A DNA stretch of 64,000 nucleotides from Rhodobacterales bacterium (lineage in GTDB: Bacteria > Pseudomonadota > Alphaproteobacteria > Rhodobacterales > CAZPXZ01). The notes beneath the pieces were generated by a model. That model made no database searches, had not been told where the DNA came from, and saw only the letters and a list, made by a program, of their open reading frames with translations. The position numbers were made by a program, and so were the translations under genes. Where the stretch lies: contig CBDCKB010000004.1 of NCBI GenBank assembly GCA_965217995.1, positions 643,788-707,787 of the forward strand, written 5' to 3'. This document shows positions 1 through 64,000 of the stretch, one piece after another (within the stretch, counting starts at the first letter, position 1; each line of letters begins with the position of its first letter).

Positions 1-821
1 GGTTCGGCGGGCACCACAGCCGTCTCGGCACCGCACAGTGCCACCACACCTTGGGCTCCGCGGGTCAGTGCTGCCGCGCCCACCTGCGGGCGGATCGCCT
101 CGACCGCTTCCGCGTGGCTTGACGTGCCCAGCAGCACCAGAATCTCCTCCTCGTTTGCGAAGAGCACGTCGATGCCCTCTCCGACCAGTTCGAGCAGGAG
201 GTCCCGATGTCGCTCGACGCAGCCCGGATCGGAGAGCGAAAGGGCGATGCGCGTATCGGCGGCGCGCGCCTCGCGGACCGCGCGCAGAAAAGCCGCGCGG
301 TTTTTCCCGCCCTCCAGCAGATAGGATTCCAGATAGATCGCAGCGGCCGTCTCGATGCCGGCGGCCGTCACATCCTCCGGTCCGAATTCCTGTGCCGCGC
401 CGAGTTCCGTGCACATGGTCCGCTCGCCGTCCGGGGTCACCAGGACCAGCACCCGGCCGGTGGTGAAGCCCTCTTTCGGGGAGGTCGGCACCACGCGGTA
501 TTCCACCCCCGCCGCCCGGAGATCGTGCAAAAAGATCTCTCCGAAGCGATCCGCCACGGTCTTTCCCGCAAAGCCCGTCCGCGCGCCGAGGCGGGCGAGG
601 GCGGTGATGGTGTTGGCGGCCGAGCCGCCGGAGGTTGCGCGGGTCTCGCCCATGGCTGCGTAGATCTGCCGGGCGCGGTCGGGATCGACCAGCGTCATCA
701 CGCCCTTGCGGAGCCCCAGATCTCCGGGGAACGTAGCATCGACCTGCTCGAGCACATCGATCAGTGCCGCGCCCATGGCCAGCACCTCAAGGCGCCGGTC
801 GGGGTCGAAGGTGAGAGTCAC
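1..821 (-). CDS. pfkB-family carbohydrate/adenosine kinase (3' end runs off the window)
   Basis: Absent from the ORF track because it is open at the window edge. My reverse-strand translation from GTG at 821 reads VTLTFDPDRRLEVLAMGAALIDVLEQVD...YAAMGETRATSGGSAANTITALARLGARTGFAGK...LHDLRAAGVEY. This is the N-terminal layout and SGGSAANT motif of pfkB adenosine-kinase-like proteins. GTGA start/stop overlap with nth. Confidence 0.7.
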   Translation of the reverse strand, partial: MTLTFDPDRRLEVLAMGAALIDVLEQVDATFPGDLGLRKGVMTLVDPDRARQIYAAMGETRATSGGSAANTITALARLGARTGFAGKTVADRFGEIFLHDLRAAGVEYRVVPTSPKEGFTTGRVLVLVTPDGERTMCTELGAAQEFGPEDVTAAGIETAAAIYLESYLLEGGKNRAAFLRAVREARAADTRIALSLSDPGCVERHRDLLLELVGEGIDVLFANEEEILVLLGTSSHAEAVEAIRPQVGAAALTRGAQGVVALCGAETAVVPAE

Positions 822-1462
822 GCCGTCTTGCTGTCCCAGGTGCAGAGATCCCGGATGCGGCACCCGGCGCAATCCGGCACGCGGGCCTTGCAGACATAGC
901 GGCCGTGCAGGATCAGCCAGTGATGCGCATGGCGCAGGTAGCGCTTGGGCACCCGTTCGAGCAGCTGGTCCTCGACCATCCGGGGGTTTTTGCCGGGCGC
1001 GAGGCCGGTGCGGTTCGAGACCCGGAACAGATGGGTATCCACGGCGATGGTCGGATGCCCGAACCATGTGTTGAGCACCACATTTGCGGTCTTGCGCCCG
1101 ACACCCGGCAGGCGCTCCAGCGCCTCTCGGTCGTCCGGCACCTCGCCGCCATGCTCGTCGACGAGGATCCGGCTCAGTGCCATGACATTCTTCGCCTTGT
1201 TTCGGTAGAGGCCGATGGTGCGGACATGCTCCAGAAGCGCAGGTTCGCCGAGGGCCAGCATGTCCTCCGGCGTGGACACCTTCCCGAACAGGGCGGCGGT
1301 CGCCCGGTTGACGCCGACATCGGTCGCCTGGGCGGACAGGACGACCGCGACCAGAAGCGTGTAGGCGTTGCTGTGGTCGAGCTCCCCCCGGGGTTCGGGG
1401 TTTGCGGCGTGGAAGCGTCGGAAGATCTTTCCGATCGTTCCGGCCGGCAGGGGTTCGGTCAT
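818..1462 (-). CDS. nth: endonuclease III (DNA glycosylase/AP lyase)
   Basis: ORF 818..1501. HhH-GPD signature LPGVGRKTANVVLNTWFG and C-terminal Fe-S cysteine cluster CKARVPDCAGCRIRDLC. Start moved to the internal ATG (MTEPLPAG). Confidence 0.9.
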   Translation of the reverse strand: MTEPLPAGTIGKIFRRFHAANPEPRGELDHSNAYTLLVAVVLSAQATDVGVNRATAALFGKVSTPEDMLALGEPALLEHVRTIGLYRNKAKNVMALSRILVDEHGGEVPDDREALERLPGVGRKTANVVLNTWFGHPTIAVDTHLFRVSNRTGLAPGKNPRMVEDQLLERVPKRYLRHAHHWLILHGRYVCKARVPDCAGCRIRDLCTWDSKTA

Positions 1463-1916
1463 CTGCGCGTGCCTTCCGGTGTCCCGATGACACTGTATCA
1501 ATTCTTGCGCTTATAGCGCAGATCCTAGGGCAACAACGCCATTTCGCAGGTGTGCGGCGGGCCTGGCAGCTCTGCCGGTCCCGGAAAATAGATGGGTGCG
1601 CGGGCGGCCCTCTTTAGATAGAGCGCTGGGTGCTTCGCATGGAGGGGAATCCCGTCTCCGTCTGGCCCGCGCAACAGGAGGAAGTCGGGTGATTTGCGAT
1701 GGGGTGCGGCGGATCGCAGCAGAAACTCCGCTTCGTCGGGCCGGGGAGATGGGGGAGGCAGGACCCGTTGGAAATGCCGGATGTCTTGACGGCACTCGGA
1801 ATCTTGAATATCAATCGCCTACTTTCCCGGCATGAAACGGGTCGGAAGCAGTGCCGGACTCCCATCATGACAATTCTCCTGCTGTCGCCGCTGGACCGGC
1901 CGGAGATCCTCTGACG

Positions 1917-2684
1917 ATGATGCGTCGCGCGGCCGTTTCTTTTTTTCCTCTGCTTGTCGGTCTGGCCGTTTCGGGGTTGCCGGTGCATGCCTTTGAAACC
2001 GGCGAGGCGGTGATGCAGGCGGCGTATGAGCAGGGGCGGCAGCATGACAACCAGCGCGCCGAGGTGAGCCTGGTGATCAGGCACAGCAACGGCAAGGAGC
2101 GCACGCGGCAGTTTCGGCTGTGGCATAAAATTCTCTCCGGACGCACCAAAAGCCTGATGAAATTCTACCGTCCGGCCAATGTCAAAGGCACCGGCCTGCT
2201 CAGCGAAACCCTGGACGAGGACGACCGGGCGGCACAGTGGATCTACCTGCCGGCCCTGCGTGCGGTGAAGCGCCTCAACGCCGACGAGCAGGATGACAGT
2301 TTTGTCGGCTCCGATTTCACCAATGGCGATATCGCCGGGCGTCAGGTCTCCCGCGACAGCCACACGATCATCGACCAGGACGACAAGAAGATCTATGTCG
2401 CGAGCATTCCGCGGGATAAAGGGGACCTTTATTCCAAACTGGAGGTGGAGATGCTGCGGGACATTCTGGTGCCGTCGAAAATCGTCTTTTATGACCGCGA
2501 CGGGAAAAAACTGAAGACCCTGGTCAACCAGCGCATCCGGAAGGTCAAAAACATGTATCTGGTCACCGAGGCGGTGATGACCAATCATCAAACCGGTGGC
2601 TCTACCACGATCCAGAAAAGCTCTATCGACCTGGACGGCGAGATTGACGAACACCAGGTCGGAATAAAGGGCCTGCGAATGTAA
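1917..2684 (+). CDS. LolA-fold outer-membrane lipoprotein-sorting-like protein (periplasmic partner of MMPL exporters)
   Basis: ORF 1851..2684. Signal-like N-terminus from MMRRAAVSFFPLLVGLAVSGLPVHA. Motif block YRPANVKGTGLL...WIYLPALRAVKRL...DSFVGSDFTNGDI is typical of this family. TAATG overlap with the next gene. Confidence 0.7.
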   Translation: MMRRAAVSFFPLLVGLAVSGLPVHAFETGEAVMQAAYEQGRQHDNQRAEVSLVIRHSNGKERTRQFRLWHKILSGRTKSLMKFYRPANVKGTGLLSETLDEDDRAAQWIYLPALRAVKRLNADEQDDSFVGSDFTNGDIAGRQVSRDSHTIIDQDDKKIYVASIPRDKGDLYSKLEVEMLRDILVPSKIVFYDRDGKKLKTLVNQRIRKVKNMYLVTEAVMTNHQTGGSTTIQKSSIDLDGEIDEHQVGIKGLRM

Positions 2685-4930
2685 TGGCGCGCGCCGCTCT
2701 CGTTTTGGTGTGGTGTACGCTGGTCATCATCGCCTCTGTACATTTGCCGCGTCTTGTTTTTGACAACGATACCTGGCTTCCACTGGACAACCCGCAACGT
2801 GTGGAACTGGAAAATTTCCGCACCGAATTTGAGCCGGACGAAGTCCTGCTGGTGGTTCTTGAATTGGAGCGTGATTTTTTTGACCCGTGGCAGACGGAAC
2901 AGATCAACCGCCTGGATGCGGCTCTCACCGATCTTCCGGAAACCCGCTCGGTGCTGTCGCCGCTGAGCGCCACCACCATTATCGACACGGGGGACACCCT
3001 GGAGATCGGCAGTTTCAGCGAGGCCCTGAAAAACAATCTTCTGGCTGATTCCCAGGCCTATGAACGGGAGTTCCTGCGCTCGCCCTACGCCGGCAAGCTG
3101 CTGTCCGAGAACCGGCGCACGGTGCTGTTGCGCGTGGCCATCGCCCGGGCGGATTCCAGCCATCGCGCGGCGGCTGTGGAGGAGGTGGTCGAAACCGTCC
3201 GCCGCCATGGTTTCAACACGGTCCACCTGGCCGGTGAGGCGGCACTCAAAAATGAACTCAACCGCATAACCCGCGACCAATTGCCGCTGCTGCTCGCTCT
3301 GGCGGCCATCGTGCTGGCGGTGTTTTTGCGGATTGGTTGCGGCAACTGGTCGCGCGCCGTCTTGATTTTCACCGCCGCTGCCGCTTCCGTCACTTCCTGC
3401 CTCGGCCTCATGGCCGCCTTCGCCTGGCCGATGAACGCGGTACTGCTGGTGCTGCCGGTCATGGTGGCGGTCATCGCGGTGGCGGACGGCCTGCATATCC
3501 TGGCATGCTGGGACGCGCTCGCGGCGGTGCCCAAGAACATGCGCCTTGTCGAAACCGTCCGCCAGAGCTGGCTGCCCTGCCTCGGCGCCACCGTCACTAG
3601 TGCCGCGGGGTTTGGCGCCTTCGCCGTCAGCGAATTGACGCCGCTGCATCACTTCGGTGCCGCCTCTGCGGTTTCCATTGTGTATGCCTACCCGCTGATT
3701 ACCGGCGCGGTCTGGGGTGGGCTGCTGCTGTTTCCCGCGCTGGCAACGGCACCGGCGCGGCATCCCGGATGGGCATGGCTGACGGCCGTGGCCGGCCGCA
3801 TCAGCGGCACCTTTCCGCGGCGGGTGACGGCCATTGCGCTGTGCATGGCGGCACTGTTCGGTGGCGGACTCGGGTTGATCCGGACCGAGACCAATTTTCT
3901 CTCGGTGTTTTTTGCCGAGGACAGCGCGGTGCGCCAATCCTTCGACCTAGTGGACGCTGAACTCGGTGGTTCCGGGCGCGTCGAAGTGGTGCTGCGCAGT
4001 GGCGGGGAATCCTTTGCCACGGTCGCCAGAATGCGTGAAGTGGAGGTGCTGGCCGCCCGGTTCACCGGCATCCCCACCGTCAGCAATGTGGACAGCTACC
4101 TTCTGCCGCTGGGTATGACCGATCAGGCCTTTGGCGGCAGCGGTCGGCCGCAGACCGATCCGGCACTGGCCCAGGAGTTGCTGTTTCTTTCCTTGTCCCG
4201 CAGCGAGACAAAGCGCGATGTCCTGTCGCCCTATCTTGATTTCAGCCACAGCGACGCACGCCTCAGCCTGCAGACGCCAAACCTTAACTCGCCGCCATTG
4301 CAGCAGACCATCGAGGACGTCACCGCCATCGCCGCCGCCAGCAGCAGCGATCTGCAAACCACGGTCACCGGCTTTGGCGTGTTCATTCACAACCTGGGTG
4401 AGCAGGTACTGCGCACCCAGGCTGTCAGCATCCTGCTGACGTTGTTGGTTATCGGTGCATTGCTGCTGGTCCAGTTCGGCCTGCGCGTCGGCCTCTGCGG
4501 CCTGGCCGCCAACCTTCTGCCGGTCATCGCCACCGCCGGTCTGGTGGCATGGCTCGATTACCCCTACGATTTTGCCGTCATCCTCATCACCGGCATCACC
4601 CTCGGCCTGTCGGTGGATGACACCATCCACTTTCTGTACCACTACCGCCGCGCCGGCGGTCGCAGGGACGGATGCTGGCGCGCCCTCGGGCGCACTTCGC
4701 GGCCCATCGTCGTTACCACCCTCCTGTTCTGCTGCGGCCTCGGCGTGGTCGCCGTTTCGGATCTTGTTGTATTGCGGCGTTTTGCCCTGTTCGCTATGTT
4801 TGGCATGGGTGTGTCGCTGGCTTCGGTGCTGGTGTTCCTGCCGGCGGCACTCGTGATGGTTATGCCGGATCCGGTTTCTCGGTCGAGAGTCTCCGCGGAA
4901 TCGGGGCATCGGGAGGAGGAAGAAGAATGA
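2684..4930 (+). CDS. MMPL/RND-superfamily membrane exporter
   Basis: 748-aa ORF with two hydrophobic 6-TM-like blocks separated by soluble loops. The LGLSVDDTIHFLYHY motif is characteristic of MMPL/RND permeases. Confidence 0.85.
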   Translation: MARAALVLVWCTLVIIASVHLPRLVFDNDTWLPLDNPQRVELENFRTEFEPDEVLLVVLELERDFFDPWQTEQINRLDAALTDLPETRSVLSPLSATTIIDTGDTLEIGSFSEALKNNLLADSQAYEREFLRSPYAGKLLSENRRTVLLRVAIARADSSHRAAAVEEVVETVRRHGFNTVHLAGEAALKNELNRITRDQLPLLLALAAIVLAVFLRIGCGNWSRAVLIFTAAAASVTSCLGLMAAFAWPMNAVLLVLPVMVAVIAVADGLHILACWDALAAVPKNMRLVETVRQSWLPCLGATVTSAAGFGAFAVSELTPLHHFGAASAVSIVYAYPLITGAVWGGLLLFPALATAPARHPGWAWLTAVAGRISGTFPRRVTAIALCMAALFGGGLGLIRTETNFLSVFFAEDSAVRQSFDLVDAELGGSGRVEVVLRSGGESFATVARMREVEVLAARFTGIPTVSNVDSYLLPLGMTDQAFGGSGRPQTDPALAQELLFLSLSRSETKRDVLSPYLDFSHSDARLSLQTPNLNSPPLQQTIEDVTAIAAASSSDLQTTVTGFGVFIHNLGEQVLRTQAVSILLTLLVIGALLLVQFGLRVGLCGLAANLLPVIATAGLVAWLDYPYDFAVILITGITLGLSVDDTIHFLYHYRRAGGRRDGCWRALGRTSRPIVVTTLLFCCGLGVVAVSDLVVLRRFALFAMFGMGVSLASVLVFLPAALVMVMPDPVSRSRVSAESGHREEEEE

Positions 4931-6546
4931 AGCATATGAACAAATGGTTTTGTGCCTTTGCCGCCGTGGTGCTGGTCGCTGCAGTGCCTGCCTACGGACA
5001 GATCATCGAAGAGGATGATGGATACAACCGCGACACGACCGAGAAATTTTTTGGCAAAGCCAACGCCGTGTTTGTCAACGGTTCCAGCTACAGAGTGTTT
5101 CGCCAGTCCGTCGAACTGGGTTATGACACGTCGTTTGACGAGGAGAACGGGCGGGTCTACTTCACTGGCGTGGCCTCCCACAACGATCTGGAGCTGGATC
5201 TGGAGCGGACCGGCAGGGCACAACGAACCGCCCAACGCCTTGCCACCGACGCTGTGCCGGACACCGAACCGAATGAAATCACCCGGGAGGTGGATGAGAG
5301 CGACTTTGATGTCAAAGACGCTTTCGTGCAGTACAACGCGCTGGACAATCTTCAGCTGACCCTCGGACGCCGACGGGTTGCGTGGGGGCAATTCGATCTG
5401 TTTTCGCCGGTCAATCTGGCGTTGCCTCTGACACCGCAAACCGACGGGCCGGTCTCGGGCAAGATCGATACGCTGGAGGCACAGGACCAGGCTGCGGTTT
5501 CGTGGTTTCCGAGCGAGCGCGTGGAGTTGCAGGGCTACTTTTTCCTCGGCACCAATCTCGACTGGCTGATCGAGGACGTGATTGAGAGCGATACCATGGA
5601 CAACACCTACACCCAGACGGCGGTAGATGCGGGTATCCGCGCTGGTCAGGAGACGACACCCGGGGATCTGAGGGATCTGTCGGACCACAACCAGTATGCG
5701 GCGCGGGCTTTGTTTTATTTGGACTGGGGCACCCTTGGCTTCACCTACCACAAAGGGCGTGATGTCCTGGCGTTTTTCCGCCCCGATCTTGCGACAGTGG
5801 CAACACTTACGGCAGAGTTACCAAGTGATGCAATAGCCTACAACATACGCCGTCATACAGACCTTCCCGAGGCGACAAACTATGGTGTGGAGATTGCCGT
5901 GCCATACGGTCAGTGGGTGTATAAACTTGAGGTGCTGCACCAGGAATCTTTTGTCAGTCTGAACGGCCAAAGCTTGTTGTGCACGAACACGACGGGCGGC
6001 GCGGCGGGCAATTGTGTGGATGACGGGTTCCAGGTGCCCGACCGCGCCTATTACGACAGGGTGATCGACGACAATGGCGGACGCCTTTATGTTCCGGTGA
6101 ACCGCAATTACATCGGTATCGGTGCCGATTCCGACCGCGACGAGTGGCGGTACAATCTCAGCCTGTTCATTATTCAGGAAAGTTTTGACGGCATTGCCGA
6201 CGAACTCATCGAACTGGAAAAAGCAGCCGGCTGGGACGACTCGCGGGGCGATACATATGTCTTTCCGGCGATCAATATCGCGCATTATCTCGACAGCGAG
6301 AAGGAGAGCGAAGTCGGCTTTGTCGGCGGCTTTCTGGGCGCCTACGCAGGTGCCTCCCTCTACTACACCGCACGTGTTGGCGACAATTTCCGTTGGCTCG
6401 CCGGCATTGAGGCCATCAGCAATCTGCGCGACCAGTTGATCAGTGAAACCGAAGACCCCGACAACCCCAACCGCAGCGCCGACGACTATGAACTCGCCGA
6501 TGACCTGTCACCGGGGTTCCGGCTGAGTTTGACCTATGATTTCTAA
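4927..6546 (+). CDS. secreted outer-membrane beta-barrel protein (possibly DUF1302-like)
   Basis: ORF 4672..6546 trimmed to ATG 4927 (ATGA overlap with the MMPL stop). Signal peptide MKHMNKWFCAFAAVVLVAAVPAYGQ. Alternating beta-strand-like sequence and terminal ...LSLTYDF (C-terminal Phe, as in OM barrels). Family assignment is from memory only. Confidence 0.65.
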   Translation: MKHMNKWFCAFAAVVLVAAVPAYGQIIEEDDGYNRDTTEKFFGKANAVFVNGSSYRVFRQSVELGYDTSFDEENGRVYFTGVASHNDLELDLERTGRAQRTAQRLATDAVPDTEPNEITREVDESDFDVKDAFVQYNALDNLQLTLGRRRVAWGQFDLFSPVNLALPLTPQTDGPVSGKIDTLEAQDQAAVSWFPSERVELQGYFFLGTNLDWLIEDVIESDTMDNTYTQTAVDAGIRAGQETTPGDLRDLSDHNQYAARALFYLDWGTLGFTYHKGRDVLAFFRPDLATVATLTAELPSDAIAYNIRRHTDLPEATNYGVEIAVPYGQWVYKLEVLHQESFVSLNGQSLLCTNTTGGAAGNCVDDGFQVPDRAYYDRVIDDNGGRLYVPVNRNYIGIGADSDRDEWRYNLSLFIIQESFDGIADELIELEKAAGWDDSRGDTYVFPAINIAHYLDSEKESEVGFVGGFLGAYAGASLYYTARVGDNFRWLAGIEAISNLRDQLISETEDPDNPNRSADDYELADDLSPGFRLSLTYDF

Positions 6547-6751
6547 GCCAGGGACAGGCTATGGGGGCCGACGGTCATCCCTGACATCCGGTCACCGTAG
6601 CGAAAGCGGGCGGGACACCCGGTCCGCGCGCAATCATGCCATTCGGCATTCTGGGTGGGGCGATCGGCCGCGGTAGGCGAAATCGGGCATACGGGTTTTT
6701 CCCGGTGCCTCGGCGGTACCCTGCACCGGCCTGGAAGGAGGAGGCTGACAG

Positions 6752-7519
6752 ATGACGGCACAAAAGAAGAAGGATCCCGATCTCGATTTCATGCATGGGG
6801 AGGAAAGAATTGATCTCGCGGCGGCGTTTCGCTGGACGGCGAGGCTCAACATGCATGGAGGGGAGGGGGCGGTCCATTTCAGTCTTGTCGTGGAGGAGAG
6901 CACCGGACGGTTTCTGATGAACCCCATCCAGAGGCATTTTCTGAGGATCCGCGCTTCCCATCTGCGGCTCATCGACCCGGAAGATCCCGACACACTGTCC
7001 TATCCGGGCACCCCGGGCCTGTCGGCCTTGACACTCCACAGATCGCTGCACCGGCGTTGCAAGCACGCAGTATGCGTGATGCAGGTGCACTCCCCCTATG
7101 CCACCATCCTGGCCACACTGATTGACAGTACCCTCCAGCCGATCGACGAGAGCACAGCGACCTTCTACAGCCGCCATGTGGTCGACGAGCATTTTGGCGG
7201 TGTTGACCTTGAAGAAGAGGGCGACCGCTGCGCGATGCTGCTTTCGGATCCCAAGGTCAAGGTGCTGGTCAGGAGCAATCATGGCGTGGTCGTGGTCGGC
7301 GATACCGTCGCGGATACCTTTCATCGCCTCTGCACTTTCGAGCGGGCGGCCCATACCTATATCGGAGCGCTGCAATCCGGCTGGCCGCTCCGCGTTCTTC
7401 CGCATGAGATCGCGGAAAGGATTGCCCGGGATGTCGAGAGTTTTCCGGAACTGGCCTATCGGAATTTCACCGAACTGAAGACCATTCTGGACGAAGAAGG
7501 CAGCAGATACGCGACCTGA
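6752..7519 (+). CDS. class II aldolase/adducin-domain protein
   Basis: 255-aa ORF with a GGAGGAGG RBS. Motifs HSPYATILATL and NHGVVVVGDTVADTFHRL are typical of class II aldolase/adducin N-terminal domain proteins. Confidence 0.8.
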   Translation: MTAQKKKDPDLDFMHGEERIDLAAAFRWTARLNMHGGEGAVHFSLVVEESTGRFLMNPIQRHFLRIRASHLRLIDPEDPDTLSYPGTPGLSALTLHRSLHRRCKHAVCVMQVHSPYATILATLIDSTLQPIDESTATFYSRHVVDEHFGGVDLEEEGDRCAMLLSDPKVKVLVRSNHGVVVVGDTVADTFHRLCTFERAAHTYIGALQSGWPLRVLPHEIAERIARDVESFPELAYRNFTELKTILDEEGSRYAT

Positions 7520-7634
7520 CGGGCCGGTCCCGCCGCTCCGGCCTCCGTCGGCCCGGATCCGGCGGCAAGATTCGGGTGGTCAGGTCGGGGGCTGGATTTA
7601 TCCTCCGCCACAGTCCCGCAGACGGAGAACCGAC

Positions 7635-8465
7635 ATGACGGATTGTGCCCGACCGTACGACCTGATGGCGAAGGCGATTTGCTATCTTGAGCAGGAACAG
7701 GAGACCCAGCCATCGCTGGCCGAAGTGGCCCACCATCTCGGAATCAGCCCGTCGCATTTCCAGCGCGTTTTTACCCGCTGGGTCGGGATCAGCCCGAAGC
7801 GCTATCTCCAGCACCTCACCCTGGACCGCGTCAAGCGTTCTTTTGTGGAGCAGGCCACCGTGCTTGACGCGACCTATGAAGCGGGTCTGTCCTCCCCGGG
7901 ACGTCTTCATGACCTGTTTGTCACCTGGGAGGCGATGAGTCCGGGCCAATACGCCGCCCGCGGCGCGGGGCTGGAGATCCGGTATGGCTGGTTTGATTCA
8001 CCTTTCGGAGAGATGCTGGCTCTTGGCAGCCGCCGCGGGCTTTGCGGGCTGGCCTTCGCGGCGGAAATGGGCCGCCAGGAAACGCTTGCCGATATGACCC
8101 GCCGTTGGCCGCGGGCGGAGTACCGGGAGGAGCCGGAGGCGGTCGCCGGCTGGGTGAAGGCGGCATTCGGTGGCGGCGAGGCGAGGTTGCTGCTCTCCGG
8201 CACGCCGTTCCAGATCAAGGTATGGGAGGCACTTCTGGCACTGCCGGGCGGAAAGGTCGCAACCTATTCGGAGATCGCGGAAGCCGTGGGCCGGCCGCGC
8301 GCCACGCGTGCGGTGGGTACTGCAGTCGGCCGGAATCCGGTCTCCTGGCTGATTCCCTGCCATCGGGTGCTGCGGAAATCCGGCGGACTGGGCGGCTATT
8401 ACTGGGGGCTGCCCACAAAGCGGGCGATGCTCGCCTGGGAGTCGGCGCGGTCGGAGGCTGCCTGA
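7635..8465 (+). CDS. AraC-type HTH fused to methylated-DNA-protein-cysteine methyltransferase (Ada-like, lacking the N-terminal Zn domain)
   Basis: N-terminal AraC HTH (LAEVAHHLGISPSHFQRVFTRWVGISPKRYL). C-terminal MGMT active site IPCHRVL plus ATRAVGTAVGRNP. Confidence 0.85.
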   Translation: MTDCARPYDLMAKAICYLEQEQETQPSLAEVAHHLGISPSHFQRVFTRWVGISPKRYLQHLTLDRVKRSFVEQATVLDATYEAGLSSPGRLHDLFVTWEAMSPGQYAARGAGLEIRYGWFDSPFGEMLALGSRRGLCGLAFAAEMGRQETLADMTRRWPRAEYREEPEAVAGWVKAAFGGGEARLLLSGTPFQIKVWEALLALPGGKVATYSEIAEAVGRPRATRAVGTAVGRNPVSWLIPCHRVLRKSGGLGGYYWGLPTKRAMLAWESARSEAA

Positions 8466-8482
8466 CGGCAGCCCGGGCGGCT

Positions 8483-9316
8483 TCAACCTGCCTTCCGCTC
8501 GTCAGGACCGAGCACATCGGCCATGGTGTATTCGCCCGGCGGCCTGCCGCATCCCCAGAGTGCCGCCCGGACCGCGCCCTGCGCGTAGATATTCCGGTCG
8601 GTGGCGATATGGCGCAGCACAACGCGTTCGCCCGGCCCGGCAAACACCACCTCATGCTCTCCGACCACATCGCCGCCGCGCAGCGCTGCAAATCCTATCT
8701 CACCTCTGCGCCGGGGGCCGACCGCCCCGTCGCGACCGCGTCGGGCGTGGTCGTCGAGTGTCGTTCCGTGACCCGCCGCCACGGCCTCGCCGAGCATCAG
8801 GGCTGTGCCGGAAGGGGCATCGATCTTGCGGTTGTGGTGCATCTCGACGATCTCCGCATCCCATGAATCACCGAGTGCTGCCGCCGCCTGGCGGACAAGC
8901 CCGGCAAGGAGGTTGATGCCGAGCGACATATTGCCGGCCCGGATGATGACCGCCCGCTCCGCCGCACTGCGGAATTTCCCAAGATCCTCCGCGGCAAAGC
9001 CCGTCGTGCCGATGACATGCACCAGCCTCTCCTGGGCGGCGAGTTCGAGGTGGGCGAGGCTGGCGGCCGGGGTGGTGAAGTCCACCAGGGCTTGTGCGGT
9101 CGTGCAGGCCGCGGACGGGTTGTCCGAGACGGTGACATCGATGCGGTGCCCGAGGCCGAGAACCTCGCCAAGATCGGTGCCGACCCATGCGTGTGCCGGC
9201 CGCACCGTGGCCCCGACCAGATCGATTTCCTCGATCTCCAGTGCAGTGCGGAGGACGGCCCGGCCCATGCGCCCGGCGGCACCGGCGACGGCCAGCCGTA
9301 ACGGTTCCTGGCTCAC
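8483..9316 (-). CDS. dapB: 4-hydroxy-tetrahydrodipicolinate reductase
   Basis: N-terminal GAAGRMG Rossmann motif and EIVEMHHNRKIDAPSGTAL signature. GTGA overlap with the dnaJ stop. Confidence 0.9.
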   Translation of the reverse strand: MSQEPLRLAVAGAAGRMGRAVLRTALEIEEIDLVGATVRPAHAWVGTDLGEVLGLGHRIDVTVSDNPSAACTTAQALVDFTTPAASLAHLELAAQERLVHVIGTTGFAAEDLGKFRSAAERAVIIRAGNMSLGINLLAGLVRQAAAALGDSWDAEIVEMHHNRKIDAPSGTALMLGEAVAAGHGTTLDDHARRGRDGAVGPRRRGEIGFAALRGGDVVGEHEVVFAGPGERVVLRHIATDRNIYAQGAVRAALWGCGRPPGEYTMADVLGPDERKAG

Positions 9317-10413
9317 TTTTTTTTCTTGCCCCGGGGGCGGTCATCTTCCACCGTCTCCCGGGCAAACGCCTCCAGAACCTCCTTCTGCCGTCGGGTGAGT
9401 TTTTCCGGGATCGGCACATGTACGTAGAGATAGAGGTCCCCGCGGGGGCCGTTATGGATCTCGGGCATGCCCTTGCCGCGAAGCCGGAGCCGCTCTCCGT
9501 TTTGCGTGCCCGCCTTGATCTGCACCCGCGTCTCGCCGCCGTCGACCGTCTGCGTACGCACCTCTCCCCCCAGCGCGGCTGTGGTGATCGGCACGCGGAG
9601 TTGCGCTATCAGGTCATGGCCGCGGCGCTGGAACAAGGAATGTTCGCGCACCCGCACCATGATGTAGAGATCTCCCGGTGGTCCCCCGCGCATGCCTGCC
9701 GCGCCTTCCGACCGGAGCTGCAGCTGGTTGCCGTCATCGACTCCCGGCGGCACGGTGACGTCGAGTTTGCGCGCCTGTGAAGCCTGTCCGCTTCCGTTGC
9801 AGCTGCGGCAGGGATCGGAAATGCTCTGCCCCGCCCCTCTGCAGCTTGGACAGGTGTGGCGGGTGGTCAGAAAACCCTGCTGCGTCTGGACATAACCGGT
9901 CCCTCCGCAGCCCAGACAGGATACCGGCGGTGTCCCGCTGGCGGACCCGGTGGCTTGGCAGTCTTCGCAGCGCGTGGGCGCCGTAAAGCGCAATTTCACT
10001 TTCGTGCCCTTGCAAGCCTCCTCGAGATCGATCGTGATCTCGTATTGCAGATCCTTGCCGTGTGTCGTGGGGCGTTGTGTGCGGCCGGTGCGGCCGGTGC
10101 GGGGCCCCATGAATTCGCCGAAAATGTCACCGAACAGATCCGAAAAGGTGTTCTCAAAATCAGGCCGGCCGCGGCCTGCCCCGCCGCTGTTGAAGGCGGT
10201 ATGCCCGAAGCGGTCATAGGCGGCCCGCTTCTGGGGATCTTTCAGAATATCGTGGGCGGCGTTGACTTCCTTGAAGCGCTCCCCGGCGGAAGGATCATCC
10301 TGGTTCCGGTCGGGATGCAGTTCCTTGACGAGTTTGTGGTACGCTTTTTTGATGTCGCTGTCATTTGCGTCCCGGTCGATTCCAAGGATTTTGTAGAGAT
10401 CGCGCTCAGGCAT
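9313..10413 (-). CDS. dnaJ: molecular chaperone DnaJ
   Basis: J-domain with HPD (KELHPDRN), G/F-rich linker, and four CxxCxGxG zinc-finger repeats. Confidence 0.97.
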   Translation of the reverse strand: MPERDLYKILGIDRDANDSDIKKAYHKLVKELHPDRNQDDPSAGERFKEVNAAHDILKDPQKRAAYDRFGHTAFNSGGAGRGRPDFENTFSDLFGDIFGEFMGPRTGRTGRTQRPTTHGKDLQYEITIDLEEACKGTKVKLRFTAPTRCEDCQATGSASGTPPVSCLGCGGTGYVQTQQGFLTTRHTCPSCRGAGQSISDPCRSCNGSGQASQARKLDVTVPPGVDDGNQLQLRSEGAAGMRGGPPGDLYIMVRVREHSLFQRRGHDLIAQLRVPITTAALGGEVRTQTVDGGETRVQIKAGTQNGERLRLRGKGMPEIHNGPRGDLYLYVHVPIPEKLTRRQKEVLEAFARETVEDDRPRGKKKK

Positions 10414-10434
10414 GTGAAGACCCGTATGCCGTGA

Positions 10435-12369
<1,935 letters not shown>

Positions 12370-12441
12370 TATTCTCTCCATGCGGTCCGCTACGGTACCG
12401 CAGTTTGTGTATCCCCTCTGTCCCCATCCGGCAGACGGCCT

Positions 12442-12490
12442 TTATGTAGGTGGAAATCTTATGTAGGTGGAAGGTCTGCCTTGATTCAAG
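12442..12490 (-). promoter_or_regulatory. candidate heat-shock/sigma70 promoter of dnaK with a duplicated -10-like box
   Basis: Minus strand reads CTTGAATCAAGGCAGACC-TTCCACCTACATAA-GAT-TTCCACCTACATAA. The 14-bp box occurs twice (12442-12455 and 12459-12472, 17-bp period) downstream of CTTGAA (12485-12490). Spacing to the alpha-RpoH consensus is imperfect. Confidence 0.3.
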
Positions 12491-12524
12491 AATACCACAC
12501 TCCAGAGGTTTTGTCTGCCGGGGT

Positions 12525-13379
12525 TCAGAGGGCGGCCTCCCCCTCGATGCTGGCATCTGACTCCAGGGGTACGACGCCCCCCTCCACGACGTTCATCTCC
12601 GTGGTGGCCAGAAGCGGTGGGTCGCTCTTGCTCGCGGTCGGTGGCTCATCGGCAATGCTCACGGTTGCGGGCCGGAGCAACCGGTCGCCGAGCGTGAAGC
12701 CGCTCTCGAGCATCCGTACGATGGCACCGGCCGTGACCTCCTCGTCGATCTCCTTGAACACCGCCTGGTGGAAATTCGGATCGAAGGCGTCGCCCTTTTC
12801 GGGGGTGATGGAGCGGATTTCGTGCTTCTCGAAGGCGGCCAGCAATTCCCGCTGGATCAGTTCGACGCCGTTGACGAATTGCGCCGAGTTGGCGCGGAAT
12901 GCGTCGTCGATGGAGTGCATCAGCCGATCGAAGGCGTCGTGGACGACGAGCAGGTTTCGGGCGAGCGAGGCACCGCCACAGCGCAACGCCTCGGCTTTCT
13001 CGCGCTCGGTGCGCTTGCGCAGGTTTTCGATCTCGGCGAGGGTTCGCAGATACTGGTCCCTGGTTTCGGCCAGGCTGGTTTCCAGGGTGGCGATCTGCGT
13101 GGTGGGGTCTTCGATCTCCTCCACCGGGTCCGCGTCGGAGAGGCTGACCGCTTCCGGTTCCGTCTCCCCGGCCGCAGTTCCTTCCGTTGCTTCCCCCTCT
13201 GCGTCGGCGTCGGTGACCGGACAGGCGGGCTCGGAAGCCGTGGCCACAGCCTCTTCCGGCGCGTCCACCATTGCGTCGGCGGAAGTGGTTTCAGGCATCT
13301 CTGCCCCTGCCGCCGGTTTTTCCCGGCCGGCCCTGCTGGCCGGAGGGTTTTGGTGGCTGTTGGATTTCTGGATGCTCAT
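12525..13379 (-). CDS. grpE: nucleotide exchange factor GrpE (with a long acidic N-terminal extension)
   Basis: Core LRTLAEIENLRKRTEREK...DAFDPNFHQAV is GrpE-typical. ATGA overlap with the hrcA stop. About 95 aa of acidic low-complexity N-terminus; the true start could be internal. Confidence 0.88.
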   Translation of the reverse strand: MSIQKSNSHQNPPASRAGREKPAAGAEMPETTSADAMVDAPEEAVATASEPACPVTDADAEGEATEGTAAGETEPEAVSLSDADPVEEIEDPTTQIATLETSLAETRDQYLRTLAEIENLRKRTEREKAEALRCGGASLARNLLVVHDAFDRLMHSIDDAFRANSAQFVNGVELIQRELLAAFEKHEIRSITPEKGDAFDPNFHQAVFKEIDEEVTAGAIVRMLESGFTLGDRLLRPATVSIADEPPTASKSDPPLLATTEMNVVEGGVVPLESDASIEGEAAL

Positions 13380-14461
13380 CGATCCTCCGTGATTAGTTGG
13401 GTGTTTCCACCGGTTTCGAGCATCTGTCCCAGTAGCTCGGCGGTAAAGCTCACCGCAGGAACCACGCGGCCGTAATTCAGCCGCGTGGGGCCGATGACCG
13501 CGAGGGCTCCCAGCACCCGCTGTCTACCATTCATATAGGGAGAAATTATCAAAGAGGAACCCGAAAGCGAGAACAAGGGATTCTCGGAACCGATAAAGAC
13601 CCGCACGCCCTGCCCTTCCCGGGCCAGATCCAGGAGCTGGGCGACCGTCTTGCGGCGTTCGAGATCGTCGAGCAGGGATCGCAGCTGGTCGAGGTCCTCC
13701 GCCGCGAGATCGTTCTCGAGCAGGTTCGAGAGACCGCGCACAATCATCCGGTCGGGGCCGCCCTCGACCCCCTCCCAGGATGCCATGCCGGCTTCCACGA
13801 GCCGCCGGGCGGCACTGTCGATCTGGCGCTGGTCCGCCTCCATCCGCCGCGCGATTTCGCTGCGTGCCTCCGACAGGGTGCACCCGCGGAGATGGGCGTT
13901 GAGGAAATTGGCGGCTTCCTGCATGGAGGATGGAGTCATCCCCGGCGGTGCATCAAACAGCCGGTTTTCGATCGAGCCGTCTTCCATGGCCAGTGCCACC
14001 AGCGCATTCCCGTCGCCGACGCGGATGAACTCGGCGTGGTCGATCGCCTTGTCCTCGGTCGGGGCGAGCACCAGGCTCGCACCCCGCGACAGTCCCGAGA
14101 GCATGCGCCCGGCATTGGCAAGAAGCCGCTGGGTGGAGATGTCCTCGCCGGTGACTGCCGCGACGATCTCGCCGCTGTCCTCGCTCGGCGGCAGGCCCAG
14201 TTCCAGCAGCGCATCGACAAACAGCCGCAGGCCGGCTTCGCTCGGCAGCCGCCCGGCGCTGGTATGCGGGGAGGCAAGCAGGTTCATCTCTTCGAGATCC
14301 TGCATGACGTTGCGTACCGTCGCGGGCGAGAGGTCGAGCGACAGGCGCTTGGCCAGCGGCCGCGCCCCGATCGGATTGCCGGTTTCGAGATATGCCTCGA
14401 CCAGGGTGCAGAAGATATTCCGTGCCCGGTCGGTGAGGTCGGATAGCAAAGCCTTGCCCAT
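13376..14461 (-). CDS. hrcA: heat-inducible transcription repressor HrcA
   Basis: ORF 13376..15313 trimmed to MGKALLSDLTDRARNIFCTLVEAYLETGNPIGARPLAKRL...VRNVMQDLEEMNLLASPHTSAGRLP. This is the HrcA winged-helix N-terminus, and the trimmed length is 361 aa. Confidence 0.9.
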   Translation of the reverse strand: MGKALLSDLTDRARNIFCTLVEAYLETGNPIGARPLAKRLSLDLSPATVRNVMQDLEEMNLLASPHTSAGRLPSEAGLRLFVDALLELGLPPSEDSGEIVAAVTGEDISTQRLLANAGRMLSGLSRGASLVLAPTEDKAIDHAEFIRVGDGNALVALAMEDGSIENRLFDAPPGMTPSSMQEAANFLNAHLRGCTLSEARSEIARRMEADQRQIDSAARRLVEAGMASWEGVEGGPDRMIVRGLSNLLENDLAAEDLDQLRSLLDDLERRKTVAQLLDLAREGQGVRVFIGSENPLFSLSGSSLIISPYMNGRQRVLGALAVIGPTRLNYGRVVPAVSFTAELLGQMLETGGNTQLITEDR

Positions 14462-14464
14462 GGG

Positions 14465-14528
14465 CGCAGAATACCGGTTGCGGTCGGATTTGGCAGGGTA
14501 GCGTAGATTCGGCGAACGGTATTCTGCG
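14465..14528. promoter_or_regulatory. 12-bp perfect inverted repeat (CGCAGAATACCG / CGGTATTCTGCG, 40-nt spacer) in the hrcA-rdgB divergent region
   Basis: Arms at 14465-14476 and 14517-14528. The proximal arm ends 3 nt from the hrcA start codon. Confidence 0.35.
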
Positions 14529-14614
14529 GGGATCGTGATTGGGGAGGCGGGCATGCATGTTCCGGAACCGGCCGGGAAGGAAAGGTGCCCGGCCCTGCCG
14601 ACGGGAGCCGGCGG

Positions 14615-15235
14615 ATGATCCGCCTGGCCGCCGGCGACCGGCTCGTGCTCGCCACCCACAATGCCGGCAAGCTCCGCGAGATCGCGGAACTGCTTGCGCC
14701 CTATGGGCTGGACACCGTATCCGCCGCCGAGCTCGGTGCATCCGAGCCGGAGGAAACCGGCACCAGTTTCGGTGAGAACGCGGAGCTCAAGGCGACCGTC
14801 GCCGCCTCTGCCAGCGGGCTGCTGGCCCTGGCCGATGATTCCGGTCTTGAGGTGGCCGCCCTGGGCGGTTCTCCCGGTATCTATTCGGCGCGCTGGGCGG
14901 GCGAGGACGGAGATTTTGGCGTTGCGATGGAACGTATCTGGCACGAATTGCGGGAGAGGTCGGTGCCGGAACCCTGGGAGGCACGCTTTGTGTGTGTCCT
15001 GGCCCTGGCCCTGCCGGATGGCAGCTGCGACCGGTATGAGGGGGTGGTGGAAGGGCATTGTGTCTGGCCGCCCCGTGGCGGGCGCGGCTTTGGCTACGAT
15101 CCGATGTTCGTCCCCGGGGACGGGGAAGAGACGTTTGGCGAGATGGAGCCCTCCCGCAAGGACTCCATCAGCCACCGCCGGATGGCGTTCGACCGGTTTG
15201 TCGCCCGTGCGCTCGCCGCGTCGGCGGGCGATTGA
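14615..15235 (+). CDS. rdgB: non-canonical purine NTP pyrophosphatase (RdgB/HAM1)
   Basis: [14 protein letters not shown]...FGYDPMF...SHR motifs. Start trimmed to ATG 14615. Confidence 0.85.
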
Positions 15236-15446
15236 ACCCGGGAGCTGCTGCTCTGCGGAACAGGCCGATGGTTTTCTCTTCGGGCCGAGACTCTCACAAA
15301 AATTCAAACCCACAGAACACTTCCGCCAGGCGGGTGAAAGATGCGAGCAAGGGGTGAAGGAAGGCGGGAGCGGATGGTGGGTTCAAGGCCTCCGGCCCTG
15401 GCAGGAGTTCACAATCCGCAAGGCCCGTCTGGAGTGTCGGATATCT

Positions 15447-16316
15447 TCATGGCGTGTGGATCAATGCCCGGAGGTCGCTTTCCAGAAGGATGCGGATCGG
15501 AAAGCCGCTGGCGATGAGTTCCTCGGCACGACGGTGCTTGCGGCTCTTTTTGCCGGCAGAAAGTTGTGAAGTCTGATCGCCGACCACCACGAGGGTGGTC
15601 TTCTTCGTCACAGAAAGATCGACCGCCGCGCCTGCCCGATTGGCAAGCTCTGCGGCCTCTGTGCGCGAAATACTGAACGCCCCGGTGAAAACGCAGACCT
15701 CACCGGCCAGCGGACCTTCATCACTTCCTTCCAGCCGGGTCCGGCTGCGTCCGGATTTTCGGGTATATGCACCGGGGGATGTCGGGTGCTTGACCCGCTG
15801 GAACCAGTCGTCAATTCCGAGACCGGTTTCCTCCATGGCCCGGAGCAGGATCAGGCCGGCAGTGCGGGCATCCTCAACGGCATCATGATGCTGGAAGTCG
15901 ATCCCGAATTCCTTGGCCAGATTCTTCAGACCATATCCCTTTCGTGAGAATTGTGGCCAGGCCTGTCGTGCCACACGGGCGGAATCCAGCCAACGGCATG
16001 CAAGGCTGCGCGTGCCGCGGAAGGTGCAGGATTGTTCCAGGGCAGTCCGGTCGAACGCGGTGTGGGAGACCGCGACTTCCCCGTTGACCAGGGTTTCGAT
16101 GTCGGCGAACACGTCCTCAAACCGTGGCTGGCCGGCAACCTGCTGTTCGGTAATTCCGTGAACATGGACATTGTAGGGCTCAAAGTACTGGCACGGGTCG
16201 ATCAGCATGGAGTTCGAGAAAATCTCCCGGCCGTCTTCAAAACCGACCAGGCCGATCTGACAGATGCTGGTCCTGTCCGGATTGGCGGTTTCCAGATCAA
16301 TCGCAATGAATCGCAT
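15447..16316 (-). CDS. DEDDh 3'-5' exonuclease (DnaQ-like) with C-terminal BRCT domain
   Basis: MRFIAIDLETAN (ExoI), HTAFDRTAL (ExoII-like) and HHDAVEDA (ExoIII). The C-terminus GEVCVFTGAF...TKKTTLVVVGDQ is BRCT-like. Confidence 0.7.
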   Translation of the reverse strand: MRFIAIDLETANPDRTSICQIGLVGFEDGREIFSNSMLIDPCQYFEPYNVHVHGITEQQVAGQPRFEDVFADIETLVNGEVAVSHTAFDRTALEQSCTFRGTRSLACRWLDSARVARQAWPQFSRKGYGLKNLAKEFGIDFQHHDAVEDARTAGLILLRAMEETGLGIDDWFQRVKHPTSPGAYTRKSGRSRTRLEGSDEGPLAGEVCVFTGAFSISRTEAAELANRAGAAVDLSVTKKTTLVVVGDQTSQLSAGKKSRKHRRAEELIASGFPIRILLESDLRALIHTP

Positions 16317-16418
16317 GCCGGCATTCCTTTTCACCCCTGATCGAAGCGGGGGCAGATCGGTCAGCATCGGAGGGGCACGACCGGCACCGCAGACGGTCAT
16401 CCGTTGCGGGCGGAGGTC

Positions 16419-17555
16419 TCACTCCAGAAGCTGCTCTCTCCACTTCCCGAGCCGGTCGCGGTCCACCCGCACCCCGAGGCCCGGTCCCTGCGGCACCTGC
16501 ACCCGGCCCTCCCTCACCGGGAACGGGTCGGCCAGGATGTCCTCTTCCAGATAATAGGTCGGCATGTAGAATTCGCAGCCGAGCTTCAGATCCGGAACCG
16601 CGGCCATGAGATGGGCCCCGGCGGCATGGGCGATGCCGGTCTCGAACATGCAGCCGCCATAGATCTCGATTCCGGCCGCCCGGGCGATGGCGGCGACCTC
16701 CAAAGCCCGGCGGATTCCGCCTGATTTCATGATCTTCAGGGAAAAAATATCCGCGATCCGCATCTGCGCCCCGCGCAGGGCCTCTTCGGGACCGAAGACG
16801 GATTCGTCGGCCATGATGGGCACGTCGACGGCCTGCGTGATTCCGGCCAGTGCCTCCCGCTCATGCCGCTTGACCGGCTGCTCGACGAAGGCGGGATCGA
16901 AGGCCTCGAGATCGCGGATCCGGCGGATGGCGTCAAAAGCCGGGAGGCCCTGGTTGTAGTCGATCCGCAGGCTGGCTCCGTCGCCGAGGCATTCGCGGAG
17001 CCTGCGCAGCCGCATCACGTCGAAAGCATGCTCCGCAAATCCGGTCTTGACCTTGAAGATTTTCACGCCCTTCGCGAACAGTTCCCCGACCTCTTCCAGG
17101 TCCCGCTCGAAATCCGGATTGGCCACCGAAAAACTCAGTGGGATTTCGTCGCGATGCCGTCCGCCGACGAGTTCGCTGACCGACAGGCCGCTGGCCTGTC
17201 CGACGATGTCCAGCAGGGCAGTTTCCAGGGCGGCCTTCGCCTCGTGATGACCGGCGGTGAACCGGTCTGCCCGGTGCAGATGGAGCGAGATCTGTGCCGG
17301 GTCCTGGCCGATCAGATAGGGGCGCAGATGGGCATGGAGAACGTCGGCAGCCCCCTCGGCGGTGACCCCGGAAAAGGCCGGCCAGGGCGCGGCCTCTCCC
17401 CAGCCGGTGATGCCGGCCTCCGTGACCAGCTCCAGGAGGACCGAGCGGATTTCGGTGACATCGCCGGAGCCATGTGAATGGACGGCTTTTGCCGGGATCC
17501 GGATGAGATGGACCCGCAGCTCCCGGATGGTGTCTTCGCCCATCAGGCGATCCAT
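16419..17555 (-). CDS. enolase-superfamily enzyme (mandelate racemase/muconate lactonizing or dipeptide-epimerase-like)
   Basis: 378 aa with FKVKTG, LRIDYNQG and VEQPV metal-ligand blocks. Overlaps the downstream TPP-enzyme gene by 13 nt. Confidence 0.8.
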   Translation of the reverse strand: MDRLMGEDTIRELRVHLIRIPAKAVHSHGSGDVTEIRSVLLELVTEAGITGWGEAAPWPAFSGVTAEGAADVLHAHLRPYLIGQDPAQISLHLHRADRFTAGHHEAKAALETALLDIVGQASGLSVSELVGGRHRDEIPLSFSVANPDFERDLEEVGELFAKGVKIFKVKTGFAEHAFDVMRLRRLRECLGDGASLRIDYNQGLPAFDAIRRIRDLEAFDPAFVEQPVKRHEREALAGITQAVDVPIMADESVFGPEEALRGAQMRIADIFSLKIMKSGGIRRALEVAAIARAAGIEIYGGCMFETGIAHAAGAHLMAAVPDLKLGCEFYMPTYYLEEDILADPFPVREGRVQVPQGPGLGVRVDRDRLGKWREQLLE

Positions 17556-19246
17556 TCGCTGACCGGGGCGTTGGCTTCGTGCAAGGGCTGGCTGATGACA
17601 TCCACGAGAGTCGGACCGCCATGTCCGACGGCCTCCTTCAGCACCGGCTGGAGATGCTCCGGATCTTCGACGGTCCAGGTTTTGACCCCGAATGCCTGCG
17701 CCACGGCGGCATGGTCGGTGCGGTTGAAATCAACCGAGAAATAGCGTTTTCCGAAACCGGTATGCTGCCCGGCCTTGATCCAGCCATAGGTCGCGTTGGA
17801 GAAGACGACGAAGGTGATCGGCATCTTTTTGCGCACCACGGTCTCGAGCTCGCCGCAGGTGAATCCGAAACTGCCGTCGCCCATCAGCGATACGATCTTG
17901 CGGTCGGGTGCGCCGATCTGCGCTCCCATGGCCGCCGACAGCGAATAGCCGAGAGCCCCATGGGCACGGTTGGAGAACAGCCTGCGGCCGGGCGTGCGCA
18001 GCTCGTAATAGGCCGATGCGTAGGGGCATGGGGTGCCCGGATCGCAGACCACGATCGCATCATCGTCCAGCACCGAACGCAGGGCCGAGATCACCCGCTC
18101 GGGCCGGACCGGACGTTCATCGGTCATGGCGAAGGGTCGGAAGGCGTCCTGCTTCTCCTGCTTTGCGGCGGCGGCGGCGGCGGCCCCGCCAAATCCGGTT
18201 GCGGGGGGACGCTCCCCCAGCGCCCGGTTCAGAGCGGCGAGCGCAAGCCGGGCGTCGGAGACCACGGCGGCCTCGGTCGGGTAGGAGGCGCCGATCACTT
18301 CCGGATCGCAGTCGATATGGACGATGCGGGTTCCCCGGGCGGGAGACCGCCACAATTCGGTCGTCACCGAACCCGCGCGGCAGCCGATGAAGACGACCAG
18401 ATCCGCCCGGTCGACCAGCTTGCGGGTGGCGGGCACACCGCCATTGGAGCCCACCACACCCACGCAGTTGGGATGGTTCTCCGCCAGCGAACCCTGCCCC
18501 GAAATTGTTGTGGCCACGGCGATGTCCAGGGCCTCCGCAAAGCTGCGGAGCTCCGCCTCGCCCCCGGCGATTACGACGCCGCCGCCGCAGATCACGACCG
18601 GGAACTGGGCCGAGAGGATGGCGTCCAGTGCGGTGTCGGTCCGCGCCGGATCGGGGCCGGCCGGATAGGCCGGATAGAGACCGTGGGCGGGATCCGCCCA
18701 GATGCTGTCCGGGTCGGCCGGGCCCCGCTGGGCATCGATCGGGAAGCCCAGATGCGCCGAACCGGGGCGTCCCGTGGTCATTTTGCGGAAGGCCGTCCGC
18801 ACGGCATCGGGCACCGCGTCGGAGTGGTTGATCATCGTGGTGAATTTGGTCAGGGGACGCATCAGGGCCGACTGGTCCAGCTCGGTCAGCGGGTAGTGTC
18901 CGCGCGACCGGGTTCCGACATCTGAGGTGATCGCCAGGATCGGGATCGAGGATTCGTTGGCTTCGACCAGCCCCGGAAGAATGTAGGTCGCTCCGCCGCC
19001 GGAGGGGCCCTCGCAGACACCGACCCTGCCCGTGACCCGTGCATAGCCGTCGGCCATATAGGCCGCGGATCGTTCGTCGCGGGTCAGGATATGCTCGATT
19101 TCGTGGTCGAGACGGTGGAGGGCGTCATAGAAGGGCAGCGTCGTATCCCCGCACAGGCCGAAGATATGACGCACACCATGGGCTTCGAGCATGCGGACCA
19201 TGGCTTCGGCACCGTTCATCATGTTGGCTTGCGGGTCGTCGGTCAT
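17543..19246 (-). CDS. thiamine-pyrophosphate-dependent enzyme (acetolactate synthase large-subunit-like)
   Basis: ORF 17543..19828 trimmed to MTDDPQANMMNGAEAMVRMLEAHGVRHIFGLCGD. The TPP-binding GDGSFGF...N motif is near the C-terminus. Confidence 0.8.
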   Translation of the reverse strand: MTDDPQANMMNGAEAMVRMLEAHGVRHIFGLCGDTTLPFYDALHRLDHEIEHILTRDERSAAYMADGYARVTGRVGVCEGPSGGGATYILPGLVEANESSIPILAITSDVGTRSRGHYPLTELDQSALMRPLTKFTTMINHSDAVPDAVRTAFRKMTTGRPGSAHLGFPIDAQRGPADPDSIWADPAHGLYPAYPAGPDPARTDTALDAILSAQFPVVICGGGVVIAGGEAELRSFAEALDIAVATTISGQGSLAENHPNCVGVVGSNGGVPATRKLVDRADLVVFIGCRAGSVTTELWRSPARGTRIVHIDCDPEVIGASYPTEAAVVSDARLALAALNRALGERPPATGFGGAAAAAAAKQEKQDAFRPFAMTDERPVRPERVISALRSVLDDDAIVVCDPGTPCPYASAYYELRTPGRRLFSNRAHGALGYSLSAAMGAQIGAPDRKIVSLMGDGSFGFTCGELETVVRKKMPITFVVFSNATYGWIKAGQHTGFGKRYFSVDFNRTDHAAVAQAFGVKTWTVEDPEHLQPVLKEAVGHGGPTLVDVISQPLHEANAPVSEWIA

Positions 19247-19426
19247 GATCGGTCTCTCGTTTTCGGGAATGCGGGTCCGCGGCCGGCCGGGATTTGCGCA
19301 GGTCCGGCCGGCGGCGCAGGATGCCGCGCATGCGGTGCGGACGGGCAATGATAGCGTTTGGGCGCGGAGCGGTGGAACGGCCGGTTTCGCGCCTGGGCGG
19401 GCGGCTTCGCGGCTAGCGCCGGTTTG

Positions 19427-20560
19427 ATGTTCGGAATCTACGTCCATTGGCCGTTCTGCCAGGCACGCTGCCCGTATTGCGATTTCAACGCGCATGTCTG
19501 GCGCGAGATCGACCAGCCGGAATGGCGTGATGCGCTGCTTGCCGAGCTCGACCATGCCGCGGCATCTTTTGACCGTGCGCCGGTGGATGCCGTCTTCTTC
19601 GGCGGCGGCACCCCTTCGCTGATGCCGCCGGCGACGGCGGGCGCAATTCTCGACCGGATCGGCGAACGATGGGGGTATGTCACCGAGCCCGAGATCACGC
19701 TCGAGGCGAATCCCAATTCGGCCGAGGCGGAGAAGTTCCGGGCCTATGCCTCGGCCGGGGTCAATCGCATCTCGGTGGGGGTGCAGTCTCTTCGGGACGA
19801 TGTCCTCCGGATGCTGGGCAGGATTCATTCAGCGGCCGAGGCGCTTGCCGCCATCCGGCTCGCGGCCGATGCGGTGCCCCGCGTCTCCTTCGACCTCATC
19901 ACGGCCCGGCCCGGACAGACGCTTGCGGCATGGCGCGGGGAGTTTGCGGAGGCCCTTGCCACCGGCGTCGGGCATCTGTCGGTCTACCAGCTCACCATCG
20001 AGCCCGGCACACCATTCGCAAAGCTCCAGGATTGCGGCCGGCTGGTGCTGCCCTCCGCCGACCGGGCCGCGGCCATCTACGAGACCACAGTCGGGATGGC
20101 AGAGGCTGCCGGCCTCGTTGCCTATGAAATTTCCAATTTCGCCCGACCCGGCCTCGAAAGCCGCCACAATCTCATCTACTGGCGGGGTGGAGACTGGATC
20201 GGGATCGGCCCGGGTGCCCATGGGCGTCCGAGGCGGGAGGGTGTGCGGGTTGCCACGGAGACGCTGCGCGATCCGGCGGGCTGGCTTGAGACGGTGCGTG
20301 CGCGCGGGCACGGCCTTCTCGACGATTCAGAACCGCTCGCCGGTGCCGGGCAGGCCTCCGAATATCTGATGATGGCACTCCGCCTCGCGGAAGGCGCGTC
20401 GCTCGCCCGCTACCGGGAATTCGGCGGCCCGGCCCTGGCAGAGGACCATCTCTCGGTGCTCGCCGAGGAGGGTCTGCTGACGGTGTCCGGGGACCGGCTG
20501 GCGACCACTCCGAGGGGACGGCTGGTGCTCGACGGATTGCTGCGGGAGCTCCTGGCGTAG
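19427..20560 (+). CDS. hemW: radical-SAM heme chaperone HemW (HemN-like)
   Basis: MFGIYVHWPFCQARCPYCDFN CxxxCxxC radical-SAM motif, plus GVNRISVGVQS. Confidence 0.85.
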   Translation: MFGIYVHWPFCQARCPYCDFNAHVWREIDQPEWRDALLAELDHAAASFDRAPVDAVFFGGGTPSLMPPATAGAILDRIGERWGYVTEPEITLEANPNSAEAEKFRAYASAGVNRISVGVQSLRDDVLRMLGRIHSAAEALAAIRLAADAVPRVSFDLITARPGQTLAAWRGEFAEALATGVGHLSVYQLTIEPGTPFAKLQDCGRLVLPSADRAAAIYETTVGMAEAAGLVAYEISNFARPGLESRHNLIYWRGGDWIGIGPGAHGRPRREGVRVATETLRDPAGWLETVRARGHGLLDDSEPLAGAGQASEYLMMALRLAEGASLARYREFGGPALAEDHLSVLAEEGLLTVSGDRLATTPRGRLVLDGLLRELLA

Positions 20561-20639
20561 CGGGGCCGCTGCGGCGGGCCGGTTTGATTCCAGACGGCAT
20601 GCCGGCCTGTGGATGCCGGCAGAGAGGGTGGGATTGCGG

Positions 20640-23303
20640 TCAGTTCCGGATCCGGCCTGCCATCGCGCGGATTCGGTAGAGTGTTTCCAGTGCTTCGAGC
20701 GGCGTCATCCGGTCCGGCTCCACGGCGCAAATCTCTTCGAGAAGAGGAACCTCTTCTGCGGCGAGCCGCGTTGTCGGCGCGGCTGCATCAAACAGCGGTA
20801 GCGAGGCGATCGCCGCGGCGTTTCCGGATTCACCATCCTCGGCTTCGAGCCGGGCCAGAATCTCGCCCGCCCGTGCGGTCACCTGCGGCGGCAGCCCGGC
20901 GAGCCGGGCGACCTGGACGCCATAGGAGCGGTCGGCAACCCCCGGTGTGACTTCGTGCAGAAACACCAGTTCGCCCTCCCATTCCTTGACCCGCACGGAG
21001 GCGTTGCAAACGCCCTCGAGCCGGCTGGCAAGTTCGGTAAGCTCGTGAAAATGGGTCGCGAACAGCACCCGGCTGCGATTCACCATGCGCAGATGCTCGA
21101 TCACCGCCCAGGCGATCGACATTCCGTCATAGGTCGCGGTGCCGCGGCCGATCTCGTCGAGGATTACCAGCGAGCGCGGGCCGGCCTGGTGCAGGATGGC
21201 CGCTGTCTCCACCATCTCGACCATGAAGGTCGAGCGTCCGCGCGCGAGGTCGTCGGCGGCTCCGACGCGGGAAAACAGCCGGTCGACGATGCCGATGCGG
21301 GCGCGCCGCGCCGGCACGAAGGATCCGGCCTGTGCGAGCACCGCAATGAGGGCGTTCTGGCGGAGGAAGGTCGATTTGCCGGCCATGTTCGGGCCGGTGA
21401 GAATCCAGAGCGGATTTGCGTCCGGGCTGTCGGCCGTCAGGTCGCAGTCATTGGCGCAGAAAGCCTGCCCGCCCGTCCGGGCGAGGGCCTGTTCCACCAC
21501 CGGATGCCGCCCGCCTTCGATGACCAGAGACAGATCATCGGTCATCTCCGGGCGGGTCCACCCCTGCTCGGCGGCGAGCGAGCCCAGCGCGGCGGCAAGA
21601 TCGATCTCGGCGAGGGCAGCGGCGAGGGCAGCGAGGGCGTCGCCTGCCGCCAGCACCCGGGTGCAAAGCATTTCAAAAGCCTCTGTTTCGATCTGGATCG
21701 CGCGGGCACGGGCGCCGGCAATGCGTCCCTCCAGCTCGGAGAGTTCGGCGGTGGTGAAGCGCTCGGCACTGGAGATGGTCTGGCGGTGGATGAAGGCGCC
21801 CTCATGCTCTGGTGACCGGAGTTTGCTGCCATGCTTGTCACGGACCTCGATGAAGTAGCCGAGCACGTTGTTGTGCTTGATCCGGAGCGAGGCGACGCCG
21901 GTCCGGTCGCGGCAGGTCTTCTGCAGTTCCGCGATCAGATCGACGCTCGTGTCGCGCAGTTCCCGGGCCTGGTCGAGCTCGGGAAGATGGCCGGCGGCAA
22001 TGAAACTCCCGTCGGCCACGGCCGTCGGAAGCGATTCGGCCAGGGCCTGCGCGAGGAGGCTGTGGAGTTCGCCATGGCCCGCGAGATCGGCCCGGGCCCG
22101 GGCGACGGACACCGGGGTCGGGCCGTCTTCCCCGGCGAGTTTTGCCTCGATGGCAGCAGCGGTTTCGAGCGCGCTGCGGACCGCGCCGAGATCGCGCGGG
22201 CCGCCGCGCCCGAGTGCCAGCCGCGCCATGGCGCGTTCGAGATCCGGCAGGCCGCGGAGGAGGCCGGTCACGGCCCCGGCGAGCGTGCGCCGCTCCTGGA
22301 AGAAGGCCACGGCATCGTGCTGTGCGGCGATCACCGCCAGCTCCGTGCTCGGTGCGGCGAGTCGCGCGGCCAGCAACCGTGCGCCGGTCCCGGTGACGGT
22401 GCGGTCGGTGGCGTCGAGCAGGCTGCCGGCCCGCGTTCCGGACAGGGTTTCAACGATCTCGAGATTGCGTCGGGTGGCCGGGTCGATTCCCATGCGCTCG
22501 CCGGAGGCTTCCCGTACAGGCGGCCGGATCAGTGCCGTCATGCCGCGCTGGGTCATTTCCACGTAATCGATAATGGCCCCCATGGCCGAGATCTCGGATC
22601 GTGAGAAATCGCCATAGGGTTCGAGGGAGGCAACCCCGAAGGCGCGTTCGAGTCGGGTGCGTGCCGAATTGCTGTTGAAACTCGCCGGACCGAGCGGAGT
22701 CGGGGATGCGCCTTCTTCCCGGACGCTGCTGACGATTTCCCGGTCGTCGCAGATTCGGTCCGGCAGCAGCAGCTCGCGCGGCGCTACCCGGGAGACGGCA
22801 GCGGTCAGATCGCTCCGGGGGCATGCGGAAACGCGGAATTCCCCGGTCGAAAGATCGAGCCAGGCAAAGGCGCTGTCCTCGCGGATTTCGATCCAGGCGG
22901 CGAGGAAATTGTTGCGCTGGGCGTCGAGGAGCGAATCCTCGGTGAGTGTGCCCGGCGTGACCACCCGCACGACCTCGCGCCGGACCACCGAGTTTTTGCC
23001 CCGCTTGCGGGCTTCCTCGGGATCCTCGGTCTGTTCGCAGACCGCGACCCGATGACCGGCACGGATCAGCTTGAGAAGGTAGTCGTCGGCACTGTGGACC
23101 GGCACTCCGCACATCGGCACGTCTTCGCCGCGATGCTTGCCGCGGGTGGTCAGCGTGATCTTGAGTGTGTCCGAAGCGCGGCGCGCGTCGTCGAAGAAGA
23201 GCTCGTAGAAATCTCCCATCCGGTAGAACAGGAGTGAGTCCGGGTGGGATTTTTTGATCGACCAGTATTGCCGCATCATCGGCGTCTGGATGTCGGCCGG
23301 CAT
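20640..23303 (-). CDS. mutS: DNA mismatch repair protein MutS
   Basis: 887 aa. N-terminal TPMMRQYWSIK...GDFYELF mismatch-binding motif, Walker A GPNMAGKST, and DEIGRGT. Confidence 0.97.
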   Translation of the reverse strand: MPADIQTPMMRQYWSIKKSHPDSLLFYRMGDFYELFFDDARRASDTLKITLTTRGKHRGEDVPMCGVPVHSADDYLLKLIRAGHRVAVCEQTEDPEEARKRGKNSVVRREVVRVVTPGTLTEDSLLDAQRNNFLAAWIEIREDSAFAWLDLSTGEFRVSACPRSDLTAAVSRVAPRELLLPDRICDDREIVSSVREEGASPTPLGPASFNSNSARTRLERAFGVASLEPYGDFSRSEISAMGAIIDYVEMTQRGMTALIRPPVREASGERMGIDPATRRNLEIVETLSGTRAGSLLDATDRTVTGTGARLLAARLAAPSTELAVIAAQHDAVAFFQERRTLAGAVTGLLRGLPDLERAMARLALGRGGPRDLGAVRSALETAAAIEAKLAGEDGPTPVSVARARADLAGHGELHSLLAQALAESLPTAVADGSFIAAGHLPELDQARELRDTSVDLIAELQKTCRDRTGVASLRIKHNNVLGYFIEVRDKHGSKLRSPEHEGAFIHRQTISSAERFTTAELSELEGRIAGARARAIQIETEAFEMLCTRVLAAGDALAALAAALAEIDLAAALGSLAAEQGWTRPEMTDDLSLVIEGGRHPVVEQALARTGGQAFCANDCDLTADSPDANPLWILTGPNMAGKSTFLRQNALIAVLAQAGSFVPARRARIGIVDRLFSRVGAADDLARGRSTFMVEMVETAAILHQAGPRSLVILDEIGRGTATYDGMSIAWAVIEHLRMVNRSRVLFATHFHELTELASRLEGVCNASVRVKEWEGELVFLHEVTPGVADRSYGVQVARLAGLPPQVTARAGEILARLEAEDGESGNAAAIASLPLFDAAAPTTRLAAEEVPLLEEICAVEPDRMTPLEALETLYRIRAMAGRIRN

Positions 23304-23305
23304 GG

Positions 23306-24460
23306 CTAGCCTTTCGGCAGGTAGCGGTCGAGCGCGACTCGGTAGATGTTGGCCAGTGTCTCGATGTCGCGGGTCGGCACGCGCTCGTCGGCGGCATGCA
23401 TGGTGCGCCCGACCAGGCCGATCTCGGCGGTCGGGCAGAGGTCCTTGATAAAGCGTGCGTCGGAGGTTCCGCCGGAGGTGGAGAGTTCGGGTTCCAGACC
23501 GGTTTCGCTCCGGACCGCTTCCTGCAGGAAACCGACGAAGGGTCCGGGCTCGCAGATGAAGGCTTCCGCGTTCGCCATCGCGTTCTCGAGCGAGAATGTC
23601 AGGCCGCTGGTTTCGGCCGCTTCCGCGATCCGGGACTCAAGCCAGGCGGTGAGACCGGAGCCGGTATGGGTGTCATTGAACCGGATGTTGAGGACCGCCT
23701 CGGCCGCCCCCGGGATGACATTGGAGGCCGGGTTGCCGGTGTCGATCGAGGTGATCGCGAGGGTGGAGGGCGAAAACCGCTCCGTGCCGGTATCGAGTTC
23801 GGTTGCGGCAAGATCCGCCACCAGTCGCGCCAGCGGCGGCAGCGGGTTCCGGGCCCGGTCGGGATAGGCGCTGTGACCGGCGGTTCCCTCGACCCGGATC
23901 CGGAAACTGATCGCGCCGCGCCGACCGATCTTGATGACGTCGCCCACTTTCTCGAGCGAGGTGGGCTCCCCGACGATGCAGGCATCAAGCGTCTCGCCTT
24001 CGGCCCGCATCCAGTCAAGGATCGCGGGGGTGCCGTCGGTCGCGTCCCCTTCCTCGTCACCGGTGATCAGGAGCGAGATCGATCCCGCCGGCGGGCCCGC
24101 ATGCAGATGCTGGACGGCCGCGGCGGCGAAGGCCGCCACTCCGGATTTCATGTCGACCGCACCACGCCCCCACAGCATTCCGTCGCGGATTTCGCCTCCG
24201 AACGGGTCCGCCGTCCAGGCCTCCCGCGGGCCGGTCGGCACGACATCGGTGTGTCCTCCGAAGCCCAGTACCGGTGAACCCGTGCCGATCCGTGCGTGGA
24301 GGTTGGGAATGCCGTTGCGGTCGGCCCGCCGGCAGCGGAAGCCGGCTGGTTCGAGAAATTGCGCGAGCAGCTGGAGTGCGCCGCCCTCCTCGGGGGTGAC
24401 CGAGCGGCAGCGGACCAGCGCCGCGGTCAGTGCGACCGGATCAGTTGCGGAGGAGTTCAT
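23306..24460 (-). CDS. dapE: succinyl-diaminopimelate desuccinylase
   Basis: M20 peptidase motifs GHTDVVP and TGDEE. Positioned between dapD and mutS. Confidence 0.9.
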
Positions 24461-25283
24461 TGACCGAGGTCTTGGCCCGTGTCTTTTCGTCCACGCGCTT
24501 GACGATCACGGTGCAGTAGAGGCTCGGGCCGGGGCTGCCATCGGGAAGCGGGCGGCCCGGCAGTGCGCCGGGCACCACCACCGAAAAGGGAGGTACGAAG
24601 CCGGTCATCGTCTCGCCGGTGGCGCGGTCGACAATCCGGGTCGAGGCGCCGATATACACGCCCATCGAGAGCACCGAGCCGCGGCCGACGCGCACGCCTT
24701 CGGCGACTTCCGCCCGGGCGCCGATGAAGCAGTCATCCTCGATGATCACCGGGTCCGATTGCAGAGGCTCGAGCACGCCGGCGATGCCGGTCCCCCCGGA
24801 GATATGGCAGTTTTTGCCGACCTGGGCGCAGGAGCCGATCGTGGCCCAGGTATCGACCATCGTGCCGGCTCCGACATGGGCTCCGACATTGACGAAACTT
24901 GGCATCAGCACCGCCCCGGGGGCGATATAGGCGGAATGGCGCACGACCGCGCCCGGCGCCGCGCGGAAACCGGCCGCCCGGAAGCGGTCTGCGTCCCAGT
25001 GCTCGAATTTTCCCGGCACCTTGTCCCACCAGCCGCCGCCGCCCGGCCCACCGGGCACATGGATCATGTCGTTGATCCGGAAGGAGAGCAGCACCGCTTT
25101 TTTCAGCCACTGGTGGACGGTCCAGCCGCCGGCTCCGTCGGGTGACGCCACCCGCATTTCTCCGCTGTCGAGCGCTTCCAGCGCCGCCGTCACCGCGCTG
25201 CGGCAGGGGTCGCCGGTCTCCGGACTGATCCCGTCACGCGCATCCCAGGCTTGGTTGATCACTGCTTCGATATCGGCCTGCAT
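24441..25283 (-). CDS. dapD: tetrahydrodipicolinate N-succinyltransferase
   Basis: ORF 24441..25439 trimmed to [14 protein letters not shown]. Hexapeptide-repeat region ([28 protein letters not shown]...). Confidence 0.9.
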
Positions 25284-25517
25284 GGCACTGCTCCTCCGCT
25301 TCTGCGGGCCCGTATTCCAGATGTGATCTGCCTGCAGATGGGTCATCCGGCCTGGAGATGGAAGGCGGATGCCTGTCACAGGGACCGCTTTCCGGAGGGC
25401 CGAATGAACGCCCGCAAGGATGCCCGATTGGTGCCGCAAGGTCGAATCAGGCGGGTCCGCCGAAGTGCTGCATGAGCGCAGCAGGCACGGACAGGACAGC
25501 CTGTTGGGGTTGCACCG

Positions 25518-26222
25518 TCATGCGGGCATCTGGTCCCAGGTCCTGCCATCGAGAATCCGCCCCGCTTTCTTCTTGTTCGTGCCACCCCACTGCTTGAAAA
25601 AGAACGGAACTTTGGCTTGGTGACACTGGTCACGCAGTGAGGTGACCCAGGCCTTGTCCATGGGGCGTGCCTTGGGCCCTGACTCGCCGCCGACAATCAC
25701 CCAATCCATCCCGGCCAGATTCAGATCGGGCAGCGGTCCCAGCAGGGGTTCGAGCGAAAGGAACTTGATCCGGGCATCGGTCGCTCTCAGATCGTCGATG
25801 CGCGGGCGGTAACGTTCCGTCTCGACGCTGACGCCCATCCAGATATTCGGGGCCCAGTCGAGTTTGGAACTGAGGCGGACCAACCTCCCCGGTCTCTTGG
25901 TGAGCACCTGAAACCGGTGCCAGTGAGCCTGGCGCATGATACGGAACACCTCCTCGATATATTGATACGGCACATCCTTGTGGAAGAGATCGCTCATGGA
26001 GTTGACGAAAATGGTCTGCGGCTTCTTCCATCCCAAAGGCAATTCGAGCATGTGGGGTTGCAGGGTCAGATTGAAGCCGTTCGTGTAGTTCGCTTGTCCC
26101 ATGGCCTGGAGGCGCCTGGCCATTCGTTCCGCATAGCAGTGTTTACACCCCGGACTGATCTTCGTGCACCCGGTCACGGGGTTCCAGGTGGACTCGGTCC
26201 ACTCGATTGTTGATTTTGCCAT
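25518..26222 (-). CDS. DUF5131 / phage Gp37-Gp68 family protein
   Basis: [38 protein letters not shown] is the family-defining N-terminus with a Cys cluster. The ATG at 26222 has an AAGG RBS. GC is visibly below the flanking core. Confidence 0.8.
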
Positions 26223-26551
26223 TTTACCTTCGCCTTCCCTTATAGGAGGCAAAAATATCCTGGACCATCTTCTTCGCCATGGATTGCTCGTTAGCTGTGC
26301 AATTTCAACAAGCTACCCTTGTCCAAGTAGGGCCGACTGATAGGTGTATGCGCCGTCCTAACCCACGGGGTCGGTGGGGCCATCCCATCAGGTCTGTGAT
26401 ACTCGTCCATGGCGTGCCGACCGGTCCATCGTCGGCACCATACGGCCTTGTAGGCCATTCTAGTTTTCTACCTAGCGGTGTCTGCCGGTCCGTTGCTGGA
26501 AATGTGAAAGCACAAATACAAACGACACTCACAAATCTAAGAATTTTTACC

Positions 26552-26950
26552 TTATGATATCTCTTCCATCAATTTATCGCCCTTCAAGCGGTTACAATTC
26601 CGACAAGAAGCCCATCCATTCTCAAGCGTAGTTGGACCCCCTTTAGAGACAGGGATCTTATGATCTACTTCAAAATTATTATAAAAATTTAATTTTATAC
26701 CACCACAAAAGCCCATAATATATCCCCAAGATCCCTGGGATTTGTGAATCCAAAGCCCTATCTGACATATTCCATTATCTCTACGAAAAATCTCTTCCCT
26801 AACCTCAGGAGAGAAACTTTTAGGTGGATCGGTTATCATCCTAGTCAGAGTCTCTATTGTGTCCATCATCATATCCTTTCTATCTGTTTCGGCATCTAGA
26901 CCATTCCAGATGCCATTTTCAAAAGGGATCCTGTTTTCAGAATCCAACAA
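26552..26950 (-). CDS. small HNH endonuclease
   Basis: FEVDHKIPVSKGGPTTLENGWASCRNCNRLKGDK His-Me finger. Strongly AT-rich compared with its neighbours. Confidence 0.8.
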   Translation of the reverse strand: MLDSENRIPFENGIWNGLDAETDRKDMMMDTIETLTRMITDPPKSFSPEVREEIFRRDNGICQIGLWIHKSQGSWGYIMGFCGGIKLNFYNNFEVDHKIPVSKGGPTTLENGWASCRNCNRLKGDKLMEEIS

Positions 26951-27083
26951 ACAAGCCGGATCCGTTGCGCCGCTAAAACCGCCTTCGTGCCTAGATCCAG
27001 TCAGGCAACTCCATTATACCAAATTTGCTTCACAAAGCAGCCAGCATTTTTCCCAACCGCACAAGTTGCACAATCCCACTTCG

Positions 27084-27746
27084 GAGTACGTCGTTCGTCA
27101 GATCGAAGTCTTATGGCACCAGCGATGGACCGACCAGCGGGCCACAGCCGAGCTCGGCATCTCTCCGTCCACGGTCAGTCGCACTCTCCACCGTCTCGGG
27201 CCAAGCAGGATCAAGGATATCAATCCCCTCCCGCTCCCGCGCCGCTACGGGCGCAGCAGACCCGGCGAGATGATCCACATCGACATTAAGAAGTTGAAGC
27301 ATTTCAAGGTCCCGAGGCATCGAATCACCGGATGGCACACCGGCATGCACCGAAGCGGTGGCGCAGGATGGGAATACCTGCACGTCTGCATCGACAACTA
27401 TTCCTGCGTGGCTTTCTCTACTGTGATGCTCGACAAAAACGCTCGAAGCGAAATCGTTTTTCTCCAGGCGGCGGGCGCTTGCTATCAGAACTTCGAGATC
27501 ACCATGGAACGTGTCATGATCGACAACGGACCCTGATTACAGCTCCAGGGTCTTCCGCAATTTCGATCTCGATCTCAATATCCGTCCCATATCCATACCC
27601 GACCCTACACCCCGAAAACCAACGGCAAGGCCGAACGCTTCATACAAACCGACCTCGAAGAATGAGCCTATGCGGCCGCTGATCGGATTTTAATGCAACG
27701 ATGCGACCGGCTTCATCGCTACAATTTGGTGCCGACCTCACAGTAG
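27084..27746 (+). mobile_element. degraded IS481-family transposase (pseudogene: N-terminally truncated, with an internal stop/frameshift)
   Basis: ...ELGISPSTVSRTLHRLG...PGEMIHIDIKKLKHF...YLHVCIDNYSCVAF...VMIDNGP*. The sequence then continues in other frames with TRPYTPKTNGKAERFIQT and YN..P motifs. Confidence 0.7.
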
Positions 27747-27873
27747 TCTCAAAAGCAGACACCCATCAGCCGATTGGAGCCAGCCAGGAGCAACCTAATG
27801 AACTTCTACATCTAGCGCGTCTTCTACCCCGAAAGATGACAGCCGCAGGCATTGGGGCTAGCATCCGGAACCT

Positions 27874-28275
27874 GTGCCGGAGGAGGCGATGGCCCGACAG
27901 CGTGTGTTTTCCGGCTCCAGTTTCGAGGAGCTGGCCGGTTATGCCCGCGCGGTGGTGGACGGGCCTTGGGTGTTTGTTTCCGGAACCACCGGTTACGACT
28001 ATACGAACATGACGATTTCGGAGGATGCGGCCGCGCAGACGGAAGCCTGTTTCCGCAACATCCAGACCGCTCTGGAGGAGGCCGGTGCCGCCCTCGCCGA
28101 CATGGTGCGGATCCGCATTTTCGTCGTGGATCGGGCGGATTTTTCTGCGGTCGCGGAAGTGGTCGGGCGCTATTGCCGCGACATCCGTCCGGCCAACACG
28201 ACGGTGGTCTGCCAGCTCATCGATCCGGCCATGAAGGTGGAGATTGAAGTCACCGCACTCCGGTCTGCCAGCTGA
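27874..28275 (+). CDS. RidA/YjgF/L-PSP family protein
   Basis: 133 aa; ARAVVDGPWVFVSGTTG...CFRNIQTALEEAGAALADMVRIRIFV is typical of RidA-family proteins. Confidence 0.85.
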   Translation: MPEEAMARQRVFSGSSFEELAGYARAVVDGPWVFVSGTTGYDYTNMTISEDAAAQTEACFRNIQTALEEAGAALADMVRIRIFVVDRADFSAVAEVVGRYCRDIRPANTTVVCQLIDPAMKVEIEVTALRSAS

Positions 28276-28277
28276 CA

Positions 28278-29678
28278 GTGGCCGCGGGCGGCGAGGACGA
28301 GCCGCGCACCCTTCGTGGCATGTCGCGGGCATTGGTCCATCTTGCCTGGCCGACCATGCTCAGCCGGTCCGGCGTCCTGATCATGGCACTGGTCGATCTG
28401 ATCATGATCGGGCGCTATGCGACCGAGGAGATCGCCTACGCGGCGCTTGGCTTCTCGTTTTTCATACCGGCGCTGGTCGCCACCATCGGTCTGCAGTTCG
28501 GCCTCATCCCGGCCGTGGCCCGGAGTTTCGGGGCGGGGAATCTGCGCAATTGCGGCGTGGCGCTGCGTCGCGGACTTCCCTGGGGGCTGGTCACCGGCCT
28601 GGCTGCCGGGGGGGTTGTTGCCCTGAGCTGGGTCTGGCTGACGCTGGTCGGCCACGAGGCGGAGCTGGTCCGGGAGGCGTCATGGGTGGCACTGGCCATC
28701 GCCGTCGGCCTGCCCCTGCAGATCCTCTACGTGGTCTGCGCTTTCTATCTCGAGGCGACCCGCCGGCCGATGCCCGGGCTGGTACTGATGATCGTCGCCA
28801 ATTTGTTGAATGTCGCGGCCAATTGGGTGCTGATCTACGGCAATCTCGGCGTCCCGGCCCTCGGGGCGTTCGGCTCGGCGATCTCCACCTCGCTGGTGCG
28901 GGGGTTCCTGTTTGTGGGGATTTTCATCTATATCTTCACCCGTGCCGACGCCCGGGAATACGGCCTTTTCGAACGTCCGGAATCGTTCTGGGGCGAGGGG
29001 GGCTGGAAGGGCGGGTATGATCTCCGGCGCATCGGGCTCGCGACCTGTGCCGGACTCCTGGCCGAGACCGGCGCGTTTACGGTCCTCACGCAATTCGCCG
29101 GCTTCATGGGAACGGCCGCGCTGGCCGCCTATTCGATCGCCCACAACCTGTTCGCCACACTGTTCATGCTTTCGCTCGGCGTCGCTTCGGCCACGGCTGT
29201 GCTGGTCGGCAATGCGGAGGGCCGGGACGACCGTCACAGCGTGATCCTGGCCGGGTGGACCGGCATCGGAGGCTCGATCCTGCTGATGGTCTGCTTTGTC
29301 CCCGTGCTGGGTCTGTTTGCCAGCGAGATCGCCGGCGTCTACACGGAGGATCTGGCACTGGCGGCGCGCACCGCACCGCTGATTCTCCTGGTGGCCCTTG
29401 CCAGCATTGCAGATGGCAGCCAGGCGGTGTCTTCCGCGGCCGTGCGCGGCCTCGGGGATTCCTGGACCGCGACCTGGATGCATGTGACGGCCTGGATTGT
29501 GATCATGATCCCGGCCGCCTGGGTGCTGGGACTGACAATGGGCATGCAGGAGGCCGGGCTGGTGGTGGCAAGCGGGATCGGCGCGCTGGCGGCGGTCATC
29601 TTGATGGCCTGGCGGTTTTCGGTGCTGGTGCGACGGGTTGCCGACCTGCCCGGACGGGCGGCGGCGCGCGCGCTATGA
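28278..29678 (+). CDS. MATE-family efflux transporter
   Basis: 466 aa, about 12 hydrophobic segments. N-terminal LVHLAWPTMLSRSGVLIMALVDLIMIG is MATE-typical. GTG start 2 nt after the RidA stop. Confidence 0.8.
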   Translation: MAAGGEDEPRTLRGMSRALVHLAWPTMLSRSGVLIMALVDLIMIGRYATEEIAYAALGFSFFIPALVATIGLQFGLIPAVARSFGAGNLRNCGVALRRGLPWGLVTGLAAGGVVALSWVWLTLVGHEAELVREASWVALAIAVGLPLQILYVVCAFYLEATRRPMPGLVLMIVANLLNVAANWVLIYGNLGVPALGAFGSAISTSLVRGFLFVGIFIYIFTRADAREYGLFERPESFWGEGGWKGGYDLRRIGLATCAGLLAETGAFTVLTQFAGFMGTAALAAYSIAHNLFATLFMLSLGVASATAVLVGNAEGRDDRHSVILAGWTGIGGSILLMVCFVPVLGLFASEIAGVYTEDLALAARTAPLILLVALASIADGSQAVSSAAVRGLGDSWTATWMHVTAWIVIMIPAAWVLGLTMGMQEAGLVVASGIGALAAVILMAWRFSVLVRRVADLPGRAAARAL

Positions 29679-30592
29679 GTGCCCCGCACCGGATACCCCC
29701 GGGGCTTTGGGCCCGCTATGCGGTGGAAGCGCGGGGCCTCGGTCTTCTGCGCATGATTTTCGGGCCCATGCAGGCGGACGCCGCCTCGAACCGTGCCGAC
29801 CGGTTGGGGTGCTGGATCGCGCGCCGCCTGCCGGGCCTCTGCCGTCGCGCCGAGCGGAATGTGGCGGCAGGGCTGCCCGATCTGGATGCGGAGACGCGGG
29901 CGCGGATCGCACAGGCCCATTTCGGGAATTTCCTGCGGACGATCATTGAATACCTCCATATCGGGGCGTTGATGGACGGGCCGGACCGGATTTCGGTGAT
30001 CGGGGAGGAGCATGTCCGGCGCGCGCTGGCCGGGGAGGTCGGGGCGATTTTTGCGACCGCCCACAGCGGCAACCCGGAGGCATGCAGGGTGGCGGCGGGG
30101 CGGTTCGGCCCGGTTCCCGGGCTGATCTACCGCCGCCCGAACAACATCTTCCTGCGCGGTCTGGTCGATGATGTGCTGGCCCACCGGGAGGGTGCGCTGC
30201 TGCCGCGCGGGCCGGGGCATACGGGTGCGCTCCGCCGGCATCTGCAGGGTGGCCGGAGCTTGCTGGTCATGCTGGACCAGCGCCCGCTTCATGGCGAGTG
30301 GCTGCCGTTGCTCGGCCGATCTTCTCTGACACCGCTGGGGGCTGCGCGGCTTGCCGGTGCTTTGGGCGCACCGCTGGTTCCGGTTCGCTCGCTGCGCCTG
30401 CCGGGCCCCCGCGTGCGCTTTGAGGTCTCTTTCGCGGAAGCGATCCGTCCCGGTCCTGCCGCCGAGATGATGGCCGCGCTGAACCAGCACTATGAGGCAT
30501 GGATCCGCGAGGTGCCCGAGCAATGGTTCTGGATCCACAACCGCTGGGGCCGGCTCGCCGCGGAGGACGTCTCGCGCCCGTCTCCGGAGTGA
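29675..30592 (+). CDS. LpxL/HtrB-type lipid A (lysophospholipid) acyltransferase
   Basis: ORF 29255..30592 trimmed to ATG 29675 (ATGA overlap with the MATE stop). HSGNPE (HX4D/E) acyltransferase motif; C-terminal PEQWFWIHNRW is typical of the family. Confidence 0.75.
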   Translation: MSAPHRIPPGLWARYAVEARGLGLLRMIFGPMQADAASNRADRLGCWIARRLPGLCRRAERNVAAGLPDLDAETRARIAQAHFGNFLRTIIEYLHIGALMDGPDRISVIGEEHVRRALAGEVGAIFATAHSGNPEACRVAAGRFGPVPGLIYRRPNNIFLRGLVDDVLAHREGALLPRGPGHTGALRRHLQGGRSLLVMLDQRPLHGEWLPLLGRSSLTPLGAARLAGALGAPLVPVRSLRLPGPRVRFEVSFAEAIRPGPAAEMMAALNQHYEAWIREVPEQWFWIHNRWGRLAAEDVSRPSPE

Positions 30593-30730
30593 GCGAAGAA
30601 CCTGGGTGCGATCTGCCAGCAGGTGGTCCATTTGGCCCTGATTGGCGATGCTGGTGTTTCGGAACAAACCAGCTCCCCGGAGGGACGGAATTTACGCAAT
30701 AGTGCCGGTTACTGAAGTGCTACGGGCCCA

Positions 30731-31423
30731 TCATATGTAGGCTTCTTCAAGTTCAATCTCTGGCTCGGGCGATCCTGCCCAGGTGAAACGGTAGCGCGCG
30801 CTCTTGCGAACATTGCCGATGAGCGCGGGGCGAAAACACGCGAGGCAGACGCCGTCGTTGTGGCGCACGCTGGGATAAATGATCCCGGACGACCGCTCTC
30901 GGAGAAGGATCTCGGCGAGCAACTGGGATTCGACGTAGCTGTCCGGGTCGAGGTATTTCTGGTGGGTCGCATCTCCCCGAATGTCGTGGTACTCCCCGCC
31001 GAAATCCGCGAGATAGTCGTCGTAGGTGACGCTTTCCTCCATCCAGTCGATTTCAGCGAGTTCGACCGACTTGTGCCAGGCGGTCTCAGCTTGCGACGTT
31101 TCGAGCTCAAACCCGGCATACCAGGCACCGCGATCTGGACCGTTGAATCGGCTGCCGAGCGGATAGGCATGCGAAAAGGCCGCGTGGATGATGCGGTAAC
31201 AAGGAACGCCAGACACCAGCTCATCGATGCCGATGCCCGGCAGTCGATCGTTCTCGGCGAGCAGGCGGTCATTGGTCGCGTGGTCCAGATCAAAGATGCC
31301 GCGAAGGTGGTCATCATCGTCGGCGATCCGGACGAGCACGCTTTCTCCGTCCTCTCTGTACTTCGAGGAAATGAGCCGGTGCGTATCGAGCTGCCGGATG
31401 CGTATAACGGCGGGGTTGCTCAA
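30731..31423 (-). CDS. RES-domain toxin (NAD+-targeting, MbcT/ParT family)
   Basis: 230 aa. R/E/S blocks GSRFNGPDRGAWYAG, ETSQAE and IIYPSVRHNDGVCLACF. Overlaps its antitoxin gene by 4 nt. Confidence 0.85.
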   Translation of the reverse strand: MSNPAVIRIRQLDTHRLISSKYREDGESVLVRIADDDDHLRGIFDLDHATNDRLLAENDRLPGIGIDELVSGVPCYRIIHAAFSHAYPLGSRFNGPDRGAWYAGFELETSQAETAWHKSVELAEIDWMEESVTYDDYLADFGGEYHDIRGDATHQKYLDPDSYVESQLLAEILLRERSSGIIYPSVRHNDGVCLACFRPALIGNVRKSARYRFTWAGSPEPEIELEEAYI

Positions 31424-31869
31424 TGACCGCCCCGCCGTGCATCCAGCAGTTTGCGTACCGTCGCGAATGCCGGCAACCCGCCCTGCATGAGATACTCATG
31501 TGGCATCATTCCGCCAAAGATCCTGTTCTTGTTCGGCAGTTGCATCCAGCGGTCTGCCAACTCCTCGCTGTAGAGAATGTTCAGCGCCTTGAAAATGCCG
31601 ACGAGATAGGAGATCCGGCGAAGCCTGTCCTCGTCGAGTGCACGGTCGCCCCCTTTCTTCAGAGCGTAATAGGCGCCGTTCGAGATTCCCCCGAGCAGCC
31701 GACGAGCATCGCCGTCACGAATCTTCCAGTGAGTCATGATATTGAAGAAGGCGCGTGCGGCGTCCGAACTGAGCCGCTCGCGCTCTGTCCGATCAGATAG
31801 ATCGATCAGAGGCGCGACCTCGTAGCGTGTCGCGGGATAGGCTTGAATGAGAGGCATGACATTCTCCAT
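31420..31869 (-). CDS. Xre/MbcA/ParS-type antitoxin (DUF2384)
   Basis: 149 aa; ...RRISYLVGIFKALNILYSEELADRWMQLPNKNRIFGGMMPHEYL... is the DUF2384 toxin-binding domain. Confidence 0.85.
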   Translation of the reverse strand: MENVMPLIQAYPATRYEVAPLIDLSDRTERERLSSDAARAFFNIMTHWKIRDGDARRLLGGISNGAYYALKKGGDRALDEDRLRRISYLVGIFKALNILYSEELADRWMQLPNKNRIFGGMMPHEYLMQGGLPAFATVRKLLDARRGGH

Positions 31870-31877
31870 TTATGGAG
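31864..31877. promoter_or_regulatory. palindrome CTCCAT-TT-ATGGAG overlapping the antitoxin start codon (candidate TA autoregulatory operator)
   Basis: Perfect 6-bp arms read directly. The antitoxin ATG (31869..31867) lies inside the left arm. Confidence 0.3.
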
Positions 31878-31925
31878 TGAATATAGCCCAAATATGGATA
31901 ATTGCAAGCTTTCCAATATGACGCG

Positions 31926-32172
31926 AAAGAACGAATCGTTCTTTGCGGCAGCATTAAGGAATAGATTTGGCTCTATTCGTTCTTTGCGGGGATGCTAAAG
32001 AACGAATCGTTCTTTGTGGCAGTGTGAAGGAATGAATTTCGCGCTATCCGTTCTTTGCAGGGAAGCCAAGGAACGGATCCGTTGCTATACTGCCTTTGCG
32101 GTGGTATCAAGGAATGGATTTGGCACTATCCGTTCTTTTCGGGGATGCCAAAGAACGGATCCGTTCGTAACC
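31926..32172. repeat. array of seven related palindrome-containing units (30- and 41-bp period) filling the antitoxin-fic intergenic region
   Basis: Units start at 31926, 31956, 31997, 32027, 32068, 32109 and 32150. Cores are AAAGAACGA-A-TCGTTCTTT (x2), AACGGATCCGTT / GAACGGATCCGTTC, or an expanded AAGGAATAGATTTGGCTCTATTCGTTCTT form. Most units are followed by TTTGCGG. The last unit ends 1 nt before the fic ATG. Confidence 0.9.
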
Positions 32173-33351
32173 ATGACTGCAAAACCAAAACAATCCCGTA
32201 TTGGTCGGATGGTGATTATCTCGACAGCCGGGGAAAAAGCCGAGGCATTCGTACCGCCTCTGTTGCCGCCGGTCCCTGCCATCCAGATGGACAGGCTATC
32301 CAGGCGGCTGGAAAGCGCGAGCCTTGCACTCGGTCGGCTTGATGGGGCTACGTCGATTCTGCCAGATGCATCTTTGTTCGTTTCTATGTATGCCCGCAAG
32401 GAAGCACTGCTCTCGTCCCAAATTGAAGGCACGCAGTCGTCGCTGTCGGATCTGCTGCTGTTTACAAGCAAGGCAGAACCAGTTGGGGCGCGCAACGACG
32501 CGCAGGAGGTTTCTAGCTACCTCGACGCAATGGACCATGGCTTGGACCGGATTCGGAAAGGCTTTCCAATTTCGCTCCGCCTCATACGGGAAATCCACGA
32601 GAAGCTACTTTGCGAGGGCAAAGGCAGCACCAAGCAACCGGGAGAGTTCCGTGTATCCCAGAACTGGATTGGGGGTACCCGCCCGGGCAATGCGCGATTC
32701 GTGCCTCCACCTCCCGAGCAGGTACGGAATTTGATGTCGGACCTTGAGAAGTTCATCCATGCGGACACCCCGGAGATTCCCTTCCTGATTAAAGTCGGGC
32801 TGGTCCACGCCCAGTTCGAAACCATCCATCCGTTCCTCGACGGCAACGGGCGTCTTGGCCGGCTTTTGATAACTTTCTTGCTTTGCACACAGGGCATTTT
32901 GAGGGAGCCGGTTCTCTATCTCAGTCTCTATTTTAAGACGCACCGCCAACACTATTACGATCTCCTTCAGCAGATTCGCGAGCAAGGTGATTGGGAAGCT
33001 TGGCTAGAATTTTTCCTGGAAGGTATTACCAAGACATCCTTGCAAGCCGCAGCCACCGCCCGCGAGATTCAAGACATGTTTGAAGACGACCGGTACCGTA
33101 TCGCGGAGCTCGGTCGTTCAGCAGCATCGACGCTCCGCCTGCACCAATTTCTGCAACAGATGCCAATTGTCAGAATTCCCGACGCGGCACGGAAGATCGG
33201 AATATCCATCCCGACCATCGCCAGATCGGTCCAGCGTTTAGAGAAGCTTGCAATTCTACGCGAGATCACAGATAGGCAGCGGGGCCGTATATATTTGTAT
33301 GATGAATATTTGGATATTCTCAACCAGGGAACGGAGCCTCTGGAAGGGTGA
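32173..33351 (+). CDS. Fic-family AMPylase-type protein (class II, N-terminal inhibitory helix, C-terminal winged HTH)
   Basis: ORF 32014..33351 trimmed to MTAKPKQS. Fic motif HPFLDGNGRLGRLL. Inhibitory (S/T)xxxE(G/N) motif in LLSSQIEGTQSS. The C-terminus IPDAARKIGISIPTIARSVQRLEKLAIL is wHTH-like. Confidence 0.9.
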   Translation: MTAKPKQSRIGRMVIISTAGEKAEAFVPPLLPPVPAIQMDRLSRRLESASLALGRLDGATSILPDASLFVSMYARKEALLSSQIEGTQSSLSDLLLFTSKAEPVGARNDAQEVSSYLDAMDHGLDRIRKGFPISLRLIREIHEKLLCEGKGSTKQPGEFRVSQNWIGGTRPGNARFVPPPPEQVRNLMSDLEKFIHADTPEIPFLIKVGLVHAQFETIHPFLDGNGRLGRLLITFLLCTQGILREPVLYLSLYFKTHRQHYYDLLQQIREQGDWEAWLEFFLEGITKTSLQAAATAREIQDMFEDDRYRIAELGRSAASTLRLHQFLQQMPIVRIPDAARKIGISIPTIARSVQRLEKLAILREITDRQRGRIYLYDEYLDILNQGTEPLEG

Positions 33352-33435
33352 TGTGCACCTGTTGCCCGCCGCGGTGGGATTTTCCCTGATGGGGAGGAGC
33401 CGTTCGTCGAGCGATGCGCCAAATTTCGAACAAGG

Positions 33436-33469
33436 CCAGTCGTTGGATATCAACGGCTGGTATTTTTTT
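33436..33469 (+). terminator. Rho-independent terminator downstream of fic
   Basis: CCAGTCGTTG-GATAT-CAACGGCTGG (one mismatch) followed by TATTTTTTT. Confidence 0.55.
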
Positions 33470-33648
33470 CAATTTAGGCGCTTGTATAGATTGTGTTCGG
33501 TTTGGACCCGGTAAATGGTTGGGTTGGTGCCGAGTTCAATAGCAAAGATAAGAGCTGTGGATTTAGGGCAGCCTTACGGCTTTAAGATAAGCAGAGTTGG
33601 TCATATTGGTGCCGGAAAATATCTGGCGGGGCATCCGTTCGGTTCTGA

Positions 33649-35619
33649 CTATGCTTCCGCTTGTGATAGCACCTCTGTTTCTATATAGTGCCTGAAATCC
33701 GCGGGTGTCGTAAAACATCTGTAGCCCTCCCGATTGGCAAGCGCAATTACGTTTGCTTCCTCGTTAAGCAGCACTGCTACGGGTTCACTGAGCTCCTGCT
33801 GAAGCCCGTTGGGCCACGCAAGATCAAACACTGCCTTTTGCTCACCCGTCGAAGTGTCAGCAAAATCAAAAGCCAGAATACCGTGCGGTAGACCCTGCTT
33901 GGAGACCCACTCATTGAGTGCCTCAAGCTCTTGCTCTTCGTCGTCGTTGGTGATTCCGCCTATGACACCGTCTGTGGGAGTTGGCACAGTATCGGCGGCT
34001 GCTGTCCCCGGCCTCTCAAGCCAACGGCTGTCACCGTGGAGCAGTTCCTCGAGTCTTCGATTGGTCTCATCCGCAAGCAAACGCTTTCTGGCTTCAAGAA
34101 ACTCCTGGTAGTTCTTTATTTTCCAAAGTTCCGGATCGGTTGGGATCCATTGCGATTTCAGAGATCCCGGGTGTGCTTCCTCGATTTCGGGAAAATACTC
34201 TTCGGGCAACCGGTTGCTGATGCTGAGATTGGTGTCTTTGGTCAAAAAACAGAAGTTGGCCAGGGCATTGACCACGGGTCTTGTGTAGTCACGGCAGTAT
34301 AGTTGTGACTTTGGGAAAATATGGTGAACTTCCAGCTTGCTCATTTTTCCTAGCAGTTCAGCTTTTAGGGGCAATCCCGTACCCCAGTCCCGTGCTTCGC
34401 CCATCCGAGTCAACATATAGAGGATGGGGTAGAAGCGCGCTCCCAGGCTCCAACCCAGAAAATGCGCCGGCTCGACCCGCAGATTCCCATGCCAAAGGCG
34501 CAATTGTTCGATCAATCTGTCTAGGCTTCCCTCGATATCTTCATCTTCAATGACACCAAGATCCTGGTTGATTGTGCTCTCCGTCGAGCTAGAAAAACGA
34601 CCCCACATACCTGCTTGCAGGTACCAGAACAACAATTTATCACGCTCGATTTCCGTCAAGGGCACATTGCGTTGATTGAGGTAGCGAACCATCACAGGAA
34701 TAGCAAAACGGCCGAACAGCACGCGGTTATGGTCCAGGCCGAGCCTCCCCGCTATCATGTTGAGGGTCAAATCGATGTTCTTTGTTGCTTTGTTAAAAGC
34801 TTTCTTGATATCTTCCGCATTTTTGTTACCAAGAAAATTGAATTTTGCATCTCCCGTTAGCACTGTGTTGACGGAGCGCAGTAGCCAGTCGAGGCTGAAA
34901 TCGTAACCGGCACTATTATCATACCAGGTCTTAAGTTGGGTTTTCATTTCGCGCCGTGCATCGGGCCAGTCTACGCAAATCTTTGCCAGCGCAAGATCAC
35001 CCTTGGACAATTTGGTTCCGCCGCTGTTCACCTGATTAAAAAGATCTACGATTGTATCAAGTGTCTTCTCTGGTTCAGTGATCGTGTCGATATGTAGTTC
35101 AATCTCCGGAATTCCTTTGAGGTCCAAGATATGCTTGTAGAAATCGTTTATTCTGCTTCCATATTGCTCCGGCGACTTCGATATTGTGGCGAGATAATCT
35201 CCGCCTCCGCTTTTCATTAGATTCGACATATTGACCCACAACGGGTCGTTCGCCATTTTGGCCGGTTGATGGAACTCAAAAATCTGGTCACCCAGATGGA
35301 AGTGGAGGCCTGTGAATATCTGCTTGTTGCCGTCAAAAAATTTTGGTGGTTCCCCTCGTATGACGCCATATAGCGTTGTTATGCGTTGCTGGCCGTCGAG
35401 GAGTAATTCGACTGCTCCGGCAGCCAGTTGCCCGTCGCCACGGTGCTGGACATTCTTGGATTCCGTTATCCAAACCAGCAGGCCACCCACGGGATGGCGG
35501 TGATACAGCGAGTCAAACAGCTTCCGGACTTGGAATCGATTCCAGACATAGCCACGCTGAAACTCGGGCAACGCCATGCGTCCGTTGTCGATATTGTCGA
35601 GAATCGTTGATATTTTCAT
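33649..35619 (-). CDS. GmrSD-like DUF262 + His-Me (DUF1524-like) nuclease with an extra roughly 130-aa C-terminal domain
   Basis: N-terminus LPEFQRGYVWNRFQVRKLFDSLYHRHPVGGLLVW...LLDGQQRITTL (DUF262 DGQQR motif). Central EVHHIFPKS...NFCFLTKDTNLSISN (His-Me finger). AT-rich relative to the core. GGAGG RBS. Confidence 0.85.
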   Translation of the reverse strand: MKISTILDNIDNGRMALPEFQRGYVWNRFQVRKLFDSLYHRHPVGGLLVWITESKNVQHRGDGQLAAGAVELLLDGQQRITTLYGVIRGEPPKFFDGNKQIFTGLHFHLGDQIFEFHQPAKMANDPLWVNMSNLMKSGGGDYLATISKSPEQYGSRINDFYKHILDLKGIPEIELHIDTITEPEKTLDTIVDLFNQVNSGGTKLSKGDLALAKICVDWPDARREMKTQLKTWYDNSAGYDFSLDWLLRSVNTVLTGDAKFNFLGNKNAEDIKKAFNKATKNIDLTLNMIAGRLGLDHNRVLFGRFAIPVMVRYLNQRNVPLTEIERDKLLFWYLQAGMWGRFSSSTESTINQDLGVIEDEDIEGSLDRLIEQLRLWHGNLRVEPAHFLGWSLGARFYPILYMLTRMGEARDWGTGLPLKAELLGKMSKLEVHHIFPKSQLYCRDYTRPVVNALANFCFLTKDTNLSISNRLPEEYFPEIEEAHPGSLKSQWIPTDPELWKIKNYQEFLEARKRLLADETNRRLEELLHGDSRWLERPGTAAADTVPTPTDGVIGGITNDDEEQELEALNEWVSKQGLPHGILAFDFADTSTGEQKAVFDLAWPNGLQQELSEPVAVLLNEEANVIALANREGYRCFTTPADFRHYIETEVLSQAEA

Positions 35620-36200
35620 CTAGCTTTGGCCTCCACGTGATTTGAAAGAACCGTCCCGATACTTGTTCTATGTTGTCTTCAAGTATTGTTGCGCCGGAAT
35701 TTGCATTAGTCAATGTCGGAGGGCAAGATAAACGACGAATTTGGACTATCCGGACCGTCGGCGTTCGATTTCTCCCAACCCTGCACCATTACTGAATTTC
35801 GTCCATCTATGTATCCCGGGTTGTGAAGCTCTGCACGGTTATTTTCACTTAAGCCAAGCCTACTGATGGGTGCCGCGCCCTTGAGAAGGCACCGGTTGCG
35901 TCGGTGCTTGGAAGTCCTAGCGGGCGGCTGCAGCAGACCACGAGATCGCCCCGGTCACCGCCTTGGAGACGGGCCCGGTCGTGCTCGCCCTCGCCGATGA
36001 CAACCCGCGGGTATTTTGTGTCCACCGCCGCTACCAAAAGCGGCTGATAACATCCGGCCGAGACGCGGAAGGGCGACGTGATGTGCACGTCCCTCAAGGA
36101 GAACGGCACCGTCCGCATAACGGGAGAAGAAAAGAGGCACTCGAGGGTATCAAAAACCTGTCCTCGGTTGCAACAGCGTTGCGACCGAGGACATTCTTGT

Positions 36201-36449
36201 TCATTTGCGCACAGTGGCAAGCTTTTGCATTGCGGGGTTGAAAACACGCTTTATCATTTCTTCTGCTGTTTGTTGTTCTCCGGGGTTGAGGTTACAAAAG
36301 GCAGGACTTTTTCGGAAATCTTCTTGAAAATTAGTGATAAGGTCAATTGTGGTTAGCTTTCCACCTATGCAAGGAATCGTATGGGCCAACAGAGCCTCTA
36401 GTACAGCTACGCGGCCGGTAAGTTGGTTCACGGTTTTGTCGATTGTCAT
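36201..36449 (-). CDS. hypothetical 82-aa protein (AT-rich, island-associated)
   Basis: ATG preceded by a GGAG RBS (ATAGGAGACCACAATG). No recognisable motif. Composition matches the neighbouring foreign DUF262 gene rather than the core. Confidence 0.45.
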   Translation of the reverse strand: MTIDKTVNQLTGRVAVLEALLAHTIPCIGGKLTTIDLITNFQEDFRKSPAFCNLNPGEQQTAEEMIKRVFNPAMQKLATVRK

Positions 36450-36742
36450 TGTGGTCTCCTATGTTTGACGATGAAGGTAACGGCCACCACTATACTACGA
36501 AATATCCGTGGACACAAGTTGTCTTATGCATTCGGCACGTATCGACAGATCCACCTCGCCTGGAGCGGGCGGTGCACAGCCTCTTTCAGAGAAGTGGTGA
36601 GCATTCCACTCTTGATATCGTGCGGAAAACCGGTGTCTGCACTATGAACTTGACTATCGCCGAGCTTGGAAGGGCCGCCGATGCGGAGCTTCCGGTGTCC
36701 CCGTTCTGCGCTCCGGCTTCGGTCTTCGTGCTGCCTGCGCGG

Positions 36743-39436
<2,694 letters not shown>

Positions 39437-39486
39437 CTTGCTTCTCCCCTTTCCGTTCCGCTCCCGCACAGGGCAATATACCGGGG

Positions 39487-40119
39487 ATGATCGAGTTTTC
39501 TGCCGAGAAACTTGCCTGCGACCGTGCCGGGCACCGGGTGTTTGCCGGGCTTGCCTTTGCATTGCGGGCCGGAGAGATTGCCCATCTCCGCGGCCCGAAC
39601 GGCTCCGGGAAGTCCTCGCTGCTGGCCGTGCTCGCGGGCCTGCTGCCCGCGGCCGCCGGAAATGTGCGGATTGACGGCCAGCCAGCGGGGGCCGGGATGC
39701 TCACGGCGGCGGCCGCCTATGCCGGGCACCAGGACGGGCTGAAACCGGCCCTCACCCTCCAGGAAAACCTTGTCGGCTGGCTGCGCATTCTGGGGGCGGA
39801 AGAGACCGGGGGGGAAGCCGCGCTGGCCCGGATGGGGATCGTGGCCCGGGCCGGCACGCCGGCACGTTTCTGCTCGGCCGGGGAACGCCGCCGCGCCGCC
39901 CTCGCCCGGGTGTTTGCCACCGGCCGGCCGGTCTGGCTTCTGGACGAGCCGGCCGCCTCTCTGGATGCGGATGGAATCGAACGGCTCTCGGCGGCCCTGG
40001 CCGGTCATGCGGCATCCGGGGGCCTGGCGGTGGTGGCGACGCACCAGCCTCTCACCCCGGCCCCGGCGGTGACCGTGGAGCTGGCTGCCGGCACCTTTCG
40101 GGATCCGGATTCCGCATGA
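39487..40119 (+). CDS. ccmA: heme exporter ATP-binding protein CcmA
   Basis: Walker [12 protein letters not shown] and ABC signature SAGERRR. Followed by ccmB with a 4-nt overlap. Confidence 0.9.
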
Positions 40120-40769
40120 GGGTGTTCGCGGCGGTACTGGCGCGCGATCTTGCGGTCGCCCTGCGCGGCGGCGGGGCCGGGGTGCCGCTCGCCTTCTTCC
40201 TGCTGGTGGCGGCCGTCCTGCCGTTCGGGATCGGGGCGGATCCCGCGACGCTGGCCCGGGTGTCGGCGGGGTCGGTGTGGATCGGTGCGCTGCTCGCCTG
40301 CCTGCTGTCGCTGGACCGGCTGTTCCGCGCCGATCTGGAGGATGGTTCGCTGGACATTCTCCGCACGTCGCCCCTGCCGCTGGAGATGACCGTCCTCGCC
40401 AAATGTCTGGCCAATTGGCTGACCACCGGCCTTCCGCTCGCCCTGGCCGTTCCGGCGGTCGGGGTGCTGCACGGGACGCCGCCGGCGGCCTGGGGCGGTC
40501 TGGCCCTGTCCCTGCTGGTCGGAACCCCGTCGCTGACGCTCCTGGGCAGTATCGGGGCGGCGCTCTCGGCGGGCCTGCGCGCTTCGGGCCTGCTGATTCC
40601 GGTGCTGGTGGTGCCGCTGTCGGTGCCGGTCCTGATTTTTGGCGCGGCCGCGGCCGGGAGCGGTGGTCCGGCGGATGCGGGACTGCTGTATCTCGGTGCG
40701 ATCGGGCTCGCGGCCCTGTGGATCGCACCGGTTGCATCGGCCATGGCCCTCCGTCCGGGCGGAGACTGA
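40116..40769 (+). CDS. ccmB: heme exporter protein CcmB
   Basis: 217-aa polytopic membrane protein. FRADLEDGSLD motif typical of CcmB. Confidence 0.9.
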   Translation: MRVFAAVLARDLAVALRGGGAGVPLAFFLLVAAVLPFGIGADPATLARVSAGSVWIGALLACLLSLDRLFRADLEDGSLDILRTSPLPLEMTVLAKCLANWLTTGLPLALAVPAVGVLHGTPPAAWGGLALSLLVGTPSLTLLGSIGAALSAGLRASGLLIPVLVVPLSVPVLIFGAAAAGSGGPADAGLLYLGAIGLAALWIAPVASAMALRPGGD

Positions 40770-40821
40770 ACCGCGCGTCCCCGGCTCCATGCACCGGGTC
40801 GGGGTGCGTATAGTGCCGCGC

Positions 40822-41700
40822 ATGGCCGAAACAGTTCCCGCCGGGATACCGTTCCGCAAGATGCACGGGCTCGGCAATGATTTCGTGATTCTCGATGCCC
40901 GCGCCGGCGCACCGGCGGAGCCCCGCGCGGAATTTGTGCGGGCCTTGGGCGACCGCTTCCAGGGGTTGGGCTTTGACCAGCTGGTGGTGGTCTCGGAGGC
41001 GGAGGGAGAGGCCGATGCCGCTCTCCGCTTCTGGAACGCGGATGGTTCCCGTGCGGGGGCATGCGGCAACGGCACCCGCTGCGCCGCCGAGCTTCTGCTC
41101 CGCGAGCGCGATGCGGCGGAGGTCCGTCTCCGCATTGGTGCCCGGCGGGTCACCTGCGAACGGACGGAGGCCGGAGAGGTCCGTGTCGATATGGGCGTTC
41201 CGCAGTTTGACTGGCGCGGGGTTCCTCTCGCCGAGGCCCGGGACACCCGTGAATTTCCGACCCCTGCCCCGGCTGCGGAGATCGCCGCGAGTGCCAGTGC
41301 GGTCGGCATGGGCAATCCGCATTGTGTGCTGTTTGTCGAGCGTCTTGCCGATGTCGATCTCCGCACGGTCGGCCCGCGGGTCGAGCGCGATCCGCTGTTC
41401 CCCGAGGGGGCCAATGTTTCGTTCGCGGAGGTCCGCTCCCCGGGGCGAATCGTCCTGCGGGTCTGGGAGCGCGGCAGCGGTGCCACCCTTGCCTGCGGCT
41501 CGGCGGCCTGTGCGACCCTGGTTGCGGCTGTGCGGCGCGGGATGACGGAGCGCAGGGTGGAGATTGAATTCGAGACCGGTGCGCTGCACCTCGACTGGCC
41601 GGCGGAGGATGCCGGGGTGTGGATGACCGGCCCGGTCACCTGTGTGGCGGTCGGCGAGATCTCCCCGGCCTTCCTGGCCGCCCATGGCGGGTATGGGTGA
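40822..41700 (+). CDS. dapF: diaminopimelate epimerase
   Basis: ORF 40639..41700 trimmed to MAETVPAGIPFRKMHGLGNDFVILD. Catalytic Cys motifs NADGSRAGACGNG and SGATLACGS. Confidence 0.9.
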   Translation: MAETVPAGIPFRKMHGLGNDFVILDARAGAPAEPRAEFVRALGDRFQGLGFDQLVVVSEAEGEADAALRFWNADGSRAGACGNGTRCAAELLLRERDAAEVRLRIGARRVTCERTEAGEVRVDMGVPQFDWRGVPLAEARDTREFPTPAPAAEIAASASAVGMGNPHCVLFVERLADVDLRTVGPRVERDPLFPEGANVSFAEVRSPGRIVLRVWERGSGATLACGSAACATLVAAVRRGMTERRVEIEFETGALHLDWPAEDAGVWMTGPVTCVAVGEISPAFLAAHGGYG

Positions 41701-42919
41701 GATGCCGCGCTCCTCCGAGGTGATCACCTTCGGCTGCCGGCTGAATGCCTGCGAATCCGACCGGATCGAGAATCTCATCGCCGCTGCCGGACTCCAGGAC
41801 ACGGTGGTCGTCAACAGCTGCGCGGTCACGGCGGAGGCGGAACGGCAGGTGCGGCAGGCGATCCGCCGGGTCCGCCGTGCCCGGCCCGGGGCACGGATCC
41901 TGGCGACGGGATGTGCCGCGCAGATCCACCCGCAGGAATTCCTCGACATGCCGGAGGTGGATGGGGTCATTCCCAATGCTGCCAAGGTTCTGGCCGGGAC
42001 CTGGCAGGCGGTTGCCGGGGGTGCTCGGCCGGGGGTGGTGGAGCGGCCGGTGCGCCCCCGGCGGGCCCGGGCGTATGTCGAGGTCCAGAACGGCTGCGAT
42101 CACCGTTGCACCTTCTGTGTCATTCCGCAGGGCCGCGGCGACTCGCGTTCGGTGTCGACGGAACAGGTCGTCTCGGAGGTGGCGGAGCAGGCCGCGGCAG
42201 GGTTCGCGGAGGTCGTGCTGACGGGGGTCGACCTCACCTCCTGGGGGGCTGATCTGCCGGGCCGTCCGGTATTGGGGGATCTGGTCGCGGCCGTGATGGC
42301 GGGGGTGCCGGAACTGCCGCGGCTGCGTCTTTCCTCCATTGATGCGGCGGAGATCGATCCGCTGCTTGAGACCCTGTTCGCCGGGGAGCCGCGGCTGATG
42401 CCGCATCTGCATCTTTCGCTGCAGGCCGGCGATGACATGATCCTGAAGCGCATGAAGCGCCGGCATTCGCGCGTCGATGCGGTCCGGCTCTGCACCCGGC
42501 TTGCGGCCCGCCGCCGGATTGCCATCGGCGCGGATCTGATTGCGGGCTTTCCGACCGAGACCGAGGCGATGTTCCGGAATACCTGCCGCCTGGTGGAGGA
42601 ATGCGGCATCTCCTATCTGCATGTGTTTCCGTTCTCGCCGAGACCCGGAACCCCGGCCGCGCGGATGCCGCCGGTGCCGCGCGATACCGTCCGCCGGCGG
42701 GCCCGGCAGTTGCGGGAGATCGGCCGGCAGCGGCTGGACCGGCATCTTGAATCCCTGGTCGGTGCCTGGCATTCCACGCTGGTCGAGACATCGGAGCGCG
42801 GCCGGACCGAATGCTATGCGCCGGTGTGCTACCGGCGGCCGCGGGAGCGGGAGGAAATCGGCCGGACGGTGCGGGTGCGGGGGACCGGAGTCGAGGAGGG
42901 GGTCTTGCAGGCGGAGTGA
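41693..42919 (+). CDS. mtaB: MiaB-like tRNA methylthiotransferase (MtaB)
   Basis: FGCRLNACES N-terminal cluster and radical-SAM CDHRCTFCVIP. Start ambiguous among in-frame ATGs at 41684, 41693 and 41702. Confidence 0.85.
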   Translation: MGEMPRSSEVITFGCRLNACESDRIENLIAAAGLQDTVVVNSCAVTAEAERQVRQAIRRVRRARPGARILATGCAAQIHPQEFLDMPEVDGVIPNAAKVLAGTWQAVAGGARPGVVERPVRPRRARAYVEVQNGCDHRCTFCVIPQGRGDSRSVSTEQVVSEVAEQAAAGFAEVVLTGVDLTSWGADLPGRPVLGDLVAAVMAGVPELPRLRLSSIDAAEIDPLLETLFAGEPRLMPHLHLSLQAGDDMILKRMKRRHSRVDAVRLCTRLAARRRIAIGADLIAGFPTETEAMFRNTCRLVEECGISYLHVFPFSPRPGTPAARMPPVPRDTVRRRARQLREIGRQRLDRHLESLVGAWHSTLVETSERGRTECYAPVCYRRPREREEIGRTVRVRGTGVEEGVLQAE

Positions 42920-43016
42920 TCGGGACGGGGCCTGCGGGGAAGTGCAGGGCCCCTCCTGTGCGGGCCGGCACCGGGTCTCCGGGCCGGCGGCAGGGTCCCG
43001 CACAAGGGCCGCCGGC

Positions 43017-43190
43017 CTAGCGCCTTGTGTTGCCGGTGAGGTGCTTGAGCTCGGCCTGGGTGCGGGTGCTTTCCAGCAGGAGGAACACAAGAAGTCCTTT
43101 GAGTCCGATGCCGGCCACACACCAGGCGGCCCAGACATACGGCCCGTAGCCGTCCATCCAGAACAGGCCGGACAGGGTCTCGGTGATCAT
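43017..43190 (-). CDS. ccmD: heme exporter protein CcmD
   Basis: 57-aa single-TM peptide MITETLSGLFWMDGYGPYVWAAWCVAGIGLKGLLVFLLL... read from the tail of ORF 43017..43931. ATGA overlap with the ccmC stop. Confidence 0.7.
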   Translation of the reverse strand: MITETLSGLFWMDGYGPYVWAAWCVAGIGLKGLLVFLLLESTRTQAELKHLTGNTRR

Positions 43191-43915
43191 GCGGCCGTTT
43201 CCCGGGCGCCGGCGATGCGCAGGGCGCGGATCTGGATCCGGCGGATTTCGGTCCGCGTGCCCATGAGCCAGACCGCGAGGAAGAAGGCGGTGCAGCAGAC
43301 CGCCATGGCGAGGAGCGGCCCGAGCAGATCCGGGTGGATGGTCGGCCCTCCGAGGCGGAACACGCTGGCGGGCTGGTGCAGCGTGTTCCACCAGTCGACC
43401 GAGAATTTGATGACCGGAAGATTGATGGCGCCGACCAGGCAGAAGATGGCGGCCGGTCGCATGGCGCGCTGCGGGTCGCCGACCGCACGCCAGAGTGCCA
43501 GGTAGCCGGCATAGATAAAAAACAGCACCAGCATGGAGGTGAGCCGTGCATCCCAGACCCACCAGGCGCCCCAGATCGGTCGGGCCCAGATCGAGCCGGT
43601 GAGCAGGGTGATGGCCGCGAACACCATGCCCGGAGCGCCCGCCGCCCGGGCCGCGAGGCCGGCCACCGGATGCCGCCAGATGAGATTGGCGGCACTGGCC
43701 AGCGCCATGCAGAGATAGGCGAAGAGGGCCATCCACGCGCTGGGCACATGGACATACATGATGCGGACGCTGTCGCCCTGCTGGTAGTCGGGCGGGGAGA
43801 GGAACAGGCCCCAGAAAAAGGCGATGATCCCGGAGATCCCGGCGAGCGCGAACGCGCCCCGCATGACCGGCGCGGAGAGGCGCAGGAAGCGGTTGGGATT
43901 GGCAAGAAACTGCAT
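43187..43915 (-). CDS. ccmC: heme exporter protein CcmC
   Basis: WGAWWVWDARLTS tryptophan-rich heme-handling motif; polytopic membrane protein. Confidence 0.92.
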   Translation of the reverse strand: MQFLANPNRFLRLSAPVMRGAFALAGISGIIAFFWGLFLSPPDYQQGDSVRIMYVHVPSAWMALFAYLCMALASAANLIWRHPVAGLAARAAGAPGMVFAAITLLTGSIWARPIWGAWWVWDARLTSMLVLFFIYAGYLALWRAVGDPQRAMRPAAIFCLVGAINLPVIKFSVDWWNTLHQPASVFRLGGPTIHPDLLGPLLAMAVCCTAFFLAVWLMGTRTEIRRIQIRALRIAGARETAA

Positions 43916-44035
43916 CCGGTCCGGACCTCACTGGGGGGCCTGCGTATCCTAACCCCGATCCGGGAGACGGGCCGAGCCGGGCGCGACCGGCCTGCGGGGG
44001 TTTGGCTCCGGGCCGGTTCCGGTCGGGGGCGGCCG

Positions 44036-44074
44036 AAGAAAAAAGCCGGGGCGCCCCGATGGGACGCCCCGGCC
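44036..44074 (-). terminator. Rho-independent terminator after groEL
   Basis: Minus strand reads CCGGGGCG-(11-nt loop)-CGCCCCGG followed by CTTTTTTC. Confidence 0.65.
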
Positions 44075-44108
44075 ATCTTTCCGGAACGGGTCCGGATAGA
44101 TTCGCAGA

Positions 44109-46119
<2,011 letters not shown>

Positions 46120-46187
46120 GCTTTCGGCCTCCTTGGGCTGGTTGTGAAACGGACGATGTCCGATGTCGGTGAGGGCGGAACAATCCG

Positions 46188-46214
46188 TTAGCACTCACTG
46201 GCGTCGAGCACCAA
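46188..46214 (-). promoter_or_regulatory. CIRCE-like HrcA operator in the groESL leader
   Basis: Minus strand reads TTGGTGCTC-N9-GAGTGCTAA against the consensus TTAGCACTC-N9-GAGTGCTAA. The right half is perfect and the left half matches 6/9. Confidence 0.7.
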
Positions 46215-46228
46215 CAACTCCGAAGGGG

Positions 46229-46257
46229 ATATAGGGGCAGGGGCGGGATTCGTCAAG
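46229..46257 (-). promoter_or_regulatory. groESL promoter (fits both the alpha-RpoH CTTG-N17-CCTATAT and the sigma70 TTGACG-N17-TATATC patterns)
   Basis: Minus strand reads CCCCTTGACGAATCCCGCCCCTGCCCCTATATCCCC, immediately upstream of CIRCE. Confidence 0.5.
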
Positions 46258-46786
46258 GGGGGCGCACCCCCCAGGGATACTGCACCCGGTCGGGCCTTGC
46301 GGGCACTGGTTTTTCCCGCCGGGGTCGGCGGCGGTCAGGTGGCGACGGAGGCTCTCTCCAGGGGGGTAGATACCCGATGGGCGTCATTCCGCCAGGTGCG
46401 GCATGGGGCCCTGGTTGTGGTGAACCACGAGGCGCCGGGCATCCTGCCTGTACCCGTCGAGGGTGGCTGCGACAGAGGAGGTTTCGCAGAGCACCTTGCG
46501 CCAGGTGCGCCGGCACCGCTCGACGCAGCCACTCTGTTCGGGACTGCGTGGTGGGATGACCTGCATGGCCATGCCGCGCTCCTGGAAGGGTGCATCGAAG
46601 GCGCCGCGGAACCCGGAGCCGTGTCGGCCTGGCCCCCGGATGACGACCGGGAAGGTCTCGAGGATGCGCTCGAAGGGCACTCGCATGCTGCGCGCCGAAG
46701 GGGTGGTGACGAATTCTGCGGCGATCAGTTTCGGTACCAGACTGTTCGGCATGTGAGCTGCAGCCGGGCTGCTGTCCATCCGGCAC
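46253..46786 (-). mobile_element. degraded rve-type (IS481-family-like) transposase fragment, copy 1
   Basis: Broken frames contain ...VIPPRSPEQSGCVERCRRTWRK... and ...HHNQGPMPHLAE / PHAAPGGMTPIGY. Homologous to the copies at 48977-49916 and 51898-52100. Confidence 0.7.
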
Positions 46787-48112
46787 TGGCCGCTGCCATC
46801 ATTGCCTGGGTCCGATTGTGCCCAGCCTGGTCAGGGATGGCCGGACGGCATGCTTGATTCGATCCCGCAACAGATATCCCATCTGCCCAAGGGGGCTGAC
46901 CGATACCCTATGCTCGCCCGTCAAGATATTTGAGCAGCGCAGCACCGGATTTGCTCTCAATGAGCCGATCGGAAATCTCCATCAGCAATTCGGGATCGGA
47001 TATCTGATCCAGATGCTCTGTCAGCCGTCCGACCGTCTCCGGATCAAATTTCGATGCCGCCTGACGGCACAGTCTCTTCCGAATTGCGTCCAGTATTTCC
47101 TCGTGGCCTGTCTCAAGCCATCCCTTGACCCAGTCGGGATCCGGCCAGTCCATCACAAGTTCTTCCATCTGCTTCATCTGCCCCAGCGGGGGCAGATCCG
47201 GGTCGATATGCTTTTGGATATCGTCACGCATTGTTGAAACCTCCATAAACCAGCCGTAGAACGTCCTGGCCAAATCTTCCTTGCCAATTTCCTGCAACCG
47301 CATTCTCAAGCCGTACAACAACGGTTGCAACGCCTCGAAGGAACGCCGCTCCTGCTCCAGCGCGATTCAGGAACGACACCAGATGGTTCGGCATGTGAAC
47401 TGCAGCCGGGTTGCTGTCCATTCGACACTGGCCGCCGTCATCATTGCCTTGGTCCGATTGTGCCCAGTCTGGTCAGGGATGGCCGGACGGCATGCTTGAT
47501 TCGATCCCGCAGCAAATATCCCATCTGCCCAAAGGGGCTGACCGATACCCTATGCCCGCCCGTCAAGACATTTGAGCAACGCGGCACCGGATTTGCTCTC
47601 AGTGAGCCGACTGGAAATCTTTACAAGCAATTTGGGGTCGGATATCTGATCCAGATGCTCTGTCAGCCGTTCGACCGTTTCCGGATCAAATTTCGATGCC
47701 GCCTGACGGCACAGTTCCTTCCGAAATGCCCCCAGCGTTTTCTCGCAACCTTCCGTTAGACCTTTCTCGAGACCTTTCTCGAGACCTTCCGTTAGACCTT
47801 CCTCGCGGCCTTCCTTGCGACCTTCCATATGGCCTGTCTCAAGCCATCCCTTGACCCAGTCGGGATCCGGCCAGTCCATCACAAGTTCTTCCATCTGCTT
47901 CATCTGCCCCAGCGGGGGCAGATCCGGGTCGATATGCTTTTGGATATCGTCACGCATTGTTGAAACCTCCATAAACCAGCCGTTGAACGTCCTGGTCAAA
48001 TCTCCCTTGCCAATTTCCTGCAACCGCATTCGCAAACCGCGCAACAACGGTTCGTATGCCTCGCAGGAACGCCGCTCCTGCATCAGTGCGATCAGGAACC
48101 ACACCAGATTGT
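46745..48112. repeat. head-to-tail direct duplication (unit a 46745-47386, unit b 47387-48112, roughly 90% identical apart from an 84-bp indel)
   Basis: Direct alignment of ttcggcatgtgaRctgcagccgggYtgctgtccat... through the Rpn C-terminal coding region. Junction at 47386/47387. Confidence 0.85.
46908..47330 (-). CDS. free-standing Rpn C-terminal-domain ORF created by the duplication (truncated Rpn copy; may be a pseudogene)
   Basis: The 140-aa ORF (TTG start; in-frame ATG at 47303) aligns with the C-terminus of the full Rpn: ...LRMRLQEIGKEDLARTFYGWFMEVSTMRDDIQKHIDPDLPPLGQMKQMEELVMDWPDPDWVKGWLETGH... Confidence 0.5.
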   Translation of the reverse strand: MQPLLYGLRMRLQEIGKEDLARTFYGWFMEVSTMRDDIQKHIDPDLPPLGQMKQMEELVMDWPDPDWVKGWLETGHEEILDAIRKRLCRQAASKFDPETVGRLTEHLDQISDPELLMEISDRLIESKSGAALLKYLDGRA

Positions 48113-48659
48113 TCGGTATCGATTGTGCCAGCGGATGCCTCCATTGGTCAAGCAAAAGATATTGCGCTGACAGCCCCCACAGAGACCACATCTTCCGGCC
48201 CGTTTTCCTCATCTCCTCCAAAGAGCGTGCCGAGTTCCACAACCGCTCGCCGCAATAGAGAACGATCAGCACGATCTCCGGCAGCTTCTTCTTTGGGGCG
48301 CTCCGGAAAATATCCAGACACAGCAACCCGGCATAATTCAACATGCGGAGCACCATGGACGGCTCAACCGTGGACTGGCATTCCAGCACCACGACCAGAT
48401 ATTCGTCGCGGTCACGAAACTTCACACGCCAGACCAGATCGCCCTGGTACCGCCTCAGATCTGGGCTCACCCAATCGGAGGGCAGTCTTTCCAGGGTTGA
48501 AAAATCGAGCTCATCACTCCGGGACGGCTCTACGAAACCGGAAAGCAGATCTATGACCATCTCCGGATGGCTGAACATCTGCCTGTAGTACATATCCAGC
48601 CACTCACGGCGCGGTCGGCGCGGCCGGCGCGATCTGCGGGATACTTTGGGGTCAACCAT
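47550..48659 (-). CDS. Rpn (YhgA-like) PD-(D/E)XK recombination-promoting nuclease / putative transposase family protein
   Basis: ORF 47550..49322 trimmed to ATG 48659 (or 48593, MYYRQMFSHPEMVIDLL). Core block ...YQGDLVWRVKFRDRDEYLVVVLECQSTVEPSMVLRMLNYAGLL... is Rpn-typical. The C-terminus has EG-rich repeats. Confidence 0.8.
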   Translation of the reverse strand: MVDPKVSRRSRRPRRPRREWLDMYYRQMFSHPEMVIDLLSGFVEPSRSDELDFSTLERLPSDWVSPDLRRYQGDLVWRVKFRDRDEYLVVVLECQSTVEPSMVLRMLNYAGLLCLDIFRSAPKKKLPEIVLIVLYCGERLWNSARSLEEMRKTGRKMWSLWGLSAQYLLLDQWRHPLAQSIPNNLVWFLIALMQERRSCEAYEPLLRGLRMRLQEIGKGDLTRTFNGWFMEVSTMRDDIQKHIDPDLPPLGQMKQMEELVMDWPDPDWVKGWLETGHMEGRKEGREEGLTEGLEKGLEKGLTEGCEKTLGAFRKELCRQAASKFDPETVERLTEHLDQISDPKLLVKISSRLTESKSGAALLKCLDGRA

Positions 48660-48976
48660 CGAGAACACCGTTGTTTTTTGTGTATCTTCGTTCTGGCTGG
48701 CTTGGCTCCTGTAAAAGCACCCGCACCAGCCGCTTTTGTGGCATCCGTCGACCCTGCTGGGAGCAGGCGGTCGCGGATGACCGGCGATGGTTCCGGTACG
48801 GGTGGTGCTGCCGATGCATGCAGCAAGCCGCCCGCCCGCTGTGCGGTGGGGGCGGGGACCGGGCGGGATTTGCAGGCGGACGCACCGTCCCCGCTCCACC
48901 CTCGGATTCTGCATGCACTCGTCATGGAAAACACTTTTTACGAATCGCCTCGGAGCTGTCAACCCGCTGTACGCAA

Positions 48977-49916
48977 TCACTCCATCGGGCATTCCTGACA
49001 GGCCCTGCCGGCGGTGGTGTTTTCGCCGGAATCGGTGGCGGTCAGGTTGCGGCGGAGGCTCTCTCCAGGGTGTTCGGGGAGATCCTCGATGGGCGTCCTT
49101 CCGCCCGGTGCGGCATGGGGCCGGATATGGTTGTGATGAACCACGAAGCGCCGGGCATCCTGGCTGTACTCGTCGAGAGTGGCTGCGACGGAGGAGGTTT
49201 CGTAGAGCTTCCTGCGCCCGGTGCGCTGGCACCGCCCGACGCAGCCATTCTGTTTGGGACTGCAGGGCTGGATGACCTGCATGGCAATGTCGCGCTCTTG
49301 GAGAAGTTCCCGAAGACGCCATGGAACTCTCGGTGCCGTTGTCGGTCTGGACCCCCGGATTTCGACCGGGAAGGTCTTGAGGATGCGCTTGGAGGCCCCC
49401 GTATGTTGCGCGCCGAAGGGGTGGTGACGTTCCGCGGCGATCAGTTTCGAGGCCGGGTCGCAGACCGTCAGCTGATAGATCCAGCGGCCGGGGGGATCGC
49501 GCAGAAACAGCGTGTCGGCCTGCACCCTCTCTCCGGGTTGGTGGGGGCGGCTGCCCTTCTGCCGGCGGGTTGCCGGGGGCGCGGAGTGGATCGCCTATGG
49601 GGGCTGCTGGCGGGCCTGAGGCGGCAAACTCTTGTTTTTCTTGGGATATCTCAGGATCCGCCCGACCGTCGCTTTAGAGGTTTGGAAGCCCACGCCCCAC
49701 AGAAGGATCACAATCTTGCCGGGCCCCCAGGTGCGCTGCATGGGGGCTGAACGAATGTCGGGGATCGCAGTTTGAGCTTGTGGGACCCTGCCCGGCGACG
49801 CAGCCGCCGGGGCCGTCGGGAGTCCGGAGCAGGGTCTGAACTCCAAAGCCATTGAGCAGCTCGCCCGAAAGCTTTTTGTGGATTGATGAAAGGCGGATAT
49901 CCGCACTCCTCAACAA
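48977..49916 (-). mobile_element. most complete copy of the rve-type (IS481-family-like) transposase, frameshifted (pseudogene), copy 2
   Basis: N-terminal HTH-like WGPGKIVILLWGVGFQTSKATVGRILR (frame of ORF 49595..49906). Catalytic part GERVQADTLFL...QVIQPCSPKQNGCVGRCQRT...HHNHIRPHAAPGGRTP (ORF 48977..49525). Several frame breaks. Confidence 0.7.
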
Positions 49917-49919
49917 GCA

Positions 49920-50429
49920 CTACAGCAGTTCGTTAAAAGGCTGTATTCTGAATTTGTGATTGTTCGTCCAGTCGGCACATATGTTGTTGGCTTGTTCGAC
50001 GGTCAACACACGACATGTAATCAAATTCAGAATGATGCCCCGCGTGCACAGGATACAGAGTTCCTTCCCGAAAATACGTGCCTTAACACGTGCATGGTTG
50101 ATGGCTTGCTTGTCATCAATAGCCAATCGATAATCGCGATTAAGCGCAACCGCAATAGCTGAACACTCACCGGCACCCAAGCGCCTCCCGGCAACCACGA
50201 GTTCCCTCAAATGATCAAATATCTTGACTTCATCCCGATCCAGATCGAGTTCTTCAACAAGATAGCGGGCGGTAAAAGCCGCCGTGTAATGAATTTTTTC
50301 ATTGGAGTAGGTAACTTCCTCGGCAATATGTTTTGTGGTACAAAATGAATCCGGGTATCGGCCAATCAAGTCCATGCGACCGATGCGCAAGAAATTGATC
50401 AGGACGGATGCATCAACAACGACGCGCAT
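49920..50429 (-). CDS. PIN-domain protein (PIN_3/DUF3368-like)
   Basis: MRVVVDASVLINFLRIGRMDLI..., ...LGAGECSAIAVALNRDYRLAIDDKQA..., ...TRGIILNLI. This matches the DUF3368 layout (vvDtS.Li.L..i..LdLL / GkGEaeaIaLA / lLlDD..AR). Confidence 0.75.
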   Translation of the reverse strand: MRVVVDASVLINFLRIGRMDLIGRYPDSFCTTKHIAEEVTYSNEKIHYTAAFTARYLVEELDLDRDEVKIFDHLRELVVAGRRLGAGECSAIAVALNRDYRLAIDDKQAINHARVKARIFGKELCILCTRGIILNLITCRVLTVEQANNICADWTNNHKFRIQPFNELL

Positions 50430-50451
50430 TGGAGTAAACCAATGATGCCAA

Positions 50452-51735
50452 TCAATCCGGGCACGGGGTCTTTGCTAATTCAAGCATTTCGTCACTGTCA
50501 ATTTCAAGTTTTCTGCCAATTTCCGCAAGCCGACCACGGGAAATCTCTTCCTGACGAAAAGCTTCAACCGACAAGCGTCTGAGCTGGTTGTGAATGTCCC
50601 ATTCGCAGGCTTCTGACAATGCGGTTTTGGAGGGCAATTCGTGGTGGGTCAGCTGTTTGATATGTGCTCTACCGTCGCCACTTTTTTCGGCAAGCTCTCC
50701 CCCTTCACTGGCGCTAATATGGCCCAGGTTTTTCAATCGCCAAACCGCTACCTCGTAGCTAACGCCAAAATGGTGTGCAAGAACAGCTACGTCCTGACAC
50801 GTTGCTGATTTGGGCTTCGTCCGCGGACAGGTATTTGCTTCGGTCTGCATTTCATCGGCGGAATCAAAACCTATCTGTTGGCGCGCAACTGGATATCCCT
50901 TACCGATTTTTTCAAGTTGCTCTGCAACACCTTCCTGCGGCATTAAAAATGCTGCGGCAAAGGCATTCGCCCTTGTCTCCATGAAATTCGCCGGTTTCTT
51001 TGCGAAATTGGACAAGCTTTCCTGCCGCGTCATGATAACGGCACTGTCCAAGCGATCAAAAAGAGCATGCGCGAACTCGTGCAAATAGGAGAAGCGCCTA
51101 CGCACGGGCGGATTCTGCTGGTTGACCAGAATGGCCAGTCCGACATCCGGATGATTCACGAACAAACCAGAAAGCCCATCGGGGAGCTCAGTCGCTTCCG
51201 TCCAAATGCCCTGGTCGCTGATAAGCTTTTCAATATTTTGGATAGGCTCATCCCCGATACCAAGTCGGCGACGCTCTTCCTCGGCTACCTTCTCACCTTG
51301 ACAAACAGGACTACGGGGCAGATTCACCGTTTGTGTGCCATAATCGGGGGGAGTCGACTCAACCGTCTGATTGAGCATTCTCCGCAGGGCCGCGCCTTCG
51401 CTGTACAAATCGAACAGCCGCCGCAGTTTAACTTTAGCCTCCGAAGAAAACTCAATCTCCTGCGCAGACTCCAGTTCGGACAGTTTTCGATGCAAGACAA
51501 CAAGCAGGCCGTCTTCGCTCAATCTTTCGTCTGCCGAGAGGAAACCCGACGCCGGACACTGATAGATTTCAGCCAGCTTTGTAATTTCAAACACCGATAC
51601 CGCACACTGACCGGTCTCCAGGTTGATTATATCCGTACGAGTCAGATCAACCGCATCGGCGGCTTCTTTCAGGCTGATGCCACGCTGTTCCCGTGCGGTT
51701 TGCAGTCGGTTTCCAATCTGCGATGCACTGAGCAT
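50452..51735 (-). CDS. XRE-family HTH fused to an ImmA/IrrE (COG2856) zinc metallopeptidase
   Basis: N-terminal HTH (LQTAREQRGISLKEAADAVDLTRTDIINLETG), HEFAHALFD HExxH motif, and VLAHHFGVSYEVAVWRLKNLGHI. AT-rich. GGGAGA RBS. Confidence 0.85.
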   Translation of the reverse strand: MLSASQIGNRLQTAREQRGISLKEAADAVDLTRTDIINLETGQCAVSVFEITKLAEIYQCPASGFLSADERLSEDGLLVVLHRKLSELESAQEIEFSSEAKVKLRRLFDLYSEGAALRRMLNQTVESTPPDYGTQTVNLPRSPVCQGEKVAEEERRRLGIGDEPIQNIEKLISDQGIWTEATELPDGLSGLFVNHPDVGLAILVNQQNPPVRRRFSYLHEFAHALFDRLDSAVIMTRQESLSNFAKKPANFMETRANAFAAAFLMPQEGVAEQLEKIGKGYPVARQQIGFDSADEMQTEANTCPRTKPKSATCQDVAVLAHHFGVSYEVAVWRLKNLGHISASEGGELAEKSGDGRAHIKQLTHHELPSKTALSEACEWDIHNQLRRLSVEAFRQEEISRGRLAEIGRKLEIDSDEMLELAKTPCPD

Positions 51736-51789
51736 GCTTCGTCTCCCTGCCTTAACATTACACCATCGCGCAGGCGGTCCACGGGGTCA

Positions 51790-51803
51790 GTGGGAATTCC
51801 CAC
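51790..51803. promoter_or_regulatory. 14-bp perfect palindrome GTGGGAATTCCCAC upstream of the HTH-ImmA gene (candidate operator)
   Basis: Read directly. Lies 55-68 bp upstream of the ATG at 51735. Confidence 0.4.
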
Positions 51804-51897
51804 ATACCAGCTGTCGGAGCCGCCACTTCTCCTTTGAATACCAAGAACACAGGATTCTAGGCCAAACGCCAGATCAGTCAAACCGATATACGCACAA

Positions 51898-52100
51898 TCA
51901 CTGCATATGGCATTCCTGGCGGGCCCTGCCGGCGTTGGTTTTTCCGCTGGGATCGGTGGCGGTCAGGTTGCGACAGAGGCTCTCTCCATGGTGCTTGCGT
52001 AGATACCCGATGGGCGTCATTCCGCCAGGTGCGGCATGGGGCCGGATATGGTTGTGATGAACCACGAAGCGCCGGGCATCCTGCCTGTACTCGTCGAGGT
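51898..52100 (-). mobile_element. 3' fragment of the same rve-type transposase, copy 3
   Basis: ...LDEYRQDARRFVVHHNHIRPHAAPGGMTPIGYL...; the DNA is near-identical to copy 2 up to an abrupt break near 52100. Confidence 0.7.
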
Positions 52101-52689
52101 GTAAGCAATCAAACACATATGGCGCTCCCAACAGGCGGGTGAAAGATGCAGGAAAAGGCTGAAGGCAGGCAGGAAGCGATCTGTCCGTTCGGGGTGCCGT
52201 GCCCGCCTTTTCGCCAAACCCCTGAAACTGAACGCAAAACAAGTGGGCCCCAGGGGCCAATTTATCTCCCGGAGGCGGGGGACTTGCCCCCAGACCCTTC
52301 CCGGATACTCTCTCCGTCATGGTCAGCCAGATCACGATCCGGGACAGGCAGAACGCCCCCTTCTTGATGCGGACCTGCACCTGTGAAGGGTATCGCCGGG
52401 GCATCGCCGCCCGGACCCGTGTCGGGGTGTTCGATTACGACGGGGACCATGTCCGGGACTCGGGATGTCCGGGATTCGGAAGCCAAACCCCGCGGCTGCT
52501 CCGCCATCCGCGGGATCCAACCGGATGCGACATCCGAACAGGTCGCACATGCCAGGTTCTTCGCCGCCCGCCCGGTCCCGGGCAGCGCATCCCACAGGCA
52601 CGGGAAGCTGCAAAAAACACGCGGACAGCTCATTAAGCGTATAGTTCCCCGCTTTTCAGGGGCTTTTTTCTGCGGAGAGCGGGGGCGAT

Positions 52690-53802
52690 ATGGATTTTGA
52701 CTGGAACCAGCTGGATTCGCTGACCGGCGGCGCTGCCTGGGTTGTCGGGCGGTATGCGGCGGCGGCGGCGGTGCTGCTCGTCTCGGTTCTCTTCCGCAAG
52801 CCCGTTGCCGGGCTGGTGCTCTGGCCGTTTCTTGCCGCCATCGCGCGGCTCTGGTCCACGACGCGGGACCAGGTCGCGGAAGTTGTGCGCCTGCCCCTGG
52901 GGCTGGTGGTGGTGGCACTCGGCCTCTATGCGGCCGGACAGATTCTGGCGGTCGGCGGCGAGCTGGAATCCGTGCTTCACCGGTGCATGCGCACGCTGGC
53001 GGTTCTGGCACTGAGCTGGGTGCTGTCGCGGGCGGTGCGGGTGGTGGGGAGGACCAGCACCGTGCTGCGCGGCCGGATGGGCGATGAGGTGGTCCGCTGG
53101 GGAGGGCGCCTGATCGGCATCCTGGTCTGGCTGGTCGGGGTCGCGGCGATCCTCGAGCTCTGGGGCGTGCGGGTGGCCCCGCTGCTCGCCAGTCTCGGCA
53201 TCCTGGGGGTTGCGGTTGCGCTGGGCGCGCAGGATTTTTTCAAGAACCTGATCTCCGGCTTCGTGGTGCTTTCGGAGAAGCGGTACAAGGCCGGCGACCG
53301 GATCCAGCTCGCGGGGGTCGTGGACGGAACGGTGATGGAGGTGGGCTTCCGCTCGACCCGGGTGGAGCTTTTTGACGGGGCGCCGGTGTCGGTTCCGAAT
53401 GCCATGCTCGCCGACGGTGCTCTGGTCAATTACGGAGAAGTTTTGCGGCGCCGGATTCTGATGAATGTCGGGCTGGAATATCGGACCCGTTCGGACCAGC
53501 TGCGCCGGATCCGGGAGGAAATCGAGACCTATCTCCAGGACTCCGGCGATTTCGTCCCCGCCGAGGACACTACGCTCGAAGTGCGCATCGACCGCCTTTC
53601 CGACTCCTCCATCGACATCCTGATCTATTGCTTCGCCAACACCGCGGATTGGGCGGAATCGCTGCGGATCAAGGAGGACCTGATCCTGCAGATCAAGAAA
53701 ATCGTGGAGGGGGCGGGGAGCGGCTTCGCCTTTCCGAGCCGTTCGATCTATGTGGAGCGGGACGGTGTGGAGGCGGAGGGCATCTCGGGCGGGGCGTCGT
53801 GA
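52690..53802 (+). CDS. MscS-family mechanosensitive channel
   Basis: 370 aa with N-terminal TM helices. GAQDFFKNLISGFVVLSEKRYKAGDRIQL...GTVMEVGFRSTRV is the MscS core. Confidence 0.85.
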   Translation: MDFDWNQLDSLTGGAAWVVGRYAAAAAVLLVSVLFRKPVAGLVLWPFLAAIARLWSTTRDQVAEVVRLPLGLVVVALGLYAAGQILAVGGELESVLHRCMRTLAVLALSWVLSRAVRVVGRTSTVLRGRMGDEVVRWGGRLIGILVWLVGVAAILELWGVRVAPLLASLGILGVAVALGAQDFFKNLISGFVVLSEKRYKAGDRIQLAGVVDGTVMEVGFRSTRVELFDGAPVSVPNAMLADGALVNYGEVLRRRILMNVGLEYRTRSDQLRRIREEIETYLQDSGDFVPAEDTTLEVRIDRLSDSSIDILIYCFANTADWAESLRIKEDLILQIKKIVEGAGSGFAFPSRSIYVERDGVEAEGISGGAS

Positions 53803-54659
53803 GGCCGCGGATCATCGGTCGCTTCGAGGAGATGGCGGAGGAGTATGACGGGCTGATCTGCGATATCTGGGGGGTCTATCATGACGGCCTGCGGGTGTTC
53901 CCGGCCGCTTCGGCGGCGTTGCGCGGATTCCGCGCCGGAGGTGGGGTGGTGGTGTTTCTCACCAATGCGCCGCGCCCCTGCGGGTCGGTCGCCCGCATGC
54001 TCGACCGGATCGGCGGCAGCGAGGAGGACTACAACGAGATCGTCACCTCCGGCGACGCGGCGCGGCAGTCCCTGGCCGAAGGGGTGTGGGGGTCGGCCTG
54101 TTTCCATCTCGGGCCGGCGCGCGATCTCCCGCTTGTGGAGGGGCTCGAGGTGCGGACGGTCGGGCTGGCCGAGGCGGAGTTTGTGCTCTGCACGGGGTTC
54201 CGGGATGCCACGGTCGAGACACCGGCCAGCCACGCGGGCAGCCTGCGGGACGCCCTGCTGCGCGGCCTTCCGATGCTGTGCTCGAATCCGGATCTTGCGG
54301 TCGACCGCGGCGATGTGCAGGAGCCTTGCGCGGGCGCGATCGCCCGGCTGTATGAACGCATGGGGGGATCGGTGGTGTATTACGGCAAACCGCACCGGCC
54401 GATCTACGAGCGCGCCTTTGAGGCCCTTCGCCGGGCCGCTCCGGCACCTCTCCGGAAGGTGCTGGCGATCGGCGACGGCATCGCGACCGACGTGCCGGGA
54501 GCGGCGGCGGCCGGCCTTGACTGTCTCTATGTCACCGGCGGGATGGCGCGGGACGAGATCGCGCATGATCCGGCCGGCCGGCCGGAGGCCGGGAGTCTCG
54601 CCGCGTTTCTGGCCCGGCACGGGGCCTGTCCGCAGGCCGCCATCGGGATGCTTGCCTGA
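53799..54659 (+). CDS. HAD-superfamily class IIA hydrolase
   Basis: YDGLICDIWGVYHDG (DxWG nucleophile motif), FLTNAPRP and IGDGIATDVPGA. GTG 53799 (GTGA overlap with the mscS stop) or ATG 53832. Confidence 0.75.
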   Translation: MRPRIIGRFEEMAEEYDGLICDIWGVYHDGLRVFPAASAALRGFRAGGGVVVFLTNAPRPCGSVARMLDRIGGSEEDYNEIVTSGDAARQSLAEGVWGSACFHLGPARDLPLVEGLEVRTVGLAEAEFVLCTGFRDATVETPASHAGSLRDALLRGLPMLCSNPDLAVDRGDVQEPCAGAIARLYERMGGSVVYYGKPHRPIYERAFEALRRAAPAPLRKVLAIGDGIATDVPGAAAAGLDCLYVTGGMARDEIAHDPAGRPEAGSLAAFLARHGACPQAAIGMLA

Positions 54660-54753
54660 ACCGGTCCCCCCGGGATGTGTTGCGCCGCAACATCACCTCG
54701 TATACAGCGGGCGTGCCCGGGGATTTTCCGGGCAGGTTCCGGATAGGGGTGCC

Positions 54754-55179
54754 ATGGCGGACCAGCTGTTCATCGAGGATCTCCTGCCGGGGCTTTCGCG
54801 CAGCCTCGTGCGGGTCATCACCGAGGAGGACATCGAGGCGTTCGGGGCGCTTTCGGGCGACCGCAATCCGTTGCATTTTGATTCCGGCTATGCGGCGTCC
54901 ACCCGGTTCGGGGGATGCATCGCGCATGGCATGCTGTGCGCCAGCCTGCTCTCGACGGTGCTGGGCATGCAGCTGCCGGGCCGGGGGGCGGTCTATCTCG
55001 GGCAGACCCTCAGATTTCTGGCCCCTGTGCGCGCCGGCGACGAGGTGGTGGTGACCTGCACGGTCCGGGAGGTCTTTCCGGAGAAACGGCGGGCGTCGGT
55101 GGATTGCGTCTGCGCGGTCGGGGATCTTCGGGTGGTCGAGGGCGAGGCGCAGATCATGGCCGCTTCCCGCGCGGATTGA
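54754..55179 (+). CDS. MaoC-like (R)-specific enoyl-CoA hydratase / hot-dog fold dehydratase
   Basis: 141 aa read from the tail of ORF 53881..55179: FGALSGDRNPLHFD...IAHGML. Confidence 0.85.
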   Translation: MADQLFIEDLLPGLSRSLVRVITEEDIEAFGALSGDRNPLHFDSGYAASTRFGGCIAHGMLCASLLSTVLGMQLPGRGAVYLGQTLRFLAPVRAGDEVVVTCTVREVFPEKRRASVDCVCAVGDLRVVEGEAQIMAASRAD

Positions 55180-55193
55180 TCCGGGCCCAGGGG

Positions 55194-56159
55194 ATGCGGA
55201 TTGTCCGCAGCATCGACGCGGTCGGTGACCGCGACCGCGGGAGCCATGCCGCGATCGGGAATTTCGACGGGGTCCACCGGGGCCACCAGGCGGTCATCGG
55301 CTCGGTGCTGGCCGGTGCGCGGGCGGCCGGGGAGCTTGCGTCGGTGATCACCTTCGAGCCGCATCCGCGGGATTTTTTCGGCCGCGGGACGGAACCCTTC
55401 CGCCTGACCCCGGCGGAGGTCAAGGAACGGCGGCTTCAGTCCCTGGGGGTCGACCGGCTGTTCGTGTTTGCCTTCGATGCCTCGCTGGCCGGTCTTCCGG
55501 CGGAAGGATTTGCGCGCGACGTGCTGGGCGGCGCGCTGGGTCTGCGCAGTGTTTCCGCCGGAGCGGATTTCCGTTTCGGCCGCGGACGGGCCGGCGATGT
55601 TGCCTTGCTGCGCGATTGCGGCGCGGCCTGCGGATATGAGGTGCACGAGGTGGGCAAGGCGGGCGAGGGGGGCGAGGCGTTCTCTTCCTCGGCCATCCGT
55701 GCGGCGCTCCGGGCCGGCGACCCGCAGGCCGCCGCCCGGCAGCTGGGGGGCTGGCACCGGATCGAGGGGGTGGTCGAGCCGGGCGACGGCCGCGGCCGCG
55801 GCCTTGGCATGGCGACGGCCAACCTGCCGCTTGGCGGCGTCTGTCTGCCTGCTTTCGGGGTCTATGCGGTGGAGGTCGAACTGTGCGACGGGGCGCGGAC
55901 GGAAACCCATTCCGGGGTCGCCAGTCTGGGCGTCAACCCGACATTTGGCGGATCCCTGCCCCGGCTCGAAGCGCATCTGTTCGACTATGAAGGCGATCTC
56001 TATGGCGCACGGATCGCGGTGGGGCTCTGCGCCTATCTGCGCGCGGAAGAGACCTTCGGGACGCCGGAAGCGCTGGCGGCGCGCATGCGCCGGGATGCCG
56101 AGCAGGCGCGGGAGGTGCTGGCCGGACTCCTGCAGCCCTGGGCGGAGGCGGTGGCTTGA
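55194..56159 (+). CDS. ribF: bifunctional riboflavin kinase / FAD synthetase
   Basis: ORF 54915..56159 trimmed to MRIVRSI...AIGNFDGVHRGHQAVI. C-terminal kinase block GVASLGVNPTF...LEAHLFDYEGDLYG. Confidence 0.92.
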   Translation: MRIVRSIDAVGDRDRGSHAAIGNFDGVHRGHQAVIGSVLAGARAAGELASVITFEPHPRDFFGRGTEPFRLTPAEVKERRLQSLGVDRLFVFAFDASLAGLPAEGFARDVLGGALGLRSVSAGADFRFGRGRAGDVALLRDCGAACGYEVHEVGKAGEGGEAFSSSAIRAALRAGDPQAAARQLGGWHRIEGVVEPGDGRGRGLGMATANLPLGGVCLPAFGVYAVEVELCDGARTETHSGVASLGVNPTFGGSLPRLEAHLFDYEGDLYGARIAVGLCAYLRAEETFGTPEALAARMRRDAEQAREVLAGLLQPWAEAVA

Positions 56160-56443
56160 ACGCCGGACGCTCCGACGGGGGCCGGGATGCGGAAACGACC
56201 GCCGATGCGAAGGCCCGGCTCGATGCGATGCGGCAGGAGGCGGGGGGAGCTCTTGCCGGCGAGGAAATCCGCCAGCGGCGGGGTCTGGACCCGGCCGGGG
56301 GCAGCGAGGATCCTCCGCTCGACTATCGGCTGACGCCGGTGAATGTCCTCCTGCAGCTGCTTGCCGCGGGGGTGTTCCTGGCGGTGGTCGGATTCCTGGG
56401 CTGGCTGTTCTGGGACGGGGTGGGTGTGCTGTTCCGGCAATAG
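56156..56443 (+). CDS. hypothetical small membrane protein
   Basis: 95 aa, TTG start overlapping the ribF stop. One clear C-terminal TM helix (VLLQLLAAGVFLAVVGFLGWLFW). No recognisable family. Confidence 0.4.
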   Translation: MNAGRSDGGRDAETTADAKARLDAMRQEAGGALAGEEIRQRRGLDPAGGSEDPPLDYRLTPVNVLLQLLAAGVFLAVVGFLGWLFWDGVGVLFRQ

Positions 56444-57088
56444 CGCCCGGCGCGGTCCGGGCCGGCGTGAGGGGATTTCGGTCGGGGGTGTGCACGACCC
56501 TGTGCACGACAGGGACCGGGATGTCGGGTTCGAGGAATCCGCGCCGGTTTCCCGGGCGGGATGTTTTCCGCGGGGCAGGGGGCAGCCATGCCATGTGTGG
56601 TGCCGGCAGAGGCAACCGGTCGGGCCCCCGGCAGGAAATCCGGCCCGTGGGTTCGGGCGGCGCCTCGATTCCCGCCGCCCTCGCAGATCAGGGATGACCC
56701 GGACCGGAAGGCGGGTTTCCGGGATTTCGGTGCGGGCGTTGCGGCATCCTCCCGGCGGTCCCCCGCGAAACGGTCCGGAGCCTTCGGGCATGCCGGCGCG
56801 GGCGGGGGTGATCCGGGCGGTGCGGTGAGCGGTTCCGCGAGGGTGATACGGGAGCCGTCCGCGAAGCTCGATGCCCGCCGTATGGCGGCCGGCCATCTGC
56901 CCCAACCGGCGGTTCCGGTGTCTGGCGGATCCGTGTCCGGCCCCGGCCCTCCCGACCGGAAAACAGGATTGTGGTTTGCGGCTGCCGCGGAGTGCGGAAC
57001 CGGGCTCGCGTCCATCCCGGTTCAGGGGGGTGGCAGGACTTCCGGCCGGTGCGGAATGTGCAGTCCGAATATCATGCGATCGGGCGGT

Positions 57089-57120
57089 GCATTCCCGCCT
57101 GCCCGGGCGGAAGGGAATGC
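57089..57120. promoter_or_regulatory. near-perfect 32-bp palindrome upstream of the giant-protein promoter
   Basis: GCATTCCC-gCCtGCCC|GGGCGGaa-GGGAATGC, with outer 8-bp arms perfect and an inner GCCCGGGC core. Confidence 0.35.
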
Positions 57121-57148
57121 GGGAGGGTGGATCGTCGGTTTTGGGGGC

Positions 57149-57176
57149 TTGACATCCTCCGGAGTTTTTCTAAAAC
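57149..57176 (+). promoter_or_regulatory. candidate sigma70 promoter of the giant repeat-protein gene
   Basis: TTGACA-16 nt-TAAAAC, about 160 nt upstream of the ATG at 57336, where GC drops. Confidence 0.3.
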
Positions 57177-57335
57177 CCGTCTGGCATGGTCGTCTACCAT
57201 GAGCAAAGCTAGAGGTAGCAGTCTTTACTGCCCGACCCGTCATCCTGTGTTCGCGCGATTCGCTATTTCGCGTAGGGGCGCAGGGGAGGGAATTTTTTGG
57301 GCGGAGCTGAAACCAAGGAACAGGAGCGGAAGCTA

Positions 57336-60300
57336 ATGAAAATATCTGGTTGCATGTGCAGATTCGGATCGGCGGTCTTGCGCCTGCCGATGGCAGGTTT
57401 TCTGTCCCTGTTCCTGGCCGGCCTGGTTTTCGATGGCCTGAATTCGGAAGCCGAGGCGCAAAGCGGGCCGAGATTTTCGAGCTCGAGCGATATCTATCTG
57501 TACTTTTCGGATAATACGGAGATCAGCACGACACTTGCGGAGGCGATCGGCGGTAGGGCGCCGTTGCTGTATGAGTTTGAGCACGGCAGGACCTCGGGCG
57601 GCGTGACCACGAACACTGACACGGGGCTGGTTTTTACCCAGGCCACCCGCGTACTCTCCGGCAGGACACTGCTGCAAGGAGTCTACCGCGTCCCCTATTT
57701 TGTGACGGATGCGAATGGTAACTTCACCTCGATAGATTACGTGGTAACCATATGTACCACCGGAGGGAGTATTTCCGGCAGAGGTTTCTGTTCGGCTCCG
57801 ACTTTTGTCACTCCGGGTTTCCTCTCCCCGGTAGTCGACCACGTGTACTCTCTAAATACGCCGGTCAGCGAGACACTGCCCCGTCCCTTTGGCGGCACCG
57901 GCACCACATCCGGCCGCATATATGTCAGTCTGCAGGGCCAACGACCGCTAAGAGATCGAGATGCTCCCACCCTGTCGGGGGGAAGGGAGAGGAACGGAGA
58001 GATCCTGTACAGCTCGACCGATTACGCTCTGCCGGAAGGGCTGACCTATACTAATAGTGCCCGCCGAACCTTCAGCGGCACGCCGACCGCAACCGGGTCG
58101 GTGAATCTGAGATACAGTGCGATTGATCAAGCATCCGGTGAGGCCTCGCGGTTTCCTTTCACGCTTACGGTGGTCGACGGGCCGAGTTTCCATCCCTCGG
58201 CGCAGGTCGCCGCCCAGGAGTATGACGCGGGCACGGATATCGGCACGGTCAGTCTGGGGGAGGCCAGCAGTGCTGGCAGCGAAACGTTTACCTACAGTCT
58301 GACAGGTCCCGACAGAGCCGCTCTGGATACGACCGTGCCCGGCCTGAGCTTTGACGCGGACACCCGGGCTCTCTCCGGCACGCCGACCGCGGCCGGGACT
58401 TTCGTGCTGACCTACACAGCCACGCAAGCCAGCTCTTCCCCTGTCACCCAGACCTTTACCGTGACCGTAACCGGGCTGGAGATCACAGCGCTGGACGACC
58501 AGAGCTACGAAGCCGGGAGCCAGATCTCCGCCCTCCTGCTGCCGGCAGGCAGCGGGGGTATCGGGACGCCGACCTACACACTTGAGGGTCCCGATGAAGC
58601 CGCTCTGGGCACAGCACTGCCCGGCCTGGTCTTTGACCCGGCCACCCGGGTTCTCTCCGGCACGCCGACCACGACCGGGACGACCGTGCTGACCTACACG
58701 GCCAGGCAAGACGACCCTTCCCTTGCCACCCGGACCTTTACCGTGACCGTAACCGGACCGGTGCTCACAGCGGGCGCCCCCTACGGCTTTGTAGCCGGAA
58801 CCCCGAGCTCCTTTACGCTGGCGGCAGCTACCGGGGTCGGCAACATCCCGGCTGTGACCTACACTCTGACGGGTCCCGATGAAGCGGCTCTGAGTGAATT
58901 GCCCGTTCTGGCCGGCCTGAGCTTTGATCCGCGCGGGCGCATCCTCTCCGGCACTCCGACCACAGCCGGCTTCGCCCTGCTGACCTATACGGCCACGGAC
59001 AAAAACGGCAATACCGGCACGGCGGTCTTGTTTGTGTTCGTAAGCGGGCCGTTTTTCGATGCGGTGGCCACCCAGGTCTATATGAGCGGAGTCGAGGGCA
59101 CCGTTACGCTGCCGGACGTGAACCCTGCCGGGGGCACTACGGGGTTAACTTTCAGCCTTGAGAGCTCCACCGGTGAGGATGTAGGCACTGCCCTGCCCGG
59201 CCTGAGCTTTGACGCGGACACCCGGGTGCTCTCCGGCACGCCGACCACGACCGGCCTCACCGAGATGGTCTACTCCGTCGCGGACGGCAACGTCGTGGAC
59301 GAGGACGGCAACACCAACACCTACAGCCAGAACTTCTTCGTGTCGGTCACCGTCGGCCTGACGCTCGGCGCGGTGGCTGACCAGACATTTGAGGCCGGGA
59401 ACGTGATCACCTCCATCACGTTGCCGGCAGCCAGCCAGTTTGCAGGGACGCTAACCTACAGCCTGACGGGCCTCAATGAAGAGGGTCTGGAAGAGGATCT
59501 GAGTGAATTGCCCGCTCTGGCCGACCTCAGCTTTGACCCGGCCACCCGGGTTCTCTCCGGCACGCCGACCACGGCCGGGACGACCGTGCTGACCTACACC
59601 GCTACAGATACGGTCACAAATCCGGACGATCCCGGTGCGACGTCTGTCATGACGTCTGTCATGTCGGTCTTTACCGTGATCGTAACCGGGCCGATCCTCA
59701 TGGAGGTGGCGGACCAGACATATAGTGTCGGGACTCCCGCCATGACCGGGACCCCCGCCGCCGAATTGACGCTACCGGCAGCCACCGGGGTCGGCAACCT
59801 CCTGGCTGTGACCTACAGCCTGACGGGTCCCAATGGAGAGGATCTGGATGAACTGCTGCCCGGCCTGGGCTTCAATCCACAGAGCCGCATCCTCTCCGGC
59901 ACGCCGACCGCGTCAGGCGTCGCCTTGCTGACCTATACGGCCACGGATGCAAACGACAATACGGGCATGACCACCTTTTTTGTGGAAGTGACCGGGGTGA
60001 TACTGGCGACGGCGACCGACAGGGCCTACACAGTCGGGACCCCAACCACAACCGGGACTGCGGCGGCCAATAGTCTGGCCTTTCCCGCAGCGACGGGCGT
60101 TCTCGATACCGAGCAGGTAAGCTACGAGCTTTCGGGTGAAGTCCCCGGCATGGTCTACAACCAGGGAGACCGCACCCTCGCCGGCACGCCGACGCAGGCC
60201 GGGACGTATGTGCTGACCCATACCGCCACGGACAACCGGTACGGCAGCACGGGTTCTCAGACCTATACAGTTGTCGTGACGGGGTGGACGCTCGGTGCGG

Positions 60301-63300
60301 GGCACGGCGACTTCATAAATCCCTTGATCGGAGCCGATGTCGTTTCTAGTGCTCTGCCGGCCGCCACCGGAACGGGGACCAATGTGACGCTGACCTACAC
60401 TCTGACAGGTCCCGGCGGAGCCGCTCTGAGCACGGTCGTGCCCGACCTGGTCTTTGATCCGGTCGCCCGCACGTTCGCCGGCACACTGACCGCGGTCACG
60501 CGGCTTCCGTCCGGCGCGCCCGGCATAGTCGTGCTGACCTACGTTGCCGCGGACAATTACGGCAACTCCATCGTGCAGACTTTCCCTGTCAGGGTGAGTT
60601 CGAATGTGGTTATTGCGGAGTTTGCGGCAGGGAGCCACACCTACCCAATCGGGGTGCCAATCGGTACTGACACTTTTTTTGCGGATATGCCCGAGGAGTT
60701 GGTTGGCATTCGATTGCCGGCAGCAACGGGGGGGGACAATCCTGTGCTGACCTACCGTATTGAGGACCGCACTGGAAGGCGTATGAGTGCAAATCAACCG
60801 GAGGCTGGTAGAACGACCTTTGCAGTAGTTCCCGGCCTGATCCTTTTTGGGGATCGCATTCTCTCCGGCACGCCGACGCAGGCCGGGACGTATGCGCTGA
60901 CCTACATCGCCGAGGACAACTTCGGCAATCCCGCCAGCAGGGCTTTCACTCTGATCGTGACCGAGGGGCTGTCCTTTGTTGGGGGCGCAACGCAGGCTAA
61001 CGTCGCCGAAAACATCGGGACGCCGATTACCGCCATTACATTGCCGGAAGCCGCCACCGTGGGATCGCAGACTTATCTTTATACACTGACGGATGCCGAG
61101 GGCCTGAATGTGGATGACACGGAGAATGCAGTTCCCGGCCTGGTCTTTGCTCCGGGCACCCGCATACTCACCGGCGACCCGACCCGGGCCGGGGCCTTCA
61201 CGCTGACCTACACCGCCACAGATGAAAGTGACAGCGAAAATACCGCGACGCTGACCTTTATCATGACCGTGCGCTCGGGGCCAACGTTAGCCGTCGTAGC
61301 TGACATCCCCGTAACCATCGGGACGCCGGCGGTTGACACAACCTTGCCGGAAGGTGACGGGGGGATAGTCGAGCCGGTGGCGGACCACACCTACACATTG
61401 ACGGATGCCGAAGGCCTGAATGTGGATGCCACGGACAATGCAGTTCCCGGCCTGGTCTTTGATCCGACCACCCGCATCCTCTCCGGCGATGTGACCCGGA
61501 CCGGGGCGTATACGCTGACCTACACCTTCACGGATGCCGGGGAAAATTCTGTCACGACGGCAGTCTCCGTGACCGTGACCGGGGGGCCGACGTTAATCGC
61601 CCTAACTGCCATCTCCGTAAACGCCGGGACGGCGATTACCACCACTGAATTGCCGGCAGCCGCCGGGGGGCTGGCCGATCCGGTGGCGGACCACACCTAC
61701 ACATTGACGGATGCCGAGGGCGTGAATGTGGATGCCACGGACAATGCAGTTCCTGGCCTGACCTTTACTCCGGCCGACCGCATGCTCACCGGTGCGCCGA
61801 CGCAGACCGGGACGTATGCGCTGACCTACACCTTCACGGATGGCGGGGGAAATACCGCAGTACGGGGCCTTGACGTGACCGTGGCCGGGGGGCCGACGCT
61901 GGCCGCGGTAGGTGATAGAACTTTTACGGTTGGGCTGTCGGAGTCCGGTGTAGGTGTTAGTTTGGGCCCAGCCACCGGCGGGTTCGCGCCCCTGGTCTAC
62001 GCAGTGGAGACTTCCGACGGCGTTGCGCTGTCAGATCACACCCAGGAGAATCGTCCCACCAGTGTAATTCCCGGCATAGGCTTTCAAAGCGACCCGACTA
62101 ATGCCATTGCTCCGCTGGCCCTGGTCGGGATTCCGCAGGCGATCGGGACGCATGTGCTGATCTACAGCGTCACAGATGCTGGGGGAAATACCGCGGCGCA
62201 GACCTTTACCTTAACCGTGACCGGGCCGACGCTGGCCGCGGTAGCTGACATCACCGACGCAGTCACCGGGACGGCGATTACCGCCACTACCTTGCCGGAA
62301 GCCGTCGGGCAAGGGACGGATGGGGACTTTGCCACGGCCACTTTCATCTACACCGTTACGGACTCCGCTGGAGAGGCCGTGGACACAGCGGCTCCCGGCC
62401 TGGTCTTTAATTCGGATCGGGCGACCCGCGAACTTTCCGGCACGCCGACCCGGGCCGGGGTATTTATACTGACCTACACAGCCACGGATCGAGGCGGAAA
62501 TGCTGTCACGCAGACCTTTACCGTAACGGTCGCCGGGCCGACACTCGCCGCGGTGACCGACCCGGCCGCCTATCCAGTCGCAAGCACGACGATTACCCCT
62601 TTCGCACTGCCGGCAGCCACCGGGTTCAGCGGGACGCTGACCCACACTGTTGTGGACTACGCTGGAGTGGCCCTGGCTACAGCCGTTCCCGGTCTGGCCC
62701 TTGATGAGACTAATACCCCCCCTGAGATCACCGGCACGCCGACCCAGATCGGCACGTTCCCGCTGATCTACACCGTCACGGATGGTGTTGACACCCGCCA
62801 GCGCTTCTTCACCCTGACCGTCAGCGGACCGATGTTCACCCGCGTGAAGGCAACTGGCGATGACTTGTCCCTAACCGTCGGGACGGCGATTCCCACTGCG
62901 GGTGTTCCTAGTGGCGGATTTTCGGCAGCCGCTGCCGGTGCCATCGCGACGACGACGTTTACACTGCAGGATGCCGAAGGCCTAGATGTGGATGCCACGG
63001 CCACGGACAATGCAATTCCCGGGCTGACCTTTACCGATACCACCCGCGTTCTCACCGGCACGCCGGAGACGGCCGGGACGTATGTGCTGACCTACACCCT
63101 CACGGATGGCAACGCAGATACCAGTGTGCAGACCTTTACCGTGACCGTGGCCGGGGGGCCGACATTTGCCAGCGGGGCAAGCATAAGTAATCGCTCCTTT
63201 GCCGCCGGGGGTGCGTTTAACGAAGCAGCTTATCCGGCTGTCGAAAGCTCCGGCCCTTTCGGGGCGGTAACCTATGCACTGGCGGATGCCGAGGGCGTGG

Positions 63301-64000
63301 TTGTGGATGCCACGGGCACGGCGGCCAGTGCCATACCCGGCGTGGGTTTTGCTCTGGCCACCCGCATCCTCAGCGGCACGCCGACCACGACCGGGACGCA
63401 TGTGCTGACCTACACCGCCACGGATGAGGGGGGAAATGCCGTCACGCTGACTCCTACTGTCCTAATATTAGGGCCGGAGCTCACCACCACCGTTGAGCTC
63501 ATAGACAGGGAATTTGCAGTCGGCGCGGCGATCACCGCCGTAACTCTGGATGTAGCCACCGTAAATGATGTCACCGGCCTAGGGCTAGCACCCGTGGCCC
63601 TTACCGGTAGCACGGCGGCTAACTACACATTGCAGGATTTTGCCGGTCTGGATGTGGATGGCACGGCGGCCAGTGCCGTGCCCGGCCTGAGCTTTGACGG
63701 GGCCGTTAGCGGCACCACCCCGGCCCCCCGCATTCTCTCCGGCACGCCGACCACGCTCGGGACCTACCCGCTGGTCTACGGGGTCACGGACGGGGACGGA
63801 AACGGCGGCACAGTGACCTTTACCGTGTTCGTGACCGGGCCGATACTCGCGGCTGAGGCGGACGCTGTCTATACGGCGGGCGAGACGGTCTCCAGGACAT
63901 TGGCGGAGGCCCCCACCAGCAGCGGGACGCTGGCTTATGCGCTGACGGGCCCCGAGGAAGTGACCGTGGGCAGCGTATTGCCTGGCCTGAGCTTTGCTGC
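57336..64000 (+). CDS. giant secreted repeat protein with tandem cadherin-like / He_PIG (putative Ig) domains; adhesin-like. 5' partial: at least 2221 codons, continues past the window.
   Basis: Not in the ORF track (no stop before the window end). I checked the reading frame (codon starts at positions divisible by 3) at the start, at 58.3 kb and at 63.96 kb. GGAG RBS. N-terminus MKISGCMCRFGSAVLRLPMAGFLSLFLAGLVFDGLNSEAEA|QS. Recurring unit ...TYTLTGPDEAAL...LPGLSFDxxTRxLSGTPTxxGTxxLTYTATD..GN...TFTVTVTG. Confidence 0.85.
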   Translation, partial: MKISGCMCRFGSAVLRLPMAGFLSLFLAGLVFDGLNSEAEAQSGPRFSSSSDIYLYFSDNTEISTTLAEAIGGRAPLLYEFEHGRTSGGVTTNTDTGLVFTQATRVLSGRTLLQGVYRVPYFVTDANGNFTSIDYVVTICTTGGSISGRGFCSAPTFVTPGFLSPVVDHVYSLNTPVSETLPRPFGGTGTTSGRIYVSLQGQRPLRDRDAPTLSGGRERNGEILYSSTDYALPEGLTYTNSARRTFSGTPTATGSVNLRYSAIDQASGEASRFPFTLTVVDGPSFHPSAQVAAQEYDAGTDIGTVSLGEASSAGSETFTYSLTGPDRAALDTTVPGLSFDADTRALSGTPTAAGTFVLTYTATQASSSPVTQTFTVTVTGLEITALDDQSYEAGSQISALLLPAGSGGIGTPTYTLEGPDEAALGTALPGLVFDPATRVLSGTPTTTGTTVLTYTARQDDPSLATRTFTVTVTGPVLTAGAPYGFVAGTPSSFTLAAATGVGNIPAVTYTLTGPDEAALSELPVLAGLSFDPRGRILSGTPTTAGFALLTYTATDKNGNTGTAVLFVFVSGPFFDAVATQVYMSGVEGTVTLPDVNPAGGTTGLTFSLESSTGEDVGTALPGLSFDADTRVLSGTPTTTGLTEMVYSVADGNVVDEDGNTNTYSQNFFVSVTVGLTLGAVADQTFEAGNVITSITLPAASQFAGTLTYSLTGLNEEGLEEDLSELPALADLSFDPATRVLSGTPTTAGTTVLTYTATDTVTNPDDPGATSVMTSVMSVFTVIVTGPILMEVADQTYSVGTPAMTGTPAAELTLPAATGVGNLLAVTYSLTGPNGEDLDELLPGLGFNPQSRILSGTPTASGVALLTYTATDANDNTGMTTFFVEVTGVILATATDRAYTVGTPTTTGTAAANSLAFPAATGVLDTEQVSYELSGEVPGMVYNQGDRTLAGTPTQAGTYVLTHTATDNRYGSTGSQTYTVVVTGWTLGAGHGDFINPLIGADVVSSALPAATGTGTNVTLTYTLTGPGGAALSTVVPDLVFDPVARTFAGTLTAVTRLPSGAPGIVVLTYVAADNYGNSIVQTFPVRVSSNVVIAEFAAGSHTYPIGVPIGTDTFFADMPEELVGIRLPAATGGDNPVLTYRIEDRTGRRMSANQPEAGRTTFAVVPGLILFGDRILSGTPTQAGTYALTYIAEDNFGNPASRAFTLIVTEGLSFVGGATQANVAENIGTPITAITLPEAATVGSQTYLYTLTDAEGLNVDDTENAVPGLVFAPGTRILTGDPTRAGAFTLTYTATDESDSENTATLTFIMTVRSGPTLAVVADIPVTIGTPAVDTTLPEGDGGIVEPVADHTYTLTDAEGLNVDATDNAVPGLVFDPTTRILSGDVTRTGAYTLTYTFTDAGENSVTTAVSVTVTGGPTLIALTAISVNAGTAITTTELPAAAGGLADPVADHTYTLTDAEGVNVDATDNAVPGLTFTPADRMLTGAPTQTGTYALTYTFTDGGGNTAVRGLDVTVAGGPTLAAVGDRTFTVGLSESGVGVSLGPATGGFAPLVYAVETSDGVALSDHTQENRPTSVIPGIGFQSDPTNAIAPLALVGIPQAIGTHVLIYSVTDAGGNTAAQTFTLTVTGPTLAAVADITDAVTGTAITATTLPEAVGQGTDGDFATATFIYTVTDSAGEAVDTAAPGLVFNSDRATRELSGTPTRAGVFILTYTATDRGGNAVTQTFTVTVAGPTLAAVTDPAAYPVASTTITPFALPAATGFSGTLTHTVVDYAGVALATAVPGLALDETNTPPEITGTPTQIGTFPLIYTVTDGVDTRQRFFTLTVSGPMFTRVKATGDDLSLTVGTAIPTAGVPSGGFSAAAAGAIATTTFTLQDAEGLDVDATATDNAIPGLTFTDTTRVLTGTPETAGTYVLTYTLTDGNADTSVQTFTVTVAGGPTFASGASISNRSFAAGGAFNEAAYPAVESSGPFGAVTYALADAEGVVVDATGTAASAIPGVGFALATRILSGTPTTTGTHVLTYTATDEGGNAVTLTPTVLILGPELTTTVELIDREFAVGAAITAVTLDVATVNDVTGLGLAPVALTGSTAANYTLQDFAGLDVDGTAASAVPGLSFDGAVSGTTPAPRILSGTPTTLGTYPLVYGVTDGDGNGGTVTFTVFVTGPILAAEADAVYTAGETVSRTLAEAPTSSGTLAYALTGPEEVTVGSVLPGLSFA
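57640..64000 (+). repeat. about 20 tandem coding repeats of about 290-320 bp inside the giant ORF
   Basis: The L(S/T)GTPT-encoding core (ctctccggcacgccgac and variants) recurs near 57650, 58071, 58371, 58650, 58941, 59230, 59555, 59891, 60175, 60475, 60860, 61165, 61480, 61785, 62130, 62435, 62735, 63050, 63370 and 63740. Confidence 0.85.

Follow-up and report, generated by a model that had tools for sequence, protein, structure and literature searches.

A tandemly amplified palindromic array upstream of a SoFic-type fic gene as a probable autoregulatory operator region

Gene content and context of the locus

The DNA analysed here, referred to as the window in its full length, is a stretch of 64 kb in which a tandem array of palindromic repeat units (31926..32172, no strand assigned) lies directly upstream of a fic gene (32173..33351, plus strand). 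On its other side the array adjoins a divergent Xre-RES pair, consisting of an Xre-type antitoxin gene (31420-31869) and a RES gene (30731-31423), both on the minus strand. Beyond fic, a GmrSD-like protein is encoded on the minus strand at 33649-35619. These assignments were made by domain annotation and agree with the flanking genes, RES/Xre and fic, that had been named in an earlier reading of the letters alone (sequence-only reading). RES, Xre, fic and GmrSD are all located in an island of lower GC content (0.50-0.56 versus about 0.65) flanked by acyltransferase and aconitase genes; together with MatE these make up the neighbourhood of the array. Replication-initiator or partition genes were not found among the neighbours, and a centromere- or iteron-like role, which had been considered previously, is not supported, there being no rep or par gene context. 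In a plasmid collection the 321-bp array gave no match by blastn, and from the 2.7-kb locus the Fic core alone was matched (about 66%). The distance between the array and the start codon of the antitoxin gene is 56 nt, a small correction to the 55 bp estimated before.

[quoted passage not shown] The PADLOC SoFic model matched with E=1.2e-121 (residues 22-385 aligned to profile positions 5-360 of 361), and SoFic chains from the PDB aligned with E of about 1e-31 as far as residue 384. The Pfam domains Fic_N and Fic were both detected, and the Fic motif HPFLDGNGR (pattern HPFx[D/E]GN[G/K]R) as well as the N-terminal class II inhibitory motif SSQIEGT (pattern (S/T)xxxE(G/N)) are present. The C-terminus gave a sub-threshold match to Pfam HTH_24 (E=0.0017, 18.3 bits versus a cut-off of 21.9 bits); the matching residues 322-358 (33136..33246, plus strand) lie inside the SoFic alignment and are regarded as a candidate winged-helix core. 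Similarity to the CccR structure 7XUX is confined to the Fic domain (residues 70-286, E=6e-14). An exact look-up of the protein returned no identical record.

Organization of the repeat array

The array is composed of units in the order A B A B C B A', which corresponds to 3.3 copies of a 71-nt super-unit (A+B) according to TRF, the unit parse and the half-site map. TRF reported the interval 31926-32166 with period 71, 3.2 copies, 78% matches and a score of 238, as well as a nested period of 41, and a repeat search of the window yielded 72-nt copies of 76-83% identity. The unit parse recovered the seven units of the sequence-only reading, at the same starts and with the same spacings of 30, 41, 30, 41, 41 and 41 nt.

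Three unit types can be distinguished. The A type (30 nt) consists of a near-perfect palindrome, AAAGAACGA-A-TCGTTCTTT or GAACGGATCCGTTC, and a following TTTGYGGCAG; the B type (41 nt) has the same arms split by 8 nt; and the C type (41 nt) is an A palindrome plus 11 extra nt. Because B and C are 61% identical across all 41 nt, an ancestral period of 41 is deduced, A being a C unit without the 11 nt. All units are given on the plus strand. Unit A1 (31926..31955) reads AAAGAACGA-A-TCGTTCTTT and then GCGGCAGCATT, with arms complementary at 10/11 positions. It is followed by B1 (31956..31996), which reads AAGGAATAGAT-N8-ATTCGTTCTTT plus an 11-nt linker; the right arm of B1 and the left arm of A2, separated by 11 nt, are complementary at 11/11 positions. 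The second units of the A and B types, A2 (31997..32026, 30 nt) and B2 (32027..32067, 41 nt), come next in the unit parse and the half-site map. Unit C (32068..32108) contains the A-type palindrome GAACGGATCCGTT and the 11 additional nucleotides GCTATACTGCC, B3 (32109..32149) is the last full unit, and the truncated terminal unit A' (32150..32172, 23 nt, AAAGAACGGATCCGTTCGTAACC) abuts the fic ATG at 32173. The short inverted repeats thus have the form described before. The long form had been presented as one type with split arms: the split was confirmed (8 nt, or 6 nt in an alternative register), while the single type was replaced by two, B and C.

In the half-site map, the array resolves into 11-bp half-sites, AAAGAACGGAT or its complement, whose orientation alternates and whose gaps are constant at 11, 8, 11 and -2/-3. 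An equally valid parse takes 11-bp arms with 11-bp spacers (ATCCGTTCTTT-N11-AAAGAACGGAT), and this pair is the most perfectly complementary one and the best conserved across relatives. Its copy closest to fic, the proximal core palindrome ATCCGTTCTTT-N11-AAAGAACGGAT at 32128..32160 (no strand assigned), is complementary at 11/11 positions, lies at -45..-13 and is a candidate for the primary operator.

The short palindrome AAGAACGRATCGTTCTT has four strand matches in the 64-kb window, all inside the array, compared with 0.21 expected, and none of 100 shuffles reached four matches. The tail motif CGTTCTTTGCGG, searched with at most one mismatch, is within the window likewise confined to the array.

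An open reading frame extending from fic upstream into the array was rejected as coding, since the homologues of 390-392 aa share the same start methionine, the repeat period is not a multiple of three and the 53-aa extension has no family match. The array is accordingly non-coding, as had been stated in the sequence-only reading.

Amplified arrays in close relatives

The three closest Fic homologues, L001, L002 and L003 (86, 84 and 81% identity), were used as close relatives and all originate from ENA sample ERZ25071859. Each carries the unit family of the window, and in each the array ends with A' directly on the fic ATG. The array of L001 has the order A B A B C B A' and matches the window. 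That of L002 is made up of about ten A B pairs (9.9 copies) whose units are 97-98% identical, and this expansion is therefore considered very recent, and that of L003 reads (C B)x5 A' with a period of 82 and 5.2 copies, the C type alternating with B. Copy numbers of approximately 3.3, 5 and 10 are thus found across the close relatives of the window. The surroundings of L002 are syntenic with those of the window (MatE, acyltransferase ... GmrSD, aconitase), RES-Xre being absent, and in L001 a UvrD helicase and an OLD/AAA_15 ATPase adjoin fic in place of GmrSD. A conserved small antitoxin ORF located 3' of fic, like EcSofic AS1, common to the window and L001-L003 was not found.

Such arrays give rise to annotation errors: a spurious 92-aa ORF is annotated within the L002 array, and the Fic start annotations of P0002 and P0003 are truncated.

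Linkage to fic and test for dispersal

In the sequence-only reading it had been asked whether the unit sits next to Fic or RES-Xre genes. It accompanies fic in all relatives, and the largest array, that of L002, occurs without RES-Xre; the array goes with fic and not with RES-Xre. Dispersal in the manner of a REP/MITE element had been named as one observation that would refute the proposal. It was looked for and not found: the unit has no further copies elsewhere in the 64-kb window, and the B-unit pattern had no matches in 185,579 species genomes and none in the JGI metagenomes; within these sequences the array element is therefore not a dispersed REP/MITE element.

REP and BIME elements occur scattered over many sites of a genome. 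They share with the array the alternation of palindromic units with distinct linkers, the tandem clusters and the variable copy number, and differ from it in that the unit of the window is confined to the region upstream of fic. Another explanation, in which the array consists of operators for the Xre antitoxin or a complex of RES and Xre, or else is a generic repeat of the dispersed REP/MITE type, might be suggested by the divergent Xre-RES pair adjoining the array in the window and by the resemblance of its mosaic of palindromic units to BIMEs. Besides the null results for dispersal, the missing RES-Xre of L002, the other neighbours of the non-amplified modules described below and the antitoxin's own candidate boxes at 31865-31898, separate from the array, stand against it. 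The latter also speak against the antitoxin HTH as a binder of the array, which had been one of two candidates. Both forms of this explanation are already contradicted by the data and are given hardly any credence.

A basal module in less similar relatives

A non-amplified form of the array, about 90 bp long and termed the basal module, was found at 32 further loci with 49-78% identical Fic proteins and differing neighbours. Five half-sites of 11 bp each make it up (AAAGAAMGGAT or its complement). Their orientation alternates, the gaps between them are fixed at 11, 8, 11 and -2, and they are positioned at about -86, -64, -45, -23 and -14 in the pattern < N11 > N8 < N11 > <. The module can thus be described as a pair of palindromic operators at a distance of 41 bp, with a single half-site in addition. 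Position and layout are conserved in these 32 loci whatever the neighbours.

The module is present at loci with 62-75% identical Fic (L084-L093, L004). At those with about 75% identity, for instance in Erythrobacter tepidarius, the upstream region comprises just about 160 nt, with a QueC-like gene upstream and DUF2924 and a serine recombinase downstream. Over its final 90 nt this upstream region reads AACCTTTCGTT-N11-AAAGAAAGGAT-N8-ATCCTTTCTTT-N11-AAGGAAAGGATCCTTTCTYAACC-ATG. This corresponds to one half of an A unit followed by a single B unit and A', AAGGAAAGGATCCTTTCTYAACC being the homologue of the A' of the window. Every arm of these loci has the half-site form GAAAGGAT compared with GAACGGAT in the clade of the window, and the arms thus change jointly between clades.

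The JGI metagenomes were scanned with the core palindrome ATCCKTTCTTT-N11-AARGAAMGGA, which returned 61 stretches. In 27 of them a Fic homologue (49-78% identity) is encoded in the correct orientation, mostly starting 9-14 nt downstream. Approximately 32 of the 61 matches lack the module context and were discarded as unrelated simple hairpins or coding sequence. The 27 SoFic-adjacent loci are all at or near the basal state, the furthest from it being L149 with 2.2 copies and L125 and L131 with an extra distal palindrome. Among 17 distinct basal modules no arm pair is better conserved than the proximal N11 palindrome, in which 173/187 cells are unchanged. At one locus, L079, an array of half-sites of the window family is located downstream of fic between convergent genes.

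Upstream palindromes and independent arrays in distant orthologues

A distant set was formed by 80 orthologues among the matches listed, which have 46-63% Fic identity and belong to many phyla. Most of these 80 listed orthologues possess a long lineage-specific palindrome with arms of 8-21 bp and a spacer of 3-14 bp, located about 10-110 nt before the start codon. Arrays of their own, unrelated in sequence and directly upstream, were found in L066 (40 x 5.6), L069 (40 x 6.8) and L067 (40/41 x 3.2), as well as in L055 (40 x 2.3), L022 (40 x 1.9) and L008 (183 x 4). L149 was also counted among the independent arrays of period 40/41 directly upstream of fic, and L078 has two copies 39 bp apart. 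In the 80 listed loci, 6 of the 14 tandem repeats with a period of at least 30 nt fall into the approximately 4% of sequence just upstream of fic. From these independent arrays it follows that repeat periods of about 40-41 bp are characteristic of the family as such, and that amplification is recurrent.

The question arises whether the copy number matters. The sites could be SoFic operators whose amplification has no function, the two 41-bp direct repeats of the basal module inviting slippage or unequal crossing-over, and the array would then be a neutral, unstable variable-number repeat. Such a state would fit the copy numbers, which differ (3.3, 5.2 and 9.9) between close relatives of a single sample, with the very recent expansion in L002. 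It would also fit that none of the 27 SoFic-adjacent metagenome loci departs far from the basal state, and that no promoter-like site was multiplied together with the units. On the other hand, amplification recurs in at least eight independent lineages with unrelated unit sequences, and the older arrays (window, L001, L069) have diverged yet kept palindromes and spacing, which suggests maintenance rather than transient junk. A functionless amplification is therefore rated as unlikely, with a chance that is nevertheless worth keeping in view.

DNA sites or RNA hairpins

According to the second interpretation of the sequence-only reading, the array is a multi-hairpin 5' leader controlling fic. 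It would then be transcribed, and its RNA hairpins, the last of them beside the AUG, would act on translation of fic or stability of its mRNA. The position of the array is compatible with this: it runs right up to the start codon, and in L055, L067, L069 and L022 the final, incomplete unit reaches into the ATG. The sense strand also folds significantly (z=-6.6), but the antisense strand does so nearly as well (z=-5.8), and because both strands fold significantly, RNA folding does not discriminate between the DNA and the RNA reading. A search against Rfam (30500-34000, both strands, E up to 10) gave no match.

More information was obtained from the variation of the arms. In the clade of the window, the arms of the B units form two G·U wobbles when paired on the sense strand, and a few arm-symmetric double changes exist, namely in L001 at 1038-1067 (GG>AA with CC>TT), in the window at 31975/31997 and in three cases in L069. 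Both were considered as an RNA signal and failed on counting across relatives. In the 17 distinct basal modules, 42 one-sided breaks were counted versus 4 compensatory changes, and G·T mismatches (7) are outnumbered by A·C mismatches (16). The L069 array has 12 breaks versus 3 compensatory changes. In the palindromes of the distant loci, G·T (16) and A·C (21) mismatches were found, and transition-type mismatches make up 36% of the total, where about one-third would be expected if the types were random. Judged from these counts, the arm variation follows the pattern of degenerate protein-binding half-sites and not that of a conserved RNA helix. Furthermore, conservation extends beyond mere pairing to the half-site sequence and the 40/41-bp phasing, the arms of the A units are 0-1 nt apart and would make a poor hairpin, and a homologue binds double-stranded DNA (bioRxiv 10.64898/2026.07.09.737422).

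Sense-strand promoters of the sigma-70-like type were found neither inside the array of the window nor inside that of L002. At the basal locus L088 there is one weak promoter candidate at -100..-71, which would leave most half-sites in the transcribed leader and in this respect agrees with a leader function. In view of the mostly one-sided arm changes and the lack of a G·U bias, a multi-hairpin leader is disfavoured and considered improbable.

A search for terminators between the repeats and fic was negative in the window, where the sole match lies on the minus strand inside the fic ORF, and in L002. This result bears on a further RNA-based possibility, in which a tandem-repeat RNA made upstream of the toxin gene directly neutralises Fic in the manner of type III toxin-antitoxin systems. 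In those systems the ToxI units are a non-palindromic RNA that is processed by an RNase toxin, and a terminator precedes the toxin gene. A resemblance to ToxI/ToxN lies in the tandem direct repeats that directly precede a toxic gene within a defence island. The array of the window shares none of the defining traits: its units are palindromic, the toxin is a Fic AMP-transferase and not an endoribonuclease, and a terminator between repeats and gene is missing. In addition, most relatives have only about two units in their basal state, and RNA-type covariation is lacking. An RNA antitoxin of this type is thus extremely improbable.

Comparison with known Fic operators

DNA binding has been described for Fic proteins with a C-terminal HTH. 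SoFic specifically binds the DNA upstream of its own gene as a dimer and not in monomeric form, and its AMPylation activity, too, requires the dimer; the strongest binding was seen with the 100 bp adjoining the start codon, to which the site was narrowed (bioRxiv 10.64898/2026.07.09.737422). CccR of Yersinia pseudotuberculosis is likewise a Fic toxin whose C-terminus carries an HTH, and its dimer represses its own promoter by binding to AGATAATCAT-N26-ATGATAATCT (PMC9755527). This inverted repeat lies near its own -35/-10 boxes, and the evidence was obtained by footprinting, EMSA, ITC and reporter assays (PMC9755527). In addition, EcSofic is a toxic anti-phage protein (PMC12249575).

The sequences of the S. 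oneidensis fragments were taken from Table S2 of bioRxiv 10.64898/2026.07.09.737422. They contain the half-site ACATGTCGAT at -109, -70 and -30, spaced by 39 and 40 bp, with inverted partners at -57 and -137, and the full palindrome with the partner at -57 falls within the best-bound fragment. The half-site layout is the same as in the array of the window. SoFic (SO_4266) belongs to the same protein family and has upstream palindromic half-sites with 39-40 bp phasing; it differs in that its half-site ACATGTCGAT is unrelated in sequence, that tandem amplification is missing, and that the published evidence concerns binding and not repression. CccR is comparable as a Fic-HTH protein with an inverted repeat upstream of its own gene, but its operator is one palindrome, spaced by 26 bp, and not a repeat array, it is a T6SS effector and not the product of a defence-island gene, and only its Fic domain is detectably similar.

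Multi-operator autoregulation is also a feature of toxin-antitoxin promoters, such as that of hipBA with its four TATCC-N8-GGATA operators. These resemble the array in having several phased palindromic operators before a toxic gene, with cooperative occupancy; in contrast, their binder is a separate antitoxin, and the number of operators is small, fixed and not variable between strains.

Autoregulation of Fic-HTH toxins via upstream inverted repeats is therefore already known, and the statement of the sequence-only reading that no feature class explains the array is not supported, as the array fits the type of Fic-HTH operator known from homologues. A search for SoFic with tandem repeats yielded nothing relevant in the searchable literature, in which neither the nucleotide-level layout for the SoFic family nor its recurrent tandem amplification was found.

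Interpretation of the array

The array is most plausibly understood as the tandemly amplified autoregulatory operator region of the SoFic-type Fic toxin, with the toxin's own C-terminal wHTH as the candidate binder, and this explanation is regarded as probable. The observations comprise the repeat with its layout and conservation, and the fact that it is linked exclusively to fic. From published work, homologues bind their own upstream DNA and one of them represses itself. Binding by the Fic protein of the window, repression and an effect of copy number are proposed. The first interpretation of the sequence-only reading, a multi-operator protein-binding array, is supported by sequence comparison, as the array accompanies fic in every relative and its basal form occurs at 32 further loci. 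The Fic wHTH, which had been proposed there as a binder, is a plausible one by analogy with homologues that bind their own upstream DNA. Consistent with this, the proximal palindrome at -45..-13 places an inverted repeat within about 100 bp upstream of a Fic-HTH gene.

According to the proposed mechanism, dimeric Fic would bind the palindromes via its C-terminal winged helix, the last sites lying 13-45 bp before the fic ATG, and would repress its own transcription. In the clade of the window, the basal module of two operators 41 bp apart may have been expanded by slippage or by unequal recombination between the 41-bp repeats, and the extra copies would act as added binding sites by which repression is tightened or buffered and DNA-bound dimers are titrated. 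Only the amplification is unusual, since the palindromic control region itself is found before SoFic-type genes in many bacteria.

Several observations do not fit easily into this autoregulatory operator model. No sigma-70-like site was seen inside the array, and the L088 promoter candidate would put most half-sites into the leader. Some units have arm-symmetric double changes, and the similarity to CccR is limited to the Fic domain. The array offers three half-site pairing geometries (gaps 11, 8 and -2), and one rigid dimer cannot use all three, which counts against a simple operator reading. Moreover, the array of L079 lies downstream of fic, a position ill-suited to a promoter operator. It would better suit a role beyond stronger operators, in which the amplified arrays would dock the toxic SoFic dimer on the chromosome or soak it up like a sponge. 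Since DNA binding and AMPylation both depend on dimerisation, the variable number of phased sites, 7 to more than 20 half-site pairs, would then determine the amount of active dimer retained on DNA, and a change in copy number would be a fast-evolving contingency switch by which the trigger threshold of the defence toxin is tuned. This extension is speculative and considered improbable.

SoFic is a widespread single-gene anti-phage toxin, and the layout reported here bears on its control. Experimental papers had narrowed the SoFic operator merely to 100 bp; the layout predicted here at nucleotide resolution would consist of 11-bp half-sites forming two palindromes 40-41 bp apart and ending 13 bp before the ATG. 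Finally, nearly identical genes are found with 2, 3.3, 5 and 10 copies of the repeat, and this natural allelic series makes the dose-response of autoregulation in a toxic defence gene directly testable.

Candidate antitoxin operators and gene calls around the arrays

A pair of short palindromes, TCCATTTATGGA and CCAAATATGGA, spaced 22 bp apart, was located at window 31865-31898, on the antitoxin side of the fic array. These boxes overlap with the antitoxin start codon as well as with a predicted promoter on the minus strand (TTGCAA-16-TATATT, window 31907..31880), and they are also kept in L001 and L003, two of the loci encoding the closest Fic relatives. They are likely the Xre antitoxin's own operators, separate from the fic array.

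Gene calling was affected by the arrays in the related loci. In L002, a 92-aa ORF (2197-2475) was called wholly within the repeat array, and the annotated Fic proteins of L002 (P0002) and L003 (P0003) were called from internal starts, resulting in lengths of 380 and 383 aa, respectively, despite the presence of the conserved Fic ATG (MTAK...) in both loci.

Other repeats in the window and at distant SoFic loci

Two further tandem repeats of the window have no relation to the fic array. The first (window 61083-61898; period 306 nt, 2.7 copies, 78% matches, TRF score 907) is probably a repeated protein domain, and the second (window 47739-47826) is a AGACCTTCCTCG-like repeat of 36 nt with a sub-period of 12 nt, located within a lower-GC stretch.

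Arrays were also observed at two more distant SoFic loci. In the Rhodothermales locus L008, a 183-nt unit is present in four copies with 95% identity upstream of the SoFic gene (3264-3989), the array ends 11 nt from the ATG, and the palindrome AATAAAGAA-N9-TTCTTTATT is found in every unit; here the amplified segment is the entire regulatory region and not a 40-nt unit. In the Tepidiformaceae locus L079, three family-type palindromes CCATACTCAAG-N5-CTTGAGTATGG with a spacing of about 81 nt are located at 5031-5220, the first beginning within the fic 3′-end and the array lying between convergent genes, which is an odd location for an operator array. On the upstream side of the same gene, an everted pair of CCATACTCAAG/CTTGAGTATGG-type half-sites is present at -47..-12.

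Genomic context of the SoFic genes

Downstream of fic, a gap of 297 nt (window 33352-33648) extends from the fic stop codon to the end of the GmrSD gene, and the only ORFs in it are small and not conserved. A counterpart of AS1, the downstream antitoxin of EcSofic, was not evident in the comparison of the window locus with L001-L003.

At the loci with about 75% identical Fic proteins (L084-L092, e.g. Erythrobacter tepidarius MUYJ01000019.1), SoFic is flanked upstream, in divergent orientation, by a QueC-like gene and an unannotated 262-aa gene, and downstream by DUF2924 and a serine recombinase; these neighbours suggest that SoFic is carried there on a small integrative element. The genes for the lipid A acyltransferase and aconitase enclose a variable defence island in the window (30700-36700) and in L001, L002 and L003. 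This island comprises RES-Xre, SoFic and GmrSD in the window, SoFic and GmrSD in L002, Xre, SoFic, a 367-aa gene and a short GmrSD_N protein in L003, and SoFic, a UvrD helicase and an OLD/AAA_15 ATPase (Gabija-like) in L001.

Follow-up and report, generated by a model that had tools for sequence, protein, structure and literature searches.

What might a partial copy of an rpn gene do when it lies directly downstream of the intact gene, and how did it come to be there? The question is posed by a tandem repeat at 46.7–48.1 kb of the window, by which we mean the whole 64,000-nucleotide stretch of DNA that was analysed. The preliminary description had proposed that the repeat arose by a crossover at a microhomology of about 13 bp and that the copied C-terminal domain could serve as a dedicated antitoxin. 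Pairwise alignment of the region bore out two head-to-tail units, as claimed about 90% identical (Table 1): units a and b share 90–93% identity, with a mean of 89% across the whole alignment. Direct-repeat comparison gave 90% for 46725–47024 against 47367–47666 and 93% for 47097–47366 against 47823–48092, and the two flank copies, F_a and F_b, are 93% identical. The single large indel is 84 bp (7 × 12 nt), lies within 47739–47846, and is present in unit b and not in unit a. The motif CCGAACNNTCTGGT occurs three times in the 64 kb window against a chance expectation of 0.03, every time at a unit boundary and on the minus strand. The motif coordinates given earlier were exact for the leftmost copy (46737–46749) and one base off for the junction and the 48.1-kb copy. 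The same arrangement recurs in contigs L002, at 99.96% identity across 6.9 kb, and L090, where the duplicated modules are 100% identical; it is therefore not an assembly artefact.

Table 1. Coordinates of the rpn locus and its duplicated units in the window.
Feature	Position	Strand	Description
T_A	46293..46744	-	Truncated, degenerate 3'-half fragment of an IS481-family transposase gene, between cassette and groES
Terminal motif M1, CCGAACAGTCTGGT	46736..46749	-	Between F_a and the IS481 fragment; hybrid
Unit a	46745..47386	-	Partial copy C' plus second flank copy F_a (46745-46907)
Free-standing ORF, maximal	46908..47330	-	140 aa from TTG, 131 aa from ATG at 47303
Most likely product	46908..47231	-	107 aa, MRDDIQKH...; GGAGG and 8 nt ahead of the ATG
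+1 insertion and TGA	47365..47368	-	One of two T at 47365/47366 (+ strand); in-frame TGA 47368->47366
Junction motif MJ, CCGAACCATCTGGT	47378..47391	-	End of F_b meets start of C'; identical in all eight sister cassettes
Unit b	47387..48112	-	Last 186 codons of rpn (C) plus 163-nt 3' flank F_b (47387-47549)
rpn (RpnL)	47550..48659	-	369 aa, stop codon included; ORF and start codon
12-nt (4-aa) repeat tract	47739..47846	-	Seven more repeats than unit a; period-12 direct-repeat family D4
Boundary motif M2, CCGAACAATCTGGT	48103..48116	-	Codons PNNLV within rpn, upstream edge of unit b
U	48660..49000	-	341-nt region upstream of rpn; 93-96% conserved in all sister cassettes
T_B	49001..49537	-	Longer IS481-family transposase fragment upstream of rpn; with U, the 5' part of the cassette

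Judged by its domain content and active-site residues, the long gene encodes an intact Rpn/YhgA-like, RpnL-type nuclease. Its product is laid out as an N-terminal PD-(D/E)XK YhgA-like nuclease domain, a linker, a helix of 4-aa repeats and a C-terminal tail. Residues 22–198 match Pfam PF04754 (Transposase_31; 71.5 bits against a gathering cutoff of 21, E = 9.4e-20); the score against the narrower NCBIfam model TIGR01784 is 29.6, under its cutoff of 52.1. All 185 homologues carry PF04754 and several are named Rpn family by NCBI. The RpnA catalytic residues D11, D63, E82, Q84 and R94, defined by mutagenesis (PMC5350276), align with D22, D74, E93, Q95 and R105 at a constant offset of +11, and the D/W/R/E/Q/S columns are almost invariant among 31 homologues in a 32-sequence alignment. 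The complete Rpn gene recognized earlier is thus present with its whole catalytic set. A tblastn search with Rpn found no second copy elsewhere in the window, and no close Rpn relatives were found among GTDB species representatives. GroEL reaches no more than 81% identity with alphaproteobacterial GTDB representatives, so the organism is one without a close reference genome.

The separate ORF of at least 130 aa, described as encoding only the Rpn C-terminal domain, is also there. It lies 220 nt past the stop codon of rpn and is 73% identical in amino acid sequence to Rpn residues 190–369 (tblastn), which identifies it as a repeat-free copy of the C-terminal domain of Rpn, of the RpnSs type. 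The AlphaFold model is all-helical (pLDDT 86.8), and the point at which the repeats would be inserted falls inside a long helix (66–94). As regards the start, the in-frame ATG at 47303 exists, but the translated product is more likely the 107-aa protein that begins at 47231; this stretch is conserved at the nucleotide level, and a public gene call (P0127, 107 aa) is 100% identical to it. An alternative ATG at 47153 would give 81 aa (MDWPDPDW) and lies 17 residues before the repeat site. A +1 frameshift and a TGA separate the ORF from an ATG in the flank at 47421. Six of eight sister copies are without the insertion and read 178–186 aa from MDSSPAA...; the ancestral free ORF was of that length, with its start at the ATG inside the flank. 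The L001 orthologue has the same insertion as the window.

The tail itself has no Pfam match to DUF4351 (PF14261) even at E ≤ 10 by hmmscan. Relatives at 31–38% identity have PF14261 at the equivalent position, and an hhalign comparison with such tails is colinear and marginal (E = 0.0012, probability 19%). Neither sequence nor Foldseek comparison linked the tail to the RpnA-S structure 7TH0. A σ70 scan of 46200–49100 gave one promoter-like site (48151->48122) against 0.9 expected, which is not above chance, and no terminator was predicted in flank F in the same interval. The flank had no Rfam match at E ≤ 1 and no sign of a structured RNA (fold energy z-score 0.14). We also considered that it might be a degenerate rpn N domain, upstream region or IS fragment, the junction then being a gene-conversion boundary; these comparisons gave no signal (local alignment score 20 against 18 ± 2.3 for shuffles).

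The pair belongs to a cassette, about 2.7 kb long and made up of IS481 fragment, upstream region, rpn, flank and C', that repeats in arrays of up to three. Its junction, TCACATGCCGAACCATCTGGTG, is identical in eight cassettes on five contigs at no fewer than three loci. A paralogue, L087, whose full-length protein is 51% identical, has an rpn gene followed by two further tandem tail copies, and public data hold 13 clusters of free-standing proteins of 77–186 aa, among them the 107-aa call that matches the window's. In the window the cassette adjoins a candidate defence pair (RmrA-like and PDC-S70-like).

This arrangement is already known rather than a new kind of system. Separately encoded RpnS copies downstream of rpn, which are products of duplication with differing numbers of repeats, were described in E. 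coli as ypaA/rpnESs and rpnCSs (Zhong et al., 2023, PNAS; PMC10400941), and the window holds a further example of the rpnE-ypaA type. In rpnE-ypaA, as in the rpnC-rpnCSs pair of some strains, a full rpn gene is followed by a tandem partial copy of its 3' end, and this copy constitutes a small gene of its own. Our sequence comparison with K-12 rpnE-ypaA found the same anatomy: the copies are 89% identical there, close to the value here, and differ by a whole 12-nt repeat, YpaA having one more than RpnE (here 0 against 7). Fusion and deletion variants and rpn arrays also occur among E. coli strains. The systems differ in that the duplicated segment here comprises 186 codons and the 163-nt flank, whereas in K-12 it is about 61 codons from the ribosome-binding site; the flank supplied the start codon of the ancestral free ORF here; the pair here sits in a repeating cassette with an IS481 fragment; and the host is an uncultured alphaproteobacterium whose C-terminal tail falls under the DUF4351 threshold. 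With the gene-within-gene RpnL/RpnS systems (RpnA-E, RpnP2; 7TH0) the locus shares the N-terminal YhgA-like PD-(D/E)XK domain with conserved D, D, E-x-Q and R, a C-terminal domain that is variable and helical and contains 4-aa repeats (a hydrophobic residue with charged residues or Gly), a putative internal start placed 17 or 43 residues ahead of the repeats, and a neighbourhood of defence genes. Unlike in those systems, the internal start and promoter are predictions here, and similarity to 7TH0 is not detectable by sequence or Foldseek.

We therefore favour, at a probability of roughly 0.6, a reading that takes the locus as a single unit of a defence cassette of the Rpn toxin/antitoxin type, with a free small gene of the rpnSs type. 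The duplication happened once, in an ancestor of this Rpn clade, after which the cassette was amplified into arrays and copied to other loci; C and C' exchange sequence by gene conversion and unequal crossover, and their repeat tracts expand and contract independently. The copy retains the stretch likely to hold an internal ribosome-binding site and start (GGAGG-N8-ATG at 47231) and probably yields a helical, RpnS-like protein predicted at 81–107 aa. Expression could come from an internal promoter, as in E. coli, or by read-through from rpn, which is possible because no terminator is predicted in the flank. The predicted protein would modulate Rpn toxicity through its dimerizing helix.

Whether it would do so as the dedicated antitoxin of its neighbour depends on the repeats. 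The tract in unit b encodes MEGR KEGR EEGL TEGL EKGL EKGL TEGC and is recognizable as the hypervariable helix of Rpn proteins, of which a hypervariable 4-aa repeat tract is a hallmark (PMC10400941). In E. coli, RpnS blocks RpnL, the separately encoded RpnESs is expressed, repeat number sets the specificity of RpnL/RpnS pairing, and a mismatch of one repeat abolished neutralization (PMC10400941). Here the sister full genes have between 4 and 13 repeats and the free copies between 0 and 7, and within each of the eight pairs the lower number is that of the free copy. Published work backs an antitoxin-like role for such proteins, but because the counts mismatch in all eight pairs and a single repeat matters in E. 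coli, neutralization dedicated to the neighbouring toxin is doubtful. With 0 repeats against 7, the window's copy is unlikely to be the matched antitoxin of its neighbour; other Rpn paralogues are its more probable targets, or else it functions chiefly as a recombination partner by which the toxin's tail can be replaced.

The most serious alternative, which we nevertheless think unlikely, is that the window's free copy is a non-functional, decaying by-product of recombination, open by chance and through gene conversion from the intact gene. Several points favour this reading: the +1 frameshift removes the ancestral start, the repeat tract is wholly lost, and the L001 orthologue has many extra substitutions and no longer has its internal ATG codons. 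The dN/dS of the window pair, 0.69, does not differ from neutral (binomial p = 0.30, no significant purifying selection), and the chance of finding no stop in C' under neutral change is 0.26. Values of 0.3–1.0 across the family, in both C and C', are not decisive as evidence of function, openness could be kept passively by gene conversion from the functional gene, and selection on the window's copy taken alone is not demonstrable. What argues against decay is the family as a whole. In two lineages whose full-length proteins are just 51% identical, each of the 10 free-standing copies keeps an open frame from the GGAGG-ATG as far as the stop, and three independent lesions all lie upstream of that ATG, a clustering with a probability of about 0.017. 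RefSeq lists E. coli ypaA as a pseudogene, a point for the by-product reading, yet this counterpart is translated (PMC10400941).

Sequence exchange between C and C' raises two further possibilities. Distance matrices for the preA, preB and post segments give incongruent nearest neighbours; for example, the window's C' has a tail whose nearest neighbour is that of the L001 full-length gene. The C' copies of L003 and L004 have acquired C-type sequence in their 5' part by conversion, and in L090 an N domain has been joined to a tail of C' type that bears 2 repeats; Zhong et al. (2023; PMC10400941) noted fusions between the N domain and rpnSs. Such events, together with repeat numbers that differ within every pair, favour the view that the copy is mainly a recombination substrate, a stored alternative tail swapped into the toxin by gene conversion or unequal crossover, its protein being secondary; the swaps would alter repeat number and tail, and hence the specificity of toxin/antitoxin pairing. 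We regard this view as improbable. Tandem repeats exchange whether or not this is selected, there is no sign of a programmed mechanism or a fitness benefit, and the exchanges are compatible with an antitoxin role. It is also improbable, if slightly less so, that the free tail copies form a library of alternative specificity modules, always with shorter repeats than the toxin gene, bounded by the conserved 14-nt CCGAACNNTCTGGT and swappable onto the nuclease domain by unequal crossover or gene conversion, as in L090. In silent-cassette systems, such as the donor cassettes of antigenic variation, a partial, promoter-poor copy likewise lies beside an expressed gene and exchange of segments produces variants; the likeness is one of outcome only.

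On the origin of the repeat, tandem partial duplication stands, and its placement in time and space has to change. The duplication is ancient and a property of the family, neither local nor recent, because the eight cassettes share their junction and the flank and junction of L087 are homologous to those of the window (flank local score 33 against 16.6 ± 2.3 for shuffles; junction equal to the window's minus 15 nt). As L087 has this homologous flank and junction with no IS481 fragment nearby, the transposase-adjacent motif cannot have templated the duplication. The IS481 sequences are themselves relics rather than active elements, to judge from their state. T_B matches rve_3 and NF033577 (IS481), in the C-terminal half only (profile positions 133–282 of 284; 56.6 bits against a cutoff of 224); T_A is 83% identical to T_B from T_B position 89 onward; and the fragments T_A, T_B and T3 are frameshifted, truncated and 83–90% identical to each other, and so fall short of a member of the family, which would have a complete DDE transposase gene and terminal inverted repeats. 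The gapless homology of the two fragments stops at 46733, and the CCGAAC half of the leftmost motif is absent from other fragment copies, so that the earlier assignment of 46737–46749 to the transposase fragment holds only in part. The left half of that motif is Rpn-like, and a 12/17 microhomology with the IS481 fragment extends into its right half; the motif is probably a deletion scar, left where a third unit was lost and its stub joined to the fragment. The original proposal of one recent local crossover between the PNNLV codons (48103–48116) and a chance 13-bp match in the transposase fragment (46737–46749), implying an unduplicated native flank F-CCGAACAGTCTGG-IS481, would account for a motif at all three boundaries, a junction copy that is a left/right hybrid of the outer two and the full second flank expected of a primary product, but it is extremely improbable given the same junction in eight cassettes at other loci, the L087 lineage, units already about 10% diverged, other IS481-fragment copies that natively have just TCCGGTATCG..CTGA (12/17 match to rpn), and a left motif that is explained without coincidence by deletion of a third unit against the IS fragment. 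Relatives show arrays of three units as well as deletions of this kind.

Free-standing RpnS copies downstream of rpn have so far been documented mainly in E. coli, and the Rpn cassette described here extends them to an uncultured alphaproteobacterium. It also offers a rich natural series, every member of which has defined junctions. The series includes one tail copy on its own, a paralogue with two more, a copy that is frameshifted, a C'-type tail joined to an N domain, and cassette arrays of up to three. With this series one can ask whether repeat mismatch uncouples the free copy from its neighbour, and whether tail exchange diversifies Rpn systems. If the free copies did form a library of modules, the 'obligatory co-evolution' of the overlapping RpnL and RpnS would be broken, so that toxin and antitoxin could quickly form new pairings under phage pressure, and the cassette arrays with their IS481 relics would belong to that diversification process too.

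Pairwise alignment of the duplicated region confirmed a head-to-tail direct repeat: positions 46725–47024 match 47367–47666 at 90%, 47097–47366 match 47823–48092 at 93%, and the two tandem units, a and b, align in full with a mean identity of 89%. The alignment contains one indel of 1 nt and one of 84 bp, the latter being a run of 12-nt repeats (47739–47846, repeat family D4) of which unit b has seven more than unit a. The same arrangement is present in two other assembled contigs: L002 is 99.96% identical along 6.9 kb, and the duplicated modules of L090 match at 100%. The duplication of about 90% identity in the preliminary description is thus borne out; two of its positions were shifted by one base.

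All genes of the duplicated region lie on the minus strand. The full-length gene is predicted to encode a YhgA-like Rpn nuclease. Its product matches Pfam Transposase_31 (E = 9.4e-20), and a homologue search with it returned 185 proteins, all PF04754 and several named 'Rpn family recombination-promoting nuclease'. Residues D22, D74, E93, Q95 and R105 match D11, D63, E82, Q84 and R94 of RpnA, each shifted by 11 positions; mutation of these RpnA residues abolishes or alters its activity (PMC5350276), and a 32-sequence alignment shows hardly any variation in the corresponding columns. The Pfam match and the conserved catalytic residues agree with the earlier view that this rpn gene is complete. 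The C-terminal part carries the family hallmark, 4-aa repeats in which a single hydrophobic residue is combined with charged residues or Gly; they read MEGR KEGR EEGL TEGL EKGL EKGL TEGC. In contig L001 (3255–4412), from a sister strain, the full-length orthologue has 11 repeats and an in-frame stop (LLLDQ*RHP); the toxin gene is inactivated in that strain and intact in the window.

The short ORF duplicates Rpn residues 190–369 at 73% amino acid identity and has zero repeats. A separate C-terminal-domain ORF exists, as proposed, but the start then preferred, 47303, needs correction; 47231 is more likely, which has the conserved GGAGG-N8-ATG and from which the public gene call (P0127) gives a 107-aa product. 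The shortening of this ORF stems from a +1 insertion (47365/47366) that introduces a TGA and is also present in the L001 orthologue. The second candidate start, at 47153, fits the 8–20 residue rule of Zhong et al. (2023; PMC10400941) by its distance from the repeat site. An AlphaFold model of the short ORF, built on 32 sequences, is all-helical (pLDDT 86.8), and the repeat insertion point is predicted to fall within a 29-residue helix. Pfam DUF4351 did not reach threshold in the Rpn tail; relatives at 31–38% identity have DUF4351 at the equivalent position, and a profile-profile comparison was colinear but marginal (E = 0.0012, probability 19%). No link was found between the tail and the RpnA-S crystal structure 7TH0.

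Features of the rpn cassette and its surroundings (window coordinates)
Feature	Position	Strand	Remarks
Full-length rpn	48659->47550	minus	best start ATG at 48659; 369 aa
Short ORF	47330->46908	minus	140 aa from TTG, or 131 aa from ATG at 47303
Candidate start GGAGG-N8-ATG	47231 (unit a); 47957 (unit b)	minus	conserved
Second candidate start ATG	47153	minus	MDWPDPDW; 81 aa; 17 residues before repeat site
CCGAACNNTCTGGT sites	46736-46749; 47378-47391; 48103-48116		exactly the three unit boundaries
Candidate defence gene	49920-51735 (pair)	minus	427 aa; HTH + Peptidase_M78/ImmA-IrrE; PADLOC RmrA, E = 2.9e-25
Candidate defence gene, adjacent	49920-51735 (pair)	minus	169 aa; PADLOC candidate system PDC-S70, E = 3.5e-10
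IS481 3'-half transposase fragments	51877-52228; 49001-49537; 46293-46744		degenerate; 83-90% mutual identity

Sister contigs were picked by an identical GroEL or as carriers of the closest Rpn relatives, which gave five further contigs and eight cassettes in total. Each cassette has the order IS481 fragment, 341-nt upstream region, rpn, 163-nt 3' flank, partial copy, and the junction TCACATGCCGAACCATCTGGTG is identical in all eight. Cassettes lie at the groES locus (window, L001, L002, L090) or, in L003 and L004, between a DUF1636 gene and an AMP-binding fragment; L005 holds three of them as an array. The free ORF is 178–186 aa long in six of the eight cassettes, where its start is an ATG inside the flank (MDSSPAA.HMPNHLV...). 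In array-internal cassettes, just the initial 18 nt of the flank separate the stop of the partial copy from the IS481 fragment, which begins there at its position 1. The window represents the array end adjoining groES, where the partial copy is followed by a full second flank, the leftmost boundary motif and the IS481 fragment from position 89.

A paralogue in contigs L087 and L088, with only 51% protein identity, has two further tandem tail copies after its rpn gene (L087:4001–6652, same in L088; tail-copy period about 700 nt), with no IS481 fragment near it. Its flank is homologous to that of the window (local score 33 versus 16.6 ± 2.3 in shuffles), and its junction aligns with the window junction if a 15-nt in-frame gap is allowed. 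L089, a close relative of this paralogue, is without a tail copy and has only the first ~35 nt of the flank in common. From these comparisons we infer that the duplication is older than the split of the two lineages, the copies having since evolved in concert and sometimes been lost. Two independent duplications whose breakpoints happen to coincide within a few nt at one end and 15–18 nt at the other are less likely. The terminal L087 flank is followed by what looks like a stub of yet another copy (CCTGCACCGATCC). Between the lineages, homology of the 163-nt flank (46745–46907 and 47387–47549 in the window) stops at the duplication junction point, even in terminal copies at different loci, as if the distal end of the flank were fixed; its conservation is not explained by any RNA family, unusual fold or ORF.

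It had been proposed that the duplication arose by crossover at a microhomology with the transposase fragment. The motif CCGAACNNTCTGGT does occur three times in the 64-kb window (0.03 expected), and its middle copy is a left/right hybrid of the outer two, as is expected for any tandem duplication of a motif-bounded unit. However, other IS481-fragment copies read GGTCTGCGAYCCGGYMTCGARACTGA at the position of the leftmost motif, without CCGAAC, so that this motif copy is not native to the transposase. Because it is non-native and the junction is old and common to eight cassettes, such a crossover is disfavoured as the origin. Those IS481 copies do contain TCCGGTATCGAGACTGA, which matches the rpn sequence TCTGGTGTCGTTCCTGA at 12/17 positions. 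On the simplest reading, the leftmost motif would be a remnant of a third tail unit, comprising its initial few codons, and the rest of the unit would have been deleted against the IS fragment at this microhomology; relatives provide precedents for a three-unit array (L087) and for such a deletion (L090).

Every rpn cassette of the sister contigs has one such IS481 fragment beside it, and these fragments appear to serve as recombination points between cassettes. The RmrA/PDC-S70-like pair lies upstream of the cassette, between the IS481 fragments at 49001–49537 and 51877–52228, and is replaced by another rpn cassette in L001 and L090. Such a neighbour agrees with reports that rpn genes are enriched in defence islands. 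The cassette and its IS481 relic stand immediately upstream of the groES–groEL heat-shock operon (46194->44109), which is preceded by a CIRCE-like inverted repeat, TTAGCACTC-N9-GAGCACCAA, at 46187–46213.

The two units of the window point only weakly to a function of the free copy: dN/dS is 0.69 (9.5 synonymous and 23.5 non-synonymous differences; not different from neutral, p = 0.30), and the ORF would stay open 26% of the time under 33 random substitutions. Across the family dN/dS is 0.3–1.0 for in-gene and free copies alike, in line with a 'highly variable' domain. The family-level pattern of openness is more telling. All ten free copies, from two lineages, are open from GGAGG-N8-ATG through the stop. 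Upstream of this start fall all three independent disrupting lesions, namely the frameshift common to the window and L001, the TAG found at the junction of L087 and the TGA of its third copy, a clustering with a probability of about 0.017 by length alone. The middle 192 nt of the duplicated segment, around this start, have a synonymous divergence (pS) of 0.05, versus 0.22 and 0.09 in neighbouring segments, which may stem from a promoter or start signal embedded there or from a hotspot of gene conversion. This stretch (47121–47312 and 47847–48038, LQEIG...WLETG) is near-invariant at the nucleotide level in 14 of 16 copies, and over its last ~155 nt (47121–47275 in unit a) both units of the window are 100% identical. 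No terminator was predicted in the flank, so the free copy could be co-transcribed with rpn.

In E. coli, rpn genes are toxin–antitoxin systems in which RpnS, a small C-terminal protein from an internal start, blocks the full-length nuclease RpnL; their common helix differs in its number of 4-aa repeats, and a single additional repeat is enough to abolish neutralization unless both partners have it (PMC10400941). By homology, the RpnL of the window would be a toxic nuclease restrained by RpnS from its own internal start, and the free copy would probably yield an RpnS-like helical protein. The suggestion that this copy is a dedicated antitoxin is doubtful. Repeat numbers in full gene and free copy are 7/0 in the window and 4/2, 11/7, 7/3, 6/3, 11/2, 8/4 and 13/3 in the other pairs, never equal and lower in the free copy in all eight; if the E. 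coli specificity rule holds, it is not its neighbour's matched antitoxin. Possibly it acts on other Rpn paralogues; a 2.37-Mb contig listed for several Rpn and free-copy proteins is probably the window's own genome. It may equally be a weak or competitive modulator, or matter mainly as a recombination partner. Sequence exchange is evident among the copies: three tail segments give incongruent nearest neighbours, and in L003 and L004 the free copy is partly converted to in-gene sequence. In L090 (1–1175) the rpn N domain is joined directly to a free-copy-type tail that has just 2 repeats; after the tail come 18 nt of flank and then the IS fragment. Here a natural deletion/fusion has swapped the tail of the toxin, giving the 'fusion' variant known from E. 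coli.

Separately encoded RpnS copies are known from E. coli, where ypaA (rpnESs) downstream of rpnE and rpnCSs downstream of rpnC were each independently derived from the upstream gene, deletion and fusion variants exist, and rpn arrays originated by tandem direct duplication (PMC10400941). In E. coli K-12, ypaA duplicates the final ~185 nt of rpnE in tandem (89% over 142 aligned columns, with one additional 12-nt repeat), and the repeat counts differ by one, a mismatch as in the window family. The window locus is the same kind of structure in another organism, whose GroEL is at most 81% identical to that of any species representative (best matches all Alphaproteobacteria), and involves no new mechanism. 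Its natural variant series lends itself well to tests of repeat-number specificity and of tail exchange.

Follow-up and report, generated by a model that had tools for sequence, protein, structure and literature searches.

How is a PIN-domain nuclease held in check when the gene upstream of it encodes, not a stand-alone UPF0175 protein, but a large fusion of a DNA-binding domain and a metallopeptidase? We addressed this question for two genes within a 64-kb stretch of Rhodobacterales DNA, here called the window. Both ORFs are intact and lie on the minus strand, with the fusion gene upstream. This antitoxin/regulator gene (50452..51735) encodes a 427-aa fusion of an XRE-type helix-turn-helix (HTH), an M78 (ImmA/IrrE) peptidase and a UPF0175-like tail. 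After a spacer of 22 nt (50430..50451, minus strand) it is followed by the putative toxin gene (49920..50429), which encodes a 169-aa PIN-domain protein of the COG2405/DUF3368 family. These coordinates bear out the two-gene cassette with a 22-nt gap described in an earlier note on this DNA, and every motif quoted there (HEFAHALFD, VVDASVLINF, GAGECSAIAVA and LAIDDKQA) is found in the ORFs. We favour, with slightly better than even confidence, a horizontally acquired and self-contained two-gene toxin-antitoxin (TA) module of Xre-COG2856/RosmerTA-like type, in which the tail of a three-module antitoxin would neutralise the PIN protein until signal-triggered self-cleavage released it.

The HTH-M78 fusion and the PIN gene form a strictly conserved pair. 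A neighbourhood survey of the loci fetched through a PIN homolog found a full-length HTH-M78 homolog directly upstream and on the same strand in 84 of 84, with the tblastn matches to the two proteins mostly 30-90 nt apart. Alphaproteobacteria make up the majority of this set, which also takes in several other phyla and some conjugative plasmids, and one scan placed the subfamily in 80 species genomes, again across several phyla and on conjugative plasmids. A near-identical locus is present in a second assembly (L088), where the fusion gene is 98% identical. In public annotation the two genes of the cassette appear as 'XRE family transcriptional regulator' and 'hypothetical protein'. The earlier note had taken the cassette for a TA or defence-type unit; the recurrence of the pair, the retention of the catalytic residues of both enzymes and the RmrA and PDC-S70 profile matches described below all support that view.

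The genes around the pair vary from locus to locus, and this bears on a different reading, in which the fusion, as an immunity regulator of ImmR-ImmA type, controls the genes of a prophage or integrative element, and the PIN gene is unrelated cargo. Its domain content does equal ImmR plus ImmA, Makarova 2009 (PMC2701414) describes Xre-COG2856 operons as abundant in prophages, and one of the IMG/VR contigs that hold the pair has a large serine recombinase adjoining it. Such contigs number only nine, however, and a curated collection of 50,697 phage records gave no match to the cassette. Around the cassette the window contains only IS fragments and no gene for an integrase, an excisionase or a phage structural protein; the PIN gene adjoins the fusion in all 84 loci, while every other neighbour changes. 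With phage matches absent and neighbours variable we set this reading aside as very improbable. Two of the outcomes that the earlier note would have counted against its interpretation, a pair that fails to recur and a prophage immunity region with no relation to the PIN gene, are thus contradicted by the survey and the phage searches.

The 169-aa protein has a confident PIN fold (AF2 pLDDT 92), and Foldseek matched it with a probability of 1.0 to Nob1, to SSO1118 (2mdt) and to VapC structures; 2mdt is listed as the COG2405 representative in Matelska 2017 (PMC5499597). By sequence, searching the PIN profile against PDB sequences gave nothing useful, and the fold was placed by fold search. A Pfam scan of the protein returned only a sub-threshold PIN match, and the current Pfam copy gave no DUF3368 match. 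The label 'PIN_3' used in the earlier note proved to be the wrong Pfam family: PF13470 had no match at E <= 1 to the cassette protein or to 29 homologs. All listed PIN homologs instead carry a precomputed PF11848 annotation, and hhalign aligned the cassette PIN with the PINs found beside stand-alone UPF0175 proteins (canonical DUF3368) over 148 columns (probability 94%, E 1.4e-7). The annotations and the profile comparison both point to DUF3368/COG2405, and we predict that the protein is a nuclease of this family. The homolog alignment shows no or almost no variation at the acidic residues D6, E38, E88 and D105/D106, and all three simple PIN active-site patterns (D / GxGE / DD) occur in 68 of the 79 genome-locus homologs, the others differing trivially. 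With PADLOC, only profiles of the candidate defence family PDC-S70 matched the PIN protein (E 3.5e-10, residues 1-115), and no RmrT profile did so.

A complete nuclease active site in a member of a toxin family argues against reversed roles, in which the M78 peptidase would be toxic, the HTH its antidote and the PIN protein an accessory. Such an assignment has precedents, as COG2856 is the predicted toxin of a COG2856(T)/Xre(AT) pair in Makarova 2009 (PMC2701414), and a Brucella ZnMP/HTH-Xre system is described with the peptidase as toxin (PMC10538038). In the RosmerTA work, by contrast, the Zn-peptidase protein is treated as the antitoxin and an rmrA deletion was unobtainable, and NetFlax classes the ImmA hub, which associates with PIN-like toxins, as an antitoxin (Ernits 2023, PMC10440598). 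We regard reversed roles as the least probable of the readings considered.

The regulatory protein begins with an XRE-type HTH domain (51547..51720, minus strand; residues 6-63; Pfam HTH_31 E 1.4e-8, HTH_3 E 2e-7), whose Foldseek matches include C.BclI, ClgR, the N-terminal domain of CapH, ImmR and DdrO; no separate XRE gene adjoins the cassette. An M78 zinc-metallopeptidase domain follows (50731..51216, minus strand; residues 174-335; Pfam Peptidase_M78 E 6e-17). Its HEFAHALFD motif spans residues 219-227, with HEFAH at nt 51067-51081, and H219, E220, H223 and the third-ligand residue E253 are conserved in the fusion family alignment. The AF2 model of the whole fusion has a pLDDT of 81 and was matched by Foldseek to CapP (7t5t, E 3.5e-5) and to IrrE/PprI (3dte, 8sln). 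PADLOC gave RmrA as best match (E 2.9e-25, with 16 RmrA profiles matching) and also capP (E 1e-18); the RmrA profiles align only to about residues 8-277. The fusion has more than 1000 homologs; the best 120 are mostly 404-460 aa long, and their alignments span 91% or more of the query. All 75 complete homologs taken from genome loci have HExxH, 73 of the 75 also have the third-ligand motif E..(A/S)(N/D).F(A/V), and the M78 domain is predicted to be catalytically competent.

The earlier note described the UPF0175 slot as taken by a protease-regulator fusion. This was not borne out, and a UPF0175-like module appears to be kept at the C-terminus of the fusion. Beyond a flexible, low-confidence linker (residues 367-378; 50602..50637, minus strand), where pLDDT falls below 50 and alignment columns are poorly conserved, lies a UPF0175-like three-helix module (residues 372-427; 50455..50622, minus strand), our proposed PIN-neutralising domain. 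The helices (381-394, 400-409 and 414-422) are modelled at a pLDDT of about 90 as a small helical HTH-like fold. Apart from the catalytic core this is the most conserved stretch of the fusion, with L388, A392, I398, S399, G401 and R402 invariant in the family alignment. UPF0175 was the top Pfam family, matched by 26 of 30 homolog tails at E-values from 1.6e-6 to 4e-2. The best tail scored 28.1 bits against a gathering cut-off of 27.9, E-values of 4.7e-5 and 3.4e-4 were also among the best, and the tail of this cassette itself matched weakly (E 0.13 on its own and 0.048 as part of the full protein). Comparison by hhalign with a narrow alignment of stand-alone UPF0175 proteins (32 database entries, all of them bearing PF03683) was also weak (probability 13%, P 0.002, 23 columns), and the UPF0175 claim therefore draws mainly on the Pfam scans. 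On this basis the canonical partner has apparently been fused on rather than lost.

Against PDB sequences the profile of the tail retrieved only designed helical-repeat proteins and homeodomains, and no solved UPF0175; we took these matches as chance because the query is short and helical. Among 1.84 billion representatives there were 272 matches, and the 30 short ones inspected seem to be pieces of the long family or its C-termini called wrongly as genes; they count neither for nor against homology to stand-alone UPF0175. No stand-alone tail-like ORF was found in the window or in the loci fetched by that stage. The module in this family is not a stand-alone protein of about 75-105 aa, being fused to a 370-aa HTH-M78 body, and it is encoded immediately upstream of the COG2405 PIN, as in the canonical pairs. 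An Agrobacterium plasmid encodes a distantly related XRE-M78 fusion (25-28% identity), which likewise carries a UPF0175-like tail (E 0.008) and has a diverged PIN partner (hhalign 94.7%).

These data bear directly on the rival that we take most seriously, although we consider it unlikely. This retains the TA/defence module but makes the M78 domain a non-cleaving sensor or scaffold, or a peptidase that cleaves an external protein such as one from a phage; the PIN would be neutralised by the body of the protein or controlled through ordinary degradation of the antitoxin by host proteases, and the tail would serve in dimerisation or as a further DNA-binding HTH instead of contacting the toxin. 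The homologs P0185 and P0200 have degenerate HExxH motifs (RGFAH, LGFAH), and in at least P0200 an intact-looking PIN gene still adjoins the fusion; neutralisation therefore does not require catalysis, which some lineages may do without. By tblastn, locus L085 has an intact-looking PIN ORF. The similarity between tail and UPF0175 is moderate only, and UPF0175/COG2886 is itself predicted to be an HTH DNA-binding domain in Makarova 2009 (PMC2701414). Nevertheless, the near-universal HExxH and third ligand argue that catalysis matters, and UPF0175-like tails accompany COG2405-like PINs even where the fusions share only 25-28% identity. UPF0175 is moreover reported to occur exclusively with COG2405 (Matelska 2017, PMC5499597), and a toxin-specific partner fits this better than a generic DNA binder does.

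Upstream of the fusion gene, a consensus scan identified a promoter-like site of predicted function (TTGACT, 16 nt, TAGAAT; 51854..51881, minus strand; 10/12 matches), both hexamers of which are identical in the closest relative, L001. The perfect 14-bp palindrome GTGGGAATTCCCAC (51790..51803) lies 55-68 nt upstream of the ATG, the position given in the earlier note, where it was called an obvious operator. The position stands and the adjective does not: 10 perfect 14-bp palindromes occur in the 64-kb window against 7.1 in shuffled sequence, so that this one is no more than a weak candidate for an operator. Rather than overlapping the best promoter-like site, the palindrome sits some 45-57 nt downstream of it. 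It is conserved at 13 of 14 positions and the same distance in L001, where the whole upstream region is 87% identical; as L001 is the only close relative for this comparison, the conservation of the palindrome is not separable from that of its surroundings. Another palindrome, sharing a GGGAATTCCC core, occurs at 10991 and was rejected as a related operator as it lies inside dnaK. Other clades of the family have different, clade-specific and promoter-proximal inverted repeats just upstream of the fusion gene, which favours the proposed autoregulation; one of these, TGTCAA-N9-TTGACA, lies 64-80 nt upstream at 20 loci and has no other occurrence in 650 kb.

The cassette has a GC content of 46-55%, 15-20 points below that of its flanks (65-72%), and sits between groESL and an mscS-like gene in a mosaic of about 6 kb, in which three rve_3 fragments occur together with duplicated Rpn/Transposase_31 pieces. 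On the promoter side is a short IS fragment with an rve_3 integrase-core remnant (51895..52099, minus strand; direct repeat D3/D6/D7; Pfam rve_3 E 0.005). Downstream of the PIN gene is a longer copy of the same fragment (48958..49827, minus strand; Pfam rve_3 E 3e-11), identified from direct repeats and by blastn to L001. The two rve_3 copies (48974-49177 and 51895-52098) are 89% identical and, as the earlier note had it, in direct orientation, and the horizontal acquisition stated there is supported by composition, by IS context and by the plasmid-borne copies. In L001 the promoter-side fragment is co-linear with the cassette, the related copy there being bracketed by the same IS fragment. 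Lying among IS debris, the cassette might not be expressed in this genome.

The same mosaic, low GC content and bracketed copy in L001 would also fit a decaying passenger, which came with IS elements, is now silent or functionless, and persists by pure addiction (loss of the antitoxin being lethal) or by recent arrival. We consider this improbable. Neither ORF is truncated and both retain every catalytic and invariant residue, a near-identical locus exists in the second assembly, and the promoter-like site is intact, as is a GGGAGA stretch that precedes the fusion start codon by 7 nt.

These data allow us to set out how the TA module that we favour might operate. The XRE-HTH is likely to repress the operon by binding an inverted repeat close to the promoter, for which GTGGGAATTCCCAC is the candidate here. 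Stand-alone UPF0175 proteins are thought to neutralise canonical COG2405 PINs. In the fusion, the flexibly tethered three-helix module would do likewise, binding the PIN protein and keeping it inactive. A trigger (phage infection, DNA damage or ssDNA, or loss of the element) would then activate the M78 peptidase, a step that we propose by analogy with ImmA/ImmR, IrrE/DdrO and CapP/CapH. Its substrate would be the antitoxin itself, cut either in cis or inside an oligomer; a disordered linker such as residues 367-378 is a plausible site, and we infer this stretch to be a possible cleavage region. Such cleavage would both derepress the operon and free the PIN protein, and the freed nuclease would be expected to cleave RNA and arrest growth, resulting in abortive infection or addiction.

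The three functions proposed for ImmA-type antitoxins, namely DNA binding, signal-dependent proteolysis and toxin neutralisation, appear in this fusion to map to three separable modules. With this layout, simple truncations and point mutants would give direct access to the long-predicted 'three-component' Xre-COG2856-PIN arrangement. A broader idea, which we offer only tentatively and would not yet expect to hold, is that RosmerTA/ImmA-type antitoxins are modular, a generic XRE-HTH and M78 sensor/regulator body capturing small antitoxin domains as C-terminal, toxin-specific adaptors; here the UPF0175-COG2405 pair would have come under peptidase and signal control. If such capture were general (RelB-like tails beside RelE partners, for example), it would explain the pairing of the ImmA hub with many unrelated toxins and would let the toxin-binding part of ImmA-type antitoxins be predicted by a simple rule. 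For the host genome this is an ordinary mobile TA/defence cassette; its wider value, though modest, is real.

The earlier note knew of no characterisation of this specific pairing. This holds for experiment, as our literature search found no experimental work on the XRE-M78-UPF0175 and COG2405 PIN subfamily. It does not hold for prediction, since Makarova 2009 (PMC2701414), Matelska 2017 (PMC5499597) and Ernits 2023 (PMC10440598) describe Xre-COG2856 paired with PIN, including COG2405/DUF3368. By its sequence the cassette belongs to a type that comparative genomics had predicted before, the added detail being the small antitoxin domain apparently retained at the tail of the fusion. The predicted 'three-component' systems (Makarova 2009; Matelska 2017) have the same architecture, in which the gene for an HTH-DUF955 fusion immediately precedes that for a COG2405 PIN, and the latter paper gives an example from Geobacillus sp. 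Y412MC61. The two accounts are computational predictions only, and they differ from ours in that their sections on these systems cast the Xre HTH as antitoxin or protease substrate and leave a fused UPF0175-like tail unmentioned.

Compared with RosmerTA (RmrT/RmrA; Millman et al. 2022; Ernits et al. 2023), the cassette is likewise a two-gene operon whose antitoxin combines an XRE-HTH with an ImmA/M78 Zn-peptidase, and its fusion is homologous to RmrA over residues 8-277. It differs in its toxin, a COG2405 PIN and not an RmrT family, and in the C-terminal third of the fusion, which is subfamily-specific and includes the UPF0175-like tail; the cassette is also known from sequence alone. Canonical pairs of UPF0175 (COG2886) with COG2405/DUF3368 PINs (VapBC-like type II TA; Makarova 2009, Matelska 2017) share its antitoxin-first gene order, a homologous PIN (hhalign probability 94%) and the antitoxin helix-turn-helix core motif LAxEAYRxxxIS/LT. 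Their antitoxin, however, is a stand-alone protein of about 87 aa, whereas the module in the cassette forms the last 50 or so residues of a 427-aa XRE-HTH/metallopeptidase protein and lacks the extensions that stand-alone UPF0175 has at its N- and C-termini. The PIN protein matches the profiles of PADLOC PDC-S70 (E 3.5e-10), a representative of which protected E. coli from T4, T5 and T7 (preprint 10.1101/2024.09.26.614923). PDC-S70 is catalogued as a single-gene and mostly archaeal PIN nuclease, in contrast to the cassette PIN, which is always paired with the fusion. Finally, ImmA/ImmR (ICEBs1), IrrE/DdrO (Deinococcus) and CapP/CapH (CBASS regulation) each combine an M78 peptidase with an XRE repressor, and supply the model of signal-activated cleavage. 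In those systems protease and repressor are separate proteins that control the transcription of other genes, whereas the cassette unites both in one polypeptide, whose putative self-cleavage would have a co-encoded nuclease as its output.

The cassette comprises two minus-strand ORFs, a 427-aa XRE-HTH/M78 fusion (50452..51735) and, after a gap of 22 nt, a 169-aa PIN protein (49920..50429), and all motifs quoted for them in the earlier note were found. Its description there as AT-rich and lying between directly oriented IS remnants was borne out: GC is 46-55% in the cassette against 65-72% in the flanks, and it is bracketed by two copies of one rve_3 integrase fragment in direct orientation (48958-49827 and 51895-52099), with a third direct copy (46311-46733) and duplicated Rpn/Transposase_31 pieces further to the left. 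The whole IS mosaic, cassette included, covers ~6 kb between groESL and an mscS-like gene. In the locus of the closest relative (L001) the same fragment brackets the related cassette (1672-2530 and 4595-4696), with the long copy upstream and the short copy downstream, opposite to the order in the window. Judging from these arrangements, it looks as if a unit of IS fragment plus cassette was duplicated and then differently trimmed in the window and in L001. Within the mosaic, an Rpn/YhgA-like (Transposase_31) gene has its C-terminal part partially duplicated in tandem (46725-48092), the two repeat pairs measuring 300 nt and 270 nt (90-93% identity), and at 47739-47846 it carries 12-nt tandem repeats coding for GLEKGLEKGLTEG-type peptide repeats.

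The survey of neighbourhoods suggested in the earlier note established that the ImmA-PIN pairing recurs. In 84/84 loci, 80 from a pattern scan for PIN relatives at one genome per species and four from exact look-up, a homolog of the fusion lies directly upstream of the PIN gene on the same strand. The match starts no later than about residue 34 and extends to residue 410 or beyond, except where loci are split or cut by a contig end. Given that the pair is kept in every locus while the remaining neighbour genes vary across genome and plasmid loci, the two genes form a conserved unit. Alphaproteobacteria predominate among the hosts of the genome loci, which also include Acidobacteriota, Thermodesulfobacteriota, Spirochaetia, Binatia, Dadabacteria, Palauibacter and Pirellulales; Gloeobacter has a homolog of the fusion protein alone. 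The PIN occurs on nine plasmid records, and both plasmid loci examined (Rhizobium and Methylomonas) hold the pair, whose genes bear no annotation beyond 'XRE family transcriptional regulator' and 'hypothetical protein'. The cassette had zero matches in a curated phage collection and matched nine contigs in IMG/VR.

Two of these loci illustrate the surroundings of the pair. On one IMG/VR contig (L098, 6945-12431) it is followed by a DUF2924 gene and a large serine recombinase, with a type I restriction HsdR-like gene nearby on the opposite strand, which is an integrative-element or defence-island context. On the Methylomonas sp. DH-1 plasmid (NZ_CP014361, 581-6844) it adjoins divergent multiubiquitin-domain and ThiF-family genes, and a RelE/ParE TA pair and a tyrosine recombinase also lie near the cassette; a Synechocystis study describes multiubiquitin cassettes adjoining COG2856 TA loci.

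In the fusion, Pfam recognises an XRE-type HTH (residues 6-63) and Peptidase_M78 (IrrE/ImmA; residues 174-335, E 6e-17); HEFAH occupies 219-223. In an AlphaFold model (pLDDT 81) the peptidase part matches CapP, IrrE and PprI, and the HTH part matches C.BclI, ClgR, CapH, ImmR and DdrO. Among complete fusion homologs from genome loci, HExxH is present in 75/75 and the downstream Glu motif in 73/75; HExxH is degenerate in the metagenomic homologs P0185 and P0200.

The PIN partner was modelled confidently from a 30-homolog alignment (pLDDT 92), and a fold search matched it to the PIN nucleases Nob1, VapCs and SSO1118/2mdt, the last being the COG2405 structure in Matelska 2017 (PMC5499597). Acidic positions D6, E38, E88 and D105/D106 are invariant or almost so in the homolog alignment, and the four are retained in essentially all 79 PIN partners taken from genome loci. 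The family label PIN_3 proposed earlier has to be replaced: scanning the current Pfam copy gave zero PIN_3 matches and only a sub-threshold PIN match, and the precomputed annotation of every PIN homolog is PF11848 (DUF3368). Running the same homologs through hmmscan against the current Pfam-A copy gave no DUF3368 match at E <= 1, and it may be that the model was altered or dropped from one Pfam version to another. Compared directly with DUF3368 PINs that adjoin stand-alone UPF0175 genes, the PIN profile aligned over 148 columns (prob 94%, E 1.4e-7). PADLOC assigns the protein to candidate defence family PDC-S70 (E 3.5e-10), one PIN of which reportedly made E. coli resistant to T4, T5 and T7 (preprint 10.1101/2024.09.26.614923). 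Canonical UPF0175 + DUF3368 pairs were seen in L089-L091 (2501-4256) as two convergent copies adjoining an MmeI-type restriction-modification gene, and in L089 one of these PINs is broken into two ORFs.

The earlier note held that the fusion had taken over the UPF0175 slot. Alignment of 35 full-length homologs and Pfam scans of their C-termini instead indicate that the fusion itself has a UPF0175-like tail (residues 372-427). The last ~50 residues rank among its best-conserved parts, with consensus ELRxQLxRLAxEAFRQEEISRGRLxEIARKL and invariant L388, A392, I398, S399, G401 and R402. Scanned individually, 26/30 tails matched UPF0175 as the top and mostly the sole family, with E-values of 1.6e-6 (28.1 bits, at the gathering cut-off), 4.7e-5, 3.4e-4, 5.5e-4, 2e-3 and weaker; for the window's own tail the match is weak (E 0.13 alone, 0.048 in the full-length scan). 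A comparison of the tail profile with 32 genuine stand-alone UPF0175 proteins was likewise weak (P 0.002, prob 13%, 23 columns), aligning the core LAxEAYRxxxIS/LT. The tail is modelled as three helices (381-394, 400-409, 414-422; pLDDT about 90) after a disordered linker (367-378), in agreement with the HTH prediction for COG2886, the UPF0175 family, by Makarova 2009 (PMC2701414).

On an Agrobacterium plasmid, a remote XRE-M78 fusion (25-28% identity) again ends in a UPF0175-like tail (E 0.008), and the gene after it encodes a diverged PIN (hhalign 94.7%); this case lends independent support to the tail. At this locus (pAoF64/95, 520-5867) the fusion overlaps the 207-aa PIN, annotated 'hypothetical protein', and the flanks hold a QueC-like (7-cyano-7-deazaguanine synthase) gene, a DUF3800 gene and dinB. 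An Anabaena fusion likewise has a UPF0175-like tail (E 0.002), with a partner that is weakly PIN-like (PDC-S70 E 0.005; hhalign prob 1.5%), and downstream of a Bradyrhizobium fusion there is a truncated ORF, PIN-like as judged by eye. Matelska 2017 (PMC5499597) describes UPF0175 as found exclusively with COG2405 PINs. The simplest reading, which these comparisons support moderately well, is that the antitoxin of a canonical UPF0175-COG2405 pair was joined to an XRE-M78 protein at its C-terminal end.

Upstream of the fusion gene, a sigma-70-like site (TTGACT-16-TAGAAT) is predicted at 51881-51854 on the minus strand, and the palindrome GTGGGAATTCCCAC (51790-51803) lies between that site, which it follows by about 45-57 nt, and the ATG, which it precedes by 55-68 nt. 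Its position and perfection stand, but not its earlier description as an obvious operator: perfect 14-bp palindromes number ten in the window where 7.1 would be expected, and one of them, GAGGGAATTCCCTC (10991-11004), shares the core GGGAATTCCC. That copy lies inside the dnaK coding sequence, was ruled out as a related operator and is a chance occurrence, a warning against over-reading the candidate. In L001 the palindrome is conserved at 13/14 positions and at the same distance; since the whole upstream region is 87% identical, this comparison is without power. We regard the palindrome as a reasonable but unproven operator candidate. Across the family, clade-specific inverted repeats lie immediately upstream of the fusion gene. 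In 20 loci (L042-L079) TGTCAA-N9-TTGACA (<= 1 mismatch) sits 64-80 nt upstream of the fusion start and is absent elsewhere in 650 kb; its right half is the -35 consensus, and it is likely a clade-specific operator over the promoter. These repeats make autoregulation through the fusion's HTH plausible at the family level.

Gene structure, domain identities, conservation of the catalytic sites of the PIN and the peptidase, the obligate pairing of the two genes and their mobile context were observed directly. Our confidence in a TA reading of the cassette is fairly high. We propose that the PIN would be a toxic nuclease, neutralised by the fusion through its UPF0175-like tail, and that the fusion would repress the operon through its HTH. 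By analogy with ImmA/ImmR, IrrE/DdrO and CapP/CapH, a signal would activate the M78 domain, which would cleave the antitoxin, possibly in the disordered linker, thereby freeing the PIN and derepressing the operon. Towards this full mechanism, tail neutralisation and proteolytic release included, we lean slightly. The metagenomic homolog P0200 (L085, 2590-3855), 51% identical to the window's fusion, carries LGFAH at the HExxH site, and the adjoining PIN ORF (3855-~4400), uncalled in the source assembly, looks intact. This implies that neutralisation does not depend on catalysis, which fits a binding module, and the retention of an intact-looking PIN neighbour beside a fusion without HExxH allows the peptidase to be a sensor only. 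The P0200 pair is paralogous, comes from the metagenome sample common to L001 and L088, a near-identical locus in a second assembly, and may belong to the same genome as the window.

The earlier note knew of no characterisation of this pairing, and we likewise found no experimental work on the subfamily in the literature searched; the architecture itself, however, had already been predicted. Makarova 2009 (PMC2701414) reports dozens of Xre-COG2856 fusions adjoining PIN or RelE toxins and proposes a three-component system, Matelska 2017 (PMC5499597) includes COG2405 in the PIN families that are co-transcribed with HTH and DUF955 and gives an example from Geobacillus, and the ImmA/Rosmer hub of Ernits 2023 (PMC10440598) has PIN partners. 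In the portions of the UPF0175 and DUF3368 literature consulted, no mention was found of a UPF0175-like tail on XRE-M78 fusions, and the fused tail is a small refinement of an architecture known as a prediction. More tentatively, and with doubt prevailing, XRE-M78 antitoxins in general may have captured small antitoxin domains as toxin-specific tails; if general, such tails would account for the variety of partners with which ImmA-type antitoxins pair. Among known systems, the fusion matches 16 PADLOC profiles of RmrA (best E 3e-25) as well as capP and capH, and it has a match below the cut-off to the NCBIfam spr1629 repressor/antitoxin family. By these profiles it resembles RmrA, the antitoxin of RosmerTA; there, rmrA deletion was unobtainable, which is evidence for an antitoxin role of Zn-peptidase proteins of this type, a role that NetFlax (Ernits 2023, PMC10440598) also supports for such proteins.
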